From: Clostridia bacterium
GTDB taxonomy: Bacteria; Bacillota; Clostridia; Christensenellales; CAG-138
NCBI GenBank assembly: GCA_017509785.1
Contig: JAFWOT010000009.1
Coordinates: 6,596 to 70,595 of the forward strand
Direction of reading: 5' to 3'
DNA: 64,000 nt
Part shown: piece by piece, positions 1-64,000 of the stretch
Layout of the letters: each line of letters starts with the position of its first letter
How positions within the stretch are numbered: the stretch's first letter is position 1
Program-made: the position numbers and the translations under genes
The notes under the pieces: model-generated
Database searches by the model: none
The model's input: the letters and a program-made list of their open reading frames with translations, nothing else
What the model was told of the DNA's origin: nothing

Positions 1-201
1 TGCGGCGGCTGCCGCATAAGCCTCGTTCGCGGGGGCGAGCGCATAACGAAGTTCGCCTGCGTCGACGGACCCGATTTCAACGGTTATGAGATAGATTTCG
101 ACGAGGCCATGAGCCGCGGCAGGATGTATTTCGGTTTCGAACGCCGCGCCCATGAGCAGACCTGTAACCTTTTAAGGAAGGGGGAGAGCGAGAATGCCTA
201 A
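1..201 (+). CDS. C-terminal part of a dihydroorotate dehydrogenase electron-transfer-subunit-like FAD/NAD-binding 2Fe-2S protein (NfnA-like); 5' end outside window
   Basis: Frame 1 reads CGGCRISL...KFACVDGPDF...ENA* (TAA 199-201), the typical C-terminal 2Fe-2S motif; overlaps the start of the next gene. Confidence 0.85.
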   Translation, partial: CGGCRISLVRGGERITKFACVDGPDFNGYEIDFDEAMSRGRMYFGFERRAHEQTCNLLRKGESENA

Positions 202-1612
202 CATGGATCCGAAAAAGAACCCCATGCCGGTTCAGGAGCCCGAGGTAAGGGCTCATAATTTCAGCGAGGTCGCCCTCGGCTATTCCGAGCAGACCGCCTA
301 TGATGAGGCGAACCGCTGCCTCAACTGCAGAAACATGCCCTGCGTTTCCGGATGCCCCGTCAACGTGCGCATCCCCGCGTTCATAGAGAAGATCCGCGAG
401 AGGGATCTCGAGGGCGCGTATGAGGTCATCCACCGCACCTCCTCCCTGCCCGCCGTCTGCGGCAGGGTCTGCCCGCAGGAGACCCAATGCGAATCGAAGT
501 GCGTCCGCGGCATAAAGGGCGAGCCCGTCGGCATCGGCAGGCTCGAACGCTTCGTCGCAGACCGCCATAACGAGACCTGCACCGCCGAGCCCGTCAAGCC
601 CGAGCCCAACGGTCACCGCGTCGCCGTCGTCGGCTCCGGCCCCTCGGGCCTGACCTGCGCGGGCGACCTCGCGAAGAAGGGCTATTCCGTTACCGTTTTC
701 GAGGCGCTCCACAGGGCGGGCGGCGTGCTCGTCTACGGGATACCCGAGTTCAGGCTCCCGAAGGCCATTGTCGCCAAGGAGGTCGAGACGCTTAAGAAAC
801 TCGGCGTCGACGTTCAGACGAACGTCATAATCGGCAAGACCCTCACCGTCGACGAGCTCTTCGAGCAGGGCTATGAGGCCGTCTTCATCGGCTCCGGCGC
901 GGGGCTGCCCAATTTCATGAACATCCCCGGCGAGAGCCTCAAGGGCGTTTATTCCGCCAATGAGTTCCTCACGAGATCGAACCTCATGAAGGCGTATCTC
1001 GACGATCCGCATACCCCCATAATGAAGGGCGGCAGGGTCGCCGTAGTCGGCGGAGGAAACGTCGCGATGGACGCCGCCCGTACGGCGCTGCGCCTCGGGG
1101 CCGAGCACGTCTATATAGTCTACCGCCGCTCCATGGAGGAGCTCCCCGCCAGGCGCGAGGAGGTCGAGCACGCCATGGAGGAGGGCATCGACTTCCGCCT
1201 GCTCAACAACCCGGTCGAGATACTCGGCTATAATAACCCCGAGGATCCGCGCGACCCGAAGAACGGATTCGTCACCGGCATGCGCTGCATAAGGATGGAG
1301 CTCGGCGAGCCCGACGAGCGCGGCAGAAGGAGGCCCGTGGAGATCCCCGGCAGCGAGTTCGAGCTTTCGCTCGACGTCGTCATAATGGCCATCGGAACCA
1401 GTCCGAATCCCTTGATAAAATCCACCACGAGCGGGCTTGAAGTCAACCGAAAAGGTGGTATAATAGTGAATGAGGACGGGCTCACCTCGCGTGAGGGCGT
1501 CTTTGCCGGAGGTGACGCCGTGACGGGCGCCGCCACGGTCATTTCCGCCATGGGAGCCGGCAAGACGGCGGCCCGTGCCATAGACGAATATCTTAGTTCC
1601 AAGGAGGAATAA
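194..1612 (+). CDS. NADPH-dependent glutamate synthase small-subunit-like oxidoreductase (NfnB-like)
   Basis: RCLNC..CVSGCP and CGRVCPQETQCE Fe-S motifs, GSGPSG and GGGNVA nucleotide-binding motifs, FAGGD; paired with an NfnA-like gene. Confidence 0.88.
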   Translation: MPNMDPKKNPMPVQEPEVRAHNFSEVALGYSEQTAYDEANRCLNCRNMPCVSGCPVNVRIPAFIEKIRERDLEGAYEVIHRTSSLPAVCGRVCPQETQCESKCVRGIKGEPVGIGRLERFVADRHNETCTAEPVKPEPNGHRVAVVGSGPSGLTCAGDLAKKGYSVTVFEALHRAGGVLVYGIPEFRLPKAIVAKEVETLKKLGVDVQTNVIIGKTLTVDELFEQGYEAVFIGSGAGLPNFMNIPGESLKGVYSANEFLTRSNLMKAYLDDPHTPIMKGGRVAVVGGGNVAMDAARTALRLGAEHVYIVYRRSMEELPARREEVEHAMEEGIDFRLLNNPVEILGYNNPEDPRDPKNGFVTGMRCIRMELGEPDERGRRRPVEIPGSEFELSLDVVIMAIGTSPNPLIKSTTSGLEVNRKGGIIVNEDGLTSREGVFAGGDAVTGAATVISAMGAGKTAARAIDEYLSSKEE

Positions 1613-1614
1613 CA

Positions 1615-2028
1615 ATGAGCAAGTGCCCCAACTGCGGCATTGAAACGGACGGCAAATTCTGTCCTCAATGCGGAAGCTTCGTACCCCAGCCCGCGGCAGA
1701 GCGCGCGGCTGCCCCCAACCCGACCTACACCGCTCCCGTTATCGTCAACGCCAATCAGGACACCCGGATACCGGAGCAGTACCGCCCCCTGAGCCCATGG
1801 GCCTACTTCGGATACTCACTGCTGTTCTCCATTCCGATCGTCGGCTTCATACTGCTCATCGTCTACTCTTTCAACGATTCCAACCTCAACCGCCGCAACT
1901 ACGCAAGGTCCTTCTGGTGCGCGCTGCTCATTTCCGTGATCATCGCTCTGATCACGCTGGGCATCTTCCTCCTTGCGGGAGGCTCCTTCAGAGAGATCTT
2001 CGATAACGCCGGACGCTATTACTATTGA
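1615..2028 (+). CDS. Zinc-ribbon membrane protein
   Basis: N-terminal CPNC...FCPQCG, two hydrophobic segments; AAGGAGG SD upstream. Confidence 0.75.
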   Translation: MSKCPNCGIETDGKFCPQCGSFVPQPAAERAAAPNPTYTAPVIVNANQDTRIPEQYRPLSPWAYFGYSLLFSIPIVGFILLIVYSFNDSNLNRRNYARSFWCALLISVIIALITLGIFLLAGGSFREIFDNAGRYYY

Positions 2029-2046
2029 AGCTGAACGGAAAAACCG

Positions 2047-2078
2047 GAACGGCGGGGGAGCCCCCGCCGTTCGTATTT
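2047..2078 (+). terminator. Intrinsic terminator-like hairpin
   Basis: GAACGGCGGGG-GAGC-CCCCGCCGTTC followed by GTATTTT. Confidence 0.6.
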
Positions 2079-2132
2079 TGCGCGAAGGCGGCTTTTTCTC
2101 TCTAATATATTGCTTTTTTTGCCGGAAAAAGC

Positions 2133-2160
2133 TTGACAAACCCCTTTTCGGTGCTATAAT
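2133..2160 (+). promoter_or_regulatory. SigmaA promoter of the infC operon
   Basis: TTGACA-N16-TATAAT with extended -10 TG. Confidence 0.8.
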
Positions 2161-2170
2161 AGAAAGGCTT

Positions 2171-2290
2171 GAAGCAGAAGCTGCCCGCTTCTCACTCGCC
2201 GTGTTCCGTCATGGCGCAGTCTCAATGGCAAAACGCTTATATCAATAAGTCTTTTTATGCGGGCGGCGGAATGCCGTCCGTTTTGTTTTT
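2171..2290 (+). ncRNA. L20 ribosomal protein leader
   Basis: AAGCAGAAGCTGCCCGCTTCTCAC...GCGGGCGG plus hairpin and U-tract directly upstream of infC-rpmI-rplT, matching the Firmicute L20 leader. Confidence 0.82.
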
Positions 2291-2324
2291 GCTTCGGGCA
2301 AATTATTATCGGAGGTGAAACACC

Positions 2325-2843
2325 ATCGCAGCTAATGAATTGATGATCAATGAGCAGATCCGCGACCGCGAAGTCCGCCTGATAGGCGAGGACGGGGAGC
2401 AGATGGGCGTCGTTCAGATAGCCGTCGCGCAGAGAGTCGCGGAGGAAAGAGGGCTTGACCTTGTCAAGATCGCGCCGCAGGCGAATCCGCCTGTGTGCAA
2501 GATAATGGATTACGGCAAGTATCGTTTCGATCAGTCCAAGCGTGAGAAGGAACAGCGCAGGAATCAGACCGTCGTCGAAATGAAGGAGGTCCAGCTTTCA
2601 GCGACCATCGACACGCACGACATGGAAGTCAAAGCCAAGGCGTGCAACAAATTCCTCAAGGCGGGCAACAAGGTCAAGGTCTCCATCCGCTTCAGGGGAA
2701 GGCAGGCTGCTCACGGTGATATCGGCCTCGAGGTAATGAACACATTCCTGGAGATGGTTGCGGAGAACGCTGTCGTTGAGAAGCAGCCCAAGCAGGAAGG
2801 CAGGAACATGTACATGTTCCTCGCACCTAAGATCAACAAATAA
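2325..2843 (+). CDS. infC: Translation initiation factor IF-3 (probable ATC start)
   Basis: [36 protein letters not shown]; GGAGGTG lies 7 nt before an in-frame ATC at 2325. Confidence 0.95.
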
Positions 2844-2865
2844 TTTATTTAATGGAGGAAATCCC

Positions 2866-3066
2866 ATGCCGAAACTTAAGACCCACAGGGGCGCCGCAAA
2901 GCGTTTCAGCTTCACAAAGAGCGGCAAGATCAAGAGGGGCAAGGCCTATAAGAGCCACATCCTTACCAAGAAATCCACCAAGCGTAAGCGCAACCTGCGC
3001 CAGACCGGCTTCATTGCGGAAGAAGAAGCAAAGAAGATCGGCGCTCTGATACCGTACAAGAAGTAA
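2866..3066 (+). CDS. rpmI: 50S ribosomal protein L35
   Basis: [14 protein letters not shown]...HILTKKS; SD GGAGG; operon position. Confidence 0.96.
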
Positions 3067-3081
3067 GGGAGGAAATGAATC

Positions 3082-3441
3082 ATGGCAAGGATCAAGAGAG
3101 CAGTCAACGCCGCCAAGAAGCGTCGTAAAGTTTTTAAGCTGGCAAAGGGTTACTGGGGCGCCAAGTCGAAGCTCTACCGTGCTGCCAGCCAGCAGGTTAT
3201 GAAGTCCCTCGCCTACGCTTACGTCGGCAGGAAGCTCAAGAAGCGCGAGTATCGCCGTCTCTGGATCGCCCGTATCAACGCCGGCGCGAGGATCTGCGGC
3301 ACCAACTACTCCAAGCTCATCCACGGCCTCAAGCTCGCGGGCGTAGAGGTCAACCGCAAGGTCCTGGCGGATCTCGCCGTCACCGACATGAACGCCTTCA
3401 ACGAGCTCTGCAGCGTTGCCAACAAGGCGCTCGAGGCGTAA
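3082..3441 (+). CDS. rplT: 50S ribosomal protein L20
   Basis: MARIKR...AKGYWG...RLWIARINA...NRKVLADLA. Confidence 0.97.
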   Translation: MARIKRAVNAAKKRRKVFKLAKGYWGAKSKLYRAASQQVMKSLAYAYVGRKLKKREYRRLWIARINAGARICGTNYSKLIHGLKLAGVEVNRKVLADLAVTDMNAFNELCSVANKALEA

Positions 3442-3455
3442 ACCGATCGAAAAAC

Positions 3456-3485
3456 AAAGGAACGGTCGCTCCGATCGTTCCTTTT
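3456..3485. terminator. Probable bidirectional terminator between rplT and spoVAC
   Basis: AAAGGAACGGTCG-CTC-CGATCGTTCCTTTT between convergent genes. Confidence 0.7.
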
Positions 3486-3505
3486 CCATACAAAAAACTC
3501 CGGCG

Positions 3506-3985
3506 TCATCCGGCGCCGATCGCCCATGCGATGAGCCCGACTATCGCCGAGCTCGTTATCCCGTATACCAGAACCGGCCCCGCGATGGTGAACATCTGTG
3601 CGCAGACCCCGGTGACGATCCCCTCCGCGCGGTGCTCCATCGCGGGGGCGACTACCGAGTTTGCGAACCCCGTTATCGGCACGACGGAGCCCGCCCCGGC
3701 AAAGCGGCCTATCCTGTCGTAGACGCCTATCCCGGTCAGAAGCGCCGCGATGAATATCAGCGTCACGGAGGTGAACGCCCCGCGCGCCGCCTCGTCAAGG
3801 TGAAGTACGCTTCCTCCGAAGTCGCTTATCGCCTGCCCTATACAGCATATGAGGCCCCCCGAAACGAACGCGAGCAGACAGCGGAGCCGCGTCCTGCTCC
3901 GCGGCATGCGCTCCTTCACGAGCGCGAGGTAACGCGCCTGCTCCTTTATTTCGGCCGGGCCGATCTTTCTTTTCGGCTTTGCCAT
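3506..3985 (-). CDS. spoVAC: Stage V sporulation protein AC
   Basis: AFVSGGLICCIGQ, GVYDRIGRFAGAGSVVPITGFANSVV, MFTIAGPVLVYG. Confidence 0.88.
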   Translation of the reverse strand: MAKPKRKIGPAEIKEQARYLALVKERMPRSRTRLRCLLAFVSGGLICCIGQAISDFGGSVLHLDEAARGAFTSVTLIFIAALLTGIGVYDRIGRFAGAGSVVPITGFANSVVAPAMEHRAEGIVTGVCAQMFTIAGPVLVYGITSSAIVGLIAWAIGAG

Positions 3986-4010
3986 GTTCCCTCCACGAAT
4001 TCTTTTTCAA

Positions 4011-4039
4011 CAGTATTTCCTTTTTTAAAATTTTTAAAC
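4011..4039 (-). promoter_or_regulatory. Possible forespore sigmaF-type promoter of spoVAC
   Basis: GTTTA-N14-GGAAATACTG on the minus strand (consensus GYWTA-N15-GGnRAnAnT; spacer one short). Confidence 0.45.
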
Positions 4040-4101
4040 AGCTTAACGCCGCTCACCTGAATATATATTTGAGAAACATGCCAAATGAGCCCGATTTGCA
4101 C

Positions 4102-4130
4102 TTGACTGAAATGACTTTCAATTATATAAT
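4102..4130 (+). promoter_or_regulatory. SigmaA promoter of rny
   Basis: TTGACT-N17-TATAAT. Confidence 0.75.
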
Positions 4131-4236
4131 AGTATGAATGTCTGTATCATGGGCGAGGACCGTGCTCCGCGCATCCACCGATAGGCGCACCGTGCCGCGC
4201 ATGTTTGGCATATTACATATATTGGAGGAATTGACT

Positions 4237-5787
4237 TTGGAATGGTGGCATTGGCTGCTGATCGTTGCCGGGCTTCTTTTGGGCGCGGGCATCGGTACAG
4301 CGATAGGTTACAGTTACCGGAAGAACATCGCCGAGGCTAAGACGGCCAAGGCGGAGGATGCGGTCAAGAAGATGATCGACGACGCGCAGAAGCGCGCCGA
4401 GACCCTCAAGAAGGAGACCATACTCGAAGCAAAGGAAGAAGTCTACCGTATCAAGACGGAGCAGGAGCGTGAGAACAAGGAGCGCCGGAACGAGGTACAG
4501 CGCGCGGAGCGCCGCCTCCAGCAGAGGGAGGAAAGCTTCGACAAGAAGCTCGAGGGTCTCGAGAAGCGCGAGGAGCAGCTCAACGTAAGGACCAAAGAGG
4601 TCGACAAACTGGAAGCTGCCGCTCAGGAGCTCTACGATAAGCAGAAGGGCGAGCTCGAGCGCGTCGCCTCCATGACGGCGGATGAGGCGAAGGCCATCAT
4701 CCTCAACAACGCCGAAAAGGAAGCCCGTCATGACGCGACACTCATGATCCGCGATATCGAGTCCAAGGCGAAGGCCGAGGCGGACAGGCGCGCGGTCAAC
4801 ATAATCGCCTCCGCGATACAGCGCTGCGCGGCGGATCACGTCGCAGAAACGACCATATCCGTCGTCCCCCTTCCCAATGATGAGATGAAGGGCCGCATAA
4901 TCGGGCGTGAGGGCCGCAACATAAGGACCCTCGAGACGGCGACCGGCGTCGATCTCATTATCGACGATACCCCGGAAGCGGTCATACTCTCCGGCTTCGA
5001 CCCCGTCCGGCGCGAGGTCGCGAGGATCGCTCTCGAGAAGCTCATTCTCGACGGGCGCATACATCCCGCCAGGATCGAGGAAATGGTCGAGAAGGCCCGC
5101 AAGGAGGTCGACAACCAGATCCGCGAAGCGGGCGAATCCGCGATATTCGAGGTCGGCGTGCACGGCCTGCATCATGAGCTCGTAAGGCTGCTCGGGCGTC
5201 TCAAATACCGCACGAGCTACGGCCAGAACGTGCTGAAGCATTCCATCGAGGTCGCGCATCTGGCGGGCCTCATGGCCGTGGAGCTCGGCGTGAACGTCCA
5301 GCTCGCGAAGCGCGCGGGCCTGCTCCACGATATAGGCAAGGCCGTCGACCATGAGGTCGAGGGCAGCCACGCCCAGATCGGCGCCGATCTCGCGAAGAAA
5401 TACCGCGAGAACAACCAGATCGTTCACGCGATCCAGGCGCACCACGGGGACGTCGAGCCCAACACCGTTGAGGCCGTCCTCGTCCAGGCGGCGGACGCCA
5501 TCAGCGCCGCAAGGCCGGGAGCAAGGCGCGAAACGCTTGAGAATTACATCAAGCGCCTCGAGAAGCTCGAAAACATCGCCACCTCCTTCGACGGCGTCGA
5601 TAAGGTCTTCGCCATCCAGGCGGGGCGCGAGGTGCGAATCATGGTCAAGCCCGAGAACGTCAACGACGCCGACACGCTCCTTCTCGCGAAGGAAATCGTC
5701 AAGCGCATCGAGGCGGAGCTCGAGTACCCCGGCACCATCAAGGTCAACGTCATCCGCGAGACGAGGGCCGTCGAGTTCGCCAAGTGA
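4237..5787 (+). CDS. rny: Ribonuclease Y
   Basis: N-terminal TM, coiled coil, KH motif [16 protein letters not shown] motif LLHDIGK; TTG start chosen from GGAGG at 4224. Confidence 0.96.
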
Positions 5788-5867
5788 TCTGACAAAGGAA
5801 CGGCTCCCGTGGGTCACCGTGGGGGCCGTATTATTATGAAGTTCAGCGCGAAAAAAGGAGTTTCCCC

Positions 5868-6785
5868 ATGTATTTTGCAGACGGGCATTGCGATTTCCTC
5901 TATGGGCTCGTGAACGAGGGATATGATCTCGATTCCCCGAAGGGTATGCAGTCCGTGGCGCTCCCTCGCCTCAAGGCCGGCGGGGTGCGCCTGCAGCTCT
6001 TTGCCGCGTGGATGGACGCGAAGCATCGCTTACCGTATATCCAGCAGTTCCTCGCCATGGCGGACGCGTACGACCGCATGCTCGAAACGCATGAGGAGCT
6101 CGTTCCGCTGACTGAGGATTTCGACCCCGATTCCGGAAAGATCGCCGCGATGCTCACCATCGAGGGCGGCGAGGCCATAGAGGGCAGGGCGGATATACTC
6201 CGCTGCGCCCATCGCCTCGGCGTGAGGGCGATGTCCCTCACCTGGAATGAGAGGAACGAGCTTGCTTCCCCGGCCCTCGGCAGGAGCAGGCACGGGCTGA
6301 CCGAGCTCGGCCGCGAGATCGTCCGCGAGATGGCGAAGCTCGGCATGGCGGTGGACGTTTCTCATCTCAACGACGCGGGCATAGACGACGTCCTCTGCGA
6401 GGATGTGAAGGTCTTCGCCACGCACTCCAACGCGCGCGCGGTGTTCTTCTCGCCCCGCTCCCACAGCGATGAGCACATAAGGGAGATAGGCCGCAGGGGC
6501 GGCACCGTCGGGGTGAACTTTTATTATAAGCAGCTCACGGAGGGGCGCGTCGCGCAGATATCCGATATAGTCCGCCACGCAGAGCATATCCTGAAGGTGG
6601 GCGGGGAGAGCTGCCTCGCCATAGGCTCCGATTTTGACGGCATGGGCAGATACCCCGTCGGGCTGGAGGATCCCTCCGGGCTCCCGAAGCTCGCGGGCGC
6701 GTTTGAGGCCGCCGGTATCACCGGGGAGCTGCTCGAGAACGTCTGCTGGAGGAACCTCATGCGGTTCGCCAAATCGATCTGCTGA
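5868..6785 (+). CDS. Membrane dipeptidase family (M19) metallopeptidase
   Basis: DGHCD, IEGG, VDVSH, ATHSN, IGSDFDG motifs. Confidence 0.88.
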   Translation: MYFADGHCDFLYGLVNEGYDLDSPKGMQSVALPRLKAGGVRLQLFAAWMDAKHRLPYIQQFLAMADAYDRMLETHEELVPLTEDFDPDSGKIAAMLTIEGGEAIEGRADILRCAHRLGVRAMSLTWNERNELASPALGRSRHGLTELGREIVREMAKLGMAVDVSHLNDAGIDDVLCEDVKVFATHSNARAVFFSPRSHSDEHIREIGRRGGTVGVNFYYKQLTEGRVAQISDIVRHAEHILKVGGESCLAIGSDFDGMGRYPVGLEDPSGLPKLAGAFEAAGITGELLENVCWRNLMRFAKSIC

Positions 6786-6901
6786 AAGGAATTTGCCTTT
6801 TTCTGTCTGCGGATTGACACAGCTTTGAACATGCGGATTCATATTGAAATGGTATAATCCTGTCGAACGGAGGGAGATCCCTCCGACAAGAGGGACGGCA
6901 T

Positions 6902-7612
6902 ATGGAAGCGACGACTATATTCGAGCGTAAGGAAATAAAGTATCATCTTACGAAACAGCAGCATGACGAGCTTCTGCGCCTCATTGCCGAACACATAGCT
7001 CCCGATATGCACGGGCTGACGACCATCTGCAACATCTACTTCGACACCCCCGATTCGCGCCTCGTCCGCGAATCGATAGAGAAGCCCTTATATAAGGAAA
7101 AGCTCCGTCTGCGCTGCTACGGGGTCCCGAATGCGGAAAGCCCCGCGTTTCTGGAGCTTAAAAAGAAGTTCCGCGGCATAGTCTACAAGAGGCGCGAGAT
7201 ACTCCCCTATGATGAGGCGATGGACTTCCTCGTTGGGGGCAAGCGCCCCGAAAGACGGAGCCAGATTTTCGAGGAGATAGATTGGGTCCTGCATTTTTAC
7301 AGAGGGCTTGCTCCCGCGATGGCTCTCTTCTACGATAGGATCGCCTTTGTCGGCGTCGAGGATCCGGAGTTCCGGGTCACTTTCGACAACAACATCCTCT
7401 ACCGTACTGAGGATTTGGATCTCTCCCACGGGGCGTACGGCACGCCGCTTCTCGATAAGGATACCTATATTATGGAGCTCAAGATATCCGAAGCTATGCC
7501 GCTCTGGCTGACGGAGGCGCTCGATAAGCTGAAGATATTCCCGGCGTCGTTTTCAAAATACGGCACGGCGTACGGGCAGCTCCTGCAAAGGGCGGAATTG
7601 ATAAAGCAATAA
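6902..7612 (+). CDS. VTC-domain (polyphosphate polymerase-like) protein
   Basis: ERKEIKY, NIYFDT, KEKLRLRCY, FLELKKK, RVTFD, MELK, SFSKYG. Confidence 0.88.
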   Translation: MEATTIFERKEIKYHLTKQQHDELLRLIAEHIAPDMHGLTTICNIYFDTPDSRLVRESIEKPLYKEKLRLRCYGVPNAESPAFLELKKKFRGIVYKRREILPYDEAMDFLVGGKRPERRSQIFEEIDWVLHFYRGLAPAMALFYDRIAFVGVEDPEFRVTFDNNILYRTEDLDLSHGAYGTPLLDKDTYIMELKISEAMPLWLTEALDKLKIFPASFSKYGTAYGQLLQRAELIKQ

Positions 7613-7655
7613 ATCAGAAAGGGCGGCCCCTTTCAAGGAGCCGAAGGAACGAAAC

Positions 7656-8348
7656 ATGATCTCGAACGGAATATTCACAAGCCTCCTCCTGCATGACGGG
7701 TACATCGTCCCCAACGCGGCGATGATAGCCATCTGCTGCGGCGCCGCGCTGGTGCTCGGTGTGCTGACCTCCATACTCTACATGTACAGGAACAGCTACA
7801 ATCGCGGCTTCGCGGTCGCGCTCGTGCTGCTGCCCGTCGTCGTGGCGGCGGTAGTCGCAGTCGTCAACGGCAATATAGGCATCGGCATAGGCATAGGCGG
7901 CGCGTTCGGGCTCGTCCGCTTCCGTTCCGCTCCCGGCACGGCAAGGGATATACTCGCGATATTCCTCGCTATGGCGGCGGGGCTCATCTGCGGCTCCGGT
8001 TACGTGCTGCTTGCTGCCTGCGTCGTGGCGTTCGTTTTCATAGTCGGGTTCATAATGCTCACCCTCGGCTTCGGCACGAGGAACATGAAGGAGCGCGAGC
8101 TCCGCATAACCGTTCCCGAAAGCCTCGATTACACCGATTCCTTCGACGAGGTCTTCTCGGAATTCCTCTCCGCCTGTGAGCTCGAGAAGGTCAAGACCAC
8201 CAATATGGGCAGCCTCTACAAGCTCTATTACCGCGTCACCCTCAAGGATCCGAAGCGGGAGAAGGAGATGATCGATAAGCTCCGTGTCAGGAACGGCAAT
8301 CTCGAGATCGTCTGCGGCTTCATCGATACCTCGAAGCCCGAGCTGTAA
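7656..8348 (+). CDS. DUF4956-family membrane protein
   Basis: VNGNIGIGIGIGGAFGLVRFRSAPG, KVKTTNMGSLY, LRVRNGNLEI; typical neighbour of VTC-domain genes. Confidence 0.85.
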   Translation: MISNGIFTSLLLHDGYIVPNAAMIAICCGAALVLGVLTSILYMYRNSYNRGFAVALVLLPVVVAAVVAVVNGNIGIGIGIGGAFGLVRFRSAPGTARDILAIFLAMAAGLICGSGYVLLAACVVAFVFIVGFIMLTLGFGTRNMKERELRITVPESLDYTDSFDEVFSEFLSACELEKVKTTNMGSLYKLYYRVTLKDPKREKEMIDKLRVRNGNLEIVCGFIDTSKPEL

Positions 8349-8362
8349 GGATGATCGAATAC

Positions 8363-8397
8363 ACGGCGCAAAGGCAATGCCGATGCGCCGTTTTTTT
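8363..8397 (+). terminator. Intrinsic terminator after the DUF4956 gene
   Basis: ACGGCGCA...TGCGCCGT stem followed by a T-tract. Confidence 0.7.
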
Positions 8398-8600
8398 GCG
8401 GATGTTATGGGGCATAGGTTATTACCGAAAAAACAAAAAAGAAAAAACGCTTGACAAACTCAAAGCGGCGCCTTCCGGGGCAGGTTTATACTGCGCGACG
8501 GGTGCGTCATACAGCAGAGGACGGAGGACGTCGGCCTGACTGAGATCATACCACGGTAAAGCTCGATGAATTCAAAAGGCTCATAGGCGAATAAAATAAG

Positions 8601-8625
8601 GCGGCTCCGTTTTCCCCGGAGCCGC
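8601..8625. terminator. Terminator-like hairpin after the radical SAM gene
   Basis: GCGGCTCCG-N7-CGGAGCCGC, followed by CTTATTTT on the minus strand. Confidence 0.65.
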
Positions 8626-8631
8626 TTCGCG

Positions 8632-9708
8632 TCATTGAACCTGTTTTGCGCAGGCCCGCATAAAACGCGGACTTTTGTTTTTATAAAGCGTTTCCGCCAT
8701 GCGGTCGGCGGCGGGTATCAGTGCGCGCTCATGCACGCACTGGACGGGCGGCACCTCGTGCATGTTCCCCGTCATCGAATAATTGAGGCACGCGCAGTGG
8801 TGGCGACAGCGTTTTTCGAGCGAACAGCCATCGCAGGAGGTCTCCTGCGCGAGCGAGGCGTTGTAGATCCGCGCCTGCGCCCGAGCGTCGATCCCGCTCC
8901 ACACGTCGCCCATCAGGTATTCCTTTACGGCGACGAACTGATTGCAGGGGTAGATCCGCCCGTCCGGGGCGATCGACGGCTGCTTTATCCCGAGCCTGCA
9001 CTCGATGCAGCGCCTGCCCTCCAGATGGGCGGATATCTTCGATTCGAAATTGAGCAGACTCAGAGGGCGCGGCGAATCATAGAGCTCCGCGCAGAGATCG
9101 GCAAGCGCCGCGTACTGCTCCCGCAGGACGGCGATAGAGCCATCGTCCCAGGCGTTGTCCGGACGATAGTCTATGGCGACGTTTATTTTTGAAAACCCCC
9201 GCTCGTAGAGCCATTTGACGGAATCAAAAAGCCTTGCGGCATTCTCCGGCAGAAGGGTCAGCATTGCGACCGCCCCTGGCTGATAGGAGAGCAGCAGATC
9301 GATCTTCGGCTCAAGCAGCCGCGCCGTGCCGCTCCCGTCCGGGAATACGCGCTGTTCGTCCTGCAGGAGCCCGTCGTGCGAGAGCGCGATGCTGACGTCG
9401 TTCTCGGCGGCAAGGCGCAGGAAGCTCTCGTCGAGCAGGAGCCCGTTCGTCGTGATCTTATATGAGAACTTCCCGCCGATCTCCCGGGTCCTGCGGGCGC
9501 AATCGGCGAAGACCCGCTCGATCACGCCGCGGCAAAGCAAAGGCTCCCCGCCGAAAAGCGAGAAGCCGTTCGTTTTATGCCCGTACGAAAAGAGCAGTGC
9601 GCAGGCGGCTTCCGCCGTGCGCGCTTCCATCCTTTCGGGGGAATGCGTTTCGTAGCAGTAGCGGCAGGCCATGTTGCAGTCCGCCGTCAGATGCAGGGTA
9701 AAATTCAC
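8632..9708 (-). CDS. Radical SAM/SPASM-domain maturase (358 aa, no N-terminal RRE)
   Basis: CNMACRYC, FGGEP, TTNG, SHDG; SPASM cysteines CIEC...IYPC...CDGC-x5-C-x3-CAC...C; GTG start with GGAGG 7 nt upstream. Confidence 0.9.
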   Translation of the reverse strand: MNFTLHLTADCNMACRYCYETHSPERMEARTAEAACALLFSYGHKTNGFSLFGGEPLLCRGVIERVFADCARRTREIGGKFSYKITTNGLLLDESFLRLAAENDVSIALSHDGLLQDEQRVFPDGSGTARLLEPKIDLLLSYQPGAVAMLTLLPENAARLFDSVKWLYERGFSKINVAIDYRPDNAWDDGSIAVLREQYAALADLCAELYDSPRPLSLLNFESKISAHLEGRRCIECRLGIKQPSIAPDGRIYPCNQFVAVKEYLMGDVWSGIDARAQARIYNASLAQETSCDGCSLEKRCRHHCACLNYSMTGNMHEVPPVQCVHERALIPAADRMAETLYKNKSPRFMRACAKQVQ

Positions 9709-10097
9709 GGCGTGACCTCCGCGTCGGGGAAGGCGACCTCGCCCATCCACTGAGGCTCGTCGGAGTCGTCCGGCACGGCCGTCCCGACGCAGGGGGAGGT
9801 CGCGTTCGGGTCGAGTGTGATCCCGCCCTTATAGTCCGGCGGAGCGGCCTGAGTCTCGTTCGGGTCGACGACAGGCTCGCCCATGTATTCGGGAAACTCG
9901 TCCGTCGGTGCGGGGGATACGACCGCGCCGCTCTCATCGATGGAGCCGGGATCGATCTGCATATCGCCGTCTATCCGGGGCTTGCAGCCGATGAGGCTTC
10001 CCGCGGCAAGCGCGGCGGCAGCCGCGAAAGCGCCTATCTTCGCGGCGGTCTTATCAGGGTAGGAGGGCTTGTAGCCGGTGAGTTTTTCGACTTTCAT
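9705..10097 (-). CDS. Small acidic lipoprotein with six Gly-centred repeats; candidate substrate of the radical SAM enzyme
   Basis: Leader MKVEKLTGYKPSYP, Ala-rich h-region, SLIG-C38 lipobox-like site, repeated xxG-x-hydrophobic-..-(D)P; stop overlaps the rSAM start (GTGA). Alternative start at 10163. Confidence 0.75.
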   Translation of the reverse strand: MKVEKLTGYKPSYPDKTAAKIGAFAAAAALAAGSLIGCKPRIDGDMQIDPGSIDESGAVVSPAPTDEFPEYMGEPVVDPNETQAAPPDYKGGITLDPNATSPCVGTAVPDDSDEPQWMGEVAFPDAEVTP

Positions 10098-10169
10098 ATG
10101 GGTATTCCCGTGCCTTTTTATCGCAAAGGCTTCCTTTCTTGCAGGATCGTTATGAGCCTTCATATATAT

Positions 10170-10195
10170 AACGCATGAAGGCCCCCGCAGGTTCC
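10170..10195 (-). promoter_or_regulatory. Putative ECF-sigma promoter of the lipoprotein-rSAM unit
   Basis: GGAAC-N17-CGTT on the minus strand. Confidence 0.45.
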
Positions 10196-10208
10196 CTGAA
10201 AAACGGTT

Positions 10209-11243
10209 TTAATCCTCGTCCTCCTCGCGCCTGTCGTCCGCAAGCTCGACCACGCAGTCGGAAGTCCCCATTATAGCGCGGAGCTTCGCTTCGAGCTCGG
10301 CGGCGACCTCGGGGTTGTCCTTCAGGAACTGCTTCGCGTTCTCGCGGCCCTGGCCAATGCGCATATCCCCATAGGAGAACCACGCGCCCGTCTTCGAGAC
10401 GATCTTGTTGTTTACGCCCATATCGAGGAGCGAGCCCTCGCGTGAGAAGCCTTCCCCGTACATGAGGTCGGCCTCCGCAACACGGAAGGGCGGGGCGACC
10501 TTGTTCTTTACTACCTTGATGCGCACGCGGTTGCCGACGGCCTCGCCGCCCTGCTTCAGCACGTCCACCTTCCTCACGTCGAGCCTTATCGTGGCGAAGA
10601 ATTTCAGCGCACGGCCGCCGGTCGTCGTTTCGGGGTTGCCGAACATGACGCCGACCTTCTCGCGCAGCTGGTTGATGAATATGACGCAGCAGTTGGATTT
10701 GCCGACTATACCGGCGAGCTTCCTCAGCGCCTGGCTCATGAGCCTCGCCTGCAGGCCGACGTGCGAATCGCCCATGTCGCCCTCAAGCTCCGCCTTCGGA
10801 ACGAGGGCCGCTACGGAGTCGATGACTATGATGTCGACCGCGCCGCTCCTCACGAGCGTGTCCGCGATGTCGAGCGCCTGCTCGCCGTTGTCGGGCTGGG
10901 AGACGAACAGCGAATTGAGCTGCACGCCGAGCTTCGCTGCGTAAACGGGATCCAGCGCGTGCTCCGCATCGATGAATACCGCCATCCCGCCGAGCTTCTG
11001 CGCCTCCGCTATCATGTGGAGAGCGAGCGTAGTCTTACCGGAGGACTCCGGTCCGTAGATCTCGATTATCCTTCCGCGGGGGATGCCGCCGACGCCGAGG
11101 GCGTTGTCAAGCTCGATACAGCCCGTCGGTATGACGGAGACCTGTATCTTCTGCGCGGCATCGCCCATCAACATGATGGCGCCCTTGCCGAATTCCTTTT
11201 CGATCTGTGTGAGGGCAAGATCCAGTGCTTTTTCCTTATCCAT
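10209..11243 (-). CDS. recA: Recombinase RecA
   Basis: [38 protein letters not shown]. Confidence 0.98.
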
Positions 11244-11292
11244 ATAAACTCCTCCATGGAATATTTTTCTTGTATGTATCGAGCCCCGGGAG

Positions 11293-11799
11293 TCATACGA
11301 GCTCCGAGAGCTTATAAAGCAGAGTCAGCGCGCTCAACGCGGCTTGGAGCCGTATCCCGCGCCTTGAGCCGGCAAGCGCCAGCTCCTTCGTGACGGAGCC
11401 GGATCTCGTCGCCCCGCCGATGAATACCAGCCCTTCGGGGTGCCCGTCCGCGTCCGGCCCCGGGCCGGCGACTCCCGTTGTCGCGACGGCTATATCCGCC
11501 CCGGAGCAGCGCAGCAGCCCTTCGGCCATGGCCCGCGCCGTTTCTGAGCTGACGGCCGTACTGCGGCGGAGTATATCCTCCGGGACGCCGAGTCTGCGCA
11601 TCTTCGCCTCGTCCGTATACGTGACGCAGCCCTCCGTGAACCATTGAGAGGCGCCGGGTACGTCAACGATAAAGGAAGAGACCATTCCCCCGGTCAGGCT
11701 CTCGGCGGCGGCGGCATGCGCCCCGCGCTCCGTCAGATTCCTGCCGGCGGCGGCGCTGAGCGCACGGCAGGCAGCGGACAGATCGTTCTCATTCATCAT
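11293..11799 (-). CDS. cinA: CinA C-terminal domain / NMN amidohydrolase (PncC) family protein
   Basis: AESLTGG, VPGAS, AMAEG, TTGVAGP; between pgsA and recA. Confidence 0.85.
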
Positions 11800-11802
11800 T
11801 CG

Positions 11803-12396
11803 TCAAACAGCCTCGCTGAATATCTCACGGTTGCGGATCATGTAATCGAGCCCCGACCATATAGTCATCACGACGGAGGCCGCAAGCACAATAAAATCGA
11901 GCGGCACGCCTATCGCGCGGAAGAAGGGCCCCGCGATGAGCACCATCGGCAGGCCGATCGACTGCAGTGTCGTCTTTATCTTGCCGAGAGTTCCCGCCGC
12001 CATAACGCGCCCCTTCGAGGCGGCGACGAGGCGCATCCCGCTTATCATGAATTCACGCGCTATGACGATTATTGTGAAGAGCGGCATGAGGAAATTGCAT
12101 ATGCTCATGAGGTCCCGCCCTATGAGCATGACCATGCAGGCCGCCGTCAGGAGCTTATCCGCGATCGGATCCATGAGCTTGCCGAAATCGGTGACGAGCC
12201 CGCGCGCCCTTGCGATGCGCCCGTCGAGCGTGTCGGTGATGTAGGCGAGTATGAATATCACGCCGGCGATCAGGAACTTGGTCTTGATTTCCGCCCCGCA
12301 GATGGTGAAAGCCGTCCAATCGGGCAGATAGAAGCAGGCGATGAAGAAGGGTATCGCCGCGATTCGCGCGAGAGTGAGCTTGTTGGGAAGATTCAT
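11803..12396 (-). CDS. pgsA: CDP-diacylglycerol--glycerol-3-phosphate 3-phosphatidyltransferase
   Basis: MNLPNKLT, TDTLDGRIAR, FGKLMDPIADKLL, GKIKT. Confidence 0.95.
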   Translation of the reverse strand: MNLPNKLTLARIAAIPFFIACFYLPDWTAFTICGAEIKTKFLIAGVIFILAYITDTLDGRIARARGLVTDFGKLMDPIADKLLTAACMVMLIGRDLMSICNFLMPLFTIIVIAREFMISGMRLVAASKGRVMAAGTLGKIKTTLQSIGLPMVLIAGPFFRAIGVPLDFIVLAASVVMTIWSGLDYMIRNREIFSEAV

Positions 12397-12423
12397 TTTA
12401 ATTGTCCTTTCAAAAGCGTCCTT

Positions 12424-13734
12424 TTATTCAAGGATGAGTTCCGCGTCGAGGTCGTAGGCGTGCGCCGCGGTGACGCGGACGCGGACGTAATCCCCACAGG
12501 AAACGGCCGAGCCCTCGGGCAGAGCCACCCGGATGAAGCCGTCAACCTCGGCGGCTTCCGCATACGAGCGGCAGAGCGCCGTTCCGTTCTTGATCTCGTC
12601 GACGAGCGCTTCGTATTCGCGGCCGACGCGCCCCCGGTTCGAAGCCAAGGATATCTTCATCTGTTGGCGCATGAGCCTGTCGAGCCTTTTCTGCTTGAGC
12701 TTTTCCGGTATCTGCCCATCCATGAGAGCCGCCGGCGTCCCGTCCTCGGGCGAGTAGGTGAACGCGCCCAGACGGTCATAGGGACTCTCGCGGAAGAACT
12801 CCATCAGCTCCTCGAACTCCTCGTCCGTCTCCCCGGGGAAGCCGACTATCGCGGTCGTCCTCAATATGAAATCCGGGTTCGTTTTTCGTACGTAGTCCGT
12901 TATATCGCGGATATGCTGCGCGGATCCGTGACGGTTCATCGCCCCAAGCAGGCGCGTGTTTATGTGCTGTATCGGCATATCGATATAGTTGCAGAGCTTC
13001 GGGTCAGCGTTTATCGTGTCGATCAGCTTTTCGTCAACGGTGTTGGGGTAGGTATATAAAAGCCTTATCCAGTGGAGCTTTTCTATCTTCGCAAGCTCCG
13101 TCAGAAGCTCCGCCGTCTTCGGTTCGCCATATATGTCGATCCCGTATGCGGAGGTGTCCTGCGCGATCACGGTGAGCTCCGTCACGCCGCCTTCCGCCAA
13201 ACTCCGCGCCTCGTCGACGAGCTGCTCCATGGGGTAACTCACCCGTCCCCCTCTAATGAGGGGAATAGCGCAGTAGGTGCAGCGGTTGTCGCACCCGTCG
13301 GCGATACGAAGATAAGCGCGGTAGGAGGGGGTGGTGACCACCCTTTTCGCACAGCAGGCCGGGGAGGAGATCTCGCCCGTCAGCCTCTGTTCGATCGCCT
13401 CGGCTAAGCCGCGGTGATCCTTCACGCCCCAGATAAGATCCGCCTCGGGAAGCTCCTCCTGGAGCTCGTCGTAGTAGCGTTCCGAGAGGCATCCGCAGAC
13501 CACGAACAGCCTGCACGCGCCCTCGGCCTTGTATCTGACCATCTCGAAAACGGTATCGAGCGAATCGACCTTCGCGCTCTCTATAAAGCCGCAGGTGTTG
13601 ATAATGATGACCTCCGCCTCGGCGGGGTCCGAAACGGGCTTTCCACCGCGCAGCGCGAGCTCGCCCAATATCTCCTCGGAATCCACCCGGTTCTTAGAGC
13701 ACCCGAGCGATACCATTCCGACCTTGAATTCCAT
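12424..13734 (-). CDS. rimO: Ribosomal protein S12 methylthiotransferase
   Basis: SLGCSKNRVDSE, NTCGFI, DGCDNRCTYCAIP, C-terminal TRAM with AAEVDG. Confidence 0.93.
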   Translation of the reverse strand: MEFKVGMVSLGCSKNRVDSEEILGELALRGGKPVSDPAEAEVIIINTCGFIESAKVDSLDTVFEMVRYKAEGACRLFVVCGCLSERYYDELQEELPEADLIWGVKDHRGLAEAIEQRLTGEISSPACCAKRVVTTPSYRAYLRIADGCDNRCTYCAIPLIRGGRVSYPMEQLVDEARSLAEGGVTELTVIAQDTSAYGIDIYGEPKTAELLTELAKIEKLHWIRLLYTYPNTVDEKLIDTINADPKLCNYIDMPIQHINTRLLGAMNRHGSAQHIRDITDYVRKTNPDFILRTTAIVGFPGETDEEFEELMEFFRESPYDRLGAFTYSPEDGTPAALMDGQIPEKLKQKRLDRLMRQQMKISLASNRGRVGREYEALVDEIKNGTALCRSYAEAAEVDGFIRVALPEGSAVSCGDYVRVRVTAAHAYDLDAELILE

Positions 13735-16544
13735 CAATCCGCATCCTCCTCAAAACTCTCGGCCGGCGCGTAACCGCCGCCGAAGAACTCGCGGTAGCCC
13801 GCCTCGTCGATGAGCACCTTCCTCGGCTTCGATCCGTCAAAGCCGGAGACGAACTTGTGCTGTTCCATTATGTCGACGAGCCTCGCCGCCCTTGCGTAGC
13901 CCACGCGCAGGCGCCGCTGTATCATTGATATGGAAGCGGAGCCCGAATCCATGACTATCCTCACCGCGTCGGGAAGGAGATCGTCCTCCTGCTTGCCGTT
14001 GCCCTGCGCGGGCGCTCCGGTGAGATCGGGTATCGCGTCGAGCACGCTCTCGTTCTGCGGGATCTCTATGCGGTTCTCCTCGAAGAAGTGCATTATGTTC
14101 TCGACCTCCTCGTCGCTGACGTACGCGCCCTGAGCCCTCGTGGGCTTCGCCGCGCCGTTCGGATGGAAGAGCATATCGCCGTGCCCGAGAAGCTTTTCCG
14201 CGCCGCCGCCGTCCAGTATGACGCGGGAGTCGATCGCGGAGGAGACCGCGAAGGCGATCCTCGAGGGGATGTTCGCCTTTATGAGGCCCGTCAGTATGTC
14301 GACGGACGGGCGCTGCGTGGCGACGATAAGGTGTATGCCGCAGGCGCGGCCGAGCTGTGCGAGCCTCGCTATCGAGTCCTCAACGTCCTTCGCGGAGACC
14401 ATCATGAGGTCGGCGAGCTCATCGATGATTATCATCAGCCTCGGCATGCGGTCGGCGGGATCCTCCTGCAGGGAGTTGTATCTTTCAAGATCGCGCGCGT
14501 TGATCTTGCTCATCTTCGTGTAGCGCTGATCCATCTCGTTGCAGGCCCACTTCAATACGCCCGCCGCCTTCTTCGGGTCGGTGACAATGGGGCAGTAGAG
14601 ATGCGGCACGGGCGCGAAAATGGAAAGCTCGACGACCTTCGGGTCGATGAGTATCATTCGCACCTCGTCCGGGGTCGACTTATAGACCGTGCTCAGTATG
14701 ATGCTGTTTATGCAGACCGATTTACCGGAGCCCGTTGCGCCGGCGATGAGCATATGCGGCATCTTTTCAAGATTCGCGTAGACGGGCTTGCCCGCTATAT
14801 CCTTGCCGAGAGCGAAGGTCAGCGGCGAGGACGCGGTCGAGAATTCCCTCGTGTCGATGACCTCGCGCAGGCGCACCATCGCGGTATCCTTGTTGGGTAT
14901 CTCGATGCCGACGGCGGCCTTGCCGGGTATGGGCGCTTCGATCCTGACGCGCGGCGCGGCAAGCGCCAGAGCTATATCGTTCGAAAGCGAGGTGATCCTG
15001 TTGACCCTCGTGCCGGGGGCAGGCTGTATCTCGAACCTCGTTATGACGGGGCCTACGGAGATATGGCTCACCTTCGCGCTTATATTGAAGCTCGAAAGCG
15101 TCTCGATAAGGAGGCCCGCCTTCTCCTCCGGGGAATCGTTCGCTATGGATTCGGACCTGTCCGGCAGGCGAAGCAGCGATATGGGCGGCTTCCTGTAAAC
15201 AACGGGAGGCGCGGAGGTCTCGGGCGTTTCACCCTCCGCAGGAGCCGCTTCCCCGTCGGGAGCGGGCTTTGCGGGCTCCTCCGTGACGGCTTCCTCCTCC
15301 GAGGAGGCGAGCTCCGTCACGGGAGGGAAGCTCACGTCAAAGGGCGGGAGATCGACAAACGCGCTCTCGCTTTCCGCGCCGGTTTCGGGATGTATCTCTA
15401 TCGTTTCGAACGGGTCGTAATCCTCGACCTTGGGCTTCGTTTCGTTCTTCGGGGGTTCCGCCTTTTTTATGACGGGCACGTTCAGCGAGGAGGACTTGCG
15501 GTAGCTCCTCGGCAGCCTGCCGGAGGTCGGCAGGAAATCGAGCCCCGGCTCCGCGGGGTCGGCCGACTCCGCGGAGGAGAGCACGGAATCGAGATCCGCC
15601 TTCTCCGCCTTAAGCTTGCCGCGTTTGCGGAGAGCCTCGTAGGTCTCGCGCAGGTCGCCTTCGCCGTTCCCGATGCGGAGATCGTCCGGCTCATCTGCGG
15701 GCTGCGGCGCGGAGACCGTTTCCGCGGAATGCGCGCGGCGGCGTCTTCCGACGGGGATATCGTCGCCCACGCGCTCGTTTATGAGGCGGGCCTTGCGCCT
15801 GTCCTCCATCGCGTCGACCTTGGCGACTATCTTTCTGCCCGCGCTCCTTATGGAGGTGCGGGTCGCCAGCAGCAGCAGAACTATCGCCGCGGCGATGAAA
15901 ACGACTATCGCTCCCGGCCTTGAGAGGAGCTTCACAAGCCCGAACACGGGCACGGAGGCGAGCACGCCGCCGCCCTTTCCGCTCCGCCCGAGCTCATACG
16001 CGGCGGAAACGTAAGCGCCGAACTTCTCGTCGGCGAGCCCGACGGAGGCTATATGTATTACGCAGCTCACGCACCAGACGGCGCCGAGTATCATCAGCAC
16101 CGTCCCCGTGCCCGCCTGGCGGCGGGGAATGGCGATGAGCATTATTCCGATAACGACGAACAGCACCGGTACAGCGTACTGAACAACGCCCACCAGCCCG
16201 AAGCACACGCCTATGAGCCCCTTTGCTATCGCGGCGGCGTTGGTGTAGGTGAGTATGCCGAGCACTATGCCGAGCGCTATGAATATGACGCCGACGACCT
16301 CGTCCATGTGTTCGAAACGGGGCTTCGCCTCGATCTGCTCCGCCGCGGGAGCGGTCCTCGAAGCCTTCCTGCCGGGAGCCTTCGCCGCTGGCTTCGCGGC
16401 CTTTGCCGCACCCCTGCCGGAGCCGCTCTTTTCCTTAACGGAGCCTTCCGCCTTTGCGGAGGAGCGCGTTCTCTTTATATCGGGCAGCTTCAGCTCCCTT
16501 TCGGGGGCCGCAGCCGATCGTTTGCTCGTTTTCTTAGTTGCCAT
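13734..16544 (-). CDS. ftsK: DNA translocase FtsK/SpoIIIE
   Basis: N-terminal TM domain, PHMLIAGATGSGKS, IIIDELADLMM, ATQRPS, gamma domain QRRLRVGYARAAR; start chosen from SD. Confidence 0.95.
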   Translation of the reverse strand: MATKKTSKRSAAAPERELKLPDIKRTRSSAKAEGSVKEKSGSGRGAAKAAKPAAKAPGRKASRTAPAAEQIEAKPRFEHMDEVVGVIFIALGIVLGILTYTNAAAIAKGLIGVCFGLVGVVQYAVPVLFVVIGIMLIAIPRRQAGTGTVLMILGAVWCVSCVIHIASVGLADEKFGAYVSAAYELGRSGKGGGVLASVPVFGLVKLLSRPGAIVVFIAAAIVLLLLATRTSIRSAGRKIVAKVDAMEDRRKARLINERVGDDIPVGRRRRAHSAETVSAPQPADEPDDLRIGNGEGDLRETYEALRKRGKLKAEKADLDSVLSSAESADPAEPGLDFLPTSGRLPRSYRKSSSLNVPVIKKAEPPKNETKPKVEDYDPFETIEIHPETGAESESAFVDLPPFDVSFPPVTELASSEEEAVTEEPAKPAPDGEAAPAEGETPETSAPPVVYRKPPISLLRLPDRSESIANDSPEEKAGLLIETLSSFNISAKVSHISVGPVITRFEIQPAPGTRVNRITSLSNDIALALAAPRVRIEAPIPGKAAVGIEIPNKDTAMVRLREVIDTREFSTASSPLTFALGKDIAGKPVYANLEKMPHMLIAGATGSGKSVCINSIILSTVYKSTPDEVRMILIDPKVVELSIFAPVPHLYCPIVTDPKKAAGVLKWACNEMDQRYTKMSKINARDLERYNSLQEDPADRMPRLMIIIDELADLMMVSAKDVEDSIARLAQLGRACGIHLIVATQRPSVDILTGLIKANIPSRIAFAVSSAIDSRVILDGGGAEKLLGHGDMLFHPNGAAKPTRAQGAYVSDEEVENIMHFFEENRIEIPQNESVLDAIPDLTGAPAQGNGKQEDDLLPDAVRIVMDSGSASISMIQRRLRVGYARAARLVDIMEQHKFVSGFDGSKPRKVLIDEAGYREFFGGGYAPAESFEEDAD

Positions 16545-18900
16545 TCGATCCCTCCGTGGAAATGGGTCCATCCGTGTTTTCGGGAGCCTCCGTCTCCGAA
16601 GGGGCCTCCGTACCCGCGGGCAGAGGCGACTCCGAGGTCTCCGGCGTTTCCATGGGCTCCGGCGACTCCGCCGGCTCCTCGCTCATGAAGGGGAACACGG
16701 CGTCCTCCATGCTTATGAGCTCCCTTGCTATATCGAATTTGAGATACTTGTATTCATCGGCCGTCGGGATCTCCAGCATGACGAGCACCAACAGCTCGTC
16801 CTCCGGCTCGACGCCCACGCGGAACCCGACGAACCACGAGATCTCGCGGCTCTTGTCGGAGCCGATCTCCGCCGTGCCCGTTTTCCCCGCGACGGTCACT
16901 CCGCGCGCCCTCAGGCGCTTGCCGGTGCCGTTGTAATCGCGGCTCATTATGTTCTCCATCATGGGGATGAGCGTGTCGATCGTGTTCGGCTGGAACGCGC
17001 CGGAGATCCACGTCTTCGTCTCGAAGGTCTGAACGGGGGCGTATTCTATCCCCTCCGTGCGGTAGAGCGCCGAGGTAAGTCGCGGCGTCGGTATGTTCCC
17101 CCCGTTGCGGAAGGCGCAGTAGGTCGCCGCAAGCTGTATGGGCGATATGGTCACCTGACCCTGTCCGTAGCCCGTCTCGGCGATGCTTCGCAGGTTCCAG
17201 AGCTCCTCCGTTTCGAACCGGGTCTTGAGGGTGGACTTCGCCACGCTCAGCTCGAACGGGAAGCTCTGCTCCAGCCCGACCTTCCTCAGGTACTGGAAGA
17301 ACGCGTCCTCACCCATCATAAGGGCGAGATTCGCAAAATAGATATTATCGGAATGCAGGAGGCAATTCTCCATATTCATGGGCTCTCGGCGCTTCTTGAT
17401 CTCCGTCCTCTTTATGGGGGGCCAGACCCACGTGCCGTAGCCGGTGGGCGTCCAGTAATCGTCCTTTATCTCGCCGGTAAATACGTAATCCGGCGTGACG
17501 TAGCCCATCTCGAGCCCCGCCGCGGCGGTCAGTATTTTGAACGAGGAGCCGGGCGCGTAGAGGCCGAGCGTCGCGCGGTTCTGCAGGGGGCGGTTCTTCT
17601 GCTTCGATATGGAATCGTAGTAATCCCTGTCGGCGGAGATCGCAAGCTTGTTGAGGTCGTACGAGGGGTAGGAGAGCATCGTCTTCACCTCGCCCGTCTT
17701 CGGGTTCATGCAGATGACCGCGCCGGCGGTGTCGTCGCCCCAGAGGACGAGATCCATGACCTCCTCCGCTCTGCGCTGCATATCGAGGTCGATCGTCAGA
17801 TGCACGTCGGAGCCGTGCTCCACGGGCTTGCGGTAGACGGTGGAAACGTATTCGCCGTTCGCGTCGCGCACGGTGATGTTCAGCCCGTCCCTGCCGCGGA
17901 GCGTCGTCTCATACGCGCGCTCTATGCCGCTCCTGCCGACGATCGAATGCGTCGTGTAGAGGCCGTCGGTCTCCGTCCTGCCCTCGTTGAGGGCGGGGAG
18001 CTCCTCCTCCGAGACGTATCCGACGTACCCGATCGTGTGCGCCAGCGTCTCCCCCAGGGGGTACCAGCGGTCGGTCCCGTAGTTTTCAACGAGCGTGAGG
18101 GCCTCGTTTTTGTCGATCGCCTCTCGCATGTCGGGGGTGAGCTCGCGCTCGTTCACGGTGCAGACGAGGGCGCTTTCGCCCTTCGCGTTCTGGAGAGAGT
18201 TCATAACGTCCATCGGGTCGACGGGCAGTATCTCCGAGACCTCGAGCGCGAAATCATCGTAAGCCTCTATCTCGCTCAGCTTCACCGTGACGGCGTGCAG
18301 CGTGACAGTCTCCGCCAGCAGCTCGCCGGAGGCCAATATGTCGCCCCTGTTCGCGGCGACGGTCGTCACCCGCACCGTCGAGCCCCAGGTCATATCGGGG
18401 AATATGAGCGCGGGCGTCCACTCGACGCGCCATGCTTCGCCGTCGGCGACGACGTTCATTTCATACTCGTTGGTTATATCGCCGTACTTCTCGGTCGAGT
18501 AGGTGGCGTTGTATTTAATGACCCTGCGCTCGTTGTTGACGCTCTTAACGGAGAGCTTGTCAAAGCTGACTCCCGTCACACCGACGCCGTCGAATATGTT
18601 GGTGTACTTTTCGATGAAGGCTTCCTTCGTGACGAATCTGTCGGGCTCGGGCGTGATCGCGGGATCCGCAGTGGGCGAGGCGGTCTCCACGGCGTCCCCC
18701 GCGGGGGCGGGCGGAGTTTTGCTCTTTTCGGAGATCCAGCCGAACGCGGCCTCGAAATCGAGCTTCGATATAGCGGAGGTGAACTTCTCGAAAACGTCTT
18801 CGTCAAGGTATTTTACGCTCCTTCCGGAGCACCCCGCGAGCGTGAACAGCGTCAGCAGAGCCAGAGCCGCCGAAATGATTTTTTTATATACGCGTTTCAT
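16534..18900 (-). CDS. Class B penicillin-binding protein with MecA-type N-terminal domain, lipoprotein-anchored
   Basis: LAG-C lipobox, VEWTPALIFP, RGDI, GRSGIE, SSFK (SxxK), SDN (SxN), KTGTAE. Confidence 0.88.
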   Translation of the reverse strand: MKRVYKKIISAALALLTLFTLAGCSGRSVKYLDEDVFEKFTSAISKLDFEAAFGWISEKSKTPPAPAGDAVETASPTADPAITPEPDRFVTKEAFIEKYTNIFDGVGVTGVSFDKLSVKSVNNERRVIKYNATYSTEKYGDITNEYEMNVVADGEAWRVEWTPALIFPDMTWGSTVRVTTVAANRGDILASGELLAETVTLHAVTVKLSEIEAYDDFALEVSEILPVDPMDVMNSLQNAKGESALVCTVNERELTPDMREAIDKNEALTLVENYGTDRWYPLGETLAHTIGYVGYVSEEELPALNEGRTETDGLYTTHSIVGRSGIERAYETTLRGRDGLNITVRDANGEYVSTVYRKPVEHGSDVHLTIDLDMQRRAEEVMDLVLWGDDTAGAVICMNPKTGEVKTMLSYPSYDLNKLAISADRDYYDSISKQKNRPLQNRATLGLYAPGSSFKILTAAAGLEMGYVTPDYVFTGEIKDDYWTPTGYGTWVWPPIKRTEIKKRREPMNMENCLLHSDNIYFANLALMMGEDAFFQYLRKVGLEQSFPFELSVAKSTLKTRFETEELWNLRSIAETGYGQGQVTISPIQLAATYCAFRNGGNIPTPRLTSALYRTEGIEYAPVQTFETKTWISGAFQPNTIDTLIPMMENIMSRDYNGTGKRLRARGVTVAGKTGTAEIGSDKSREISWFVGFRVGVEPEDELLVLVMLEIPTADEYKYLKFDIARELISMEDAVFPFMSEEPAESPEPMETPETSESPLPAGTEAPSETEAPENTDGPISTEGSNGN

Positions 18901-19064
18901 TGAAAACCTCTTTATGCAAACATATCGGTATTTTATACCAATTATATTATAACATTTTATGGCCCGCGTGTAAAGGATTAATTCCCCCTTTGTACAAAAA
19001 TGTTTGGGCCCCGCAAGGGGAAAAGGCCCGCGCGTTCCCGTCCCGCGCAGGAAAAAAGAGCGCG

Positions 19065-19094
19065 AAAAAGGGCGTGAAGCCCGCTTCACGCCCC
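19065..19094 (-). terminator. Intrinsic terminator after guaB
   Basis: GGGCGTGAAGC...GCTTCACGCCC stem with a T-tract on the minus strand. Confidence 0.7.
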
Positions 19095-19107
19095 GATGGA
19101 TCGGATC

Positions 19108-20619
19108 TTATTTCTTTATTCCGAAGGCCGACTGCTCCTTCAGGACGACGTCGTGCGCCCCTCCCTCAACGATGGAGGTGGGGGAGACGAGGGTGAGCCT
19201 CGCCGTGCGCCTGAGCTCCTCTATCGTAAGAGAGCCGCAGTTGCACATGGTGGAGCGGACCTTCGCGAGAGTCACTGTCACGTTATCGTGGAGCGAGCCC
19301 GCATAGGGGACGTAGGAATCGACGCCCTCCTCAAAGCTGAGCTTGCCCGCGCCGCCCATATCGTAGCGCTGCCAGTTGCGAGCCCTTGCGGAGCCTTCGC
19401 CCCAGTATTCCTTCATGTAAGTGCCGCCGACCATGACCTTGTTGGTGGGGCTCTCGTCAAAGCGGGCGAAGTACCTGCCGAGCATGCAGAAATCCGCGCC
19501 CATCGCAAGCGCGAGGGTTATATGGTAATCCATCACGATGCCGCCGTCCGCGCAGATGGGCACGTAAACGCCGGTCTTTTCGAAATATTCGTCACGCGCC
19601 TTCGCGACTTCCATGACGGCGGTGGCCTGCCCGCGGCCTATGCCCTTCGTCTCACGGGTGATGCAGATGCTTCCCCCGCCGATGCCGACCTTGACGAAAT
19701 CCGCTCCGGCCTCCGCGAGGAAGAGGAAGCCCTCACGGTCGACGACGTTCCCGGCGCCGCACTTGACGGTATCGCCGTATCTTTCGCGGATCCACGCGAG
19801 CGTCTTCGCCTGCCACGCGGTGTACCCCTCGGAGGAGTCTATGCAGAGCACGTCGGCCCCCGCCTCTACGAGGGCGGGAACGCGGGTCTCGTAATCGCGG
19901 GAATTGATGCCCGCGCCGACGACGTAGCGCTTGTTGCCGTCAAGCAGCTCCATCGGGTTCTCCTTGTGGACGTCGTAATCCTTGCGGAATACGAAGGCGA
20001 CCATGTTGCCGTCCTTATCAACTATGGGGAGCGAATTCAGCTTGTGCTCCCAGATAATGTCGTTCGCCTCCTTTAGGGAGACCCCCTCCGGCGCGGTGAC
20101 GAGGCGCTCTATCGGCGTCATAAAGGTGCCGACCTTGGCATCCGGGCTTATGCGAGTGATGCGGTAATCGCGGCTCGTTACAACGCCGAGCAGCTTTCCC
20201 GTGGAGCTTCCGTCATGCGTGACGGCGACGGTCGAATGCCCCGTCTTCTCCTTCAGCGCGACGAGATCCGCGACTGTGTTCTCCGGCGTGACGCAGGAAT
20301 CCGAAACGGAGAACCCGGCCTTGTAGGCCTTGACCCGCTTGACCATCTCCGCCTGGTTTTCAACGCTCTGCGAACCGTAGATGAACGAGACCCCGCCCTC
20401 GCGCGCAAGCGCCACCGCGAGCGTGTCGTTAGAGACCGACTGCATTATCGCGGATACGAGTGGGATGTTCAGCGTGATGGGGGAGCGTTCGCCCTTTTTG
20501 AACTTGACGAGCGGCGTGTTGAGGCTCGTGTTCTGTGGGGTGCATTCCTCGCTCGTGTAATTGGGGATGAGCAGGTATTCTCCGAAGGTGTGGGAAGGTT
20601 CGTCGTAGATGAACGGCAT
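19108..20619 (-). CDS. guaB: IMP dehydrogenase (with CBS domains)
   Basis: [41 protein letters not shown]. Confidence 0.93.
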
Positions 20620-20641
20620 GGTTAACGCTCCTTTCGATTGA

Positions 20642-21382
20642 TCATATCTTACGTCTGACGACTTTGTGCGCGATTACCCCGTCTATATAGTATTGGCGGG
20701 AATACATGACGGGCTCCCCTTCGAAGTCGTAATCGACCTCGTCCATGAAGAGCAGCGGAGTCCCGTCCGGCACTCCGAGGTGCCTCGAGACGGCTCCCGC
20801 CGCAAGGTAGGGGCGGATCTCCGTCACGTCGAGATAGGCGTCCTTCCCGCAGTAATCCGCAAGGAAGGCAAATATGGGCTTTTCAAGCTCGGCGGCGGTG
20901 AAATCCCCGCGCCGAATGAGGCGCTTGGGGATGAAATCCTCGCAGTATATGACGGGCTTCGAGCCGTCCAGCACCACGCGCGAGACGAAGAGCATCTCGC
21001 CCGTGCGCTCCAGACCGAGCTTCTCCGCAGCGTGAGCGGAAAGCACGCTGCCCGCCTTGACCAGCCTCTCGGAAGGCTCCCCTCCCGAACGGCGGACCAT
21101 GTCCATGAATTCGATCTCAAGATCCATCCTGACGGGCACGTTCAGCACGTGGCGGTTGATTATCGTCCCCACGCCCTGGCGGCGGCTTATGAAGCCCTCG
21201 CGCTCCAGCTCCGCGAGCGAATCGCGCAGCTGCGTGCGGCTGATACCGAGATCCACCGCAAGCTGCGATTCCCTCGGCAGCCTGTCAACGCCCGAAAAAG
21301 CGCCGTAACGCATCTCGTGAAGGAGCAGCTCCTGAATGTTGGAAAGCTCCGCCTTATTCGGTTTTTCGGGGTTCCGATCCAA
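20642..21382 (-). CDS. GntR-family (UTRA/HutC-type) transcriptional regulator
   Basis: [23 protein letters not shown]...RRQGVGT wHTH; TTG start after GAGGAGG. Confidence 0.85.
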
Positions 21383-21583
21383 GGGCTCCTCCTCGCCGCG
21401 GCGCGCCTCCCGGCGCCCCGTGCCGCAAATGGCTATACTCCTCAAAGGTAGTACCTTTCACAAAATCATACCATCAAAGCCCCGGGTTGTAAAGGGGAAA
21501 AGGAGCATATATTTTCGCCCGTCGGGGAGAAAACGAAAAGCGCGGCCGCGGCCGCGCCCGCACCTTTCGTTTCTCATTTGCGA

Positions 21584-21612
21584 TTGACACCCGTCCCGAT
21601 CGGGCATATAAT
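21584..21612 (+). promoter_or_regulatory. SigmaA promoter
   Basis: TTGACA-N17-TATAAT. Confidence 0.8.
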
Positions 21613-21641
21613 AAGGTGAGTTTTTTTACGGAGGTCTCTTG

Positions 21642-22949
21642 ATGAAAACTATCGTAAGGACGGCGGCGCTCGTACTCTGCGCCGTGCTGTTCGCGGCGGC
21701 GCTTCCCGCGCTTGCCCTCGGCACATTCGATTACAACGCGCACGACGCTGCCAAGCTCCGCGCTTTTTTCGCGCAGCAGGGCAATTCCCCCTACACGAAC
21801 GGGCAGGCCGTCAACGGCAGCTCCTATGATATAGACGATCCCTCCACGTGGTCCTCCTGTACGTGGACCTCCGCCGGAAGGCTGCAGACCATCACTTTCG
21901 AGAACCGCGGCTGGCAGGTCGTGGGAGATCTCGATCTTTCCGGATGCACGGGGCTGACGACGCTCACCGGCACCGATTGCTATCTCGAATCGGCGGATGT
22001 TTCGGGCTGTACGGCGCTGACCCTCGCCAACCTCACCGGCAACAGGATCACCTCTCTCAACGTCGAAAACACGCCGAATCTCGACCTCCTCTGGTTCAAG
22101 CAGAACGAGCTCGCCTCCTTTGACGTGACCGGCTGCTCAAAGCTCCGCAGCCTCGACTGCTCCTACAATCAGCTCACCTCGGTCGATATCTCCCATAACC
22201 CGATGCTGCAGGTATTCCGCTGCACCAACAATCAACTCACGGAGATCGACCTTTCCCATTGCCCTGCCCTGACGGAGGTCAATCTGAAGACCAATTTCCT
22301 GACGGAGCTCGATATCTCGATGCTGACCGGCCTCACCAAATTCGCCTGCTTCAACAACCGCCTCTCCTCACTGGACGTTTCCGTATTGAACGGCGGCCAA
22401 AGCTATATCGTCGACGCCGTCGGCAACGGATGGATTGGCATGCGCTTCTACGATCTCGGCACGAGCGTCCGCTTCACCACCTCCAGCAACCCAGCGGAGG
22501 GCGAGAGCCTCATCGGCTGGTATTCCGGCACGACCGCCGTCACCACCGAAGCCAACTGCCCCGTCACTTTCGGCGAGGGCGCGGAGCACCTGACCGCGCA
22601 TTTCACCGCGCCGGATCCCACTCCGACGCCTACGCCTACGCCGACTCCGACTCCGACTCCGACTCCCACTCCTACGCCGACTCCGACGCCGACGCCGACT
22701 CCGACTCCCACGCCGACGCCGACTCCAACGCCGACTCCGACTCCGACTGCCACACCCTCATACCTGCTCGGCGACGTCGACCACGGCGGCACGGTCAACA
22801 CGATAGACGCGCTGCTCATGCTGCGCTATTCCATGACTCTGATCGGCGGGAACGACCTGTACCTTGACGTCGCGGACGTCAATTTCGACGGCGCGTACAA
22901 TACCCTGGACGCTCTCGTTATACTGCGCTCGTACATGGGCCTTTTATGA
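21642..22949 (+). CDS. Secreted leucine-rich-repeat protein with Pro-Thr linker and C-terminal dockerin
   Basis: Signal peptide, LxxLxCxxNxLTxxD repeats, (PT)n, [15 protein letters not shown]...[15 protein letters not shown]. Confidence 0.85.
22618..22757 (+). repeat. Degenerate hexamer repeat (CCN ACN) encoding the Pro-Thr linker
   Basis: About 22 tandem CCN-ACN units. Confidence 0.9.
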
Positions 22950-24277
22950 GACAGCTTCCCGAAAAATTCACCGCGAGGATGCGGCGTGAGCTCGGCGATG
23001 AGTTCCCCGCTTTCCTCGCCTCGTACGAGGAGCCCCCGAAGAGGGGGCTTCGCGTAAACACGCTGAAAAACGAGCCGGAGGAATTCCTGCGGGTCAGCCC
23101 CTGGGCGCTTGAGCCGACGGGTCTGCTCGAAGAGGGCTTCGTCGTGAAGGGAGGCGAGGGCTTCGGCCGCCACCCGTATCACGCGGCGGGCCTCTTCTAT
23201 ATGCAGGAGCCGAGCGCCATGAGCGCGGTCGCCGCCGCTCCCGTTGACGAAAGCGGCCTCAGGGTGCTCGATCTGTGCGCCGCTCCCGGCGGCAAGACCG
23301 GCGGGGTCGCGGCCCGGATGCGAGGCGAAGGCATGCTTATCGCCAACGAGATAGTCCCCAAGAGGGCGCGCCTCTTAGCGCAGAATGTCGAGCGCCTCGG
23401 CATAACGAACGCCGCCGTCATCTGCGAGCGGCCGGACTCCATAGCAAGAGCGCTTCCGGAGTTCTTCGATATCGTAATGGTGGACGCCCCCTGCTCCGGC
23501 GAGGGGATGTTCCGCAAGGATGAGACGGCGGTCATGGAATGGTCGCCCGAGCACGTCGCCGCCTGCGCAGAGAGGCAGAAGCTCATACTGCAAAGCGCCG
23601 CCGAATGCGTCCGCCCCGGAGGCTGCATAGTGTATTCGACCTGCACCTTCTCGCGTGAAGAGAACGAGGGAGTGATAGAGGATCTCCTTGTCGGGCATGA
23701 AGACTTTTCCGCGGAGCATATGGAACGGCTCTATCCACACACCTCCTGCGGGGAGGGGCATTTCGTCTGCCGGCTGAGAAGGAGCGGTCATCCCGGCGGG
23801 AGAGAACGATACAAAAAGTTCCCCGCCCGGTGCGACGCCGCTTCGTTCAAGCTGTTCTCGGAATTCCTCGGCTCGACGTTTGAAAACGATCTTATCGAAC
23901 CCCACAGCGGGCGCTTCCATGAGCGCGGCGGCGTTTTGAGGCTGATCCCGACCGGCCTGCCCGAAGCGGTGCTCGGCCTGCACCCCGTTGCATGCGGCGT
24001 GGAGCTCGGCGAGCTGAAAAAGGGGCGGTTCGAGCCCGCGCACACTTTCTGCATGGCGGCGCTCGGGCAAAAGTTCCGGCACATGCTCGAATATGAACCC
24101 GGCGACAGGCGGCTTGCCGCTTTCCTCGCGGGCAACACGATCCCATGTCCCGAGGATTGGCGCGGCTGGTGCACCGTCTGCGTCAAGGCGGGGGAGCGCT
24201 CGTATCCCGTCGGCCTCGGCAAGGCGGTGGACGGCGTAATGAAGAACCATATACCCAAGGGGCTCTATATCAACTGA
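22946..24277 (+). CDS. RsmB/NOP family rRNA m5C methyltransferase (RsmF-like)
   Basis: [37 protein letters not shown]. Confidence 0.9.
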
Positions 24278-24278
24278 A

Positions 24279-25079
24279 ATGAAATCATCCCGCGATCTTA
24301 TAGCCGAATACTCTCTTACCCCGAACAAAGCGCTCGGGCAGAACTTTTTGACCGACGCTTCGGCCATCGAGCGTATCGTCTCCGCCGCCGCGGAGCCGGG
24401 TCTCTCCGTATTGGAGATAGGCCCCGGCCTCGGCGCGCTGACGTTCCCGCTCGCGGAAGCCGTAAAAAAGCTCGTCTGCGTCGAACTCGATTCCGCGCTC
24501 TGCGGGATACTCGAAAGGGAGCTCCCCGTAAACGCCTCCGTGATAAACGCGGATTTTCTGAAGACGGATATCGGTAAAATCTCGGAAGAGCTCGGCGGCG
24601 GGGAGATAGTCGCCGTCGGGAACCTGCCCTATTATATAACGAGCGATATCGCAATGAAGCTCGCGAGCTCGCCTGTCGGGATACGCCGCATGGTCCTCAT
24701 GATGCAGCGTGAGGCGGCCGCCCGCTTTACCGCGCAGCCGGGGGACAGGAACTACGTCCCGCTCACGGTGCTGTCAAGGCTGAGGTTCCGCGTGAGCGTG
24801 CTCGCGGAGCTCTCGCCCGCATCATACTTCCCTCAGCCGGAGGTATCGTCAACGGTGCTGGTGTTCGATGCTTTGGGCTCGAAGCTCCCCGCGGATCTGC
24901 CGCGCTTCCTCAAGGCCGCATTCTCGATGCGGCGCAAGACGCTCATCAACAATCTCGCCGCGCTCGGATACGGGAAGGAGGAAACGGCGGCGAAGCTGAA
25001 GAGCCTCGGGTTCGATCCCTCCGTCCGCGCGGAGGCTCTCTCCCCGGAGGAGCTGCTGAGCCTTGCCGAAGCCCTGTAA
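24279..25079 (+). CDS. rsmA: 16S rRNA adenine dimethyltransferase
   Basis: LGQNFL, LEIGPGLGALT, GNLPYYIT, RRKTLINNL. Confidence 0.92.
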   Translation: MKSSRDLIAEYSLTPNKALGQNFLTDASAIERIVSAAAEPGLSVLEIGPGLGALTFPLAEAVKKLVCVELDSALCGILERELPVNASVINADFLKTDIGKISEELGGGEIVAVGNLPYYITSDIAMKLASSPVGIRRMVLMMQREAAARFTAQPGDRNYVPLTVLSRLRFRVSVLAELSPASYFPQPEVSSTVLVFDALGSKLPADLPRFLKAAFSMRRKTLINNLAALGYGKEETAAKLKSLGFDPSVRAEALSPEELLSLAEAL

Positions 25080-25088
25080 CGCGAACCG

Positions 25089-25119
25089 AAAAACGCCCCG
25101 ACCGAATGGCCGGGGCGTT
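25089..25119. terminator. Terminator hairpin between convergent rsmA and rpsR
   Basis: AACGCCCCG...CGGGGCGTT with an adjacent A-tract. Confidence 0.65.
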
Positions 25120-25145
25120 GTCAACATCATATTCGGGTGAGTGCT

Positions 25146-25388
25146 TTATTCCGCGACGTAGGGCAGAAGAGCTGCCTGGCGGGCGGTCTTGATGGCCTTT
25201 GCAAGCGTCCTCTGATGCTGTGCGCAGACGCCGCTCATACGGCGGGGCATGATCTTGCCGCGCTCGGTGATGAACTTGCGGAGACGTGCGGTATCCTTAT
25301 AATCGATATGATCGACGTGATCCACACAGAACTGGCAAACCTTGCGCCTGGACTTCTTGGGGCGGGGCCTCATTTTGCGTTCTTCCAT
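25146..25388 (-). CDS. rpsR: 30S ribosomal protein S18 (Zn-binding type)
   Basis: [30 protein letters not shown]. Confidence 0.96.
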
Positions 25389-25409
25389 GAGATTACTCCT
25401 TTCTCTATA

Positions 25410-25904
25410 TCAGAATGGCAGATCGGAATCGGTTATCTCGGTGAAACCGCCCGCGATGTCGCCGAAGGCGGTGCCGTTCATGTTGTCGGGATGCTGAGCG
25501 GCGGGCTCGTTGTTCCAGCCGGAGTTCTGATGCTTCTCGGTGTAGCCGCCGGAGCTCTGACGGTTCCCCTCCTGGGGATAGCCGGAGCCTTCCATGCGGG
25601 GGCTCAGGAACTCGACCTCGTCAGCCGTTACCTCGAGAGAGGCGCGGAGTGTGCCGTCCTTGCCCTCGTAAGCGCGGGCTGTTACCTCGCCGATGACGCA
25701 TACCTTGCGGCCCTTGGAAAGATAGCGGCTGCAGGTCTCGCCAAGCTGCCTCCACGCCGCAACGCGGAAGAAATCGGTCTGGCGATCCTCCTTATTGCCC
25801 CTGCGGTTCACCGCGACGGTGAAGGTGCAGACGCTGACGCCGGAGGGTATCGTGCGAAGCTCGGGATCCGCTGTGAGATTTCCGATTATTGTAAGCTTAT
25901 TCAT
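25410..25904 (-). CDS. ssb: Single-stranded DNA-binding protein
   Basis: MNKLTIIGNLTADPELR, C-terminal DLPF. Confidence 0.96.
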   Translation of the reverse strand: MNKLTIIGNLTADPELRTIPSGVSVCTFTVAVNRRGNKEDRQTDFFRVAAWRQLGETCSRYLSKGRKVCVIGEVTARAYEGKDGTLRASLEVTADEVEFLSPRMEGSGYPQEGNRQSSGGYTEKHQNSGWNNEPAAQHPDNMNGTAFGDIAGGFTEITDSDLPF

Positions 25905-25941
25905 TACGGTTCCTTTCTAAAAGACGGGTGAGGAAGGGCGT

Positions 25942-26229
25942 TTACGCCTCCCTGCGCTCAACGACATAACGCATGATTCGCTCGTCATTCTTAAGGTTAC
26001 GCTGCAGCTCGGCGGGGACGGAACCCTCGCTCTCGAAGAGCACAAGCACGTAGTAACCCTCGGTCTTGTAGTTGATGGGGTACGCAAGACGACGCTTGCC
26101 CCACTCATCGACCTTTTCGATCTCACCGCCGTTGTCGGTGATGACCTTCGAGAACTTCTCGATGACGGACTTGATCTCCTCATCGGTCAGCTCTGCGTTG
26201 ATGACGTACAGATTCTCATACTTATTCAC
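25942..26229 (-). CDS. rpsF: 30S ribosomal protein S6
   Basis: NKYE, WGKRRLAYPI, EGYY; GTG start 6 nt after GGAGGTG. Confidence 0.96.
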   Translation of the reverse strand: MNKYENLYVINAELTDEEIKSVIEKFSKVITDNGGEIEKVDEWGKRRLAYPINYKTEGYYVLVLFESEGSVPAELQRNLKNDERIMRYVVERREA

Positions 26230-26290
26230 TGTTTTCACCTCCTTGTGGACTGATGACCCCCTTCAAAGAGGGGGTAAGTATGGTGTTGAC
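26230..26290 (-). ncRNA. Probable S6:S18 autoregulatory leader
   Basis: CTTACCCC...GGGGT hairpin followed by a CCA-containing segment and AAGGAGG, directly upstream of rpsF. Confidence 0.5.
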
Positions 26291-26295
26291 AGTGC

Positions 26296-26324
26296 ATTAT
26301 AACACAGCTTTTTGCGGGAAACAA
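26296..26324 (-). promoter_or_regulatory. SigmaA promoter of rpsF-ssb-rpsR
   Basis: TTGTTT-N17-TATAAT with extended -10 TG. Confidence 0.7.
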
Positions 26325-26361
26325 GGGGCAAAATGCCCGTATTTACAGTATATTTTGAAGA

Positions 26362-26412
26362 AGTGAATTCCCAAAGTAACTTCCACAGTGGAAGTTACTT
26401 TGGGAATTCACT
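26362..26412. repeat. 51-bp palindrome (25-bp perfect arms, 1-nt centre)
   Basis: AGTGAATTCCCAAAGTAACTTCCAC-A-GTGGAAGTTACTTTGGGAATTCACT. Confidence 0.95.
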
Positions 26413-26505
26413 CGGCGGTCATGCTTGACGGCCGGCTGATAGGGCCCCGTTTGCTTTTTTTCTTCGGCGTGGTATAATCAACAAAAACCAACGGAGGCTT
26501 TTTGA

Positions 26506-27066
26506 ATGTCCGAGATATGCATTATTCCGAAGGGATCCTTTAAGACGACCTCGTGGTCCGGCGGGACGACGACGGAGCTTTTGATACTGCCCGAGGGCGC
26601 CTCCTATGCCGAACGCAGGTTTGAGGCCCGCATCAGCACGGCAAGCGTCGATATCGACGAATCGGTATTCACGCCCCTTCCCGGCGTTACGCGGTTCCTC
26701 ACGCCGCTCTGCGCGGGGTTCGATCTTACCGTTAACGGCGAAAGCGTTTCGCTCCCGTTTGGTGAGGTGCTGGAATTTTCCGGCGACGACGCGGTCGCCT
26801 GCCGCGGCCGCGGGCGCGATCTCAACCTCATGCTGAAGGGCGTCGGCGGCAGTATGGAGATCGTCTCCGGCGCGTTTACCGTGGGGGAGGGGCTCCGCGC
26901 CTTCGTGTACGCCCCTTCGCAGACCGTCGTTTCCTTCTGCAGGGAGGGGCTCTCCTGCTCGAGCGCCCTCATGATGGCGGGTGATTTTGCCGAGCTCTCC
27001 GCGGGAGACCTGTCCGCTTCCGGACCGCTCGTGCTCTTTTTGATAGAAACCGCCGCGGGGTGTTGA
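26506..27066 (+). CDS. HutD-like (cupin) protein
   Basis: WSGGTTTEL, RISTASV, FTPLPGVTR, DLNLM. Confidence 0.75.
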   Translation: MSEICIIPKGSFKTTSWSGGTTTELLILPEGASYAERRFEARISTASVDIDESVFTPLPGVTRFLTPLCAGFDLTVNGESVSLPFGEVLEFSGDDAVACRGRGRDLNLMLKGVGGSMEIVSGAFTVGEGLRAFVYAPSQTVVSFCREGLSCSSALMMAGDFAELSAGDLSASGPLVLFLIETAAGC

Positions 27067-27091
27067 CAAACGCCGAAGAAAAGTATATAAT
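27063..27091 (+). promoter_or_regulatory. SigmaA promoter
   Basis: TTGACA-N17-TATAAT. Confidence 0.8.
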
Positions 27092-27125
27092 AAGGCATCG
27101 GATAGTAAAAAGGGAGGCGTATACC

Positions 27126-27728
27126 ATGAAACGCGTAATAACCATAAGCCGTCAGTTCGGCTCCGCAGGAAGGACCATCGCCAAGGCCGTCGCCGAAAAG
27201 CTCGGCTATGCGTACTACGATAAGGAGCTCATAAAAAAGGTTGAGGAAAAGACCGGCTTCTCCCCCGAATACATCGAGGAACACGGCGAGTACGCTCCTT
27301 CGAAGAGCTTCTTCGCGCTGGCTTCCTCCTATATCGGAGCGCCCCGCGTGATGGGCGGCATGAGCGCATACGATTACCTCTGGGTCGTGCAGAGGAACGC
27401 CATTCTCGAGATCGTCGAGAAGGAGCCCTGCGTCATTGTCGGGCGCTGCGCCGACTTCATATTAAAGGACAGGAAGGACGCGCTCCACGTTTTCATCCAC
27501 GCTCCCATGGAGGCGAGGGCGAAGAGGATCGTCCGCCTCTACGGCGAGAGCGAGAAGAAGCCCGAGGATCGCCTGAAGGATAAGGACTCGAAGCGCGCCA
27601 TCAACTACAAGCACTTCACCGGCGGCACCTGGGGCGACAGCAACAACTACGACCTCTGCCTCAACAGCGAGACCATCGGCATCGACAAATGCGTCGAGCT
27701 GATAACCGAGCTGGCGAAGCTCGACTGA
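27126..27728 (+). CDS. Cytidylate kinase-like family protein
   Basis: ITISRQFGSAG, CVIVGRCADFIL, YDLCLNS. Confidence 0.85.
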   Translation: MKRVITISRQFGSAGRTIAKAVAEKLGYAYYDKELIKKVEEKTGFSPEYIEEHGEYAPSKSFFALASSYIGAPRVMGGMSAYDYLWVVQRNAILEIVEKEPCVIVGRCADFILKDRKDALHVFIHAPMEARAKRIVRLYGESEKKPEDRLKDKDSKRAINYKHFTGGTWGDSNNYDLCLNSETIGIDKCVELITELAKLD

Positions 27729-27734
27729 CGCAAT

Positions 27735-28991
27735 ATGAACTGCCCGGGCTGCGGGCGTGCGATAACGCCCGAAAGAGACGAAGCATACTGCCCTTACTGC
27801 GGCTCCGCCATCGGCGGCAGGCGCGTGAGGGGCTGGTTCAGGGCGGCTGTTCTCGGCCTCGTTACGATGATACTCGTTTCGGGGCTTCTTTTCGGCGTCG
27901 GAGCGCTTGCCGCAAAATACGTCGGCAGGGCGGGATCGGTCTCCGGCGAGGTGAGCCGCGTCTCCCTGTCTCTTGCGGAGCATGAGGGCCTCCTTTACCC
28001 CGGCGATACCGCGAAGCTCGCGATGGAGTTCTACCCCGAGGTTCGCCGCGCGCCGGAGCTTTCGTGGAGCTCCTCGGATGAATCCGTCGCCGTGATAGAC
28101 GAGACGGGTCTCGTCAGCATACTCTCCGAGGGCGAGGCGGAGATAACCGTCGTCCTCTCGAACGGGGTCAGCGCAAGCCTCCCCGTGAAGGCGCAGAAAA
28201 AGCCCGAACTGCTCACACTCGGAGAGACCGGGCTCATTATCAAAAAGGGCGAAACGCGCGTGCTCGAGGCGGTCGCCGCGCCGAGCGGCTCCGCTTACGG
28301 CAGCATCGAATGGAAGAGCTCCAATACGAAGGTACTCACGGTCGACGGCAACGGCATTATAAAGGGCGTCTCCCGCGGGCGGGCGCGCGTCACGGCAAAG
28401 CTCGACTGCGGCGTCGAGGCGGAGACGGAGGTGTTCGTCTACGAATACGGGTTCGACGTGCTTGCCGATCTCATAGCCTCCACCGGCGAATTCGACAGCG
28501 AAGCCGAGTGCTTCTTCCGCGTGCTCGATCACGAGCAGGAGACCAACGAGGACGGCCTCCTCATCCACCGCTATACCGAGCTCATCTATTTCCCGGATGA
28601 GGACGCGATATCCGTCTGCTGCGATATCTACGACGACGACGTCACCATGTATTATGAGACCTGCGCCGATATCTACCGCGACGAGCGCTACAACGCATAC
28701 ATATCCTTCCAATGTGCGATGGATACCGCCGGCCTCACCTCGCACATGACCCCGCTTTCCTCCGGCACATATATGGAGGCCGAGGGCGGGGGCGGGTTCT
28801 ATCTGCCCAACTACACGCCCGGCTGCAGCGCGGTGTTCCATTGGTACGACGGGGACTCGACCTTCCGCGAGACGGCGCAGCAGATCTCCGATGAGATGCT
28901 CGGGTATTCGATGCTGAAGCTGAAGGAGAAGTGGCCGGAGCTCGGTCTCCCCTTCACCTATGCCGAGATACTGAATCTCGACAGCCTATAA
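27735..28991 (+). CDS. Zinc-ribbon, TM and Ig-like (Big_2) domain protein
   Basis: CPGC...YCPYCG, one TM, two WxSSxxxVxxVD/ID repeats. Confidence 0.75.
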   Translation: MNCPGCGRAITPERDEAYCPYCGSAIGGRRVRGWFRAAVLGLVTMILVSGLLFGVGALAAKYVGRAGSVSGEVSRVSLSLAEHEGLLYPGDTAKLAMEFYPEVRRAPELSWSSSDESVAVIDETGLVSILSEGEAEITVVLSNGVSASLPVKAQKKPELLTLGETGLIIKKGETRVLEAVAAPSGSAYGSIEWKSSNTKVLTVDGNGIIKGVSRGRARVTAKLDCGVEAETEVFVYEYGFDVLADLIASTGEFDSEAECFFRVLDHEQETNEDGLLIHRYTELIYFPDEDAISVCCDIYDDDVTMYYETCADIYRDERYNAYISFQCAMDTAGLTSHMTPLSSGTYMEAEGGGGFYLPNYTPGCSAVFHWYDGDSTFRETAQQISDEMLGYSMLKLKEKWPELGLPFTYAEILNLDSL

Positions 28992-28994
28992 AAA

Positions 28995-29017
28995 AACGGC
29001 GGGGGAGCCCTGCCGTT
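28995..29017. terminator. Terminator hairpin between convergent genes
   Basis: AACGGCGGG...CCTGCCGTT preceded by an A-tract. Confidence 0.6.
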
Positions 29018-29507
29018 AAATATCCAATATCACACGCCATGCCTCGACGAGCCCGCCGAGGCTTTTTTGCGCGTTGGCGGGGGATGTGGAGGGCAGGCAC
29101 TCCGCGTGCACGTTCGTCAGCGGGAACACGTACTTTTCGTAGCAGGCGTGAGAGGCCTTCCCGTTGCAGAACACGCGCCGTATCGGGTACTTTGCGAAGA
29201 GCCCCGCAATATCGTTCGGGACGGCGTCCCGGATGGATGCGTCGGATGAGCCGACTATCGTGCACGAGGCTATGCTGTCCCACAGGGCGATCCGATGCTC
29301 CGAAAGAAAGCGCCGCTTCCCCTCGATATCGGGGGGAACGGCGCATCCGTAAAGGCATTCAAGCACCTTCCAGAACCGGTTGCGCGCGTGCCCGTAGTAG
29401 AACCCCGCCTCGCGGGAGGCGGCGGAAGGGAACGAACCGAGTATCAGCACGCGTGAATCCTCATCGCATACCGGTGGGAAGGGGTGGATATGCTCCTCTC
29501 TCTTCAT
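29016..29507 (-). CDS. DNA-deoxyinosine (hypoxanthine) glycosylase, UDG superfamily
   Basis: LILGSFPS, FYYGHARNRFW, GSSDASI, LPSTSPAN. Confidence 0.85.
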   Translation of the reverse strand: MKREEHIHPFPPVCDEDSRVLILGSFPSAASREAGFYYGHARNRFWKVLECLYGCAVPPDIEGKRRFLSEHRIALWDSIASCTIVGSSDASIRDAVPNDIAGLFAKYPIRRVFCNGKASHACYEKYVFPLTNVHAECLPSTSPANAQKSLGGLVEAWRVILDI

Positions 29508-30856
29508 TTGCTGAATATGAGCTGGTAAACGGCGGAGATGTCGGAGGCGTCGACTCTGCCGTTGCCGCTCGCCTCGGCGTTTATGAGGCCCTGCTCAGTG
29601 AGGGTGGCCTTGCCGAGCAGATATGCGGAGAGCGCGGAAACGTCCGCCATGTCGACAACGCCGTCGCAGTTGACGTCGCCGAGCAGGCCGGTATCGTCAT
29701 CGCCGTTGAATATCCACACGTCGATGGGCGTGAGCTCGGGGACGGAGCCCGCGGTCGAGCCCGTGCCGAGCTGACCGTGGTTGTTCTGACCCGCGACGAG
29801 TATCTGACCGTTCTCGCCGAGGACCATGGTCGCGTAGTAGCCGCAGTTGACAGCAAGGTAGGTGCCGGCGGTCTGAACGAAGGAGGAGTTCGCCTCCGAA
29901 TAGCCGGAGTTAGTCCCGCTGCCGAACTGACCGCGCCAGTTGTTCCCGCAGAACCAGAGCGTGCCGTCCGTCTTGATGACGGCGGTGTGGAACATGCCCG
30001 CGCTGACCTGCGCGGCGCCCGTCATCACCTGCACGGGGGTCTTGGTCGTGGTGGTGTTCCCGCGGCCGAGCTGACCGTAGGTGTTGGAGCCCCATGCCCA
30101 AAGGGTGTTGTCGTTCTTTATCGCCATTACGTGATCGCCCATGCAGCTGACGGTGTACACGTTCGTGAGCACCTGCACGGGGGTCTTGCAGTCGGTGGTG
30201 GAATTGTTGCCGACCTGACCGTAGGAGTTGAATCCCCATACCCAGAGCGTGCCGTCCGTCTTTACCGCGGCGGTGAGACAGTCGCCCGCGGCGGCGTAGG
30301 AAACGTCGGTGAGTATCTGCTTCGGGGTGTAGGAGTTGTTGGTCGTGTTGTCGCCGAGCTGACCGTGCGCGTTCTCACCGTATACCCAGAGGGTGTTGTC
30401 GTACTTAACGAAAACGATGTGGTTCATGCCCATGGCGGCCGAGCGCACGTTCGAAGCCAGCAGATAGGGCTCGGTATAGACGTAGGGGGTGGGCATATCG
30501 GAGCTTCCGCCGATGCCGAACCAGATCTCGCCTATGAGATAGAGGTTATCGTTCGTGTCTATGAACATGGTCGTCTTGGAATTGGCGTACACGGCGCGCA
30601 CGCCCTCGCCCCAGTTATAGGGGGTGAGCGTGTCGGAGGAAGAGGTTATTCCGTTGCCGACGGCTCCGTCGTAATTGAAGCCCCAGGCGTAGCCGAGCCC
30701 CGTGGGCTGGATCGCAGCCGCGTGAGTGACGCCGAGATCAAAGCTCGCCAACTCGTGGGAGAGCGATACCGAGGCCGTGCTTATCTCCGCCATTACGCCG
30801 AGCGCGGGCGTCAGCGCGAGTGCAAGAGCAACCAAAAGGGATACGATTCTTTTCAT
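29504..30856 (-). CDS. Secreted RCC1-repeat (beta-propeller) protein with C-terminal dockerin
   Basis: Signal peptide, repeated KxDxTLWxWGxNxYGQLG, GDVNCDGVVDMADV...NGRVDASDI. Confidence 0.85.
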   Translation of the reverse strand: MKRIVSLLVALALALTPALGVMAEISTASVSLSHELASFDLGVTHAAAIQPTGLGYAWGFNYDGAVGNGITSSSDTLTPYNWGEGVRAVYANSKTTMFIDTNDNLYLIGEIWFGIGGSSDMPTPYVYTEPYLLASNVRSAAMGMNHIVFVKYDNTLWVYGENAHGQLGDNTTNNSYTPKQILTDVSYAAAGDCLTAAVKTDGTLWVWGFNSYGQVGNNSTTDCKTPVQVLTNVYTVSCMGDHVMAIKNDNTLWAWGSNTYGQLGRGNTTTTKTPVQVMTGAAQVSAGMFHTAVIKTDGTLWFCGNNWRGQFGSGTNSGYSEANSSFVQTAGTYLAVNCGYYATMVLGENGQILVAGQNNHGQLGTGSTAGSVPELTPIDVWIFNGDDDTGLLGDVNCDGVVDMADVSALSAYLLGKATLTEQGLINAEASGNGRVDASDISAVYQLIFSK

Positions 30857-31003
30857 GGATCTGCCTCCAAAATGATATTAAGAGAATTATATCACTTTTT
30901 TTGCCTATGCACAATATGCCGAGGGACTTTTTTTGAAGGAAGGGGCGGGCGAAAAAACCACGCGCCCCTTCCGTGAAATGGCTGAAACGCGCCTTCATTC
31001 GTT

Positions 31004-31867
31004 TCAGTTCATGCCCTGCACCGTGCCGGAAACGGTCAGCGAAGCGCTCCCCGGCTTGACGCCGACGGAGCCGTCCGCGTTGTGAGTGAATACCGCGGCC
31101 GGTACGGTGATAACTCCGGATACCGTCGCGAATTCACCCGTCAGCTCGTCGTAGGTGTAGCCTGTCGGCGCAGAAAGAGGAGCGCCGTCGAGCTTTACCG
31201 AAAGCCCCGAGAGTATCGGCGAGAAAGCGTCGCTGAGCACGAGCTCCGCGTCCGCTCCCGCTGCCGTGCAGCCGGAGTTCTCTATCGTGAAGGTGTAGGT
31301 GAGGGAGCCGTTCTCCATCACGGTCAGAGGGCTCATCGCCTTCGTCACGCTGAGTTCGGGCTCGTTCGAAACGCCCAGCGTTTCGGATCCCGTGACAGGA
31401 CTGCCGACGTTGGGGCTCTCGGCGGTCGCCGTGTTCGTAATGGAGGAGCCCGCCTCCAGCGGCGCGAAGCGGTTGATCTCCGCCTCGTAGATGACGAGCG
31501 CGTTCCCCTTGGCGGGGACGGTTATCCCCGAGAAAACGAGCGTGTCCCCCGCTGTGACCGAGGGAGCGCCCATCGGGACGCCGTCCTCAAAGAGAGCGGC
31601 GCTCCCCGCGATATAGGTGAGCGGCGTTACGCTCACGCCCTCCGTGCTGAACGCGCCGAGGTCGTCCGTCAGTGTGAGATCGGTTATATCCGAATCCCCC
31701 GAGTTTATGAGGCTTATCGCATAGGTGACGGTATCGCCCGCCGCGTATGAGCCGGCCAGAGCGGTCTTCGTGACGGAAAGCGCCCCGAGGAGCTCTCCCG
31801 TCACCGTGTTCGAGGCGGCTGTCCCGCCGTTATATGAAAGCATGGCCCGATTCGTAAATACTGCCAT
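31004..31867 (-). CDS. DUF11-type conserved-repeat domain protein
   Basis: Two LSVTK...TYxxxxxNSG...LxD modules; no signal peptide; CATATTGT upstream may indicate a mother-cell sigma promoter. Confidence 0.65.
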   Translation of the reverse strand: MAVFTNRAMLSYNGGTAASNTVTGELLGALSVTKTALAGSYAAGDTVTYAISLINSGDSDITDLTLTDDLGAFSTEGVSVTPLTYIAGSAALFEDGVPMGAPSVTAGDTLVFSGITVPAKGNALVIYEAEINRFAPLEAGSSITNTATAESPNVGSPVTGSETLGVSNEPELSVTKAMSPLTVMENGSLTYTFTIENSGCTAAGADAELVLSDAFSPILSGLSVKLDGAPLSAPTGYTYDELTGEFATVSGVITVPAAVFTHNADGSVGVKPGSASLTVSGTVQGMN

Positions 31868-31978
31868 AGTGTCCTCCTTGAAATTATTGGGGTGTTCCCT
31901 GTGTACAATATGAAAAAACCGGCTCGGGCGTGAAGACTCGGGACGGCGGATTATATATCATTTTGACACATTTTCCGT

Positions 31979-32007
31979 TTGATTTCGACCCTGCCGTATG
32001 CTATAAT
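31979..32007 (+). promoter_or_regulatory. SigmaA promoter of tRNA-Leu
   Basis: TTGATT-N17-TATAAT with extended -10 TG. Confidence 0.75.
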
Positions 32008-32019
32008 AACGCGTAAGCT

Positions 32020-32106
32020 GCCGGTGTGATGGAATTGGCAGACGTGACGGACTCAAAATCCGTTGGTAGCAATACCGTGTGGGTTCGAGTCCCACCACCG
32101 GCACCA
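32020..32106 (+). tRNA. tRNA-Leu (anticodon CAA)
   Basis: Acceptor GCCGGTG/CACCGGC, anticodon arm ACGGA-CTCAAAA-TCCGT, long variable arm, GGTTCGAGTCC T-arm, encoded CCA. Confidence 0.96.
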
Positions 32107-32148
32107 TACCTTATGGGGTCACCGACCCCATAAGGTATGGTCTTTTAT
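32103..32148 (+). terminator. Terminator with 18-bp perfect stem overlapping the tRNA 3' end
   Basis: ACCATACCTTATGGGGTC-ACC-GACCCCATAAGGTATGGT then CTTTTATT. Confidence 0.75.
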
Positions 32149-32418
32149 TGGTAGGGACTCGAAGGGTCGTTAAGAAAACGCGAAGCGTTTTTAGACCCCG
32201 GGATTTCGTCACGGCCGAAATTGCGCGGCACGGAGTGCAAGCAATGAGAGCCATGTGCGAAATCGAGTCCCACCACCGGCGACGGCAGAGAGAGACTCGA
32301 AGGGTCGTTAAGAAAACGCGAAGCGTTTTTAGGCCCCGGGGATTTGATCCCGGCACTTTTTGAGCAGTTCGGAGAACAAGCAAAAACGTGCAATAGGGTC
32401 AAATCGAGTCCCGCCACC
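32149..32418. repeat. Two tandem tRNA-linked structured repeat units (138-bp period), each ending in a copy of the tRNA 3' portion
   Basis: About 50 near-identical nt (GACTCGAAGGGTCGTTAAGAAAACGCGAAGCGTTTTTAGRCCCCGG) at 32156 and 32294; TCGAGTCCCACCACCGGC at 32263 equals tRNA 32085-32102; TCGAGTCCCGCCACC at 32404. Confidence 0.9.
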
Positions 32419-32485
32419 CATGAACGCAGTTAAGTCACCGACCCGATAATCATGCACCCACTCCGAATCCGAAAGGCAGGAACCA

Positions 32486-33967
32486 ATGAAAACAGGCTTT
32501 GACAACGACCGGTACATTAGGATGCAGTCCCGCAACATACTCGAGAGGATCGAGCGCTTCGGCGATAAGCTCTATCTCGAGTTCGGAGGGAAGCTTTTCG
32601 ACGACTATCACGCGGCGCGCGTCGTGCCCGGCTTCAAGCCCGATACGAAGATAAACATGCTCCTTGAATTGAAGGACAGCGCCGAGATAATCCTCGCCAT
32701 CCACGCGGGGGATATCGAGCGCAACAAGATAAGGAGCGACATCGACATCGCCTATGACCGCGAGGTCTTAAGGCTCATCGACGCCTTCCGCGCAAGGGGG
32801 CTGCTCGTTTCCGGCGTCGTTATAACGAGATACCGCGAGGGGCATTCCGCGGTCGACGGCTTCATCGGCAGGCTGGAGCGTCTCGGCGTGCGCGTTTACC
32901 GCCACTACCCGATAGAGGGCTACCCCAAGAACCCCAAGCTCATAATCAGCGAGGAGGGCTTCGGCAGGAACGATTTTATCGAGACGACCCGTCCTCTCGT
33001 CGTCGTGACGGCTCCCGGTCCCGGCTCGGGCAAGCTCGCCGTCTGCCTCTCCCAGGTATATCAGGAGTACCGCCGCGGAGTGAGGGCGGGCTACGCCAAG
33101 TTCGAGACATTCCCCGTCTGGAACCTTCCTCTCACGCATCCCGTAAATCTCGCGTATGAAGCCGCCACGATCGACCTCGACGACCTCAACATGATCGACC
33201 CCTTCCATCTTGAGGCCTACGGGGTCTCCACGGTCAACTACAACCGCGACGTCGAGTCCTTCCCCGTGCTCAACGCGATGTTCACGCACATATACGGCGA
33301 GTCGCCATATAAATCCCCGACGGACATGGGCGTCAATATGATAGGCAGCTGCATCACGGACGACGAGGTCGTCTGCGCCGCCGCCCGGCAGGAGATAATC
33401 CGCCGCTACTATCAGACCGCCTGCGCATTCAAAAGGGGCAGGGCGGATATGGACATGGTCTATAAGGCCGAGCTCATAATGGACCGCGCCGGCATCAGTG
33501 TTGACGACCGTCCCGTCGTTGCCGCGGCTCTAAAGAGGGCGGAGGAGACGGGCGACGCCGCTATGGCGATAGAGCTCCCCGACGGCAGCATGATAACCGG
33601 CAAGACGGGCTCCTTTATGGGCCCCGCCGCGGGCGCGCTCGTCAACGCGCTGAAGGCCCTCGCCGGCATTAATAAGGATATCGATCTCATCTCGCCAATA
33701 ATCCTCGAGCCCATCAGGAAACTGAAGACCGATCATTTCGGCAGCGAGAACCCGCTCCTTCATTCGGACGAGGTGCTCTACGCGCTCTCCATCTGCGCCG
33801 CCACCAACCCCACTGCGGAGCTTGCCATGAAGCAGATACCCCGGCTCCGCGGCTGCGAGGCGCATTCCTCCGTAATGCTCACCCCCGCCGATAATTCCGT
33901 CTACCGCAAGCTCGGCCTCAACTGCACGAGCGAGCCGATAAGGCATGGCAACAGGGTTTACGTATAA
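32486..33967 (+). CDS. DUF1846-family protein
   Basis: KLYLEFGGKLFDDYHAARV, TAPGPGSGK, YAKFETFPVWN, YKSPTDMGVN. Confidence 0.85.
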   Translation: MKTGFDNDRYIRMQSRNILERIERFGDKLYLEFGGKLFDDYHAARVVPGFKPDTKINMLLELKDSAEIILAIHAGDIERNKIRSDIDIAYDREVLRLIDAFRARGLLVSGVVITRYREGHSAVDGFIGRLERLGVRVYRHYPIEGYPKNPKLIISEEGFGRNDFIETTRPLVVVTAPGPGSGKLAVCLSQVYQEYRRGVRAGYAKFETFPVWNLPLTHPVNLAYEAATIDLDDLNMIDPFHLEAYGVSTVNYNRDVESFPVLNAMFTHIYGESPYKSPTDMGVNMIGSCITDDEVVCAAARQEIIRRYYQTACAFKRGRADMDMVYKAELIMDRAGISVDDRPVVAAALKRAEETGDAAMAIELPDGSMITGKTGSFMGPAAGALVNALKALAGINKDIDLISPIILEPIRKLKTDHFGSENPLLHSDEVLYALSICAATNPTAELAMKQIPRLRGCEAHSSVMLTPADNSVYRKLGLNCTSEPIRHGNRVYV

Positions 33968-34064
33968 GCTGAAAAGCACAAATCAAAGGAGCCTCCGTCT
34001 GCTTTTTCGGAGGCTTTCGGTTTATTTGCGAAGAGTTCTGAGTTCCGAGAGGAGCGGCCGATAC

Positions 34065-34145
34065 AAAGGCCTCCCTGTGTAAAGGGAGGCGCAGCCGCAG
34101 GCGGGAGGGATCGTTGTGTAACGATGGTTTATGATCCCTCGGTCA
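34065..34145. repeat. REP-like nested palindromic intergenic element
   Basis: GCCTCCCT-GTGTAA-AGGGAGGC, GCC-GCA-GGC, GAGGGATC...GATCCCTC between convergent genes. Confidence 0.55.
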
Positions 34146-34162
34146 ACAGCCAAACCGACGGC

Positions 34163-35062
34163 TCAGGAGAAGTACCCTTCCCCGAGGCGTTTTTTCGCTT
34201 TGAAAAGACAGATGATGAGCATGATCTCCCGCGCGAACGTGAGGGTAAGGATGATGAACGGAACGAATGCCGGCGCGGCGCTTTCGGCGGCGAAGAGCAC
34301 GACTGTCAAAGCGGAATTCAGCACCGCTGTGGAGATCACGGCTATTCTCAGTGCGCGATCCCATTTCAGCATCTCGCCGTAGTTTTCAAAGGTGACGGAG
34401 AGGATGCGGACGCCGTTCAGGATGCAGAGATCCACAGCCATGATGAGCAGTTCGGATAAAATGGCGCTTGCGATACCTATCCCGGCAGGTCCGTTTTGCG
34501 GTAAAAGATTCCCGAGAAAACGGATGATGAACCCGGCAACGATGAGCAGCAGCGCCGTAGTGAATGACGGTTCGTTCCTCGAGGCACGGGCGAGCCCCTG
34601 CACGTACTTTACGATCGCCGCGATCGAGATCCCCGCCAGCAGTATATAGAACAGCTCGGCAGACCCCGTCGGATCCCTGAGGGAAGCGAAAATGAGGAAG
34701 AGCGCCTGATAGATGAGCGCGAGTATCTTTGCGGCCGCGATATCCCCGACGCCCTTGTGCGCGTCGGTATAGAACCTGCGCTCCCGCCTTCTTTCGCTGG
34801 CGGGGGAGACCCTCTCCGCCGCGCCGCCGGGAGCCGCGGGCGCGAGCCTGCGTCCCTGCAGAAGCTCCTCGCGGGTGCAGCCGAGTATATCCGAGAGCCT
34901 GTCAAGATGCTCTATCCGCATCATCGAAGACCCGGTCTCCCACTTTGAAACCGCCTTGTCGCTGACGCCCATAAGCCCGGCAAGCTCCCTTTGGGTCAGC
35001 CCCTTTTCCCTTCTCAGCTCATAGATGAAATTGCCTACGGCAAATCGTTTTTCCATTTGCAT
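34163..35062 (-). CDS. XRE-family HTH regulator with multi-pass membrane C-terminus
   Basis: LRREKGLTQRELAGLMGVSDKAVSKWETG followed by about six hydrophobic segments. Confidence 0.8.
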   Translation of the reverse strand: MQMEKRFAVGNFIYELRREKGLTQRELAGLMGVSDKAVSKWETGSSMMRIEHLDRLSDILGCTREELLQGRRLAPAAPGGAAERVSPASERRRERRFYTDAHKGVGDIAAAKILALIYQALFLIFASLRDPTGSAELFYILLAGISIAAIVKYVQGLARASRNEPSFTTALLLIVAGFIIRFLGNLLPQNGPAGIGIASAILSELLIMAVDLCILNGVRILSVTFENYGEMLKWDRALRIAVISTAVLNSALTVVLFAAESAAPAFVPFIILTLTFAREIMLIICLFKAKKRLGEGYFS

Positions 35063-35110
35063 CACCTCGCCGAAAGCATAACATGAGGCCCCGCAAAATG
35101 CAACGATTTA

Positions 35111-35142
35111 CGGGTAGAATTAAAGTAGAACTTTTCTACCCG
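35111..35142. promoter_or_regulatory. Candidate operator upstream of the XRE gene
   Basis: CGGGTAGAA...TTCTACCCG inverted repeat with a third GTAGAA half-site inside. Confidence 0.5.
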
Positions 35143-35181
35143 ACGAAAAAAACCGAGAGTTTACATGGCTTTTTGATAAAA

Positions 35182-35212
35182 CAAAGGCTCCCTTCGCGCC
35201 GGGGAGCCTTTC
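35182..35212 (-). terminator. Terminator after the FAD oxidoreductase gene
   Basis: AAAGGCTCCC...GGGAGCCTTT stem with a T-rich tail on the minus strand. Confidence 0.65.
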
Positions 35213-35227
35213 GCCGTTCACTTTGAG

Positions 35228-36607
35228 CTAATTGCTGATTTTTTCCGCTATCTTCCTTGCGACGAACACCCCGCTTGCGGAAGCGTGCGAGAGCGAGTGC
35301 GTGACGCCGCTGCCGTCGCCTATCACGTAGAGCCCCTTATGGCGGGTCTCGAGGTTCTCGTCAAGCTCGACCTCCATATTATAGAACTTGACCTCCACCC
35401 CGTAGAGGAGCGTATCGTCGTTGGCGGTGCCGGGGGCGATCTTGTCGAGCGCGTAGATCATCTCGATTATGCCGTCGAGTATCCTCTTCGGCATGACGAG
35501 CGAGAGGTCGCCGGGCGTCGCCGAAAGGGTCGGGTTCGTGAAGCTTTCCTGTATTCGCTTTGCGGTCGAACGCTTGCCCGCGATAAGGTCGCCGAACCTC
35601 TGAAGCATCACGCCGCCTCCCAGCATGTTGGAGAGCTTGGCTATGTTCTCGGCGTAGGCGGTGGAATCGTTGAAGGGCTCCGTGAAATGCTTTGAGACGA
35701 GCAGCGCGAAATTCGTGTTCGCCGTATGCATGGCGGGATCCTCGTAGCTGTGGCCGTTCACCGTCACTATGCCGTTCGTGTTCTCAGTCACGACCGCGCC
35801 GTGCGGATTCATGCAGAAGGTGCGGACGAGGTCGCCGTACTTCTCCGTGCGGTAGACGATCTTGCTTTCATAGAGCTCGTCCGTCAGGTGAGAGAATATC
35901 TCCGCCGGCATCTCGACCCTGACGCCTATATCCACGCGGTTCGATTTCGTGGCTATTTCAAGCTCGCGGCATACGCTTTCCATCCACTTGGAGCCGCTCC
36001 TGCCCACGGAAACGACGCATTTATCGCATTCGTAAACGTCCGCGGCAGTGTAGATGAGGAAGCCCTCGCCGTGCTTTTCGACCTTGTCGACAGGGGAGCG
36101 GAAGAAGAAGTCGACCTTATCCTTCAGAAGCTCAAACAGGTGCTCCAGCACGATATAGTTCTTGTCCGTCCCGAGGTGCCTCACGGAGGCGTCGAGCAGG
36201 TGGAGCTTGTTCTGCATGCAGAGCTTCTTGATGTGGGAGTTCGCCGTGGAGTAGAGCTTCGAGCCCTCCCCGCCGAGCGACATGTTTATGGAGTCGACGT
36301 AGTTCATCAGCTCCGTCGCCTTAGCCTTGCCTATATACTCGTGCAGATTCCCGCCGAATTCGTTCGTGATATTGTATTTCCCGTCGGAAAAAGCCCCCGC
36401 CCCGCCGAAGCCGTTCATTACAGCGCAGGTCGGGCAGTGTATGCAGGAGCGGATCCGTTCGCCGTCTATGGGGCATTTGCGCTTTTCAAGCGGGTTGCCC
36501 GCCTCGAAAACGGCGATGGAAAGCCGGGGCGCGGTCTTTACAAGCTCATAAGCCGTGAATATCCCGCCGGGGCCCGCGCCGATAATTATAACGTCGTAGT
36601 GTTTCAT
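35228..36607 (-). CDS. NAD(P)/FAD-dependent oxidoreductase
   Basis: IIGAGPGG, GFGGAGAFSDGK, DIGVRVE, RTFCMNP, LYVIGDGSG. Confidence 0.85.
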   Translation of the reverse strand: MKHYDVIIIGAGPGGIFTAYELVKTAPRLSIAVFEAGNPLEKRKCPIDGERIRSCIHCPTCAVMNGFGGAGAFSDGKYNITNEFGGNLHEYIGKAKATELMNYVDSINMSLGGEGSKLYSTANSHIKKLCMQNKLHLLDASVRHLGTDKNYIVLEHLFELLKDKVDFFFRSPVDKVEKHGEGFLIYTAADVYECDKCVVSVGRSGSKWMESVCRELEIATKSNRVDIGVRVEMPAEIFSHLTDELYESKIVYRTEKYGDLVRTFCMNPHGAVVTENTNGIVTVNGHSYEDPAMHTANTNFALLVSKHFTEPFNDSTAYAENIAKLSNMLGGGVMLQRFGDLIAGKRSTAKRIQESFTNPTLSATPGDLSLVMPKRILDGIIEMIYALDKIAPGTANDDTLLYGVEVKFYNMEVELDENLETRHKGLYVIGDGSGVTHSLSHASASGVFVARKIAEKISN

Positions 36608-36661
36608 GGGATCTCCTCGGATATTTCTTTTTATTCATTATACCATGAAACGCGGGGATTA

Positions 36662-37435
36662 TCAAACAAACCTTTTCATCTGCCCAAGCGCCCGTTTTTC
36701 AAGCCGGGAGACCTGCGCCTGGCTTATGCCTATCTCGCCTGCGACCTCGGTCTGGGTGCGCCCCATGAAGAATCGAAGCTCGATTATCCGCCGCTCGCGT
36801 TCGGGAAGGTGCTCGAGCCCCGTTTTAAGGGCGACGGAGTTGAGCCAGTTTTCCTCGGTGGCCTTCTCGTCGCGCACCTGATCCCCCACGAAGACCGCGT
36901 CACCGTCGTCACGGAACACGGGCTCGTTCAGCGAAACGGGATCCGCTATCGCGTCGAGGGCGAATACCACGTCCTCCTCCTTCGCGCCGAGCGCCCCGGC
37001 GATCTCGCTCATAGTCGGCTCCCGCCCGAGCTCGTATTCGAGCCGCGCTCTCTCGCGCAGGGCGTGATAGGCGGTGTCCCTTATCGAGCGCGAGACGCGC
37101 ATGCTGCTGTTGTCGCGCAGATAGCGTCGCACCTCGCCTATTATCATCGGCACGGCATAGGTCGAAAACCGCACCCCGTGTGAAACGTCGAAATTGTCTA
37201 TCGCCTTTATGAGGCCTATGCAGCCTATCTGAAAGAGGTCGTCCGGCGCCTCTCCGCGCCCGGAGAACCTCTGTATGACCGAGAGCACGAGCCGCAGATT
37301 CCCCTCGATGAGCTCCTCGCGGGCGGAAGCGTCCCCGCTGCCCGCAAGGGCCATGAGCTCCTCGCTCCGCTCCCGGGTGAGCCTCGGAAGCTTGCCCGTG
37401 TTTATCCCGCAGATCTCGACCTTGCCCGTTGCCAT
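36662..37435 (-). CDS. sigG: RNA polymerase sporulation sigma factor SigG
   Basis: KVEICGINTGKLP N-terminus, GNLRLVLSVIQRF, DDLFQIGCIGL, GISQAQVSRLEK. Confidence 0.93.
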   Translation of the reverse strand: MATGKVEICGINTGKLPRLTRERSEELMALAGSGDASAREELIEGNLRLVLSVIQRFSGRGEAPDDLFQIGCIGLIKAIDNFDVSHGVRFSTYAVPMIIGEVRRYLRDNSSMRVSRSIRDTAYHALRERARLEYELGREPTMSEIAGALGAKEEDVVFALDAIADPVSLNEPVFRDDGDAVFVGDQVRDEKATEENWLNSVALKTGLEHLPERERRIIELRFFMGRTQTEVAGEIGISQAQVSRLEKRALGQMKRFV

Positions 37436-37464
37436 CGCAGTATCCTCCGTTCGTTTGCTACAAT

Positions 37465-37494
37465 GATTATTCCCCCGCAGGAGCCGCGGTATGC
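37465..37494 (-). promoter_or_regulatory. SigmaF/sigmaG-type promoter of sigG
   Basis: GCATA-N15-GGGAATAATC on the minus strand. Confidence 0.7.
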
Positions 37495-37539
37495 CGGCGC
37501 GCCCGTGAAAAGAACGGCGAAAAATGCCGTGAAAAAAAC

Positions 37540-37568
37540 TTGACATTTTTTCGCTTTGGCTGTATAAT
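37540..37568 (+). promoter_or_regulatory. SigmaA promoter
   Basis: TTGACA-N17-TATAAT. Confidence 0.8.
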
Positions 37569-37606
37569 ATATATTGAGGGATGATTATACGAAAGGAGTG
37601 AGTGAT

Positions 37607-37921
37607 ATGTCGAACGTGAAAGAGATGATCGAGAAGGTCGGGCAGGAGATAGACGAGCTCGGCAGGACGGTGGCAAACAGCGAAGTGACAAGGAAGATCG
37701 AACAGGCCGGCGCGGACGTCGGCAAGGCCATCGTCGAGACTGTCAAAAAGGGCATAAGAGCCGTTAACGAATGGGCGAACGACGACGCTTCCGAAAAGAA
37801 GCAGCCGGAGCCCGCGGAGCAGCCGGAGAGCTCCCCGAAGGAGGGTGAGCGTCCCGCATCGGCTCCGGAAGAGTCCGCCGCCGACGAGCCCGAAAAGAAG
37901 TACGAGATAATCTACGATTGA
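37607..37921 (+). CDS. Hypothetical helical protein with acidic tail (paralog 1)
   Basis: SD GAAAGGAG; shares GxDxGKxIVxTVKxGIxAVxEWA with the next gene. Confidence 0.75.
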   Translation: MSNVKEMIEKVGQEIDELGRTVANSEVTRKIEQAGADVGKAIVETVKKGIRAVNEWANDDASEKKQPEPAEQPESSPKEGERPASAPEESAADEPEKKYEIIYD

Positions 37922-38009
37922 GTCTTTTCCCGGCGGGGGGCCGGGGAAGGGCGAAAAAAGCCCGCGGAAGGGCAAAATGAGGGGTGCGGCCGACAGCCGC
38001 GCCCCTCTT

Positions 38010-38080
38010 GTAAAGAACGCGTAAAGATTGTGTAAAAACTGCCGTAAAGCCTTGACTTCCGCTTCGGGGTCTGATAGAGT
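38010..38080 (+). promoter_or_regulatory. Four phased GTAAAR boxes plus a sigmaA-like promoter
   Basis: GTAAAG/A at 38010, 38021, 38032 and 38044, then TTGACT-N17-TAGAGT. Confidence 0.6.
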
Positions 38081-38119
38081 AGCGGCAGACAAAGATCCAT
38101 CAATGAAAGGAGAATTGCT

Positions 38120-38566
38120 GTGACTACTGTCAAAAAGGCCTGGGAACAGGTAGGTAAGGATCTCTCCGAAGTCGGAGAGAGCATCAAGAAGAGCGGCATC
38201 GGCGAGGGGATCGCGCAGTTCGGTTCCGATCTGGGCAAGTCCATCGTGACGACCGTGAAGCACGGGATCAAGGCGGTCTCCGAATGGGCGGATACCATCG
38301 ACGACAAGCCCGAAAAGGCTGCGGAGAACGCCTGTGAGAACGCCGCCGAGGCGGCTGACGTGATCTATGCCGAAGCTCCCGCGGAGGAAGCCGCCGAAGC
38401 CGTTGAGGAAAAAGCGGAGGAGGCCGCCGAAGCCGTGACCGAGGCCGCCGAAACCGTTGAGGAAAAGGTGACCGAAACCGCCAAAGCCGCAGAGGAAGCC
38501 GTGACCGAAGCCGCCGAAGCCGTCGGGGAGACGGTCGGCGAGATCGTCGAAGATATCAAAGACTGA
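38120..38566 (+). CDS. Hypothetical helical protein with Ala/Glu-rich repeats (paralog 2)
   Basis: SD GAAAGGAG, GTG start, repeated EAAEAV units. Confidence 0.75.
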   Translation: MTTVKKAWEQVGKDLSEVGESIKKSGIGEGIAQFGSDLGKSIVTTVKHGIKAVSEWADTIDDKPEKAAENACENAAEAADVIYAEAPAEEAAEAVEEKAEEAAEAVTEAAETVEEKVTETAKAAEEAVTEAAEAVGETVGEIVEDIKD

Positions 38567-38693
38567 CAGAAACCGAAAAAACGCCGCAGGGAGCAGCCTC
38601 CCTGCGGACTCTTTTTTTATGCCGTCCCACATCCCTTCGGGGAGAAAAAAAGCCCTCCCGGGCATTGGGAAGGCTTCGTTTCGTTCCGTCGGT

Positions 38694-39992
38694 TTATTCC
38701 CCGCGCACTATCGGCATGGCGTAGCTTTCGACCTCGCGCAGGGCGTCTTCGATATCGATCGTCAGCAGATCGTTGCCGTCCCAGAGCACGCGCCCGCGCA
38801 CCATCGTCATGCAGACGTCGGAGCCGTGAGCCGAGTAGACGACCGTTGCGATCGGGTCGTAGATGGGGCGCAGATGGGGCGCAAGCGTGTCTATCATTAT
38901 CAGATCCGCGTCGAAGCCGGGCGCGATCCTGCCCGTCTCATTCGCGCGGCCCTGGGCTTTAGCCCCGTTCACGGTCGCCATCTCGAGCGCGTCATATGCG
39001 GGCAGCGCGGTCGGGTCGAGCGCCTCGCCTTTAGCGAGAAGGGCGCTGAGCTTGATCTCTTCAAAGAGATCGAGCGAATTATTGGAGCAGACCCCGTCGG
39101 TCCCGAGGCATACGTTGACGCCGTGATCCTTCATGCGGCGCACGTCGGCCATGCCGCTGCCGAGCTTCAGATTGGAGACGGGGCAGTGCGCGACGCTTCC
39201 TCCGTGCGAGGCGATGAGCCGCATATCCTCGTCCTCCAGCCAAACCCCGTGCGCGAACAGCACGGGCGTGTCCATTATACCGTATTTGCAGAACGCGGCG
39301 GCGGGGGAGAGCCCGTGCCGCTCCTTCGCTTCCTCATGCTCCTTCGCCGTTTCGGAAAGATGTATGTGGGTGATGGCTCCGTGCTTCACCGCCCATTCGT
39401 GCACGCGCCGCCATATCTCGGGCGGGCTCGTGTACTCGGCGTGGATGGCGACGTCGGCGCGGACGGCGCCGGTGTTCCCGTACTCCTCGAGGAGCTTTCG
39501 CGTTTCAATGACGGCGCGGTCGGCGTCGAAATCATATCCGTCGCCGAGGGCAATGACGGCGTTGCAGAGGTTCGCCTTCATCCCGATCCTTTCGACCGCC
39601 TTCGCCACGGCGGGCTGGCAGAAGTACATATCCGAGAAGGAGACCGTCCCCGTCCTTATCATCTCCGCCATTCCGAGCACGGCGCCCGAAAGTATCGCCC
39701 TCTCGTCGAGCCTCGCCTCAACGGGGAATACCTTATCGAAGAGCCAGCTCTGCAGGGTGTAGTCGTCGGCGTATCCGCGCATGACGCACATAGCGGTGTG
39801 CGCGTGGGCGTTGATGAGCCCCGGCATTACGACGCGGCCTTTCGCGTCGATCACCTCTGCGGCCTCGGGGCAGTCGGGCCCGAGGTACGCGATCTTCCCG
39901 TCCTTTATGCCGACGGAGGTCCCGTAGAGCACGAGCCCCCTCTCGGTCATCGGTATGACGGAAGCGTTCTTTATCAGCGTATCAAGCATCAT
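38694..39992 (-). CDS. Amidohydrolase, MTA/SAH deaminase (MtaD-like)
   Basis: PGLINAHAH, HAEYT, HIHLSET, HCPVSNLKLGSG, GTDGVCSNN. Confidence 0.82.
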   Translation of the reverse strand: MMLDTLIKNASVIPMTERGLVLYGTSVGIKDGKIAYLGPDCPEAAEVIDAKGRVVMPGLINAHAHTAMCVMRGYADDYTLQSWLFDKVFPVEARLDERAILSGAVLGMAEMIRTGTVSFSDMYFCQPAVAKAVERIGMKANLCNAVIALGDGYDFDADRAVIETRKLLEEYGNTGAVRADVAIHAEYTSPPEIWRRVHEWAVKHGAITHIHLSETAKEHEEAKERHGLSPAAAFCKYGIMDTPVLFAHGVWLEDEDMRLIASHGGSVAHCPVSNLKLGSGMADVRRMKDHGVNVCLGTDGVCSNNSLDLFEEIKLSALLAKGEALDPTALPAYDALEMATVNGAKAQGRANETGRIAPGFDADLIMIDTLAPHLRPIYDPIATVVYSAHGSDVCMTMVRGRVLWDGNDLLTIDIEDALREVESYAMPIVRGE

Positions 39993-40810
39993 AACCTCTC
40001 CAAAAACTCGGTAACGTAGGAAGAAAGCCTCTCCGAAGCGGCGTTGCCCGCCTCTATTACCTCCTCGCCGGAAAGGGGCTTATCGAGTATGCCCGCCGCC
40101 ATATTGGTGACGAGAGTCACGCCCAGTATCCGCATCCCGCAGTGGCGGGCGGCTATGCACTCCGGCACGGTGCTCATGCCGACGGCGTCGGCGCCGAGTA
40201 TGCGCATCGCGCGGATCTCCGCCGGGGTCTCATACTGGGGCCCCGTGCAGTAGAAGTACACGCCCTCGTGGACGTTCTCCCCGTGAGAGACGGCGATCTC
40301 GCGGAATGCGGCCATGTATTCGCGGTCGAACACGCGGCTCATGTCGGGGAAGCGCGGACCGAACTCCTCCATATTGGGGCCTATGAGCGGATTGACGGAG
40401 TTGAGCTTTATAAAATCGCTTATCAGCATCAGCTCGCCGGGCTTGTATTCGGTGTTTATACCGCCGGCGGCGTTCGTGACTATCATCTTTTCAATGCCGA
40501 TGAGCTTCGCGAGCCTTATGGGGAAGACGGCGTCCTCCGCCGCCCAGCCCTCGTAGAAGTGGAGCCTGCCCTGCATCATGAGCACCTGCTTCCCGCCGAG
40601 CTCGCCGGCGAGGAACCTGCCCTTGTGTCCGGGCGCGGTCGAGTATTTCATGTGCGGCACGCGGCTGTAAGGCACCGAGATCGGATCGGTGAGCCTGTCC
40701 CCCAGGCTGCCGAGGCCGGAGCCCAGTATTATGAGCACCTCGGGGCAGAATTCGCCCAGCTCGCGGCAGAGCGCCTTCGCGCTCTCGACGTAATCCTCAT
40801 ACTTCAGCAT
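39989..40810 (-). CDS. Purine-nucleoside phosphorylase (trimeric, NP-I type)
   Basis: ILGSGLG, GRLHFYEG, TNAAGG, GPQYETPAE, VGMSTVPE. Confidence 0.9.
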   Translation of the reverse strand: MLKYEDYVESAKALCRELGEFCPEVLIILGSGLGSLGDRLTDPISVPYSRVPHMKYSTAPGHKGRFLAGELGGKQVLMMQGRLHFYEGWAAEDAVFPIRLAKLIGIEKMIVTNAAGGINTEYKPGELMLISDFIKLNSVNPLIGPNMEEFGPRFPDMSRVFDREYMAAFREIAVSHGENVHEGVYFYCTGPQYETPAEIRAMRILGADAVGMSTVPECIAARHCGMRILGVTLVTNMAAGILDKPLSGEEVIEAGNAASERLSSYVTEFLERL

Positions 40811-41879
40811 CTTTTGTTTCCCTCCTCGATCTTTTTCTTTCAAACGCGGCGCGGAAATTCTCCCCGAACGGGGGATAAACCACGCCCTCCTCGGTGACTA
40901 TGCCGGTGATGAGCTCGTGATCCACGACGTCGAACGCCGGGTTGTAGACCTTGACGCCCTCGGGCGCCATGCGGTGCGTGAAGAAGAGCTCCGTCACCTC
41001 CTCAGGTGCGCGCTGTTCTATCCTGATGTCCTTCCCGGTTGCCGTGTCCGGGTCGACGGTCGAGAGCGGCGCGAACATATAGAAGGGTATCCCGTAGTGC
41101 TTTGCGAGCACCGCAAGCCCCGAGGAGCCTATCTTGTTCGCGGAATCGCCGTTCATCGCCGCGCGGTCGCAACCGATGAACACCGCCTGCACGCGGCCCT
41201 CCTTCATGACCTGGTTCGCCATGTTGTCGCAGATGAGAGTCACGTCGACGCCCGCACGGTGCAGCTCGAATGCCGTGAGCCTCGCCCCCTGGAGGAGCGG
41301 CCTCGTCTCGTCGGCGTAAACGTGTATCTCCATGCCCCGCTCGTGCGCAAGGAGCATGGGCCCCAACGCCGTCCCGTACCTGCTCGTCGCAAGAGGCCCG
41401 GCGTTGCAGTGGGTGAGTATGCCCATCCCATCCCCGATGAGGGGCAGAGCCGCCTCGCTCATGCGGAGGTTCGCCTCCTCATCCTCGCGGCGGATGGCCT
41501 CCGCCTCGAGCCGCAGGCGCGCAACGACTTCCTCCCGCGGGAGGAGCGCGTTCTGCCTCAGGCACTGCCTCATGCGGGAAAGCGCCCAGAAGAGGTTCAC
41601 CGCCGTCGGGCGTGAGGAGCCGAGGTAGCGCTCCGCGTCGTCCATGCGGCGGAAGAAATCCTCCTTCTCCGCGTCCTCGAGCGCGCAGAGGTAATACCCG
41701 TAAGCGGCTGCTATGCCGATCGCGGGCGCGCCCCTTACGCGGAGCTTCGTTATCGCCTCGAAGAGCTCCTCGCGGCTCTTCAGTTCAATATAGACCTCCT
41801 CCAGCGGGAGGCGGGTCTGATCGAGTATTATGAGCGAATTGCCGGCCTCGCTCAGCCGAATGTTGATAAGTTCTTCCAT
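40797..41879 (-). CDS. mtnA: Methylthioribose-1-phosphate isomerase
   Basis: LDQTRLP, VRGAPAIG, RPTAVNL, THCNAG, ETRPLLQGARLT, NPAFDV. Confidence 0.93.
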   Translation of the reverse strand: MEELINIRLSEAGNSLIILDQTRLPLEEVYIELKSREELFEAITKLRVRGAPAIGIAAAYGYYLCALEDAEKEDFFRRMDDAERYLGSSRPTAVNLFWALSRMRQCLRQNALLPREEVVARLRLEAEAIRREDEEANLRMSEAALPLIGDGMGILTHCNAGPLATSRYGTALGPMLLAHERGMEIHVYADETRPLLQGARLTAFELHRAGVDVTLICDNMANQVMKEGRVQAVFIGCDRAAMNGDSANKIGSSGLAVLAKHYGIPFYMFAPLSTVDPDTATGKDIRIEQRAPEEVTELFFTHRMAPEGVKVYNPAFDVVDHELITGIVTEEGVVYPPFGENFRAAFERKRSRRETKDAEV

Positions 41880-41882
41880 AGA

Positions 41883-42203
41883 TCAAAGTATGAACTGCAG
41901 TATCAGCAGCAGTATGACTCCCGGCACTCCGAGCACTCCTGCGACGGCGGAATTCAGCCACGTTATGGGGATGTAGAAGAAGGGCATCCGCAGATACGTC
42001 ACGAATACGATATCGAAGAGTATCAGCATCCCCGCGCCGATTATGCCGTTGATGAGCAGCCGCCAGAGGAACCTGACGGATACCCCGAACAGCTTGAAGC
42101 AAACGAATATGATCGCCAGCACCGCGCAAACCGCGATGAGCGGGACGTAATCGCCGATCTGGATGTGCAGAGTCTTGTCGGCGGCGGAAAGAAGAATCGG
42201 CAT
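41883..42203 (-). CDS. Pro-sigmaK processing inhibitor BofA-family membrane protein
   Basis: LLINGIIG...IPITWLNSAVAGVLGVPGVILL; start uncertain. Confidence 0.7.
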   Translation of the reverse strand: MPILLSAADKTLHIQIGDYVPLIAVCAVLAIIFVCFKLFGVSVRFLWRLLINGIIGAGMLILFDIVFVTYLRMPFFYIPITWLNSAVAGVLGVPGVILLLILQFIL

Positions 42204-42255
42204 TGGTGTTTCCTTTCGCGTTGTTGATCGGTAATAATGTAGGCGGGGGAGCTGC

Positions 42256-42319
42256 GGACTATTCGTCCGCCGGGACTATTCGTCCGCCGGGACTATTCGT
42301 CCGCCGGGACTATTCGTCC
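42256..42319. repeat. 17-bp tandem repeat, three full copies plus 13 nt
   Basis: (GGACTATTCGTCCGCCG)x3 + GGACTATTCGTCC. Confidence 0.95.
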
Positions 42320-43014
42320 ACCCGGACTTCGGAGCCCGAGCATACGAGCACGGGCGAGCCCTCTTCGGGGAAGCCCTGCGCCGCCGGGTCGTAACGCCCG
42401 GCGCCTTCGATGCGCGCATAGCGCAGGCCCGATGAGGTCAGCTCCGTGACTCCCGTCCCATCCGCAGAAGTGACGGCCGTTATGAACCCGTCTCCGAGCG
42501 GAGCCAGCACGATCTCCGACTCGCCGTCGGAGCAGGTGAAAACCCCGTCCTCGTATGAGCCGCTGAGCGTCAGGCCGTCCTCCCCAGTGAAGGAGAAGCT
42601 CCCGTTGGCGTGCAGCCGGCCCTCGCCGGGTATCGGCGCCGTCACACTGCCCGAAAAGCCGTTCCCGTCCTCCGAAGGGGGCAGCATCCCCACGGCGGAG
42701 AACGCACCGCAAAGGCGGGCCTCGTCGCTCATCATGAGAAGGAGCAGCCCGGCGGCGGCCTCGTCCCCGGCGGCTCCCGTCACCGCCCCGCGCCATGCCG
42801 CGCGGTAGAGCGGTATGACCTCGCAATACAGCGCGAAAACGGGGTTTATCGCGACGTCCGCCGCGGCATCCTCCGTTAACGCGGGCGTTTCCTCCGGCGT
42901 TATTTCCCCGTCGGAAGGCTCGGGCTCCTTCGCGGGCGCGGCGGGGCCGCAGCCGGAGAGCAGGAGCGCCGCCGCGAGTGCAAGTATGAAAGCCGCCCGA
43001 ATGACGCGCCTCAT
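42310..43014 (-). CDS. Hypothetical lipoprotein
   Basis: LLLSG-C lipobox; start overlaps the ahcY stop. Confidence 0.7.
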   Translation of the reverse strand: MRRVIRAAFILALAAALLLSGCGPAAPAKEPEPSDGEITPEETPALTEDAAADVAINPVFALYCEVIPLYRAAWRGAVTGAAGDEAAAGLLLLMMSDEARLCGAFSAVGMLPPSEDGNGFSGSVTAPIPGEGRLHANGSFSFTGEDGLTLSGSYEDGVFTCSDGESEIVLAPLGDGFITAVTSADGTGVTELTSSGLRYARIEGAGRYDPAAQGFPEEGSPVLVCSGSEVRVDE

Positions 43015-44249
43015 TGCGCGTTGAGGTATTCGATCTGCTCCGGGGTGAGCTCGTCGAGCCCAAGCTCCATCGCGCGGATCTTTATCAAGGCGACCTCGCG
43101 GTCTATCTCCTCGGGCACGTTGTAGAGCCCGGGCGCGAGCTCCTTCCCGTGCTTTACGAGATATTCGGCGGAGAGCGCCTGTATCGCAAAGCTCAGATCC
43201 ATTATCTCGGCGGGGTGACCGTTGCCCGCAGTTATATTGACGAGCCTTCCTTCCGCCATGAGGTTCAGTATCCTTCCGTCCGGCATGACGTAGCCGTCGA
43301 TAAACGGCTTGCGGTTTATCTTTTCAACGCACATCGCCTCAAGATCGGTCCTTGAGATCTCAACGTCGAAATGCCCGGAATTGGCGAGTATCGCGCCGTC
43401 TTTCATCCTTTCAAAATGCCTCTTCGTGATGACGTCGCGGCAGCCCGTCGCGGTGACGAATATGTCGCCGAGAGGGGCGGCGTCGTCCATCTTCATTACG
43501 CGGAAGCCGTCCATCGCGGCCTCCAGAGCGCGGAAGGGGTTGACCTCGGTGACGATCACGTTCGCGCCGAGTCCCTTCGCCCGCATGGCGATCCCGCTCG
43601 AGCAGAACCCGTAGCCCGCTACGACGACGGTCTTTCCCGTCACCATGTTGTTCGTGGTATACATTATCGCGTCCCAGGTGCTCTGGCCGGTGCCGTGGCG
43701 GTTGTCGAACAGGTGCTTGCAGTTAGCGTCGTTCACGGCCATCATCGGGAAGCGCAGCGTGTTGTTCCTCACCCTCGCCTTCAGCTTCAGTATGCCGGTG
43801 GTCGTCTCCTCGCACCCGCCGATGAGGTTCTCTGCGTATTCGGGATGCTCGTCGAACATCGAGACGAATTCGCCCCCGTCGTCTATCGCGATATGGGGCT
43901 TGAATTCAAGCGTCCTCCTTATATGCTCGTGATACTCCTCCGGCGTGGCGTTGAACCAAGCGTACACGTTCATGCCCTCGTCGGCGAGCGCGGCACAGAT
44001 ATCGTCCTTCGTGGAGAGGGGATTGGAGCCCGTTATAGCGACCTCCGCGCCGCCCTCGCGCAGAAGCAGCCCAAGATACGCGGTCTTGGCCTCGAGGTGC
44101 ACGCAGACGGAAATGCGCATGCCGGAAAAGGGCTTTTCCTCGCGGAAGCGCTTTTTTATCTCGGCAAGCACGGGCATATAGCTCTCCACCCACGCGATGC
44201 GCTTGCGGCCCAAGGGGGCGAGGGAGATATCTCTTATGGAACAGCTCAT
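43011..44249 (-). CDS. ahcY: Adenosylhomocysteinase
   Basis: HLEAKTA, DDGG, EETTTG, KHLFDNRHGTGQS, GHFDVEI, GHPAEIMDLSF. Confidence 0.95.
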   Translation of the reverse strand: MSCSIRDISLAPLGRKRIAWVESYMPVLAEIKKRFREEKPFSGMRISVCVHLEAKTAYLGLLLREGGAEVAITGSNPLSTKDDICAALADEGMNVYAWFNATPEEYHEHIRRTLEFKPHIAIDDGGEFVSMFDEHPEYAENLIGGCEETTTGILKLKARVRNNTLRFPMMAVNDANCKHLFDNRHGTGQSTWDAIMYTTNNMVTGKTVVVAGYGFCSSGIAMRAKGLGANVIVTEVNPFRALEAAMDGFRVMKMDDAAPLGDIFVTATGCRDVITKRHFERMKDGAILANSGHFDVEISRTDLEAMCVEKINRKPFIDGYVMPDGRILNLMAEGRLVNITAGNGHPAEIMDLSFAIQALSAEYLVKHGKELAPGLYNVPEEIDREVALIKIRAMELGLDELTPEQIEYLNAQ

Positions 44250-44353
44250 GGAAATTACTCCTTTTTAAGCATATTAAATCAGTATGATTATACCACGGCT
44301 CCGCATCACAATCAAGCCCGCGCCGCAAAAGAGGGGTATTTTTTATTGTTTCC

Positions 44354-44411
44354 AAACCTGTCTAAAACCTGTTTAAAACCTATTGACAAAGGCGGTGAAC
44401 GGCGGTATCAT
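44354..44411 (+). promoter_or_regulatory. SigmaA promoter preceded by three 11-bp-phased AAACCT repeats
   Basis: AAACCTGTCTA AAACCTGTTTA AAACCTATTGACA-N17-TATCAT. Confidence 0.7.
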
Positions 44412-44419
44412 ATCCTTGC

Positions 44420-44537
44420 TGAAGAGTAAAGCTGTGTTCGTTAAGTGTTGGCCGGACGGGGAGTTGACGGCCGAACGAAAAGCCCGCGCGGGTCTCCGCG
44501 TAAGAGGCTTGCGGAATACGGCTTGCATCCCGCTTCA
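44420..44537 (+). ncRNA. THF riboswitch
   Basis: AGAGTA...CGTTAAGTG...GGGAGTTG...AACGAAAAG...GCGG...CATCCCGCT upstream of a folate gene; anti-SD CCTCCTTTCCC (44564-44574) can pair with GGGGAAGGAGG (44590-44600). Confidence 0.88.
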
Positions 44538-44608
44538 TAGGGCAGCCAAACGGGGTCTTACGGCCTCCTTTCCCATGTCGTATGAATGAGGGGAAGGAGG
44601 TTTATATT

Positions 44609-46690
44609 ATGTCAGCGATACTTTCCGCAATAGGTCTCATACTCTTTGCCATTGGCGCCTTCGGGCTGTATTCGGGGCTATACTCGGGCGATAACGCCGC
44701 CGGCGAGCTTGCCGCCCGCGTGCGCGAGGCGCTTTCGTCAGCCTTCGCGGAGCCGAAGACGGCGCTCGTGATCGCCGGAGCAGCGGCGGCTGTGATCGGT
44801 ATAGTGCTCGTTTTCGCGGGTGCCGTCCGCGCCCGCAGGGAGAAGAAGTCCCGAGCGCAGATCAGCATCCGCGTTATGACGGTGCTTGCGATGCTCCTTG
44901 CAATGACCGTCATGCTCGACAGGCTCCCGGGCCTTTCCATAAAGACGGCGGGGTGGAAGATAGGCTTCTCCTTCGTGCCGCCGATGCTCGCCGCCATGCT
45001 CTACGGCCCTCCGGAGGCCGCGCTCGTCTACGGGCTTTCCGATCTCATCGGCGCGACGCTCTTCCCGTTCGGGCCGTATCACCCGGGCTTCACGGTCGTC
45101 GCCGCGCTCATGGGCTTCGTCATGGGTCTGTTCCTCAACAAAAAGCCCTTCGCGTTCGTAAAGGGGAGCTTTGAATGGAAAAAGCTCCGCTTCTTCCCGA
45201 ACCATCTCATGCCCGTGCTCATAAACGCGATAGCGCTCGGGCTCTTCGTCAATACCGTTTGGGTCAGCCAACTCTACGGCTCGAAGACCTACTGGGGCTG
45301 GTTCGCGTACCGCCTCGTCGAATACGCGATACTCGTGCCCGTTCAGCTCATACTGATCCCCGCGCTTTTAAAGCTGTGCGAGACGCTCAAAAAGGCGGGC
45401 CTCGCCGGGCGTGACCGCAGGCGCGGCGCTTCGGACGAGCGCCTTCGGGAGATCTCCCGAAGCGAGAGCATACTCGGCCTCGAGCGGGTGACGGAGCTGC
45501 TCTCCCTCATGGGAAGGCCGCAGAACGCCGTCCCCGTCGTGCACGTCGCGGGGACCAACGGCAAGGGGTCCTTTACCGCCATGCTCGCTTCCGTCCTGCG
45601 CGAGGCGGGGCTTAAGGTCGGCTCGTTCACCTCCCCGGCGATAACGGGCGTCACGGATTCGATCCGCATAAACGGGGAGCCCGTTTCGGACTCCGAGCTC
45701 GACGCGGCTTTCAAACGCATTGCGGATATCTCCTCCGCGATGAAGGAGCGTCCCACCGAGTTCGAGGTGCTGACAGCCGCCGCCTACGGCATATTCTCCG
45801 ACGAGAAATGCGATATCGCGATAGTCGAATGCGGCCTCGGCGGAGCGGGCGACGCGACGAACGTCGTCGATAAGCCTCTGCTCGCCGTGATAACCAACGT
45901 ACAGCTCGATCATACCGACCGCCTCGGCGGCACCACCGCCGAGATCGCGGCGAAGAAGGCGGGCATAATAAAGCGCGGCCGCCCCGTGCTCTGGGGCGGG
46001 GACGACCCGGAGGCCGAGGCCGTTGTAAAAGCCGCCGCCGCAAGGCAGGGCGCGTCCGTTATCAAGACGGACCGCACGAGGCTAAGCGTCATTTCAGAGA
46101 GCATCGACGGTACCGAGATCGGGTTTTCAGGCTTCGGAAGGCTCCGCCTCTCTCTCATCGGCGCCTATCAGCCGGAGAACGCCGCGAACGTGCTCACGGC
46201 GGTGGAGGCTCTGCGTAAAGAGGGGCTTGATATCCCGGACGCCGCCGTCCGCGCGGGGCTTTCCGAAACTTCGTGGCCCGCAAGGTTCGAACTCATAAGG
46301 AAGGATCCTCCCGTCATATTCGACGGCGCCCATAACCCTGCCGGGGTGTCCCTCGCGGCGGAGAGCATAAAGCGGATATTCCCCGGCACGAAGGCGGTAC
46401 TGCTCGTCGGCGTCATGGCGGATAAGGATCACGCCAAATATCCCGGCCTGCTCGCGCCCGTCTGCGATAAGGCCTTCTGCGTAAAGCCCTCCAACCCGCG
46501 TTCGCTCGCGGCGGATGCGCTGGCTGACGAGCTCCGCTCCGGCGGAGTGGAGGCCGAAGGCTTCGATGAGCTTTCGGAGGGAGTCGCCGCGGCGTATTCA
46601 TATGCCAAGGAGAAGGGGCTGCCCCTCGTCGCGATGGGCACGCTCTACATGTACGGGCAGGTGATCGCCGCCCTCGATGCCGTTCAATAG
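44609..46690 (+). CDS. Fusion of folate ECF S component (FolT-like) and folylpolyglutamate synthase (FolC)
   Basis: KIGFSF..AMLYGP..SDLIG..PFGPYHPGFT..LFVNTVW (FolT) in frame with LGLER, HVAGTNGKGS, FTSP, VECGLGG, LDHT, IFDGAHNPAG (FolC). Confidence 0.88.
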   Translation: MSAILSAIGLILFAIGAFGLYSGLYSGDNAAGELAARVREALSSAFAEPKTALVIAGAAAAVIGIVLVFAGAVRARREKKSRAQISIRVMTVLAMLLAMTVMLDRLPGLSIKTAGWKIGFSFVPPMLAAMLYGPPEAALVYGLSDLIGATLFPFGPYHPGFTVVAALMGFVMGLFLNKKPFAFVKGSFEWKKLRFFPNHLMPVLINAIALGLFVNTVWVSQLYGSKTYWGWFAYRLVEYAILVPVQLILIPALLKLCETLKKAGLAGRDRRRGASDERLREISRSESILGLERVTELLSLMGRPQNAVPVVHVAGTNGKGSFTAMLASVLREAGLKVGSFTSPAITGVTDSIRINGEPVSDSELDAAFKRIADISSAMKERPTEFEVLTAAAYGIFSDEKCDIAIVECGLGGAGDATNVVDKPLLAVITNVQLDHTDRLGGTTAEIAAKKAGIIKRGRPVLWGGDDPEAEAVVKAAAARQGASVIKTDRTRLSVISESIDGTEIGFSGFGRLRLSLIGAYQPENAANVLTAVEALRKEGLDIPDAAVRAGLSETSWPARFELIRKDPPVIFDGAHNPAGVSLAAESIKRIFPGTKAVLLVGVMADKDHAKYPGLLAPVCDKAFCVKPSNPRSLAADALADELRSGGVEAEGFDELSEGVAAAYSYAKEKGLPLVAMGTLYMYGQVIAALDAVQ

Positions 46691-46702
46691 GGAGATACAA
46701 TT

Positions 46703-47380
46703 ATGAGATGCACGTTCTGCGGTGAAGAAAACGAGAACGACGCCCGCTTCTGCGTGAACTGCGGGAGAGCCTTATCCTCCCCTGTGAGCATGCCCGCTGC
46801 GGCTCCGCGGGCGGAGCGCTGGAGCGGAGCGGTGATCGGCCTCTCCGCGGCGGGGCTCGCGTTTACCTGTGTGTACGCCGCGCTCTATATAAGGTTCGCC
46901 CGCCTTACGGGCAGTCCGCCTGTTTCCTGTTTGATGCCGGCGATATCGGTCACGATCGCGCTTGCGGCGGTCGCTCTCTTCATTGCTCCCACAAGGCGGA
47001 TCCCGATCGTTACAGCCATCCCGCGGATACTCTCGCTGATAATGTCGTCGTATTCGCTGATAATGCTCGCCGTGCACGGGTCTGCGGCGCTGCCCAGGGT
47101 CGCGGTGAATTACGTGCTCGTGCTCGCTCCCGCCGTGCTGTACGTCGTCTGCGCGGCGGCGAAGCCGCGTTCGTCCGCGCTCGCGGTCGTGCATATAGTG
47201 CTGACGGTGCTGCTCTTGGTTTTCGGTCTCCTTTCCGGCGACTACGCCCATATGTTCCGCGGCGACACGGTCATGCGGCTCGTGGCCTTCATGAACGCCG
47301 CAAGCTGCTTCGCGGCGCTCCTTTCGGGGCTTGCGTACAGCCTTGCGATGCTCCAAATGAGGAAAAAGCCGGAGCAATAA
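46703..47380 (+). CDS. Zinc-ribbon membrane protein
   Basis: CTFCG...ARFCVNCG followed by about six TM segments. Confidence 0.75.
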   Translation: MRCTFCGEENENDARFCVNCGRALSSPVSMPAAAPRAERWSGAVIGLSAAGLAFTCVYAALYIRFARLTGSPPVSCLMPAISVTIALAAVALFIAPTRRIPIVTAIPRILSLIMSSYSLIMLAVHGSAALPRVAVNYVLVLAPAVLYVVCAAAKPRSSALAVVHIVLTVLLLVFGLLSGDYAHMFRGDTVMRLVAFMNAASCFAALLSGLAYSLAMLQMRKKPEQ

Positions 47381-47408
47381 TAAAACCCAACGGTATAAAT
47401 AAGTAAGC

Positions 47409-47447
47409 AAAAACGCGGAGACGCCCGCTGAGGAGCCTCCGCGTTTT
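47409..47447. terminator. Bidirectional terminator
   Basis: AAAACGCGGAG...CTCCGCGTTTT between convergent genes. Confidence 0.7.
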
Positions 47448-47459
47448 CATTTACGGTCT

Positions 47460-48575
47460 TTAGATTTTCACGAGCTCATACTCGTTCGTGCCTATGCCGA
47501 GCTTTTCCGCGTGGATGAGGCCCGCCTCCCAATCGGTGTCGGGGTGGACGATGCGGAACACGTCGTGCGCTTGCGCGTGGTCGTGCGCTTCATCCTTATC
47601 GGCGGCGGAGCCGGGGACTATGGGCGCGCGGTTCGCGGCGTCGACGCAGGCCCGGTCGAGCGCGACGGGATCGAACGAGGCGAACATGCCTATATCGGGT
47701 ATAACGGGCACGTCGTTGCATGAATCGCAGTCGCATTCGGGCGAAACGTCCACGACGAGGCTCACGTGGAAGCCGGGCTTTCCCGCGAGGACGGCCTTCG
47801 TGTACTCGGCGATCTTCCTGTTCATGACGGGCTTTGCCTCGTCCCACTTCGTCATTATGGCTCCCTTCGGGCAGTAGGCGATGCAGTATCCGCAGCCGAC
47901 GCAGTTCGCCTCGTCTATCACGGCCTTGCCTTCGACTATATTCACACCCGAGTTGTTGCAGTGCCTCACGCACATTCCGCAGCCGATACAGCGGCTCTTC
48001 GATATGCGCGGCGTACCGGAGGAGTGCATCTCCATCTTTCCCTTCTTGGAGCCGCACCCCATGCCTATGTTTTTGAGGCACCCGCCGAACCCGGCGTTGA
48101 CGTGCCCTTTGAAATGCGTGAGCGAAATGATTATATCCGCCTCGGCTATCGCGGCGCCTATCTTCGCCGTCTTGCAGTATTGCCCGCCCTCGATGGGGAT
48201 CTCCCGCTCGTCAGTGCCGCGCAGGCCGTCCGCTATTATGGTGTGGACGCCCGTCGCAAGCGGGTTGTAGCCGTTCATGTACGCGGCGTCCAGATGCCCG
48301 AGCACGTTGTTGCGGTAGCCGACGTAGAGCGTGTTGCAGTCGGTGAGGAAGGGCTTCCCGCCGAGCTCCTTGACGCGGTCGCATATGACGCGGGCATACT
48401 GCTGGCGCAGGAAGGCCATGTTTCCGTACTCGCCGAAATGCACCTTCACTGCGACGAACTTATCCTTAAAATCGATAGAAGCGATCCCCGCTTTGTCTAT
48501 CAGCCTGCGGAACTTATCGAGCAGGCTCGAATTCATTCCGACGTGCATATCCGTAAAATAAACCTTTGAAGCCAT
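47460..48575 (-). CDS. DUF362-domain 4Fe-4S protein
   Basis: VAVKVHFGE, THFKGH, CIGCGMCVRHC, CVGCGYCIAYCP, DPVALD. Confidence 0.85.
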   Translation of the reverse strand: MASKVYFTDMHVGMNSSLLDKFRRLIDKAGIASIDFKDKFVAVKVHFGEYGNMAFLRQQYARVICDRVKELGGKPFLTDCNTLYVGYRNNVLGHLDAAYMNGYNPLATGVHTIIADGLRGTDEREIPIEGGQYCKTAKIGAAIAEADIIISLTHFKGHVNAGFGGCLKNIGMGCGSKKGKMEMHSSGTPRISKSRCIGCGMCVRHCNNSGVNIVEGKAVIDEANCVGCGYCIAYCPKGAIMTKWDEAKPVMNRKIAEYTKAVLAGKPGFHVSLVVDVSPECDCDSCNDVPVIPDIGMFASFDPVALDRACVDAANRAPIVPGSAADKDEAHDHAQAHDVFRIVHPDTDWEAGLIHAEKLGIGTNEYELVKI

Positions 48576-48800
48576 AAGCCACCTCCGTGATCGTTTGTTT
48601 AATTATATACTGAAACGCGGCGGGAAGCAAGAGCTTTGTGCCTGCAAGGCGGGAATATTCACCTTCATATTCATCCAAAGCTTTTTTTCAAATCCCCCAA
48701 AAAGGGTTGACAGAAATATTAGGATGGTATATGATATAAAAGGTAAATGTATTTCACAAACCGGTTAGAGGTAAAGAGCTCGAATCAAGGAGGATTTTTC

Positions 48801-48950
48801 AATCAAAATAGAATAGCTTTAGTGATTGCCATACTGACTGCCCCGGTATTTGTTCTCCCTATAAATTAGAATGCAGCAGGAAATTATGTTATTATTCTGA
48901 TTCCAACAAAAACACAGGGAACAAAGACGGAATGGTGCCGGGCATGCGGA
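48801..48950 (+). pseudogene. Possible remnant of a secreted papain-like/C39-like peptidase gene
   Basis: AAGGAGG SD with no start codon, signal-like RIALVIAILTAPVFVLP, in-frame TAG at 48867, then QGTKTEWCRA resembling a Q..WCWA motif. Confidence 0.35.
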
Positions 48951-48957
48951 GGCACTT

Positions 48958-49781
48958 ATGATAAAAATATAATTTCAGTTTGTTTAGGAGTGATGATGCT
49001 AATGCTGATGATCTCATGCTCTGCGGAAGTTGAGAAGCCCTCTATCCCCGAAGATGTTTTGAATTATGCACAGAGCGTAGCATTACCTGAGATGAAAACA
49101 TTTATGAAGGCCAATGATTACGTCGGGACCGTTTTTGATTCTGCTGAAGAAATAGATTCATTAAGATTAGGTGAGGCAATACCTTATATGGGGTATGCCG
49201 GCGAGAAACTGTCGAAAGGATCTGTCGTTTGCCTTGACAGAAGCTGGACGTTCGTTGCAGAGGGAAACAAAGGTCATTCCGTGCTGTTCTATGTTTATCG
49301 GACAGAAGAAGGCCTTTCGTTCAGCGGTGCGCAGAACGCGAAGAATTATCTTGACGCCAAGGAAATAATGCAGAAGCTAATGAAAAAGGCGGGGGTCGAG
49401 GGTGAACCCCGTTTCATCGATTGCTTTTACTGCAGCGTTATGTATGCGGATTTCAACGGCGACGAAAGGATCATCACCGTTCTTACCGACGCCTGCCCTT
49501 TAAATGAAAAGTATTATTCCGTTACGGATCACAGGGAATTACCGACGCTTGAAGAATTCAATTCCGCAGTCGCCAAGGAGCGTGCGAAGCCGATCGTGGA
49601 TGAGAACGGTTCTCCCATATTCGGGTCCGGACAGATCGACATTTCACCGCATCTTTCACCGGCATACGGCTTGGGAAAAGGAACCTCATGGCCGATCGCC
49701 GTATCGGCCTCTGCAGTTTTCGTGATCGCGGGCGCTGTTGGGGTCGGCGTGCGCAAACGCAGGAAAAAAACGGGAGAATGA
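48958..49781 (+). CDS. Hypothetical exported protein with C-terminal membrane anchor; apparent frameshift just after the SD-linked ATG
   Basis: GGAGG-N5-ATG at 48958 is out of frame with the ORF at 48990-49781 (A5 run at 48963-48967); C-terminal TM plus RKRRKK; lower GC than the flanks. Confidence 0.6.
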
Positions 49782-49901
49782 TTCGAATGAACGTTTGGCG
49801 GGCGAAAGCCCGCCGTTTTTTTATCCGTCCCCTTTTCTTTATCTTCGGCTTATGATATAATGTTAATCGGGGCATTCCGTATTGCCCGTACAGGAGGTTC
49901 C

Positions 49902-50792
49902 ATGCGTCGGGACGCTTTTTCCGATATTCATCCGGCCGTGAGCTTTGCCCTCTTTGCGGCGGTGCTCGTGCTGACAGCGTTCGTACTGCACCCCGCGGTG
50001 ACGGGTATATCGCTCGTTTCGGCCTGCATATATACGATCGTATTAAAGGGCAGGCGCGCCCTGCTCTTCGATCTGCTGGCGGTACTGCCGTTCATAATCG
50101 TCGTGGCGGCGCTCAATCCCCTCTTCAATCACGAGGGGGCGACCCCGCTCTTCTACCTTTGGAACGGCAACGCCGTAACGAAGGAGGCGGTGGTCTACGG
50201 GCTCGTTTCCGCCTGCATGTTCGCTGCGCTCATAATGTGGTTCTACTGCATGAACGCCGTTATGACGTCCGATAAGGTGATATTCCTCTTCGGGCGGGTG
50301 CTGCCCGCGCTCTCGCTCATATTCTCGATGACGCTCCGCTTCGTGCCGAGGCTCGTCTCCCGAATAAGGGAGGTCTCCGCCGCGCAAAAGAGCACGTCTC
50401 CCCCCATGAAGAAGGGCGTCGTTTCGGGCGTGCGGCACGGCATAAGCGTAATTTCCGTCACCGTCGGGTGGGCGCTCGAAAGCTCGGTCGTCATGTCCGA
50501 CAGCATGCGCTCCCGCGGGTACGGCGGGCGGGGGAGGACGGCCTACGCCCTCTATCGCTTCACCGCGCGGGACGCCTTGCTCGCGGCGCTTGCGGCGGCA
50601 TTTACCGCGGCCTTCGTATGGGCGGCCGCCTCAAAGGCGGTCTACTTCCGATCCTATCCTTCCGTCAAGTGCGCTCCGATGAGCGTCGGCGCAGTTATCG
50701 GACTTGCGGCTTTCGCGGGGCTCTGCCTCATGCCCGCGCTCCTCAACGCATGGGAGAACGTAAAATGGCGAATTTTAAGTTCGAAGCTTTGA
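49902..50792 (+). CDS. ECF transporter transmembrane component T
   Basis: NPLFNHEG, MTSDK, LRFVP, SMRSRGYG. Confidence 0.88.
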   Translation: MRRDAFSDIHPAVSFALFAAVLVLTAFVLHPAVTGISLVSACIYTIVLKGRRALLFDLLAVLPFIIVVAALNPLFNHEGATPLFYLWNGNAVTKEAVVYGLVSACMFAALIMWFYCMNAVMTSDKVIFLFGRVLPALSLIFSMTLRFVPRLVSRIREVSAAQKSTSPPMKKGVVSGVRHGISVISVTVGWALESSVVMSDSMRSRGYGGRGRTAYALYRFTARDALLAALAAAFTAAFVWAAASKAVYFRSYPSVKCAPMSVGAVIGLAAFAGLCLMPALLNAWENVKWRILSSKL

Positions 50793-52399
50793 CTTTCACA
50801 TATCCCAACGGCCCGGCTCCCGCGCTCGAAAGCGTGGATCTTTCCGTGCGCGATGGGGAGTTCCTGCTCGTAATAGGCCCGTCCGGCGGGGGAAAATCCA
50901 CCCTGCTCAGGCATTTTAAATCCGTCCTCGCCCCACACGGGGAGAGGAGCGGTTCCGTCCTCATGGACGGGGTCCCGCTGTCAGACGTCCCCGAGCGCGA
51001 GCAGGCGGCGAAGATAGGTTTCGTTTTCCAGCATCCGGACGATCAGCTCGTCACCGACAAGGTCTGGCATGAGCTCGCCTTCGGGCTGGAGAGCCTCGGC
51101 TGCGGCAGGGAGAGGATGCGCGTGCGCGTCGCCGAGATGGCGAGCTATTTCGGGCTCGAGGGCGTCTTCCACAAGGACGTCGCGGAGCTCTCCGGCGGGC
51201 AGAAGCAGCTCGTCAACCTCGCCTCCGTGATGGCGATGAACCCATCCGTCCTCGTGCTCGACGAGCCGACGAGCTCGCTCGATCCCATAGCCGCGTTCGA
51301 TTTTCTGACCACGGTGAAGAAGCTCAACACCGAGCTCGGGCTGACGGTCGTTTTGAGCGAGCACCGCCTCGAGGAGGCAATGCCCTTTGCAGACCGCGTC
51401 GCAGTGTTGGAGGAAGGCCGCCTCACCGCCATAGGCGAACCGAAGGCCGTCGCGGAGGAGCTCCATAAAAGGGGCTCGGGGATGGCGCTCGCAATGCCCT
51501 CCGCCGCGAGGATCAGCTGCGCCATAGGCTGCAGCCCCGCCGCCCTCACCGTAAACGAGGGCAGGCGCATGCTCCGCTCGATGGGTCTTGCCCGCAAGAC
51601 CCTTCCCGAAACCCCCGCCCCCGCGAAGGGCGAAACGGTTCTTCGGGCAAAGGAGCTCTTCTTCAGATACGAAAAGGATTCCCCCGACGTGCTTCGCGGG
51701 CTCGATATCGAGCTGCGCGCCGGGAGCGTATACGGCCTCGTCGGCGGGAACGGCGCGGGCAAATCCACCTTATTGAAGGCGCTCTCCGGAAGCGCCGTCC
51801 CCTACAGGGGCAGGGTGGAGATATCCGGCAGGCGCATGAAGGGCAGATTCTCCGCCTTCGAGGAGCGCGTCGGCCTCCTCCCGCAGGATCCGAGGACGGT
51901 GTTCTATCCCGTCTCCGTCGGCGAGAACGTCAAAAAGGCCGCCGCCGGCAGGGGAGCGGGGGAGGAGGAGATCGAAAGGATCGTCTCCCTCATGGGGATA
52001 GGCTCGCTGTCGGAGCGCGACCCGTTCGATATCTCGGGCGGAGAGCAGCAGCGTACCGCCATCGCGATGATACTCCTCACGAAGCCGCGCATACTCCTCA
52101 TGGACGAGCCGACGAAGGGCATGGACGCTGGCGTCAAACGCGCCTTCGGGCTGAAGCTGCGCGAGCTCGCCTCCGAGGGGCTTTCCGTGATGCTCGTCAC
52201 GCACGATACCGAATTCTGCGCCGAGTACGCGGATACCGCCGCCCTCATGTTCGACGGGAGCATATCCGCCGAAAACACCGCGAGGGAGTTCTTCTGCGGA
52301 AACACCTTCTATACTACGGCGGCCAACCGCATCGCGCGCGATATATACCCCAACGCCATTCTGACGGAGGAGGTGACCGCTCTTGCAAAACGCGGATAA
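50765..52399 (+). CDS. ECF transporter ATPase with two nucleotide-binding domains
   Basis: GPSGGGKST/LSGGQ/LDEPT and GGNGAGKST/ISGGE/MDEPT. Confidence 0.9.
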   Translation: MANFKFEALTFTYPNGPAPALESVDLSVRDGEFLLVIGPSGGGKSTLLRHFKSVLAPHGERSGSVLMDGVPLSDVPEREQAAKIGFVFQHPDDQLVTDKVWHELAFGLESLGCGRERMRVRVAEMASYFGLEGVFHKDVAELSGGQKQLVNLASVMAMNPSVLVLDEPTSSLDPIAAFDFLTTVKKLNTELGLTVVLSEHRLEEAMPFADRVAVLEEGRLTAIGEPKAVAEELHKRGSGMALAMPSAARISCAIGCSPAALTVNEGRRMLRSMGLARKTLPETPAPAKGETVLRAKELFFRYEKDSPDVLRGLDIELRAGSVYGLVGGNGAGKSTLLKALSGSAVPYRGRVEISGRRMKGRFSAFEERVGLLPQDPRTVFYPVSVGENVKKAAAGRGAGEEEIERIVSLMGIGSLSERDPFDISGGEQQRTAIAMILLTKPRILLMDEPTKGMDAGVKRAFGLKLRELASEGLSVMLVTHDTEFCAEYADTAALMFDGSISAENTAREFFCGNTFYTTAANRIARDIYPNAILTEEVTALAKRG

Positions 52400-53102
52400 A
52401 AAGCGCCTCCATCCCGGCGTGCTCGCGCTGATACTCGCGCTCCTTGCCGTCCCCGCGCTCATAGCCCTCGGCGTCGCCGTGTGGGACGACCGCAGGTTCT
52501 ATATAGTGAGCCTGCTCATAATACTCGTTTCGATGGCGCCCTTCGTGCTTCGGTTCGAAAAAAGGCGCCCCGGCGCGCGGGAGCTGACCCTTCTCGCGGC
52601 GATGACGGCGATAGGCGTCGCGGCGAGGGCGGCGTTCTACATGGTACCGCAGTTCAAGCCAATGGTCGCGATAGCCGTGATCACGGGAGTCGCGTTCGGC
52701 GCGGAATCGGGGTTCATAGTCGGGGCGATGATCGCCTTCGTCTCGAACTTCATATTCGGTCAGGGCCCGTGGACGCCCTGGCAGATGGAAGCGGCGGGCC
52801 TCATGGGGCTCCTGGCGGGGCTCATTTTTCACAGGAAGGACGGCTCCCTTCCGAAGCTCCTGCCGCTCTGCGTATTCGGCGGGCTCGGGACGCTGATACT
52901 TTACGGCCTCATAGTTGATACCTCGACCGTGTTCACCACCCAGAAGGAGATAACCTGGCAGGCACTCACGGCGGCGTACGGCACGGGGCTCGTGATGAAC
53001 CTCATACACGCGGCTGCAACGGTGGTATTCCTGCTCCTGCTTGCACGGCCGATGCTTAAAAAACTCAATCGCCTGCGCGTAAAATACGGCATGCTTCAAT
53101 AA
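52383..53102 (+). CDS. ECF transporter S component (substrate uncertain)
   Basis: VPQFKP, GAESGFIVG, SNFIFGQGPWTPWQM. Confidence 0.85.
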   Translation: MQNADKKRLHPGVLALILALLAVPALIALGVAVWDDRRFYIVSLLIILVSMAPFVLRFEKRRPGARELTLLAAMTAIGVAARAAFYMVPQFKPMVAIAVITGVAFGAESGFIVGAMIAFVSNFIFGQGPWTPWQMEAAGLMGLLAGLIFHRKDGSLPKLLPLCVFGGLGTLILYGLIVDTSTVFTTQKEITWQALTAAYGTGLVMNLIHAAATVVFLLLLARPMLKKLNRLRVKYGMLQ

Positions 53103-53147
53103 AAGGATCTATTATCACAAACCCGTAATACAGGATCGGAGGTAACT

Positions 53148-54188
53148 ATGGCAAATCCATTGAGTGAACAGAAATGCCCGGCATGCGGCGCGCCGCTGAG
53201 GTTCGACCCAACGAGCGGCAAGTCCGTCTGCGACTGGTGCGGCATGAGCTACGACATCCCGACGGAAGCCGACGAGACCCTCGCGGAGGGCTCCGCTCCC
53301 GCCGCGGAAGCGGAGGAGCTCCCCGTCTACAACTGTCTGTCCTGCGGGGCGGAGATCGTGACCGACGCGGTCAGCGCCTCCATAAAATGCCCCTACTGCG
53401 GGAACAACATAGTCCTGACGGAGAAGGTCTCAGGCGGTCTCCGCCCGGACGGCGTCATCCCATTCCGCATAGACAAAAAATCCCTGCCCGCCGCCGTGCA
53501 GAGCTTCTATAAGGATAAGAAGCTCCTGCCGAGGAAGTTCTTCAGCGAAAGCAACATAGAGGATCTCGCGGGAGTCTACGTGCCCTTCTGGCTCTATGAC
53601 TGCGAGTACAGCGGCGAGGTCTCCTATGACGCGACCCGTTCCAGCGCCGCGAGGACGGGGGATTACATAGTTACTACCACCGCCCACTACGATCTGACGC
53701 GCAGCGTCGGCATGCGCTTTGCGGATATCCCCGTCGACGGGAGCGCGAGGCTCGACGACGCCCTCATGGATTCGCTCGAACCCTTCGACATGAGCGACGT
53801 CAAGCCATTCCGGATGAGCTATCTTTCGGGCTTCTTCGCGGAGCGCTTCGATAAGGATTCCGACGAGGTCAGGGCCCGCGCCGAGGACAGGATGCTGACT
53901 TCCGCCCTCGGTATCGCGGATGCGAACGTCCACGGGTACAGCACCGTTTCAAGACGCTCCCACGCCCTCGCGCCGACCTCCGTAAACGCCAAATACGTGC
54001 TGCTGCCGGTCTACACGTTCAACGTCGGCTGGCATGGGCAGAAGTACAGCTTCGCGATGAACGGGCAGACGGGCAAGGTCGTTGGCGATATCCCGACCGA
54101 CAAGGGCAGGTCGCTCCTGCGCCGCTGGGGGACGTTCGCCGCCGTGTTCGCCGCGGTACTGCTCCTGATATCATTCATTTCCTGCTGA
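53148..54188 (+). CDS. Double zinc-finger protein with C-terminal TM
   Basis: CPACGA..CDWCG, CLSCGA..CPYCG, PDGVIPF, YVPFW, LLPVY, MNGQTGKVVG. Confidence 0.8.
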   Translation: MANPLSEQKCPACGAPLRFDPTSGKSVCDWCGMSYDIPTEADETLAEGSAPAAEAEELPVYNCLSCGAEIVTDAVSASIKCPYCGNNIVLTEKVSGGLRPDGVIPFRIDKKSLPAAVQSFYKDKKLLPRKFFSESNIEDLAGVYVPFWLYDCEYSGEVSYDATRSSAARTGDYIVTTTAHYDLTRSVGMRFADIPVDGSARLDDALMDSLEPFDMSDVKPFRMSYLSGFFAERFDKDSDEVRARAEDRMLTSALGIADANVHGYSTVSRRSHALAPTSVNAKYVLLPVYTFNVGWHGQKYSFAMNGQTGKVVGDIPTDKGRSLLRRWGTFAAVFAAVLLLISFISC

Positions 54189-54199
54189 GGAGGCGCGCC

Positions 54200-56053
54200 A
54201 TGAATATTATTAAAAGAACGATCGCTCTCGTCTTCGCGCTGGTGCTCGCGCTGAGTATCATCCCCGCCGCCGTGTCCGCCTCCTCCGAATGGAGGGACGA
54301 TCTGCGCCGCATGAACGACCTGACGCGGGTCCTCTCCGAGGAAGCCGCGGACGAGCTCAACGAGCGCGCGTGCGACGCCGTCGAGCAGTATGAATTCGAT
54401 TTCGTGATGGTGACCTTCGACGAAGAGATGAGGGGCGGCGATACGGACGAAGGCTACGTCAATTATCTCTACGAGCATAACGAGCTCGGCTGGGGCGAGA
54501 GCCGCGACGGCATAATGCTCGCCGTCAACACAGAAACGAACCTGTTCGTCCTCCGCACGAACGGGCGCGGCAGATACGTTTTCGGGGACGGCGTCCTTGA
54601 AAACGCCGCGTCCTCCGTAAAGAACGGCTATGCGGAAAACGGCTTCGGGGGAGCGTTTGAAGCGTTCCTCGATACGGCCGTGTCCGAGGTCGAGCGCGCC
54701 GATATCCCCTACATGCCGCCCGAGGAATGGGCCGCGGAATACCCTGACCTCACCGATATGACCCCGCTCATCATCACCTATGAGCTCGGCGGCGAGACCC
54801 GTCCCGACTGGTATCCCGACGATATCTCGACGTGGGAGTGGACTGCCGCACCCGCCGGCGCTTCCCGCGTCATAGACGAGGCCGACCTCTTCACCGATGA
54901 TGAGGAGGCTTCCCTCCGGGCAAGGATAGCCGAATTCACGGAGAGGAACGCCGCCGACGCGGTCGTGCTCACAGTCCCCTCCACGGGGAGCATCGGGCAT
55001 ATGGAATATGCCGACGATTACTATGATTACAACGGCTTCGGCGTGGGCGATCAGCACGACGGGTTCCTGCTCCTCGTCTGCATGGATCCCGCTCACAGGG
55101 GCGGCTGGTGCACCGTCACCGGCTCGAGGCCCATGCGCCTTTACACCGAGGAGATCGCCAACGAGATCGACGACGTGCTCTACGATCATCTCGGCTCAGC
55201 CGAATACTACGAGGGCGCTTACGGCTGGATAGAATGCATAGACACCCTCCTTGACAAGGGCGTTCCCTTCGCTCCCGATTGGTTCCCCTCCGCGAACGAG
55301 CAGTTCGTCAGGAAGCATGACGAGTCCGCTCCCCGTCTCGTCGACGAGGCGGGCGCTCTCACGGCGGAGCAGTACGCTGCTCTTGAAAAAAAGCGCGCCG
55401 AGATCAGCCTCAGGCACGGCGTCGATATAGTCGTCAATATCCCGGAGGATACCTATCTGCTCACGTGGCAGCAGTACACGGACGCCTTCTATAAGTATAA
55501 GGGCTACGGATACGGCGAAAACTATGACGGTATAATGTACACCTTCTTCACGCCGAACAGGTCCTTGACCACGGTGTACGGCACGCCGCCCGCAAAGCTC
55601 ACCGCGAGGAACCTTGAGCTCATCGACGAGGGCGTCGCGGGTCCCACCGAAGCCGGCGACGTATACGGCTCGGTCGACCGCTGGCTCACATATCTCGATA
55701 AGACCCTCCGCACCGGGCATACCCCGCGCACGGGCAAGGTCTGGACCCTGCGCTCCGTCGTCTCGGGCGTTGCCGCGCTCATCGTGTCCTCCATCTCCAT
55801 GGCAGCCGCGAAGAGCAGCATGAAGACCGTCCGCACGGCGTATGACGCGAACAGCCACCTCGTCGCCGATTCGCTCCGGGTAGACTCCGTCGACGACAGG
55901 TTCACCCACAACACGGTCACAAGGGTCTACAGCCCCGTAGACCGCGGCGGAAGCTCCGGCGGAGGCGGCTCCTCCGGAGGCCACTCCTCCTATTCCGGCG
56001 GGCATTCGAGCTCGTCCGGCAGCTCGCATTCCGGCAGCGGAAGGAGCTTCTGA
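54200..56053 (+). CDS. Exported protein with three TPM domains, TM and Gly/Ser tail
   Basis: Three RxxD(L/E)...L(S/T)xE units each followed by a GxG...DG motif; C-terminal SSGSSHSGSGRSF. Confidence 0.78.
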   Translation: MNIIKRTIALVFALVLALSIIPAAVSASSEWRDDLRRMNDLTRVLSEEAADELNERACDAVEQYEFDFVMVTFDEEMRGGDTDEGYVNYLYEHNELGWGESRDGIMLAVNTETNLFVLRTNGRGRYVFGDGVLENAASSVKNGYAENGFGGAFEAFLDTAVSEVERADIPYMPPEEWAAEYPDLTDMTPLIITYELGGETRPDWYPDDISTWEWTAAPAGASRVIDEADLFTDDEEASLRARIAEFTERNAADAVVLTVPSTGSIGHMEYADDYYDYNGFGVGDQHDGFLLLVCMDPAHRGGWCTVTGSRPMRLYTEEIANEIDDVLYDHLGSAEYYEGAYGWIECIDTLLDKGVPFAPDWFPSANEQFVRKHDESAPRLVDEAGALTAEQYAALEKKRAEISLRHGVDIVVNIPEDTYLLTWQQYTDAFYKYKGYGYGENYDGIMYTFFTPNRSLTTVYGTPPAKLTARNLELIDEGVAGPTEAGDVYGSVDRWLTYLDKTLRTGHTPRTGKVWTLRSVVSGVAALIVSSISMAAAKSSMKTVRTAYDANSHLVADSLRVDSVDDRFTHNTVTRVYSPVDRGGSSGGGGSSGGHSSYSGGHSSSSGSSHSGSGRSF

Positions 56054-56075
56054 TAAAACCGAAAGGAGCAAACCA

Positions 56076-56657
56076 TTGAAAGCATCTGTCAAAACGATGA
56101 TCGTCTGCGTCCTCGTCGCGGCGCTGGCCGCGCTGACCGCTTTCCCCGGCTGCACGGCTAAGAGCACGGAACGCCCCTCCGCCGAGATCCCGGCGAGCGA
56201 AGCACCCGCCGATCCCGCGGAGCCCACCCCCACGCAGACGGAGGAGGAGCGCTTCTCCTTCCGCACGACGGACGTAAACGGAAGCCCCATCGCCTTCTCC
56301 GATTTTTCCGATAAGAAGGTCATAATGGTCAACTTCTGGGAGACATGGTGTCCTCCCTGCATGGGGGAGATACCGGAGCTCGTCGAGCTCTATGAGAAGT
56401 ACAAGGACGAGGGATTCCTTCTGCTCGGCGTGTTCTCGAATTCCGAGGAGCCCACCGTCCGCTCGACCGTCATGCAGTACGGGATAAGCTATCCCGTCCT
56501 CGCGGCGACGGAGGATTTCACCCCCTATCAGACCGAGTACGTCCCCACTACCGTGTTCTTCAACGGCAGCGGCGAACAGCTCGGCGGAAAGCCCTACATC
56601 GGCGCCCTGAGCGGAGAGGATTGGGAAGCCATCATCACGGGCTTCCTCGGCGACTGA
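56076..56657 (+). CDS. TlpA/ResA-like thiol:disulfide oxidoreductase, probable lipoprotein
   Basis: FPG-C after a hydrophobic stretch, VNFWETWCPPCMGEIP, VPTT. Confidence 0.85.
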   Translation: MKASVKTMIVCVLVAALAALTAFPGCTAKSTERPSAEIPASEAPADPAEPTPTQTEEERFSFRTTDVNGSPIAFSDFSDKKVIMVNFWETWCPPCMGEIPELVELYEKYKDEGFLLLGVFSNSEEPTVRSTVMQYGISYPVLAATEDFTPYQTEYVPTTVFFNGSGEQLGGKPYIGALSGEDWEAIITGFLGD

Positions 56658-56658
56658 T

Positions 56659-57327
56659 ATGGCGGAGCTCAGGGAATACCTCCCGAAGCTCCCGTTCTGG
56701 GATTCCCTCGGCGAGGAGGAAAAGGTCTTCGTCCGAAGGAACGCCGGCATCAGAAGGGCGGCTGCGGGCCAGCTCATTTACAGCAGCGACTGCGCCTGCG
56801 TCGGCCTCGTCTACGTGATATCCGGCAAGCTTCGCATTTACTCCCTCTCCTCCGAGGGGCGGGAGATAACCCTCTTCACGATCTGCGGCGGGGATTCGAG
56901 CGTCCTTTCGGCCTCCTGCGTCGTGGAGAAGATCAGCTTCGACGCGCACATGGTCGCGGAGACCGACTCGGAGCTCCTCATAGTCAACGCCGAGGCGATG
57001 GCCGCCCTCACGCAGGGCAATATCCACGCCCGCTGCTTCCTGTTCGAGCGCGCGGCGGAGGATTTCGCCTCCGTCATGCGAACGATGGAGAGCATACTCT
57101 TCTCCGGGTTCGATTCGCGCCTCGCGTCGTTCCTCACGGCGGAGTGCGAAAGAACGGGGAGCCGCGTCCTGCCCCTCACGCGGAGCCGCATAGCAGAGCA
57201 GGTCAATTCCGCAAGGGAGGTCGTCACCCGTATGCTGAAGCGCTTCTCGGCGGAGGGGCTCGTCGAAACGGGACGCGGGACGGTCACCGTGCTCGATTTG
57301 GAGGGATTGAAAAAATATATTCGATAA
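56659..57327 (+). CDS. Crp/Fnr-family transcriptional regulator
   Basis: SGKLRIY..EGREITLF, SAREVVTRMLKRF HTH. Confidence 0.88.
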   Translation: MAELREYLPKLPFWDSLGEEEKVFVRRNAGIRRAAAGQLIYSSDCACVGLVYVISGKLRIYSLSSEGREITLFTICGGDSSVLSASCVVEKISFDAHMVAETDSELLIVNAEAMAALTQGNIHARCFLFERAAEDFASVMRTMESILFSGFDSRLASFLTAECERTGSRVLPLTRSRIAEQVNSAREVVTRMLKRFSAEGLVETGRGTVTVLDLEGLKKYIR

Positions 57328-57330
57328 AGT

Positions 57331-57371
57331 GTGACTCGGTCACGGTACAGCCTGTCCGGATGGGGTACAAT
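57331..57371 (+). promoter_or_regulatory. Candidate Crp/Fnr-type site and -10 of the trxA-rbr-rubredoxin unit
   Basis: GTGAC-TCG-GTCAC palindrome centred at 57337; TACAAT at 57366-57371; no canonical -35. Confidence 0.6.
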
Positions 57372-57423
57372 ATGCTCGTAAAAAATATGAAAGGCGCCTT
57401 TATAAAGGCGAAAGGTGAAAAAT

Positions 57424-57729
57424 ATGGAGACAGACGTCAGCTATAAGACTTTCGATGATGAGGTAATGCAGTCCGATAAGCCCGTCCTCGTGGATTTCTG
57501 GGCGACCTGGTGCGGCCCCTGCCGCATGCTCGGCCCGGTCATCAGGCAGATCGCGGAGGAGAACCCCGATATCAAGGTCTGCAAGGTCAACGTGGACGAC
57601 GAGCAGGAGCTCTGCATGCAGTTCAACGTGATGAACATCCCGACCGTCATCGCATTCAAGGGCGGCATGGAGACGGGCCGTTCGGTCGGCTTCGTACCCA
57701 AGCAGCAGCTTCTCGATCTTGTAAAGTAA
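57424..57729 (+). CDS. trxA: Thioredoxin
   Basis: [18 protein letters not shown]. Confidence 0.93.
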
Positions 57730-57745
57730 AAACGGAGGAAAGATA

Positions 57746-58282
57746 ATGAATAAGTATAAGGGAACACAGACCGAAAAGAACCTTTGGGAGGCCTTCGCGG
57801 GCGAATCCCAGGCAAGGAACAAGTACACCTACTTCGCTTCCAAGGCGAAGAAGGAGGGCTATGAGCAGATAGCCGCTCTCTTCCTCAAGACCGCCGATAA
57901 CGAGAAGGAGCACGCCAAGCTCTGGTTCAAGGAGCTTGAGGGCATCGGCACCACGGCGGAGAATCTCGCCGCCGCCGCCGAGGGTGAGAATTTCGAGTGG
58001 ACGGACATGTACGAGGGCTTCGCCAAGACCGCCGAGGCCGAGGGCTTCCCCGAGCTTGCCGCCAAGTTCCGCGGCGTCGCCGCCATCGAAAAGGCGCATG
58101 AGGAGCGCTACCGCGCGCTGCTCAACAACGTCGAGATGCAGCAGGTCTTCGAAAAGTCCGAGGTCAAGGTCTGGGAATGCCGCAACTGCGGGCATATAGT
58201 CGTCGGCACGAAGGCGCCCGAGATCTGCCCCGTCTGCGCGCACCCCATGGCGTATTTTGAGATCAACGAGAAGAATTATTAA
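57746..58282 (+). CDS. rbr: Rubrerythrin
   Basis: [34 protein letters not shown]. Confidence 0.93.
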
Positions 58283-58309
58283 TAATCTCAACGAAAGGAG
58301 CTTTTTACC

Positions 58310-58465
58310 ATGAAGTACGTTTGCGAAGCATGCGGCTGGATCTATGACGAGGAGCTCGGTGATCCCGAAAACGGCATCGCCCCCGGCACCAGGTTCGAGG
58401 ATCTGCCCGAGGATTTCGCCTGCCCCCTCTGCGGCGTGGGCAAGGATATGTTCAGCGCCGAGTGA
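58310..58465 (+). CDS. Rubredoxin (51 aa; absent from the ORF track)
   Basis: [51 protein letters not shown]; SD AAAGGAG. Confidence 0.95.
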
Positions 58466-58574
58466 TTCGGCAAGTCTCATCGGAGCCGGGAACGGCTCCT
58501 TTCTTATACTTCTGGCAAAGATGATATATTATATTGCCCGTTTACTTTCCAACTCTTTTATGCTATAATAGCAG

Positions 58575-58714
58575 CCGAAAGGATAGGGGGTGAGAACCGT
58601 GAAAAAGACCTTCCGGACTCACAGGGCTATCCCATCAATTACCGCATACTCGATAAAGACCTTCCCTGACCCGCATTCACGCTCCGCGGCCGCCTTCCCC
58701 GACGGCCGCTTTTT
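58575..58714 (+). ncRNA. Candidate small RNA
   Basis: TTTACT-N17-TATAAT promoter with extended TG (58541-58569), foldable 5' stem, terminator GCGGCCG-N10-CGGCCGC-TTTTT. Confidence 0.4.
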
Positions 58715-58798
58715 GGTGCGGCCGATATGGGCATATCCCCCTTGCGGCGGGAGGACGGTTTATGATATAATAAAAAGGTCGATTTTCAGGGGGTCTCC

Positions 58799-59617
58799 AT
58801 GCATCTTGATTCAGAAACGATCTATATACCGTCCGAAGCCGGGCAGATGAAGCTCATAGTGCTTCGTCCGCGCGGGGCGGAGCGCGCTGTTCCCGGCATG
58901 CTTTGGATACACGGCGGCGGCTATTTCGAGGGCATGGCGGAGATGGTCCATTTCTCCCGCGGGAAGGACGCCGCAAAGCGTTATGGCGCGGTGGTCGTCT
59001 CGCCGGAATACAGGCTCTCAGTAAAGGCGCCTTACCCCGCCGCGCTTGAGGATTGCTATACGGCGCTCCTCTGGCTGAGGGATCACGCCGAAGAGCTCGG
59101 CGCCGATCCGGGGAAGCTCATCGTCGGCGGCGAGAGCGCGGGCGGCGGTCTCGCGGCGGCGCTCTGCATGCTGGCGCACGACAGGGGAGAGGTGAACGTA
59201 TTCTATCAGTTCCCCATCTACCCGATGCTCGACTGCTTCGATACCGATTCCTCGCGCGATAATCATTCCCTCGGCTGGAACACGAAGCGCAATCACGAGG
59301 GCTGGCGCAGATATCTCGGCCCCCTGTGGGGGAGGGAGGACGTCCCCGCTTACGCTTCCCCCGCAAGGAGGGAGGATCATACCGGCCTTCCGCCCTGCTA
59401 CACATTCGTCGCAGACGGCGAGCCATTTTACAGGGAGACCCTCGATTACGTCGAGGCGCTGAATAAGGCGGGCGTTCCCGCCAGGGCCGACGTCTTCCAC
59501 GCGGACATACACGCGTTCGACCTGCTCCTTCCCCTGACGAAGAGCGCGAAGGAAGCGAGGGAGGCGTTCCTTTTGAATTTCGGCAAAGCGATAGGAGAGG
59601 AGGCTCCCGATGAATAA
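58799..59617 (+). CDS. Alpha/beta hydrolase (HSL-family esterase/lipase)
   Basis: HGGG, EYRL, GESAGG, HAFD. Confidence 0.88.
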   Translation: MHLDSETIYIPSEAGQMKLIVLRPRGAERAVPGMLWIHGGGYFEGMAEMVHFSRGKDAAKRYGAVVVSPEYRLSVKAPYPAALEDCYTALLWLRDHAEELGADPGKLIVGGESAGGGLAAALCMLAHDRGEVNVFYQFPIYPMLDCFDTDSSRDNHSLGWNTKRNHEGWRRYLGPLWGREDVPAYASPARREDHTGLPPCYTFVADGEPFYRETLDYVEALNKAGVPARADVFHADIHAFDLLLPLTKSAKEAREAFLLNFGKAIGEEAPDE

Positions 59618-60080
59618 GGAGATAAAGCGCACGATCAAATACGTGCTCATCGCCGCCTCGGCGGGGATCATCCAGTTCGGTTCGTTCACGCTGCTGAACG
59701 AGGTGTTCCGGCTCGATTACTGGGTCAGCTACCTCATTGCGCTGGTGCTTTCGGTGCTGTGGAATTTCACGTTCAACCGCAAATACACGTTCAAGTCCGC
59801 CTCGAACGTCCCGAAGGCAATGGCGCTCGTGTTCGCGTACTACTGCGTGTTCACGCCCCTTTCCACTATGCTCGAGCATTACCTCACGACTAAGCTCGGC
59901 TGGAACGAGTACGTCGTTACCATCATCAATATGCTCTTGAACCTCGCAACGGAGTTCCCCTATCAGCGGTTTGTCGTGTTCAGAAAGACCATCGACACGA
60001 ACGACATCGCGGAGCGTGAGGAACGCGAAAGGAATTCAACGGCTCCCGCCGATACGGATAAAGAAGGAGAAGACAAATGA
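59610..60080 (+). CDS. GtrA-family membrane protein
   Basis: Four TM segments, WNFTFNRKYTF, QRFVVF. Confidence 0.8.
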   Translation: MNKEIKRTIKYVLIAASAGIIQFGSFTLLNEVFRLDYWVSYLIALVLSVLWNFTFNRKYTFKSASNVPKAMALVFAYYCVFTPLSTMLEHYLTTKLGWNEYVVTIINMLLNLATEFPYQRFVVFRKTIDTNDIAEREERERNSTAPADTDKEGEDK

Positions 60081-62281
60081 AAAGATCGAGGATACTCGCA
60101 CTTTGCGCAGCGCTCATAATGCTGTTCGTGCAGATACTCCCCACGGCCGCATCCGCCTCCGGCGAGCGCGCGGCGAACGTCGCCGTAACGCCCTTCGCGG
60201 GCGACGGCGTCACCCTTGAATACGACGCCTCCCAGTTCGGCCTCCGCCTGAACGAGCAGTTCGGGATGTACGTCGTGGACGAAACGAAGACCATCACGCT
60301 GACCGCCCGCTTCGAGGACGGCTGGACTTTTAACCCCGATTTCACGAGCTTCTTCCCGGAGCACGCGGACGACGTCACGCAGACGGAGAATCCCGACGGC
60401 TCCGTCACGTTCGCCTATCACGCCGTGAAGGGCGACTACATATCAAAGGACGAGCTGCTCACGGTCGGCGTCTACGCCACCCCGGCGGAGCTTCCGAAGC
60501 TCGAGATAACGGCCTCCGTGCCCTTCTCCCAGATCGATAAGGAGACCTGGGTCACGGCGAGCTTTTCGATAACCCTCGGCACCAAGCAGTTCGAGAGCGG
60601 CAATTATGAGGGTACGGGCTCCATAAAAGGGCGCGGCAACACTTCCTGGGGCCAGCCGAAGAAGCCCTATTCCATAAAGCTCGATTCGAAGGCTTCCCTG
60701 CTCGATATACCCAAGACCAAGAAATACGCCATAGTCCCCAGCTATTCGGATGATTCCCTCCTCAGGAACTACATGACCTACAAGGCCGCAGCCGGCTGCG
60801 AGGGCATAGATTACGTCCCCCGCTGCGAATTCGTGGAGGCCTACCTCAACGGCGTGTACAACGGCATCTATCTGCTCGTTGAAAGGGTCGATATCGAATC
60901 CAACAAGATAGATATCGAGGAAGCCACCGCCGAAGAGCTCACGGGCGGCTACCTCATCGAGAAGGACGTCGACAACAAGATCGACTTCGATTCCGATCAG
61001 TGGTTCAACTGCCCCTACTGGGCGAATCAGGGGCATGATTATTTCGTTCTGAAGACCCCCGAGCCCGATGACCCGGAGCTCGTTTCCCAGATGCTCTCCT
61101 ACCTCACGGAATATATGCAGTCCCTGCACGACGCGGTCGTCAACGGGGCGGAGCCTTATACGAAATACGTCGACTCGGATTCCTGGATGGATTTCATGAT
61201 CCTTCAGGAGATCGCCAAGAACATCGACGGCAACCTCAAGACGAGCTGCTACATGGTCAAAATGGCGCAGGACGACAAGCTCTACATGACTGCCCCGTGG
61301 GATTTCGACCTTGCCTACGGCAGCCCGGACGTTTCGTGGAACAACGCCGACGTCAACCACAACGATTATTTCGACTGCCCCGACGCCCAGAGCTATGCGA
61401 GCTTCATGGTGATCAACTCCTCCTGCCCGTGGTTCGATCATCTCTATGACGATCACGCCGAGTTCCGTGAGGAGCTCATGGCCCGCTATGCCGAATACCG
61501 CAGGACGCTCGTTCCCGAGATGATGCGCCTTCTGAACGGCGGCGCGGCATACCTCTCCGGCGCGATCTCCCGCGACGAGGCGAAGTGGGGCGTGCGCTTC
61601 CGCTCCGGCGTGACGCAGCTCTCGACCTGGCTGCGCGGCAGGCTCGAATGGCTGGACGGGCAATGGCTCGAGTCCGAGACCGTCGACCTCAACTATGCCC
61701 TCAACACCGAGGGCGGGCATCTCTCGTTCACCTCCGAAGGCAGCTACCCCTTCACCGGAGTCATTAAGGACGGGCGCATCGCCGCCGTCAGCGGGAACGC
61801 CGGCGTCGACAGCTCCGACAGCGTCGTGACGCTCGTGCTCGATATGCAGGCGGGCGATTCGATCTCGTTCGATTACAAGGTAAGCTCCGAATACAACTAC
61901 GATAAGCTCCTCTTCCAGGTCAACAACAACACCGTCATGGACGTCCACGGCGAGCACGATTGGCAGACCTACACCTACACGGTCCTCAACGCGGGGCAGT
62001 ACACCTTCGCGTGGAAGTACAGGAAGGACTACTCCGCCGCCTCCGGCACGGACTGCGCGTGGATCGACGAGATAATCTGGTCGGGCGACGAGCCCGGTCT
62101 CATCGGCGACGTCAACGGCGACGGCACGGTCGATTCGAACGATGCGCTCCTTCTCCTCAGGTACACGATGGGCCTTATCGGCGAGCTCCCCTGCCCGGAT
62201 AACGCCGATTATGACGGCGACGGCTCCGTCACCTCGAACGACGCCCTTGCCATACTGAGGGGCTCCCTCTCCATAGGCTGA
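60077..62281 (+). CDS. Secreted CotH-family kinase with C-terminal dockerin
   Basis: Signal peptide, KGRGNTSW..PKKPY, YNGIYLLVE, APWDFDLAYG; GDVNGDGTVDSNDAL..ADYDGDGSVTSNDAL. Confidence 0.85.
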   Translation: MKRSRILALCAALIMLFVQILPTAASASGERAANVAVTPFAGDGVTLEYDASQFGLRLNEQFGMYVVDETKTITLTARFEDGWTFNPDFTSFFPEHADDVTQTENPDGSVTFAYHAVKGDYISKDELLTVGVYATPAELPKLEITASVPFSQIDKETWVTASFSITLGTKQFESGNYEGTGSIKGRGNTSWGQPKKPYSIKLDSKASLLDIPKTKKYAIVPSYSDDSLLRNYMTYKAAAGCEGIDYVPRCEFVEAYLNGVYNGIYLLVERVDIESNKIDIEEATAEELTGGYLIEKDVDNKIDFDSDQWFNCPYWANQGHDYFVLKTPEPDDPELVSQMLSYLTEYMQSLHDAVVNGAEPYTKYVDSDSWMDFMILQEIAKNIDGNLKTSCYMVKMAQDDKLYMTAPWDFDLAYGSPDVSWNNADVNHNDYFDCPDAQSYASFMVINSSCPWFDHLYDDHAEFREELMARYAEYRRTLVPEMMRLLNGGAAYLSGAISRDEAKWGVRFRSGVTQLSTWLRGRLEWLDGQWLESETVDLNYALNTEGGHLSFTSEGSYPFTGVIKDGRIAAVSGNAGVDSSDSVVTLVLDMQAGDSISFDYKVSSEYNYDKLLFQVNNNTVMDVHGEHDWQTYTYTVLNAGQYTFAWKYRKDYSAASGTDCAWIDEIIWSGDEPGLIGDVNGDGTVDSNDALLLLRYTMGLIGELPCPDNADYDGDGSVTSNDALAILRGSLSIG

Positions 62282-62344
62282 AAAATCCCGCGCGAACCGC
62301 GCTCCGAAGCAGACGCGGCCGAAGAATGAGAAAGGAATCCGATC

Positions 62345-64000
62345 ATGAAAAGAAAGATAGCCCTGCTCCTTGCGGCGCTCATGCTGCTGCCGGCGATACT
62401 CGCCTCACATGCCGGAGCGCGGTTCGTTAACGCGCCGGCTTCCGCTGCTGCGGACTCCTCGTCCGAATTCGAAATGGACGTCGGCGAGGAAGGCCTCGTA
62501 GAGCCGCCTCTGCCCTCGAAGGACTCGAAGCACAGCGTTTCGAAGTTCATCAAGTGGGGCCTCAAGCGCATCGACCCGGCCTCCATCCCGACCAACGCGA
62601 ACCTCTATCTCGCGGCTTCGAGCTGCGGCACCTCCCCGTGGGAGTATCTCTACGGCACGGTGCGCACCTCGACCTCCAACACCAACATACTCAGCCGCTT
62701 CAACAACTACTATACCAAGTACATGAACCGCGCCCAGTATGACGAGGTCACCGAGGACTGGAGCCGCTCCACCTACGCGACGGACTGCCAGGGCCTGCTC
62801 GACGCGTGGATGACCTACGAGGAAGGCGTCACGACGGACATAAACGTCCAGATGAATTACTCGAACTGGTGCACCGCAAAGGGCGAGATCGCTTCCATCA
62901 CCCGCGATTGGGTCGTGGGCGAGGCGGTGTTCGTCTGGTCGGAAAAGCTCCAGAAATTCGGGCATATCGGCTGGGTCTGCGGCTTTGACGAGAACGGCGA
63001 GCCAATGGTGCTCGAAGCGCGCGGACTCTCTTTCGGCGTCGTCGTGACGAGGCTCTCCGACAGGGCGTGGACTCACCGCGGCCTCATGACCGTCATGTTC
63101 AATTACGACGCGTCGATGAAGGGCTCCTTCACAATGCCCGCCGAGACCGAGCCTGCCGAGGGCGGACGCGGGATGAACGTTTCCGCCGTGTGGGACGGGT
63201 CCATCGCCTCGAGCTACGCGGGCGGCACGGGCACCGAAGCCGATCCCTACCGCATCAGCACCCCGGCGCAGCTCGCCTATCTCGCCTATAAGGTCAACAA
63301 CGGCACCACCTACTACGGTAAATACTTTATAATGACGACGGATATGCAGCTCAACGACACCACGGACTGGACGAGCTGGGATTTCTTCAACCGCCCCGCC
63401 AACGAGTGGACGCCCATAGGCATATATACGGATAACTCCACCTATACGCAGTTCCGCGGCAGCTTCGACGGGCAGGGCCATACCGTTTACGGGATGTTCT
63501 TCTCCGAGAACAAGAAGAGCTTTTTCGGGCTCTTCGGATACGTCGGGGCGAACGCCGACGGCTGCATAAAGAACGTCCGCGTGGACGATTCCTTCATGGA
63601 GGCGGTCAACAACGTCGGCGCGATAGCGGGCTACGTCAAAGATTACGGCTCCATAGTCAACTGCCGCAACTCCGGCAAGGTGCGCGCCTCGCTCTGGACG
63701 GGCGGCATCGCCGGGTTCGTAACCAATACCTCCACGACCACGAGCATCACGGGCTGCGTCAACGATACCTCCGTCCGCGGCTCCTACCATACCGGCGGCA
63801 TAGTGGGCTATGCGCATGAGAACTGCGTGATCTCCGGCTGCTCCAACACGGCGAGCTACGTCAAGGGCTATGAGTCGACCGGCGGCATAGTCGGGCGCGT
63901 CAACGCCTCCACGGTCGAAAAATGCCGCAACAACGGCGAAATGCGCGGCACGGATCATATAGCGGGCATAGCCGCGAACGCCACCGCGACGACCGTCCGC
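62345..64000 (+). CDS. Large secreted protein: NlpC/P60-like domain plus GLUG-type repeat region; runs off the window (absent from the ORF track)
   Basis: MKRKIALLLAALMLL signal; YLYG...TDCQGL...GHIG...EARG; GTGTEADPYRIST, WTPIG, FDGQGH, GLFGY, repeated GGIVG. Confidence 0.78.
   Translation, partial: MKRKIALLLAALMLLPAILASHAGARFVNAPASAAADSSSEFEMDVGEEGLVEPPLPSKDSKHSVSKFIKWGLKRIDPASIPTNANLYLAASSCGTSPWEYLYGTVRTSTSNTNILSRFNNYYTKYMNRAQYDEVTEDWSRSTYATDCQGLLDAWMTYEEGVTTDINVQMNYSNWCTAKGEIASITRDWVVGEAVFVWSEKLQKFGHIGWVCGFDENGEPMVLEARGLSFGVVVTRLSDRAWTHRGLMTVMFNYDASMKGSFTMPAETEPAEGGRGMNVSAVWDGSIASSYAGGTGTEADPYRISTPAQLAYLAYKVNNGTTYYGKYFIMTTDMQLNDTTDWTSWDFFNRPANEWTPIGIYTDNSTYTQFRGSFDGQGHTVYGMFFSENKKSFFGLFGYVGANADGCIKNVRVDDSFMEAVNNVGAIAGYVKDYGSIVNCRNSGKVRASLWTGGIAGFVTNTSTTTSITGCVNDTSVRGSYHTGGIVGYAHENCVISGCSNTASYVKGYESTGGIVGRVNASTVEKCRNNGEMRGTDHIAGIAANATATTVR

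Follow-up and report, generated by a model that had tools for sequence, protein, structure and literature searches.

A small lipoprotein-like protein and a radical SAM/SPASM enzyme, encoded by two overlapping genes in the window (the whole 64,000-nucleotide stretch of DNA that was analysed), probably make a chemically modified, membrane-tethered peptide by a route undescribed for this enzyme class. Comparison of related loci identifies the pair as a conserved unnamed module of rumen and gut Clostridia. The reading that we prefer, and to which we give about even chances, is that the two genes constitute a self-contained RiPP-lipoprotein maturation module, in which the n-region of the signal peptide would serve as the leader and Sec, Lgt and Lsp would export the product, lipidate it and remove that leader.

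Results

The gene pair lies downstream of recA on the minus strand (Table 1). Its upstream neighbours are recA, cinA, pgsA and rimO, and the DUF4956, VTC and M19 dipeptidase genes on its downstream side are convergent with it. The TGA stop codon of the partner gene (9707-9705) overlaps the GTG start codon of the enzyme gene (9708-9706) as GTGA, and GGAGG is found 7 bases upstream of this start. Rechecking of coordinates and translation upheld the sequence-only reading in its open reading frame, strand, GTGA overlap, Cys38 and all six glycine positions (44, 57, 73, 91, 105 and 119). Inspection of the neighbouring genes also agreed with its claim that no exporter, dedicated protease or sulfatase adjoins the pair. 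In three metatranscriptome libraries, one from each of three studies, contigs span positions 9644-10152, that is, the small gene, and none in these libraries covers the body of the enzyme gene (8632-9643); as assembled contigs, they are no proof of transcription or of relative level, nor can they show absence. A 5' end may lie near 10150.

Table 1. Features of the two-gene locus, in positions of the window.
Feature	Position	Strand	Basis or remark
Partner/precursor gene (P0001), 130 aa + stop	9705..10097	-	ORF coordinates and strand checked
Partner residues 1-17, MKVEKLTGYKPSYPDKT, extended n-region with Y-x-P-x-Y-P docking ('leader') motif	10047..10097	-	Conservation and predicted interface
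Partner residues 21-38, Ala-rich h-region and lipobox LIGC (Cys38)	9984..10037	-	Cys conservation
Partner residues 39-130, tail of the mature part, acidic and rich in Pro	9708..9983	-	Tail composition
Gly unit 1, IDGDMQI (G44)	9954..9974	-	Fits h-x-G-x-h-x-h; G44 conserved
Gly unit 2, YMGEPVV (G73)	9867..9887	-	Fits h-x-G-x-h-x-h
Gly unit 3, YKGGITL (G91)	9813..9833	-	Fits h-x-G-x-h-x-h
Gly unit 4, WMGEVAF (G119), C-terminal-most, best conserved	9729..9749	-	Fits h-x-G-x-h-x-h
Radical SAM/SPASM enzyme gene (P0002), 358 aa + stop	8632..9708	-	GTG start overlaps partner stop
Radical SAM cluster motif, C11-x3-C15-x2-C18	9655..9678	-	Invariant in 74/74 family members
SPASM region, enzyme residues 237-324	8737..9000	-	Eight invariant Cys
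C-terminal helices, enzyme residues 326-357, predicted docking surface	8638..8733	-	Complex prediction and conservation
Terminator-like hairpin followed by a T-run, directly after the enzyme stop	8601..8625	-	9 pairs, 8 of them G-C

The partner gene is present at all 76 related loci that have sufficient flanking DNA (at least 400 nt upstream of the radical SAM gene). Of these partners, 67 were recognized by a strict pattern and eight, variant or frameshifted, by eye, while one lies downstream of the enzyme gene. A partner homologue stands directly upstream of the enzyme gene in 12 of 12 same-genus loci, and an order-wide search found one at 17 of 17 parsed loci. The sequence-only reading had asked whether homologues keep a leader-bearing lipoprotein partner, and at every informative locus they do. 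The gap between the nearest partner gene and the enzyme gene is −3 to about 60 nt at most related loci, and by the strict pattern two tandem partner copies occur at 22 of the 76. Since the flanking genes vary from lineage to lineage, it is the pair itself that is retained as a unit. A pattern scan of species genomes returned 330 relatives, and in a set of 1.84 billion representatives clustering at 50% identity divides the short partners into 129 groups; members of the family carry generic names or none.

Three features are common to all partners, namely a YxPxYP motif near the N-terminus, a hydrophobic stretch rich in Ala and the Cys of a lipobox. The mature part that follows is of two types. 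Short forms, to which the partner in the window belongs, have a tail rich in Pro and acidic residues with 1-6 h-x-G-x-h-x-h units, and long forms have a 200-aa globular domain; across relatives these outer parts are interchangeable, as a tail, a globular domain or both. Long-form pairs also occur in cultured species, among them Anaeromassilibacillus senegalensis and Pseudobacteroides cellulosolvens. The n-region of the small protein has the consensus MKxxKLxGYxPxYPxK. None of the 51 short-form partners deviates at Y9, P11, Y13 or P14, P-x-Y-P is retained in the long forms as well, and Y-x-P-x-Y-P has a single occurrence in a real open reading frame of the whole genome.

The window's partner has the features of a prolipoprotein: K16, K20, 17 uncharged residues and L-I-G-C38, which fits the lipobox pattern [LVI][ASTVI][GAS]C, with Cys38 coming after the hydrophobic stretch IGAFAAAAALAAGSLIG. 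All 51 short partners, and 38 of the 39 long ones, have a Cys after the h-region; three short forms with Pro in the h-region still keep the lipobox Cys, and the long forms have canonical L-x-[GAS]-C lipoboxes. Short forms have an n-region of about 19 aa, long forms one of about 41 aa. The classical G+LPP lipoprotein pattern permits at most 13 residues before the last Lys/Arg; the partner exceeds this limit, and the same stretch carries the docking motif. The same genome holds one match to Lsp and three to Lgt over the cut-off, and with a lipoprotein signal peptide on the partner no dedicated protease or exporter would therefore be needed.

No family in Pfam or NCBIfam matched P0001, a word-indexed search with it found only five close relatives, none of them named, and in the ESM Atlas both partner types yielded only 'hypothetical protein' clusters. 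The globular domain of the long forms was modelled with AF2 at a pLDDT of 84.9. Foldseek comparison of this model with the PDB gave nothing at E ≤ 0.001, and the best VIA-align wide scores (Z 5.6, to 3s1s and 3hrl, which are restriction-endonuclease-like, with an rmsd of 3.1-3.4 over 88-108 residues) are within the range that the tool calls common. The C-terminal helix of one long partner gives a weak match to PqqD (E 0.072, below the cut-off); this helix would be extracellular.

The tails of the 51 short-form proteins consist of 15% E, 15% P, 10% D and 9% G, with 0.4% C, and the window's partner has only two Cys, Cys38 of the lipobox and the non-conserved Cys103. Repetition of a glycine motif in the tail, as the sequence-only reading had claimed, is real: the short-form tails contain 185 copies of h-x-G-x-h-x-h compared with 24.6 ± 5.0 in 500 shuffles (maximum 40). 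Of the six Gly-centred units that it listed in the window's protein, four fit this pattern and those at G57 and G105 fit loosely. G44 is invariant in 13 of 13 genus-level partners, and both G44 and G119 are at least 90% conserved among the 51 short forms. As a control, none of 91 crude lipobox-bearing open reading frames of the same genome has four units in the first 92 residues after its Cys; 66 have none, 19 have one, five have two and one has three. Similar Gly units occur in tails or linkers of three separate enzyme clades.

Most of the long-form (globular) partners are without Gly units. A position matrix built from 183 units and applied to 39 long forms gave a median best score of −3.7, the same as for shuffles, and its top positions were scattered over many columns, the commonest being shared by 6 of 39. 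High scores (15-20) were confined to linker copies in a single clade, for example PPLAGVPxPPE. The conserved segments GSFGCxSVAPP and LDGYD were considered as long-form counterparts of the Gly unit and dropped, the matrix performing no better on the long forms than on shuffles. Because the units are absent from most long forms, either the core differs between clades or the Gly units are not the target.

The enzyme matches PF04055 (Radical_SAM) at 51.4 bits (cut-off 29.5) and the TIGR04085 SPASM domain at 42 bits (cut-off 27); the Pfam SPASM profile gave 16.4 bits, under its cut-off of 21.5. The best NCBIfam family model is PapB (NF047865) with 187.1 bits against a cut-off of 340, and relatives of the enzyme score 232 and 146 bits with it. 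TIGR03974 (ScfB/CteB SCIFF maturase) gave 114.6 bits against 425, the QhpD model 104.5 bits against 453, and TIGR03942 (anSME) 57.2 bits (55.4 in the genome scan) against 349.45. In this TIGRFAM/NCBIfam scan no curated family cut-off was reached, which places the enzyme outside the characterised families, as had been supposed. At another locus of the genome (G000:C8:303494-304573) there is a distinct ScfB-like gene of about 450 aa.

Cys 237, 255, 292, 295, 301, 305, 307 and 324 of the SPASM region are invariant in all 74 family members. Seven of them compose the SPASM 7-Cys motif CX9-15GX4C ... CX2CX5CX3C ... C (as C237-x12-G250-x4-C255, C292xxC295x5C301x3C305 and C324), and C307 is extra compared with CteB, which has Ala at the aligned position. 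Conservation of the enzyme extends to 42 invariant columns in the 74 sequences, across clades whose partners have unrelated mature parts. The closest solved structure is CteB (5wgg, E 2.5e-61), followed by anSME (4k37, E 5.8e-29); SuiB had no sequence match listed in this profile comparison. The enzyme starts 10 residues before its first cluster Cys, and on CteB the family profile covers residues 99-445, which follow the RRE of that protein; both observations bear out the proposal that the enzyme has no N-terminal RRE. The alignment ends at profile position 334 of 351, CteB residue 445 of 453. Within the C-terminal helices E327 and D335 are invariant and A334, A338, L341 and F349 are at least 90% conserved in the 74 enzymes; enzymes paired with long-form partners have an additional C-terminal tail of about 14 residues.

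Complex prediction for partner and enzyme gave ipSAE values of 0.87, 0.89 and 0.84 in three runs, compared with 0.00 for the best control, where ipSAE is the model's own confidence, computed with our own alignments. According to the tool, this mark is reached by 58 of 80 solved complexes and by 2 of 110 mismatched pairs, counts that apply here only roughly on account of our own alignments. The runs agree in at least 41% of contacts, with a partner pLDDT of 50-63. The predicted interface comprises residues 1-17, 19, 20 and 23 of the partner and residues 187-189, 192, 228-231, 291-297, 319-343 and 353-357 of the enzyme, with the C-terminal helices making contacts through 328, 332, 335, 338-339, 341-343, 353 and 356-357. 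Tyr13 of the partner is placed against enzyme residues 228, 335, 338, 339, 341, 342 and 353. On the enzyme side of this surface, W187 and D335 are the same in all 74 enzymes, and A338 and L341 reach at least 90% conservation. Hence the N-terminal extension is the predicted recognition element for the enzyme, a role that the sequence-only reading had assigned to the leader and with which both the modelled interface and the invariance of its Tyr and Pro residues agree. Confident contacts end at partner residue 23 and do not include the active site or the SAM cluster; the docked n-region is predicted to lie near the auxiliary cluster II ligands C292 and C295, away from the SAM cluster.

Discussion

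We propose that the partner is made as a prolipoprotein whose signal peptide, with its unusually long conserved n-region, would dock in the cytoplasm as a leader does. The predicted docking site is formed by the conserved helices at the C-terminus of the RRE-less enzyme together with its adjoining SPASM surface, and while the precursor is held there its signal sequence may be masked from the Sec machinery. Reductive cleavage of SAM and H-atom abstraction would then modify the still unfolded mature part, most likely at the repeated h-x-G-x-h-x-h units. Sec export, lipidation of Cys38 by Lgt and cleavage by Lsp would follow, and the Lsp cut would at the same time remove the leader, which would make a dedicated protease or transporter unnecessary. 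The product would be a lipid-anchored, acidic, Pro-rich surface peptide carrying several modified units. A further-reaching version is a tentative possibility, with the balance leaning against it: that the pair represents the first radical SAM class of RiPP-lipoprotein hybrids, in which the n-region leader docks on a C-terminal helical extension of the SPASM domain, present in place of an RRE, and the precursor is kept from Sec until each h-x-G-x-h-x-h unit carries an undescribed Cys-independent modification, the same docking serving in sister clades to mature the 200-aa surface domain.

As to the chemistry, it tells against the preferred reading that the nearest characterised families (PapB, SCIFF/CteB, QhpD and CXXX-repeat) all make Cys thioethers, yet the sole conserved Cys of the partner is that of the lipobox. 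Given tails with hardly any Cys, and eight SPASM Cys that are enough to ligate both auxiliary clusters fully, a Cys-independent reaction, such as epimerisation, a C-C or C-O cross-link or an oxidation, seems a likelier one than a thioether.

The partner could also be a substrate whose target lies in the part shared by all forms, either the lipobox Cys and adjacent residues or the signal peptide, the tail or domain staying unmodified; an example would be a thioether from Cys38 to a nearby Asp/Glu carbon, of the kind made by PapB, QhpD and CteB relatives. The n-region motif, h-region and Cys are indeed the only features that the short, long and hybrid forms have in common, the enzyme is strongly conserved though the mature parts are unrelated, its closest relatives, by family as by solved structure, are Cys-thioether enzymes, and the unit at G44, right after the Cys, is second only to G119 in conservation. 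However, a thioether on the lipobox sulfur would block Lgt and is hard to square with the canonical boxes that the long forms have, the distance between the Cys and the first acidic residue after it varies, and the docked n-region is predicted near auxiliary cluster II rather than the SAM cluster. The eight SPASM Cys, moreover, suggest that no auxiliary-cluster site is open to a substrate thiolate (compare the partial text of PMC6231123). We consider a shared target unlikely.

We regard as distinctly unlikely that the small protein is a membrane tether or regulator, with a cytoplasmic N-terminus that recruits, inhibits or activates the enzyme and an outside part that acts as a sensor, the enzyme having another substrate. 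Such a role would suit the restriction of confident contacts to the cytoplasmic N-terminus, on a surface away from the SAM cluster, as well as the interchangeable outside parts and the lack of a modification site common to all partner forms. Against it, the near-invariant lipobox Cys predicts Lsp cleavage, which would split the N-terminus from the outside part and end the tethering; the tandem partner genes before one enzyme gene look like multiple precursors; the near relatives of the enzyme are all peptide or protein maturases; and no second conserved substrate candidate is linked to the pair, whose neighbours vary. That the enzyme is an anSME or another characterised SPASM enzyme, with the small gene adjacent by chance, is extremely improbable. 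The second-best solved match is to anSME and both enzymes lack an RRE, but no match in the genome reaches the TIGR03942 cut-off, the partner has no C/S-x-P-x-R motif, and the association with the partner held at every informative locus. The sole Sulfatase-family match in the genome is a 27-bit partial one in a 155-aa open frame on contig C29; with so marginal a match and a TIGR03942 score so far below the cut-off, a role as sulfatase maturase was rejected.

For the preferred reading, modification of the partner as a RiPP-lipoprotein precursor, the closest precedent is the DAG-RiPPs. These RiPP-lipoprotein hybrids were demonstrated in 2026 for MNIO enzymes only, with cytoplasmic modification followed by lipidation and SPII cleavage (PMC13056109, as far as its text was available). 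The sequence-only reading had called the system a candidate undescribed one, which no longer holds for the hybrid idea; in the main text of open-access and bioRxiv papers no radical SAM enzyme paired with a lipoprotein precursor was found, and the terms 'radical SAM', 'rSAM' and 'SPASM' do not occur in the available part of PMC13056109. Like DybA-DybH and NedA-NedBC, the pair has a precursor with an SPII signal peptide and an invariant lipobox Cys (lipidation here being predicted from sequence), an adjoining gene for a cytoplasmic peptide-modifying enzyme, no dedicated protease or exporter, and an expected product that is a modified peptide anchored in the membrane. NedA also has repeated core motifs (three EGKCG). 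In contrast to those systems, the enzyme here is a radical SAM/SPASM protein rather than an MNIO, no MbnC/DUF2063-type partner protein accompanies it, Gram-positive Clostridia take the place of Bacteroidota and Neisseria as hosts, the cores contain almost no Cys and the n-region has a motif predicted to dock on the enzyme. The pair is known from its sequence, whereas the diacylglycerol and modification of DybA and NedA were shown by expression and MS (same source, in the part available).

With CteB (the thermocellin/SCIFF sactisynthase) and PapB the enzyme shares the radical SAM core and a SPASM domain with the 7-Cys motif. It differs in the extra invariant Cys307, in the conserved C-terminal helical extension and in having no counterpart of CteB's first 98 residues or of PapB's RRE (residues 1-86; PMC12715619, available text). 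The SCIFF precursor has six Cys, unlike the partner, which also lacks Cys-X3-Asp, Cys-Xn-Asp/Glu or Cys-rich motifs (PapB features from the same part of PMC12715619). PapA does resemble the window's partner in its six repeated core motifs; full-length PapA loses 12 H with PapB, and msPapA, with one motif, loses 2 H (PMC12715619, likewise in part).

The SuiB-SuiA system, which forms the Lys-Trp cross-link of streptide, combines fully ligated auxiliary clusters with Cys-independent chemistry, and both may apply here. SuiB differs in keeping its RRE, and SuiA in being a short cytoplasmic peptide with a dedicated protease/exporter. Binding of the SuiA leader does not use SuiB's RRE (PMC6231123, available text). 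Like anSME and QhpD, the enzyme would be a SPASM protein that modifies an export-destined protein while it is unfolded in the cytoplasm, and anSME is similar in having no RRE and, according to the same part of PMC6231123, fully ligated clusters, as is presumed here. Unlike them, the pair has no sulfatase or QhpC-type substrate, and its docking element is predicted to lie in a signal-peptide n-region. Bufferins, which are MNIO-modified, Sec-exported RiPPs, also have Sec signal peptides, with lipoprotein signals in about 16% of Buf2, and their substrates include some of protein size; it has been proposed that their signal peptide stays masked until the modification has been completed (PMC12452194, in the text available). 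They differ in enzyme superfamily, in their Cys-based copper-binding cores and in their mostly Gram-negative hosts (same text).

If our proposal is correct, RiPP-lipoprotein hybrids would be extended from MNIO enzymes and Gram-negatives to the largest peptide-modifying radical enzyme family and to Gram-positive anaerobes. The pair would offer a clean case of leader recognition without an RRE, through a predicted interface that is short, conserved on both sides and testable by a few point mutants. With so little Cys in the cores, the reaction may have no parallel so far among SPASM enzymes. The gene-pair family is not rare, and uncultured rumen Christensenellales would carry its product as an abundant molecule on their surface.

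The enzyme–partner locus and its conservation

Every feature named in the sequence-only reading was found at its assigned position. The GTG start of P0002, the radical SAM/SPASM enzyme, and the TGA stop of P0001, its partner and candidate precursor, overlap by three bases (GTGA); a GGAGG precedes this GTG by seven bases. The terminator scan lists no terminator-like site between recA and P0001 on the minus strand. Other neighbours are the housekeeping genes cinA, pgsA and rimO and convergent DUF4956, VTC and M19 dipeptidase genes; in L022, from another genome of the genus, the pair likewise has a VTC-like ORF close by.

Features of the locus in the window
Feature	Position	Strand	Remark
recA	10209-11243	-	upstream of the enzyme–partner pair
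P0001 partner gene, 130 aa	9705-10097	-	first gene of the overlapping pair
P0002 radical SAM/SPASM gene, 358 aa	8632-9708	-	second gene of the overlapping pair
Terminator-like hairpin and T-run	8625-8601	-	directly 3' of the P0002 gene
Second terminator-like hairpin	9542-9567	-	∼140 nt into the P0002 gene; 11 pairs, then TTTGCTTTGC
VTC-domain gene beside DUF4956 membrane-protein gene	6902-8348	+	both convergent with the P0002 gene

In three metatranscriptome libraries, from as many studies (sheep and other gut samples), contigs cover positions 9644-10152, and thereby the P0001 gene, at 95% identity or more; these are assembled sequences and give no expression levels. The ends of two of these contigs, at 10148 and 10152, weakly hint at a transcript start ∼50 nt upstream of the P0001 ATG; DNA carry-over is possible. 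At their other end, the contigs seen stop (lowest coordinate 9644) before the hairpin within the P0002 gene, which could be an attenuator setting a high precursor-to-enzyme ratio or could have arisen by chance.

Orthologs of P0002 (64–68% identity) are present in 11 of the 13 other genomes of the genus; none was found in G009 (93% complete), and G013 contains only a 29% ScfB-like match. In all 12 genus loci, the window's own included, the enzyme gene is immediately preceded by a similarly built small ORF, with two tandem copies in one genome, and recA adjoins the pair in 10 of the 12. At the order level, the enzyme (E≤1e-45) occurs in 19 of 401 sampled genomes (7 of 174 genera) and the upstream partner in 17 of 17 parsable loci; in one more locus the enzyme gene is interrupted by a stop. 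A scan of a species-genome collection returned 330 relatives, the best 80 of which were examined; four lack upstream DNA, leaving 76 informative loci. A strict pattern recovers the partner in 67 of these, eight more (L082, L091, L098, L101, L102, L104, L108 and L120) carry variant or frameshifted partners, and in L088 the partner lies downstream of the enzyme gene. The expectation that homologs keep the partner is thus borne out at 76 of 76 informative loci; the acidic tail is kept in the short forms, with a globular domain in its place in the long forms. By the strict pattern, 22 of the 76 loci have a tandem pair of partner genes, differing in subtype, in front of a single enzyme gene (for example, L052-L068 and L044 in G007), and long-form genes are often duplicated too (L087, L093-L095, L113, L114 and L116). 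The hosts include rumen Christensenellales MAGs, Oscillospiraceae, Anaeromassilibacillus senegalensis, Pseudobacteroides cellulosolvens, Candidatus Formimonas warabiya, a Clostridium species and single Phycisphaerae and Armatimonadota MAGs. The enzyme–partner pair is a genuine, conserved module that has no name.

Some loci have irregularities. Three enzyme homologs contain one in-frame stop codon each (L063:2992-4041, L120:3501-4544 and L041, G231:C15:31600-32631) and may be pseudogenes or MAG assembly errors; the upstream partner gene appears intact in L063 and L120. In the Phycisphaerae MAG, a frameshift splits the long-form partner (L098:2394-3526) into a frame with the docking motif and PxRW (2394-2666) and one with the globular domain (2492-3526). 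The enzyme and long partner of L115, labelled Barnesiella intestinihominis, cluster tightly with Oscillospiraceae beside L096 (branch length 0.03); this contig probably reflects a binning error, not a Bacteroidota copy. In one family (L029, L030 and L036) the gene 3' of the radical SAM gene has LysM-like repeats by eye, a feature not conserved in other clades.

Family and probable cysteine ligands of the enzyme

P0002 carries C11xxxC15xxC18 and exceeds the cut-offs of two domain models, TIGR04085 (SPASM) and Pfam Radical_SAM. It falls below the cut-off of every curated enzyme family in the scan: PapB (187 bits, cut-off 340), nif11-type (126, 519), SCIFF (115, 425), QhpD (105, 453) and anSME (57, 349). 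Public sources name its relatives only 'SPASM domain-containing protein', 'radical SAM protein' or 'uncharacterized protein'. The window's genome also encodes, outside the window (G000:C8:303494-304573), a separate ScfB-like SPASM enzyme of ∼450 residues with 30% identity to P0002, which scores 122.5 bits, under the cut-off, against the anSME model and probably represents the SCIFF maturase widespread in Clostridia.

The best solved match of the 74-member family profile is CteB (5wgg, E 2.5e-61), followed by anSME; the profile covers CteB residues 99–445, downstream of the CteB RRE. Eight SPASM cysteines are invariant across the family, one of which, C307, has no counterpart in CteB, where the aligned residue is Ala. 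In PqqE, auxiliary cluster I is ligated via a CxC pair. According to the available part of PMC6231123, sactisynthases were proposed, on the strength of seven cysteines, to have an open auxiliary-cluster site, whereas the auxiliary clusters of anSME, SuiB and PqqE are fully ligated; by this reasoning the eight cysteines suggest two fully ligated auxiliary clusters in the P0002 family.

Predicted docking of the partner

Complex prediction, using a 74-row enzyme alignment and a 51-row partner alignment built in this analysis, gave ipSAE values of 0.87, 0.89 and 0.84 versus 0.00 in three controls, with contact agreement of at least 41% and partner pLDDT of 50–63; among solved complexes 58 of 80 reach this ipSAE mark, among mismatched pairs 2 of 110, counts that are only approximate for custom alignments. 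The confident interface comprises P0001 residues 1–17, 19, 20 and 23 and P0002 residues 187–189, 192, 228–231, 291–297, 319–343 and 353–357, and is where conserved positions fall on both proteins. Tyr13 of P0001 is modelled against P0002 residues 228, 335, 338, 339, 341, 342 and 353, and from their place in the SPASM motif we infer that C292 and C295 are ligands of auxiliary cluster II. The enzyme side lies mostly in a C-terminal segment at or past the end of the CteB alignment. Long partners have an n-region of about twice the length, and their enzymes are likewise extended at the C-terminal tail. The model and the conserved interface support the recognition role earlier inferred for the N-terminal extension, and suggest that C-terminal helices take the place of the absent RRE. 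The closest structural precedent, in the available part of PMC6231123, is SuiB, on which the SuiA leader docks without using the RRE. No confident contacts occur past P0001 residue 23, so the model does not locate the modified site.

Partner architecture and glycine units

All partners open with a conserved cytoplasmic motif, MKxxKLxxYxPxYPxK in short forms and MxIKPVKxYxxPxYPxK followed by PxLLxxLPxRW in long forms, then an Ala-rich segment without charged residues and, in a lipobox context, a Cys. Short forms, including P0001, have 76–160 residues and an acidic Pro-rich tail. Long forms (∼230–340 residues) have a globular domain closed by a conserved helix, LRxQVRDFLxWLKAQGII, with further conserved segments HGxGRGSFGC, LSEEEA, LDGYD, FEFVS and VFYDP; in hybrids (the second copy of L087, and L102) the tail precedes the domain. 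This domain matches no family in Pfam or NCBIfam. It is confidently modelled as an alpha/beta fold (for example L109:2660-3487, pLDDT 84.9), for which a structural search gave only weak restriction-endonuclease-like matches (Z up to 5.6) and no convincing relative; its Atlas clusters also include Planctomycetota and Kiritimatiellota. In a FastTree of 74 enzymes, those with long partners form one group (support 97; 29 long and 1 hybrid) and those with short partners fall into three. Being a quick, unrooted tree in which two long branches meet and related sequences carry the same labels, it shows clustering, not co-evolution. The short-partner alignment (A3) holds the window's partner and 50 of 54 references, omitting both L060 partners, L075 and a truncated long form in L119; the enzyme alignment (A4) omits L060, L075, L104 and L107 (redundant), L063 and L120 (stop inside the gene) and L078, L084 and L111 (cut by contig ends); the long-partner alignment (A5) omits L107.

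The motif h-x-G-x-h-x-h occurs 185 times in 51 short tails versus 24.6±5.0 in 500 shuffles (maximum 40), with 1–6 units per protein, most commonly 4, and a rough consensus of E-L-V-L-D-G-E-V-A-I-D-E-P. Four of the six units originally named in P0001 fit this motif and G57 and G105 do so only loosely; the best conserved are G119, nearest the C-terminus, and G44, nearest the lipobox. The units are not a trait of this organism's lipoprotein linkers at large: none of 91 crude lipobox ORFs of the same genome has four. Comparable units recur in partners from distant clades of the enzyme, in the tail or linker.

Export and interpretation

The lipobox Cys is kept in 89 of 90 partners, which implies that the signal peptide, docking motif included, would be removed after export, and Lsp and Lgt are encoded in the window's genome. 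Such removal would explain why the locus has no protease or transporter. The same logic of modification followed by lipoprotein processing was demonstrated experimentally in 2026 for MNIO-modified peptides: in the available part of PMC13056109, cytoplasmic modification of DybA and NedA precedes their triacylation and cleavage, the mining pipeline covers the MNIO family only, and radical SAM enzymes go unmentioned. The available part of PMC12452194 gives ∼16% of Buf2 bufferins as predicted lipoproteins and proposes signal-peptide masking ahead of modification.

We give about an even chance to a RiPP–lipoprotein system in which the mature part of the partner is modified. The N-terminal and lipobox region is what all forms share, and a modification target there is unlikely. 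It is rather improbable that the small protein is a tether or regulator. An enzyme of already known function deserves very little weight given the curated-model scores.

If the partner is indeed modified in its mature part, the kind of system is not undescribed, having been known since 2026. What is new relative to the MNIO-modified DybA and NedA is the enzyme class, here radical SAM/SPASM, together with the predicted mode of docking, the occurrence in Gram-positive hosts and the repeated cores without Cys.

Follow-up and report, generated by a model that had tools for sequence, protein, structure and literature searches.

Tandem gene-less units behind a clostridial tRNA-Leu gene: candidate non-autonomous cassettes of the tRNA 3' end

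Genes for tRNA are classic landing sites of mobile DNA, and the accepted picture is one of gene-carrying islands and their decayed scars. CIMEs, which are gene-less derivatives of ICEs, are counted among the integrative elements at such genes. The attC sites of integron cassettes have the core consensus RYYYAAC/GTTRRRY, and the attP of the CTX phage is a folded single-strand site. In E. coli, tandem and gene-poor repeats of about 180 nt lie directly behind a tRNA gene at tyrT and tyrV; they are annotated as RtT sRNA, and their origin and role have been puzzling for decades. According to the available part of a preprint, rtT RNA is produced from the tyrT operon and is linked to the stringent response. 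In the tycheposons of Prochlorococcus, according to the portion of the source at hand (10.1101/2020.12.28.424599), partial tRNA copies flank the inserted blocks, newcomers push older blocks outward, and degenerate remnants stay behind. The ssrA islands of Dehalococcoides, as far as the accessible part of the report goes (PMC3146451), are tandem islands at one small-RNA gene, and a large serine recombinase adjacent to attL drives them, the enzymes being DsiB/CcrB-like.

The window analysed here comprises 64,000 nt of a Clostridia bacterium (assembly GCA_017509785.1, contig JAFWOT010000009.1, positions 6,596 to 70,595). Two gene-less units of about 130 nt, 32150-32280 and 32294-32418, were located downstream of a tRNA-Leu(CAA) gene and its terminator (Table 1). 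Both follow one plan: the left arm is the complement of the T-loop of the tRNA and of its T-stem 3' strand, two hairpins, P2 and P3, come next, and the right arm copies the tRNA 3' end. The tRNA segments concerned are the T-loop TTCGAGT, the T-stem 3' strand CCCAC and the acceptor 3' strand CACCGGC, followed by ACCA. The initial annotation of this DNA had described tandem tRNA-linked units with tRNA-Leu tail copies, and these were confirmed. Its near-invariant inner hairpin is P2, which is nearly the same in both units, and its divergent second hairpin is P3, which folds in both despite the difference in sequence; the C-GAA-G and C-GGA-G loops, which it had called DNA-type GNA triloops, are present as claimed. 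Over their first 50 nt the units are 96% identical. The core of P2 in unit 1 (GTTAAGAAAACGCGAAGCGTTTTTAG) recurs in other phyla. The P3 type of unit 1 was also found behind tRNA-Gly(CCC), with compensatory changes, and that of unit 2 is common to units behind tRNA-Leu(TAA). The right arm of unit 2 is probably the oldest copy of the tRNA end, and the terminator-half remnant behind it is probably the displaced original downstream flank. No promoter-like site was found by consensus scan between the terminator and the next gene. Full-text literature searches brought up no description of such units.

Table 1. Features of the tRNA-Leu(CAA) locus and its two-unit array (coordinates of the window).
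Feature	Position	Strand	Basis or remark
Promoter-like site of the tRNA-Leu gene (TTGATT-17-TATAAT with TG)	31979-32007	+	Consensus scan, consensus match only
tRNA-Leu(CAA), anchor gene	32020-32106	+	ARAGORN; Rfam RF00005, 53.7 bits
Intrinsic terminator, 18-bp perfect hairpin (32103-32141) beginning within the tRNA ACCA, then T-tract CTTTTATT	32103-32149	+	
Unit 1, left arm GGTAGGGACTCGAA	32150-32163	+	Reverse complement of tRNA T-loop and T-stem 3' strand
Unit 1, hairpin P2 (GGGTC..AAAACGC-GAA-GCGTTTT..GACCC)	32164-32198	+	
Unit 1, hairpin P3 (GATTTCG...GCAC-GGA-GTGC...CGAAATC)	32202-32264	+	
Unit 1, right arm TCGAGTCCCACCACCGGC	32263-32280	+	18/18 copy of tRNA 3' part, T-loop into acceptor strand
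Unit 2, left arm GACTCGAA	32294-32301	+	Complements T-loop only
Unit 2, hairpin P2	32302-32338	+	Near-identical to P2 of unit 1
Unit 2, hairpin P3, other type (GATTTGATCC...TTC-GGA-GAA...GGGTCAAATC)	32343-32405	+	
Unit 2, right arm TCGAGTCCCGCCACC	32404-32418	+	Decayed tRNA 3' copy, 14/15 match
Decayed copy of terminator right half, GTCACCGACCCGATAA versus GTCACCGACCCCATAA at 32118-32133	32434-32449	+	
DUF1846-family gene, first ordinary gene past the array	32486-33967	+	Boundary, outside the element

As in the tRNA islands, partial tRNA copies flank the blocks at this kind of locus, and in this genome islands are found at the same tRNA ends as units; beside the tRNA of one island lies a serine recombinase, as one lies next to attL in the ssrA islands. 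The units nevertheless differ from these islands in their size of 130 to 190 nt, in the absence of any gene, and in that no integrase is tied to the family to which they belong (family 1). Their three-way-junction fold and mirror arm are absent from the tycheposon and ssrA-island descriptions, as far as the available parts of those texts extend.

Unlike tRNA islands, the units occur at 12 of the 46 tRNA genes of the genome, each with a copy of its own 3' end within 2.5 kb downstream. The units of this genome come in at least three architectures. When a 16-nt 3' segment was searched on the same strand with at most two mismatches, own copies were found within 600 nt downstream of 11 of the 46 tRNA genes and upstream of none, so that the copies exceed chance. 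All 13 family matches obtained with nhmmer in the genome fall in arrays behind five tRNA genes, and a loose search for units detached from tRNA ends gave only chance matches inside genes. A strong terminator stands between tRNA and units in every array of the genome that was read. The arms are GGGACTCGAA and TCGAGTCCC at the array described here, and their sequence changes with the local tRNA. The expectation of closing stems that match the local tRNA was borne out at every locus examined, as was that of a large family tied to tRNA genes, since units stand behind many of them.

The position of the junction with tRNA-derived sequence could be evaluated in 24 of 31 units, the other seven being not evaluable. 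Identity with the tRNA starts at T-loop position 56 in 15 units and at positions 55, 57 and 59 in three each. An exact complement of 10 to 13 nt from position 54 was present in all 24. The 55/56 junction is fixed across eight tRNA species. In 13 units that were informative, the left arm fitted the upstream tRNA-end copy better in eight cases and the downstream copy in four, with one tie, and two related genomes gave opposite answers as to its affiliation.

Both units in the window fold better than expected by chance, as judged against shuffled sequences. As RNA, units 1 and 2 gave z = -4.1 and z = -3.3, and as DNA z = -4.2 and z = -2.9, with none of 200 shuffles equally stable. The outer stem of unit 2 is closed in the centroid fold only and open in the MFE fold. 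The left arm of unit 1 has two possible partners, the real tRNA end (32084-32096) and the right arm; with the T-loop and T-stem 3' strand of the real tRNA it extends the terminator hairpin (32080-32166, DNA dG -31.6 kcal/mol, z -8.4). A three-way-junction fold is common to 28 of the 31 units. Compensatory changes, which the initial annotation had proposed to look for, were found in the stems. In the RNAalifold consensus 8 of 14 pairs stay paired through double changes, and the tip hairpin of P3 exists in eight stem versions, each of them fully paired. Judging from this common fold, the double changes and the fully paired tip versions, the structure of the units is under selection.

The two strands fold about equally, with mean energies of -60.7 and -59.0 kcal/mol. 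Among about 1,500 pairs, 56 G.T pairs were counted on the plus strand and 95 on the minus strand; the helices are almost purely Watson-Crick on either strand, and the G.T and A.C counts revealed no strand preference. These counts do not bear out the earlier proposal that the units are recognised as folded single-stranded DNA. That the units fold as single-stranded DNA is plausible. Triloops make up 51 of the 68 hairpin loops, and the loop is GAA or GGA in 36; loops of this kind stand out for their stability in DNA, not in RNA.

The orthologous tRNA-Leu(GAG) site was searched in 14 genomes and examined in ten of the same genus, of which four were empty and six filled. The flanks of the six filled sites are identical, and the units between them differ in their terminators and hairpins. 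At the tRNA-Leu(CAA) site all six relatives examined carry different units. Direct repeats of the tRNA 3' part border the inserted blocks, and the tRNA gene is intact. The copy-number variation that had been foreseen is therefore real, both number and content differing among close relatives, empty sites included. At the tRNA-Leu(GAG) locus, three genomes (G000, G007 and G008) share the terminator and the left arm and have different P2 and P3 hairpins, which means that inner hairpins are swapped in place and that a unit is not always moved as one block. One module was found nested within P3 or P2 of other units. The terminator halves that flank successive blocks are mutually related, which local duplication fits as well as import. 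The sequential addition of cassettes that the initial annotation had proposed may have taken place; local duplication and in-place swapping of inner hairpins also occur. One 168-nt contig joins position 32295 back to 32158 (period 138), a join that would look the same for a circle and for an extra tandem copy.

The exact 26-nt pattern of the inner hairpin was present in 21 species genomes of Bacillota and Actinomycetota. A tRNA gene lies upstream on the same strand in 19 of these, in 18 within 350 nt. Matches to the covariance model were obtained in 7 of 151 genomes of the order, a patchy spread. Three weak model matches (L085, L087 and L106) were rejected as they have no tRNA gene in the locus, and L085 and L106 showed no unit features on reading. 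Another locus, L086, contains a unit between two tRNA-Ser end copies, although ARAGORN calls no tRNA there. In Collinsella the whole block of tRNA plus unit is repeated three to four times, and each unit is enclosed by two terminators. Units of distant taxa have a small hairpin after the left arm with GNRA loops (GCAA, GTGA, GACA, GAGA, GAAA). No unit copy, and hence no vehicle, was found in phage and plasmid collections or in viral contigs. Rfam scans of the window and seven other loci, at gathering thresholds and by E-value, picked up tRNA, a THF riboswitch and, next to a unit, one Gut-1 RNA, and nothing else; no Rfam family matched the units themselves.

The E. coli tyrT/RtT repeats are, by comparison of the sequences, built on the same plan as the units. 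They end in a copy of the tRNA-Tyr 3' end, and a left arm, GGGGAAGGAT, about 110 nt upstream mirrors ATCCTTCCCC, so that the repeat folds with a closing stem made of the tRNA-end copy and its mirror image. An exact 20-mer, GCGAAGCGCGCAGCGCTGAG, is common to the RtT repeats and to a Firmicute unit in an Anaerovoracaceae genome. Of 5,426 E. coli genomes, 4,726 have RtT repeats, at one to nine places each. They differ from the arrays described here in that the right arm begins, by reading, at T-loop position 58 instead of 56, in the lack of an intrinsic terminator after the tRNA, and in being known from one tRNA locus, whereas the units stand at many tRNA species. The RtT model RF00391 (threshold 45 bits) gave no match in the genome at E values up to 1, with a positive E. 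coli control, and none in 32000-32500 or in seven unit-bearing loci up to the same E value.

With the same plan, the shared 20-mer and the covarying stems, the units could themselves be RtT-like noncoding RNAs, which would arise by read-through from the tRNA gene or by transcription from the opposite strand and be freed when the tRNA-like 3' end is processed. The GNRA loops in distant taxa are typical of RNA, and the conservation of P2 across phyla suggests a function. We regard this reading as unlikely. An 18-bp terminator with a T-tract separates tRNA and units, which makes a co-transcribed RNA less likely, and no promoter-like site precedes the next gene; in Collinsella the units are boxed in by terminators on both sides. 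The low G.U content of the helices, the lack of a strand signal, the prevalence of triloops and of GAA or GGA among them, and the failure of RF00391 to match also speak against it, and presence or absence and swapping among close relatives would be unusual for a functional RNA gene. Roles for such RNAs in tRNA maturation, in the stringent response or as decoys for proteins that bind the T-loop or acceptor, the arms being a by-product of origin, appear similarly doubtful. The alternative of a tRNA-linked ncRNA family, already raised in the initial annotation, thus retains the structure, the covariation and the RtT-like plan in its favour and is weakened by the terminator. Contigs assembled from sequencing runs fragment at the repeats, and those from RNA libraries cover only the tRNA in this region; they are evidence neither for nor against expression.

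It is also conceivable, with low probability, that no dedicated machinery is involved and that the mirror arm arises by replication template switching at the quasi-palindrome of tRNA and terminator. The stretch from T-loop to left arm is indeed a long imperfect palindrome centred on the terminator loop, and a minimal form behind tRNA-Cys consists of arms without inner hairpins. Arrays might grow and shrink by unequal crossing-over between tRNA ends, with the units as selfish or neutral by-products; the repeated Collinsella block, the varying number of RtT places in E. coli and the negative enzyme search reported below fit this notion, which we think rather improbable. Just as hesitantly, gene conversion that uses the near-universal T-loop sequence GGTTCGAATCC of both arms might be considered as the way in which inner hairpins spread, in view of the swaps under a constant terminator and left arm and of the nested module, but microhomologies of 8 to 11 nt are short for efficient gene conversion. 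What weighs against all such processes is that the junction, fixed at 55/56 over eight tRNA species, and the clean filled sites with a new terminator each time look site-specific. Moreover, for two phyla to share an exact 26-nt hairpin pattern, something larger than a by-product must have been transferred horizontally, and conserved junction nucleotides together with covarying stems imply selection on the fold.

We favour, at roughly even probability, the reading that these gene-less units belong to a family of small non-autonomous integrative cassettes, which build up at the T-loop and 3' end of tRNA genes. In its favour are the linkage of the family to tRNA genes, the arms that follow the local tRNA, the fixed junction, the empty and filled alleles, the patchy spread, the tRNA ends shared with islands, the selected fold and the terminator between tRNA and units. 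Architecture, distribution, tRNA linkage, presence/absence polymorphism, junction, covariation and lack of genes are observed, while site-specific recombination, an enzyme in trans, the order of addition and any role of single-stranded folding are inferred from them. Crossover or joining would take place inside the T-loop, between positions 55 and 56. With every event the tRNA would gain a substitute 3' end together with a new terminator, and the old 3' end would be displaced downstream, where it would remain as the right arm of a unit. Tandem arrays would result from repeated events together with local duplication. The enzyme would not be encoded by the unit and would act in trans. The likeliest candidate is a site-specific recombinase from tRNA-integrating islands, since such units also serve as the far-end module in gene-carrying insertions. 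In the three-way junction of the cassette the mirror-image left arm would pair with the tRNA-end copy, and P3 would stack directly on this stem, which would place the branch point at the junction to tRNA-derived sequence. Such a fold may rebuild the attachment site within one strand.

Less probably, the cassettes could be gene-free and integron-like, of about 140 to 190 nt, docking at tRNA T-loops as a single-strand three-way junction, with modules that are exchangeable across phyla. The mirror arm and P3 would then rebuild a duplex attachment site in the folded strand, so that a recombinase encoded by the host or by an island could insert the cassette straight from single-stranded DNA supplied by conjugation, transformation or replication. 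In this view the inner hairpins would act as functional modules, with a range that takes in rumen Clostridia, Collinsella and the E. coli RtT repeats. Like attC, ORF-less integron cassettes and the CTX attP, the units have imperfect inverted arms that close a variable branched middle; tandem units at one docking site, an enzyme that would be encoded elsewhere and a branch point at the presumed crossover are further integron-like traits, and if the single-strand reading holds, the units would work in the manner of these sites. However, the unit arms copy the local tRNA instead of attC-type core sites, there is no attI and no cargo, and no strand asymmetry was seen in the fold energies or G.T counts.

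Compared with the accepted picture of tRNA-associated mobile DNA, the units are small gene-less cassettes with a conserved fold, a T-loop junction, a mirror of the tRNA end and an inner hairpin that is conserved between phyla. If mobile, they would be the smallest site-specific integrative elements so far and a substrate where islands dock and recombine; if RNAs, they would form a large unrecognised family. In either case they explain many assembly breaks and 'pseudo-tRNA' fragments near tRNA genes in metagenome-assembled genomes, and they allow the E. coli tyrT/RtT repeats to be approached by comparison.

Recombinases were searched for in the neighbourhood of the units. The neighbours of three arrays are ordinary genes, with no recombinase in or beside the units. 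None of the tyrosine recombinases, serine recombinases or the Y1 transposase of the genome lies beside a family-1 array, and no Phage_integrase match was found beside any array. The loci of relatives contained no recombinase in or next to any family-1 unit, and tblastn with the 13 recombinases of the genome gave no match in any of the foreign loci fetched. Large-serine-recombinase genes of three relatives (G022, G013 and G167) are on contigs other than those of the units or far from them. These results are consistent with the earlier suggestion of an enzyme encoded elsewhere; the adjacent tyrosine recombinase that had been considered was not seen. The negative results also weigh against the cassette reading, as do the lack of copies in phage, plasmid and viral sequences, the ambiguous affiliation of the left arm, the exchange of inner hairpins in place and the related terminator halves of successive blocks. 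The suggested link to an HUH nuclease found no support either, the only Y1 transposase match of the genome being a RAYT-like gene with REP palindromes of its own that are unrelated to the units.

Like REPs and BIMEs, the units are small gene-less mosaics of a few hairpin types. They are rich in hairpins with DNA-type triloops, occur in many copies, and share the genome with one Y1 transposase, as would be expected of REP/REPIN-like or IS200/IS605-derived palindromes that an HUH (Y1) transposase moves as single strands. This origin is nevertheless very improbable and was largely refuted, because the Y1 gene has REPs of its own, another palindrome (ACTAACCAATGGGGACGGTTCTC..GGTTAGT) whose inverted copies stand on either side of it, and the units are not dispersed but restricted to tRNA ends. 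In addition, the units have tRNA-end duplications, being bounded by target duplications of 15 to 20 nt, and HUH transposition is not known to make target duplications.

Gene-carrying insertions at tRNA ends were also inspected. 'Islands' of 2 to 6 kb between tRNA-Leu(CAA) and the DUF1846 gene in relatives were discarded as candidates; they consist of ordinary genes without recombinases. In G013 a family-1 unit closes a gene-bearing insertion of 4 kb, which contains an HNH nuclease and no recombinase. This nuclease and the HNH-like gene in the tRNA-Arg island are unrelated. At its far end a 33-kb island carries a unit of the sister family (family 2), and its gene closest to the tRNA encodes a large serine recombinase of 532 amino acids; this is the only link to an enzyme that was found, and it concerns the sister family. 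A defence island of 11 kb lies between two tRNA-Arg end copies, inside an array.

The array behind tRNA-Leu(CAA) was re-read in the window sequence and refolded. It contains two gene-less units of about 130 nt, each made up of a left arm, two hairpins (P2 and P3) and a right arm, with the two arms pairing as a closing stem (P1). All sequence claims of the initial annotation on both units were borne out. Units 1 and 2 are 96% identical over the first 50 nt; their P3 sequences differ, but pairing is present in both. Folding was better than that of shuffled sequences both as RNA (z -4.1 for unit 1, -3.3 for unit 2) and as DNA (z -4.2 and -2.9). Overlooked before was that the tRNA T-loop and the 3' strand of the T-stem have their reverse complement in the left arm. 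The left arm therefore has two possible partners, the right arm, which closes the unit, or the real tRNA end. Paired backwards with the tRNA, it would make 32080-32166 a single long hairpin with the terminator loop at its centre (dG -31.6 kcal/mol as DNA, z -8.4). Over 32158-32295, a 168-nt assembled contig from run X11 links 32295 back to 32158 with a period of 138, and 168-nt contigs were also obtained there from runs X7 and X9. Either an additional tandem unit 1 or a circle of 138 nt would explain this join, and the contigs cannot discriminate between them.

Features of the tRNA-Leu(CAA) array and a riboswitch elsewhere in the window (window coordinates)
Feature	Position	Remarks
Promoter-like site of tRNA-Leu(CAA)	31979-32007	
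tRNA-Leu(CAA)	32020-32106	
Terminator, perfect 18-bp hairpin	32103-32141	begins within the ACCA of the tRNA, then CTTTTATT
Unit 1 left arm	32150-32163	GGTAGGGACTCGAA
Unit 1 hairpin P2	32164-32198	
Unit 1 hairpin P3	32202-32264	
Unit 1 right arm	32263-32280	tRNA copy, T-loop into acceptor strand, 18/18
Unit 2 left arm	32294-32301	GACTCGAA
Unit 2 hairpin P2	32302-32338	
Unit 2 hairpin P3	32343-32405	
Unit 2 right arm	32404-32418	tRNA copy, T-loop into acceptor strand, 14/15
Half-terminator copy, decayed, 3' of unit 2	32434-32449	
DUF1846 gene start	32486	
THF (tetrahydrofolate) riboswitch aptamer	44420-44537	+ strand; 78.2 bits (gathering score 36)

A BLAST search of the window's genome with unit 1 gave more copies behind tRNA-Gly(CCC) and tRNA-Leu(TAA). 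Twelve of the 46 tRNA genes of this genome are followed within 2.5 kb by a same-strand copy of their own 3' segment; within 600 nt, such copies lie downstream of 11 of the 46 genes and upstream of none. Five further loci (Lys-CTT, Cys, Ser-GCT, Gly-GCC and the far end of an island at Gly-TCC) were regarded as degenerate or special cases, judged by reading without a uniform counting rule. The arms were those of the local tRNA at every locus read. The inner hairpins were drawn from few types common to several tRNA loci: the P3 type of unit 1 also occurs behind tRNA-Gly(CCC), with compensatory changes, and that of unit 2 behind tRNA-Leu(TAA). At least three architectures are present. An nhmmer profile of family 1, the type in the window, matched 13 places, all within arrays behind five tRNA genes. 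In family 2, found at Arg-ACG, Met, Leu-CAG and Tyr, the left arm mirrors the 5' strand of the T-stem plus the T-loop, and the right arm is the entire T-arm, its loop longer by one base. Family 3 uses Pro-GGG. Its module of about 100 nt (...CATCCGGTGGATG...GTCCGCCCC; L029:1750-1960 and loci L024, L022, L050, L047 and L068) stands alone behind this tRNA and is also nested in P3 or P2 of family-1 units, as would be expected if insertion could also take place at the tips of hairpins.

The junction with the tRNA was evaluable in 24 units from eight tRNA species, while 7 of the 31 distinct units were not scorable. Identity with the tRNA began at T-loop position 56 in 15 of the 24 and at positions 55, 57 and 59 in three each; the left arm was exactly complementary from position 54 over 10-13 nt. 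P3 adjoins the right arm without a spacer, and the branch point of the three-way junction is therefore the junction between element and tRNA sequence. The minimum-energy fold was this same three-way junction in 28 of the 31 units, and two more retained P1 and P2; in unit 2 of the window, P1 appeared in the centroid fold only. RNAalifold predicted 14 pairs for 27 units, eight of which keep pairing through two-sided changes. The P3 tip was N4-GGA-N4 in 22 of 31 units, with eight stem versions, every one fully paired. The conserved fold over divergent sequence that had been proposed from two units thus shows covariation.

Triloops accounted for 51 of 68 hairpin loops, and 36 were GAA or GGA, mainly closed by C-G. 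GNA triloops with such closure are especially stable in DNA. Helices were nearly all Watson-Crick (56 G.T pairs on the plus strand versus 95 on the minus strand, of about 1,500), and both strands folded about equally well. These data therefore indicate selection on the fold in some single-stranded form, of either strand and as RNA or DNA. The boldest reading, a gene-free integron-like system inserting as folded single-stranded DNA, appears improbable. It is likewise rather unlikely that the units are an RNA like RtT, the repeat sRNA of E. coli tyrT/tyrV (Rfam RF00391). The tyrT/tyrV repeats have the same plan and have an exact 20-mer in common with one Firmicute unit; among 5,426 E. coli genomes, 4,726 contain them, at 1-9 places each. 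The RtT covariance model recognised neither the units of the window's genome nor those of seven other unit-bearing loci. A preprint reports that exonuclease-resistant DNA coverage of tyrT-rttR rises under stress.

The orthologous tRNA-Leu(GAG) site was examined in 10 of 14 same-genus genomes. In four it was empty, the tRNA being followed directly by a single terminator. The other six carried, between identical flanks, a block of new terminator, spacer, left arm, P2, P3 and tRNA-end copy. Terminators and hairpin types varied between these genomes, and three had terminator and left arm in common with different P2 and P3. At tRNA-Leu(CAA), units of other types and numbers were present in all six relatives examined. 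Units are thus gained, lost and replaced, with inner hairpins also swapped in place, and the copy-number variation envisaged in the initial annotation does occur. The likeliest reading, to which we give about an even chance, is that the units are non-autonomous integrative cassettes. Such a cassette would dock at the T-loop, supply a replacement tRNA end and terminator, accrete into arrays and be mobilised in trans.

A different left-end sequence was shared downstream of tRNA-Leu(GAG) in the window's genome (L064, G000:C10) and of tRNA-Leu(TAA) in genome G041 (L076:360-520). Its parts, in order, are the terminator AAAATCCGGGTTT..., CTTAAAATGCCTAAAA and a series of GTTGCACAC motifs; in G041 it stands at the head of a 3-kb insertion that includes a sigma-factor-like gene. 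These tRNA ends are used by a further type of element as well.

Family-1 and family-2 units use the same tRNA sites as gene-carrying insertions. A 4-kb insertion (HNH nuclease, DUF3089) separates tRNA-Leu(CAA) from a family-1 unit in genome G013. In the window's genome, an 11-kb defence island lies between two copies of the tRNA-Arg(ACG) end, followed by another unit (L077, G000:C2:24100-36300); it encodes a Kiwa KwaB-like protein, two large WD40 proteins, an AAA_14/DUF4143 ATPase and an HNH-like protein, and contains no recombinase gene. At tRNA-Gly(TCC), a 33-kb island has a family-2 unit as its far end, and the island gene adjacent to the tRNA encodes a 532-aa large serine recombinase; another family-2 unit closes a 1.85-kb insertion at tRNA-Trp. 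The suggested linkage to a recombinase gained no support for family-1 units, none being found in or beside any of them in the window's genome, relatives' loci or foreign loci. That the units are by-products of recombination or template switching, without dedicated machinery, is a minor possibility.

The suggested link to an HUH nuclease fared no better. The sole Y1 transposase of the window's genome is a RAYT-like gene of about 236 aa outside the window (G000:C23:17720-18790), with inverted copies of a palindrome of about 35 nt (ACTAACCAATGGGGACGGTTCTC.GTGGTTAGT) on either side. The arrangement resembles that of a classical REPIN/RAYT system whose REP palindromes are unrelated to the tRNA units, so that a HUH/REP-like element is largely excluded as an explanation and very improbable.

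Tycheposons (10.1101/2020.12.28.424599) are described as accreting in tandem at tRNA genes, separated by partial copies of the tRNA, and Dehalococcoides ssrA islands (PMC3146451) as doing so at the tmRNA gene, with partial copies and serine recombinases. Gene-less folded units with mirror arms did not feature in the parts of these accounts consulted. A full-text literature search of incomplete coverage likewise returned none.

The exact P2 core pattern was present in 21 species genomes, including Collinsella, Slackia, Coriobacteriaceae, Anaerovoracaceae, Desulfitobacteriia, Oscillospiraceae and rumen Clostridia. The association with tRNA genes extended to these taxa: a same-strand tRNA gene lay upstream in 19 of the 21, within 350 nt in 18 and 1.15 kb away in the other, with a GNAT gene and a second unit between. 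The two exceptions were an array running off its contig and a unit split from its tRNA by a 3-kb insertion. The arms again fitted the local tRNA (Arg, Ser, Glu, Pro, Gly or Leu), as the initial annotation had supposed for closing stems. A covariance model built on 27 units matched 7 of 151 genomes sampled from the order, and strong matches adjoined a tRNA gene or tRNA-end copy; the distribution in the order is patchy. No copy was found in the viral contigs, phage records and plasmids searched.

At L100 (G022:C25, about 35-135, reverse strand), the tRNA gene beside the unit has visible ends but received no call because part of it reads N. In Collinsella (L015:911-2268, L010, L012, L013, L017 and L026), the promoter, tRNA-Arg(ACG), terminator, unit, tRNA-end copy and second terminator are repeated 3-4 times as a single block whose period is about 425-455 nt. 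An uncultured Clostridia genome has a Gut-1 RNA (RF01706) match directly 3' of a unit that follows tRNA-Arg(CCG) (L016:1616-1686, + strand, 52.8 bits, gathering score 50). Runs of small GATGT/GATAT hairpins after tRNA-Tyr and tRNA-Gln in the window's genome resemble the sequence at this match.
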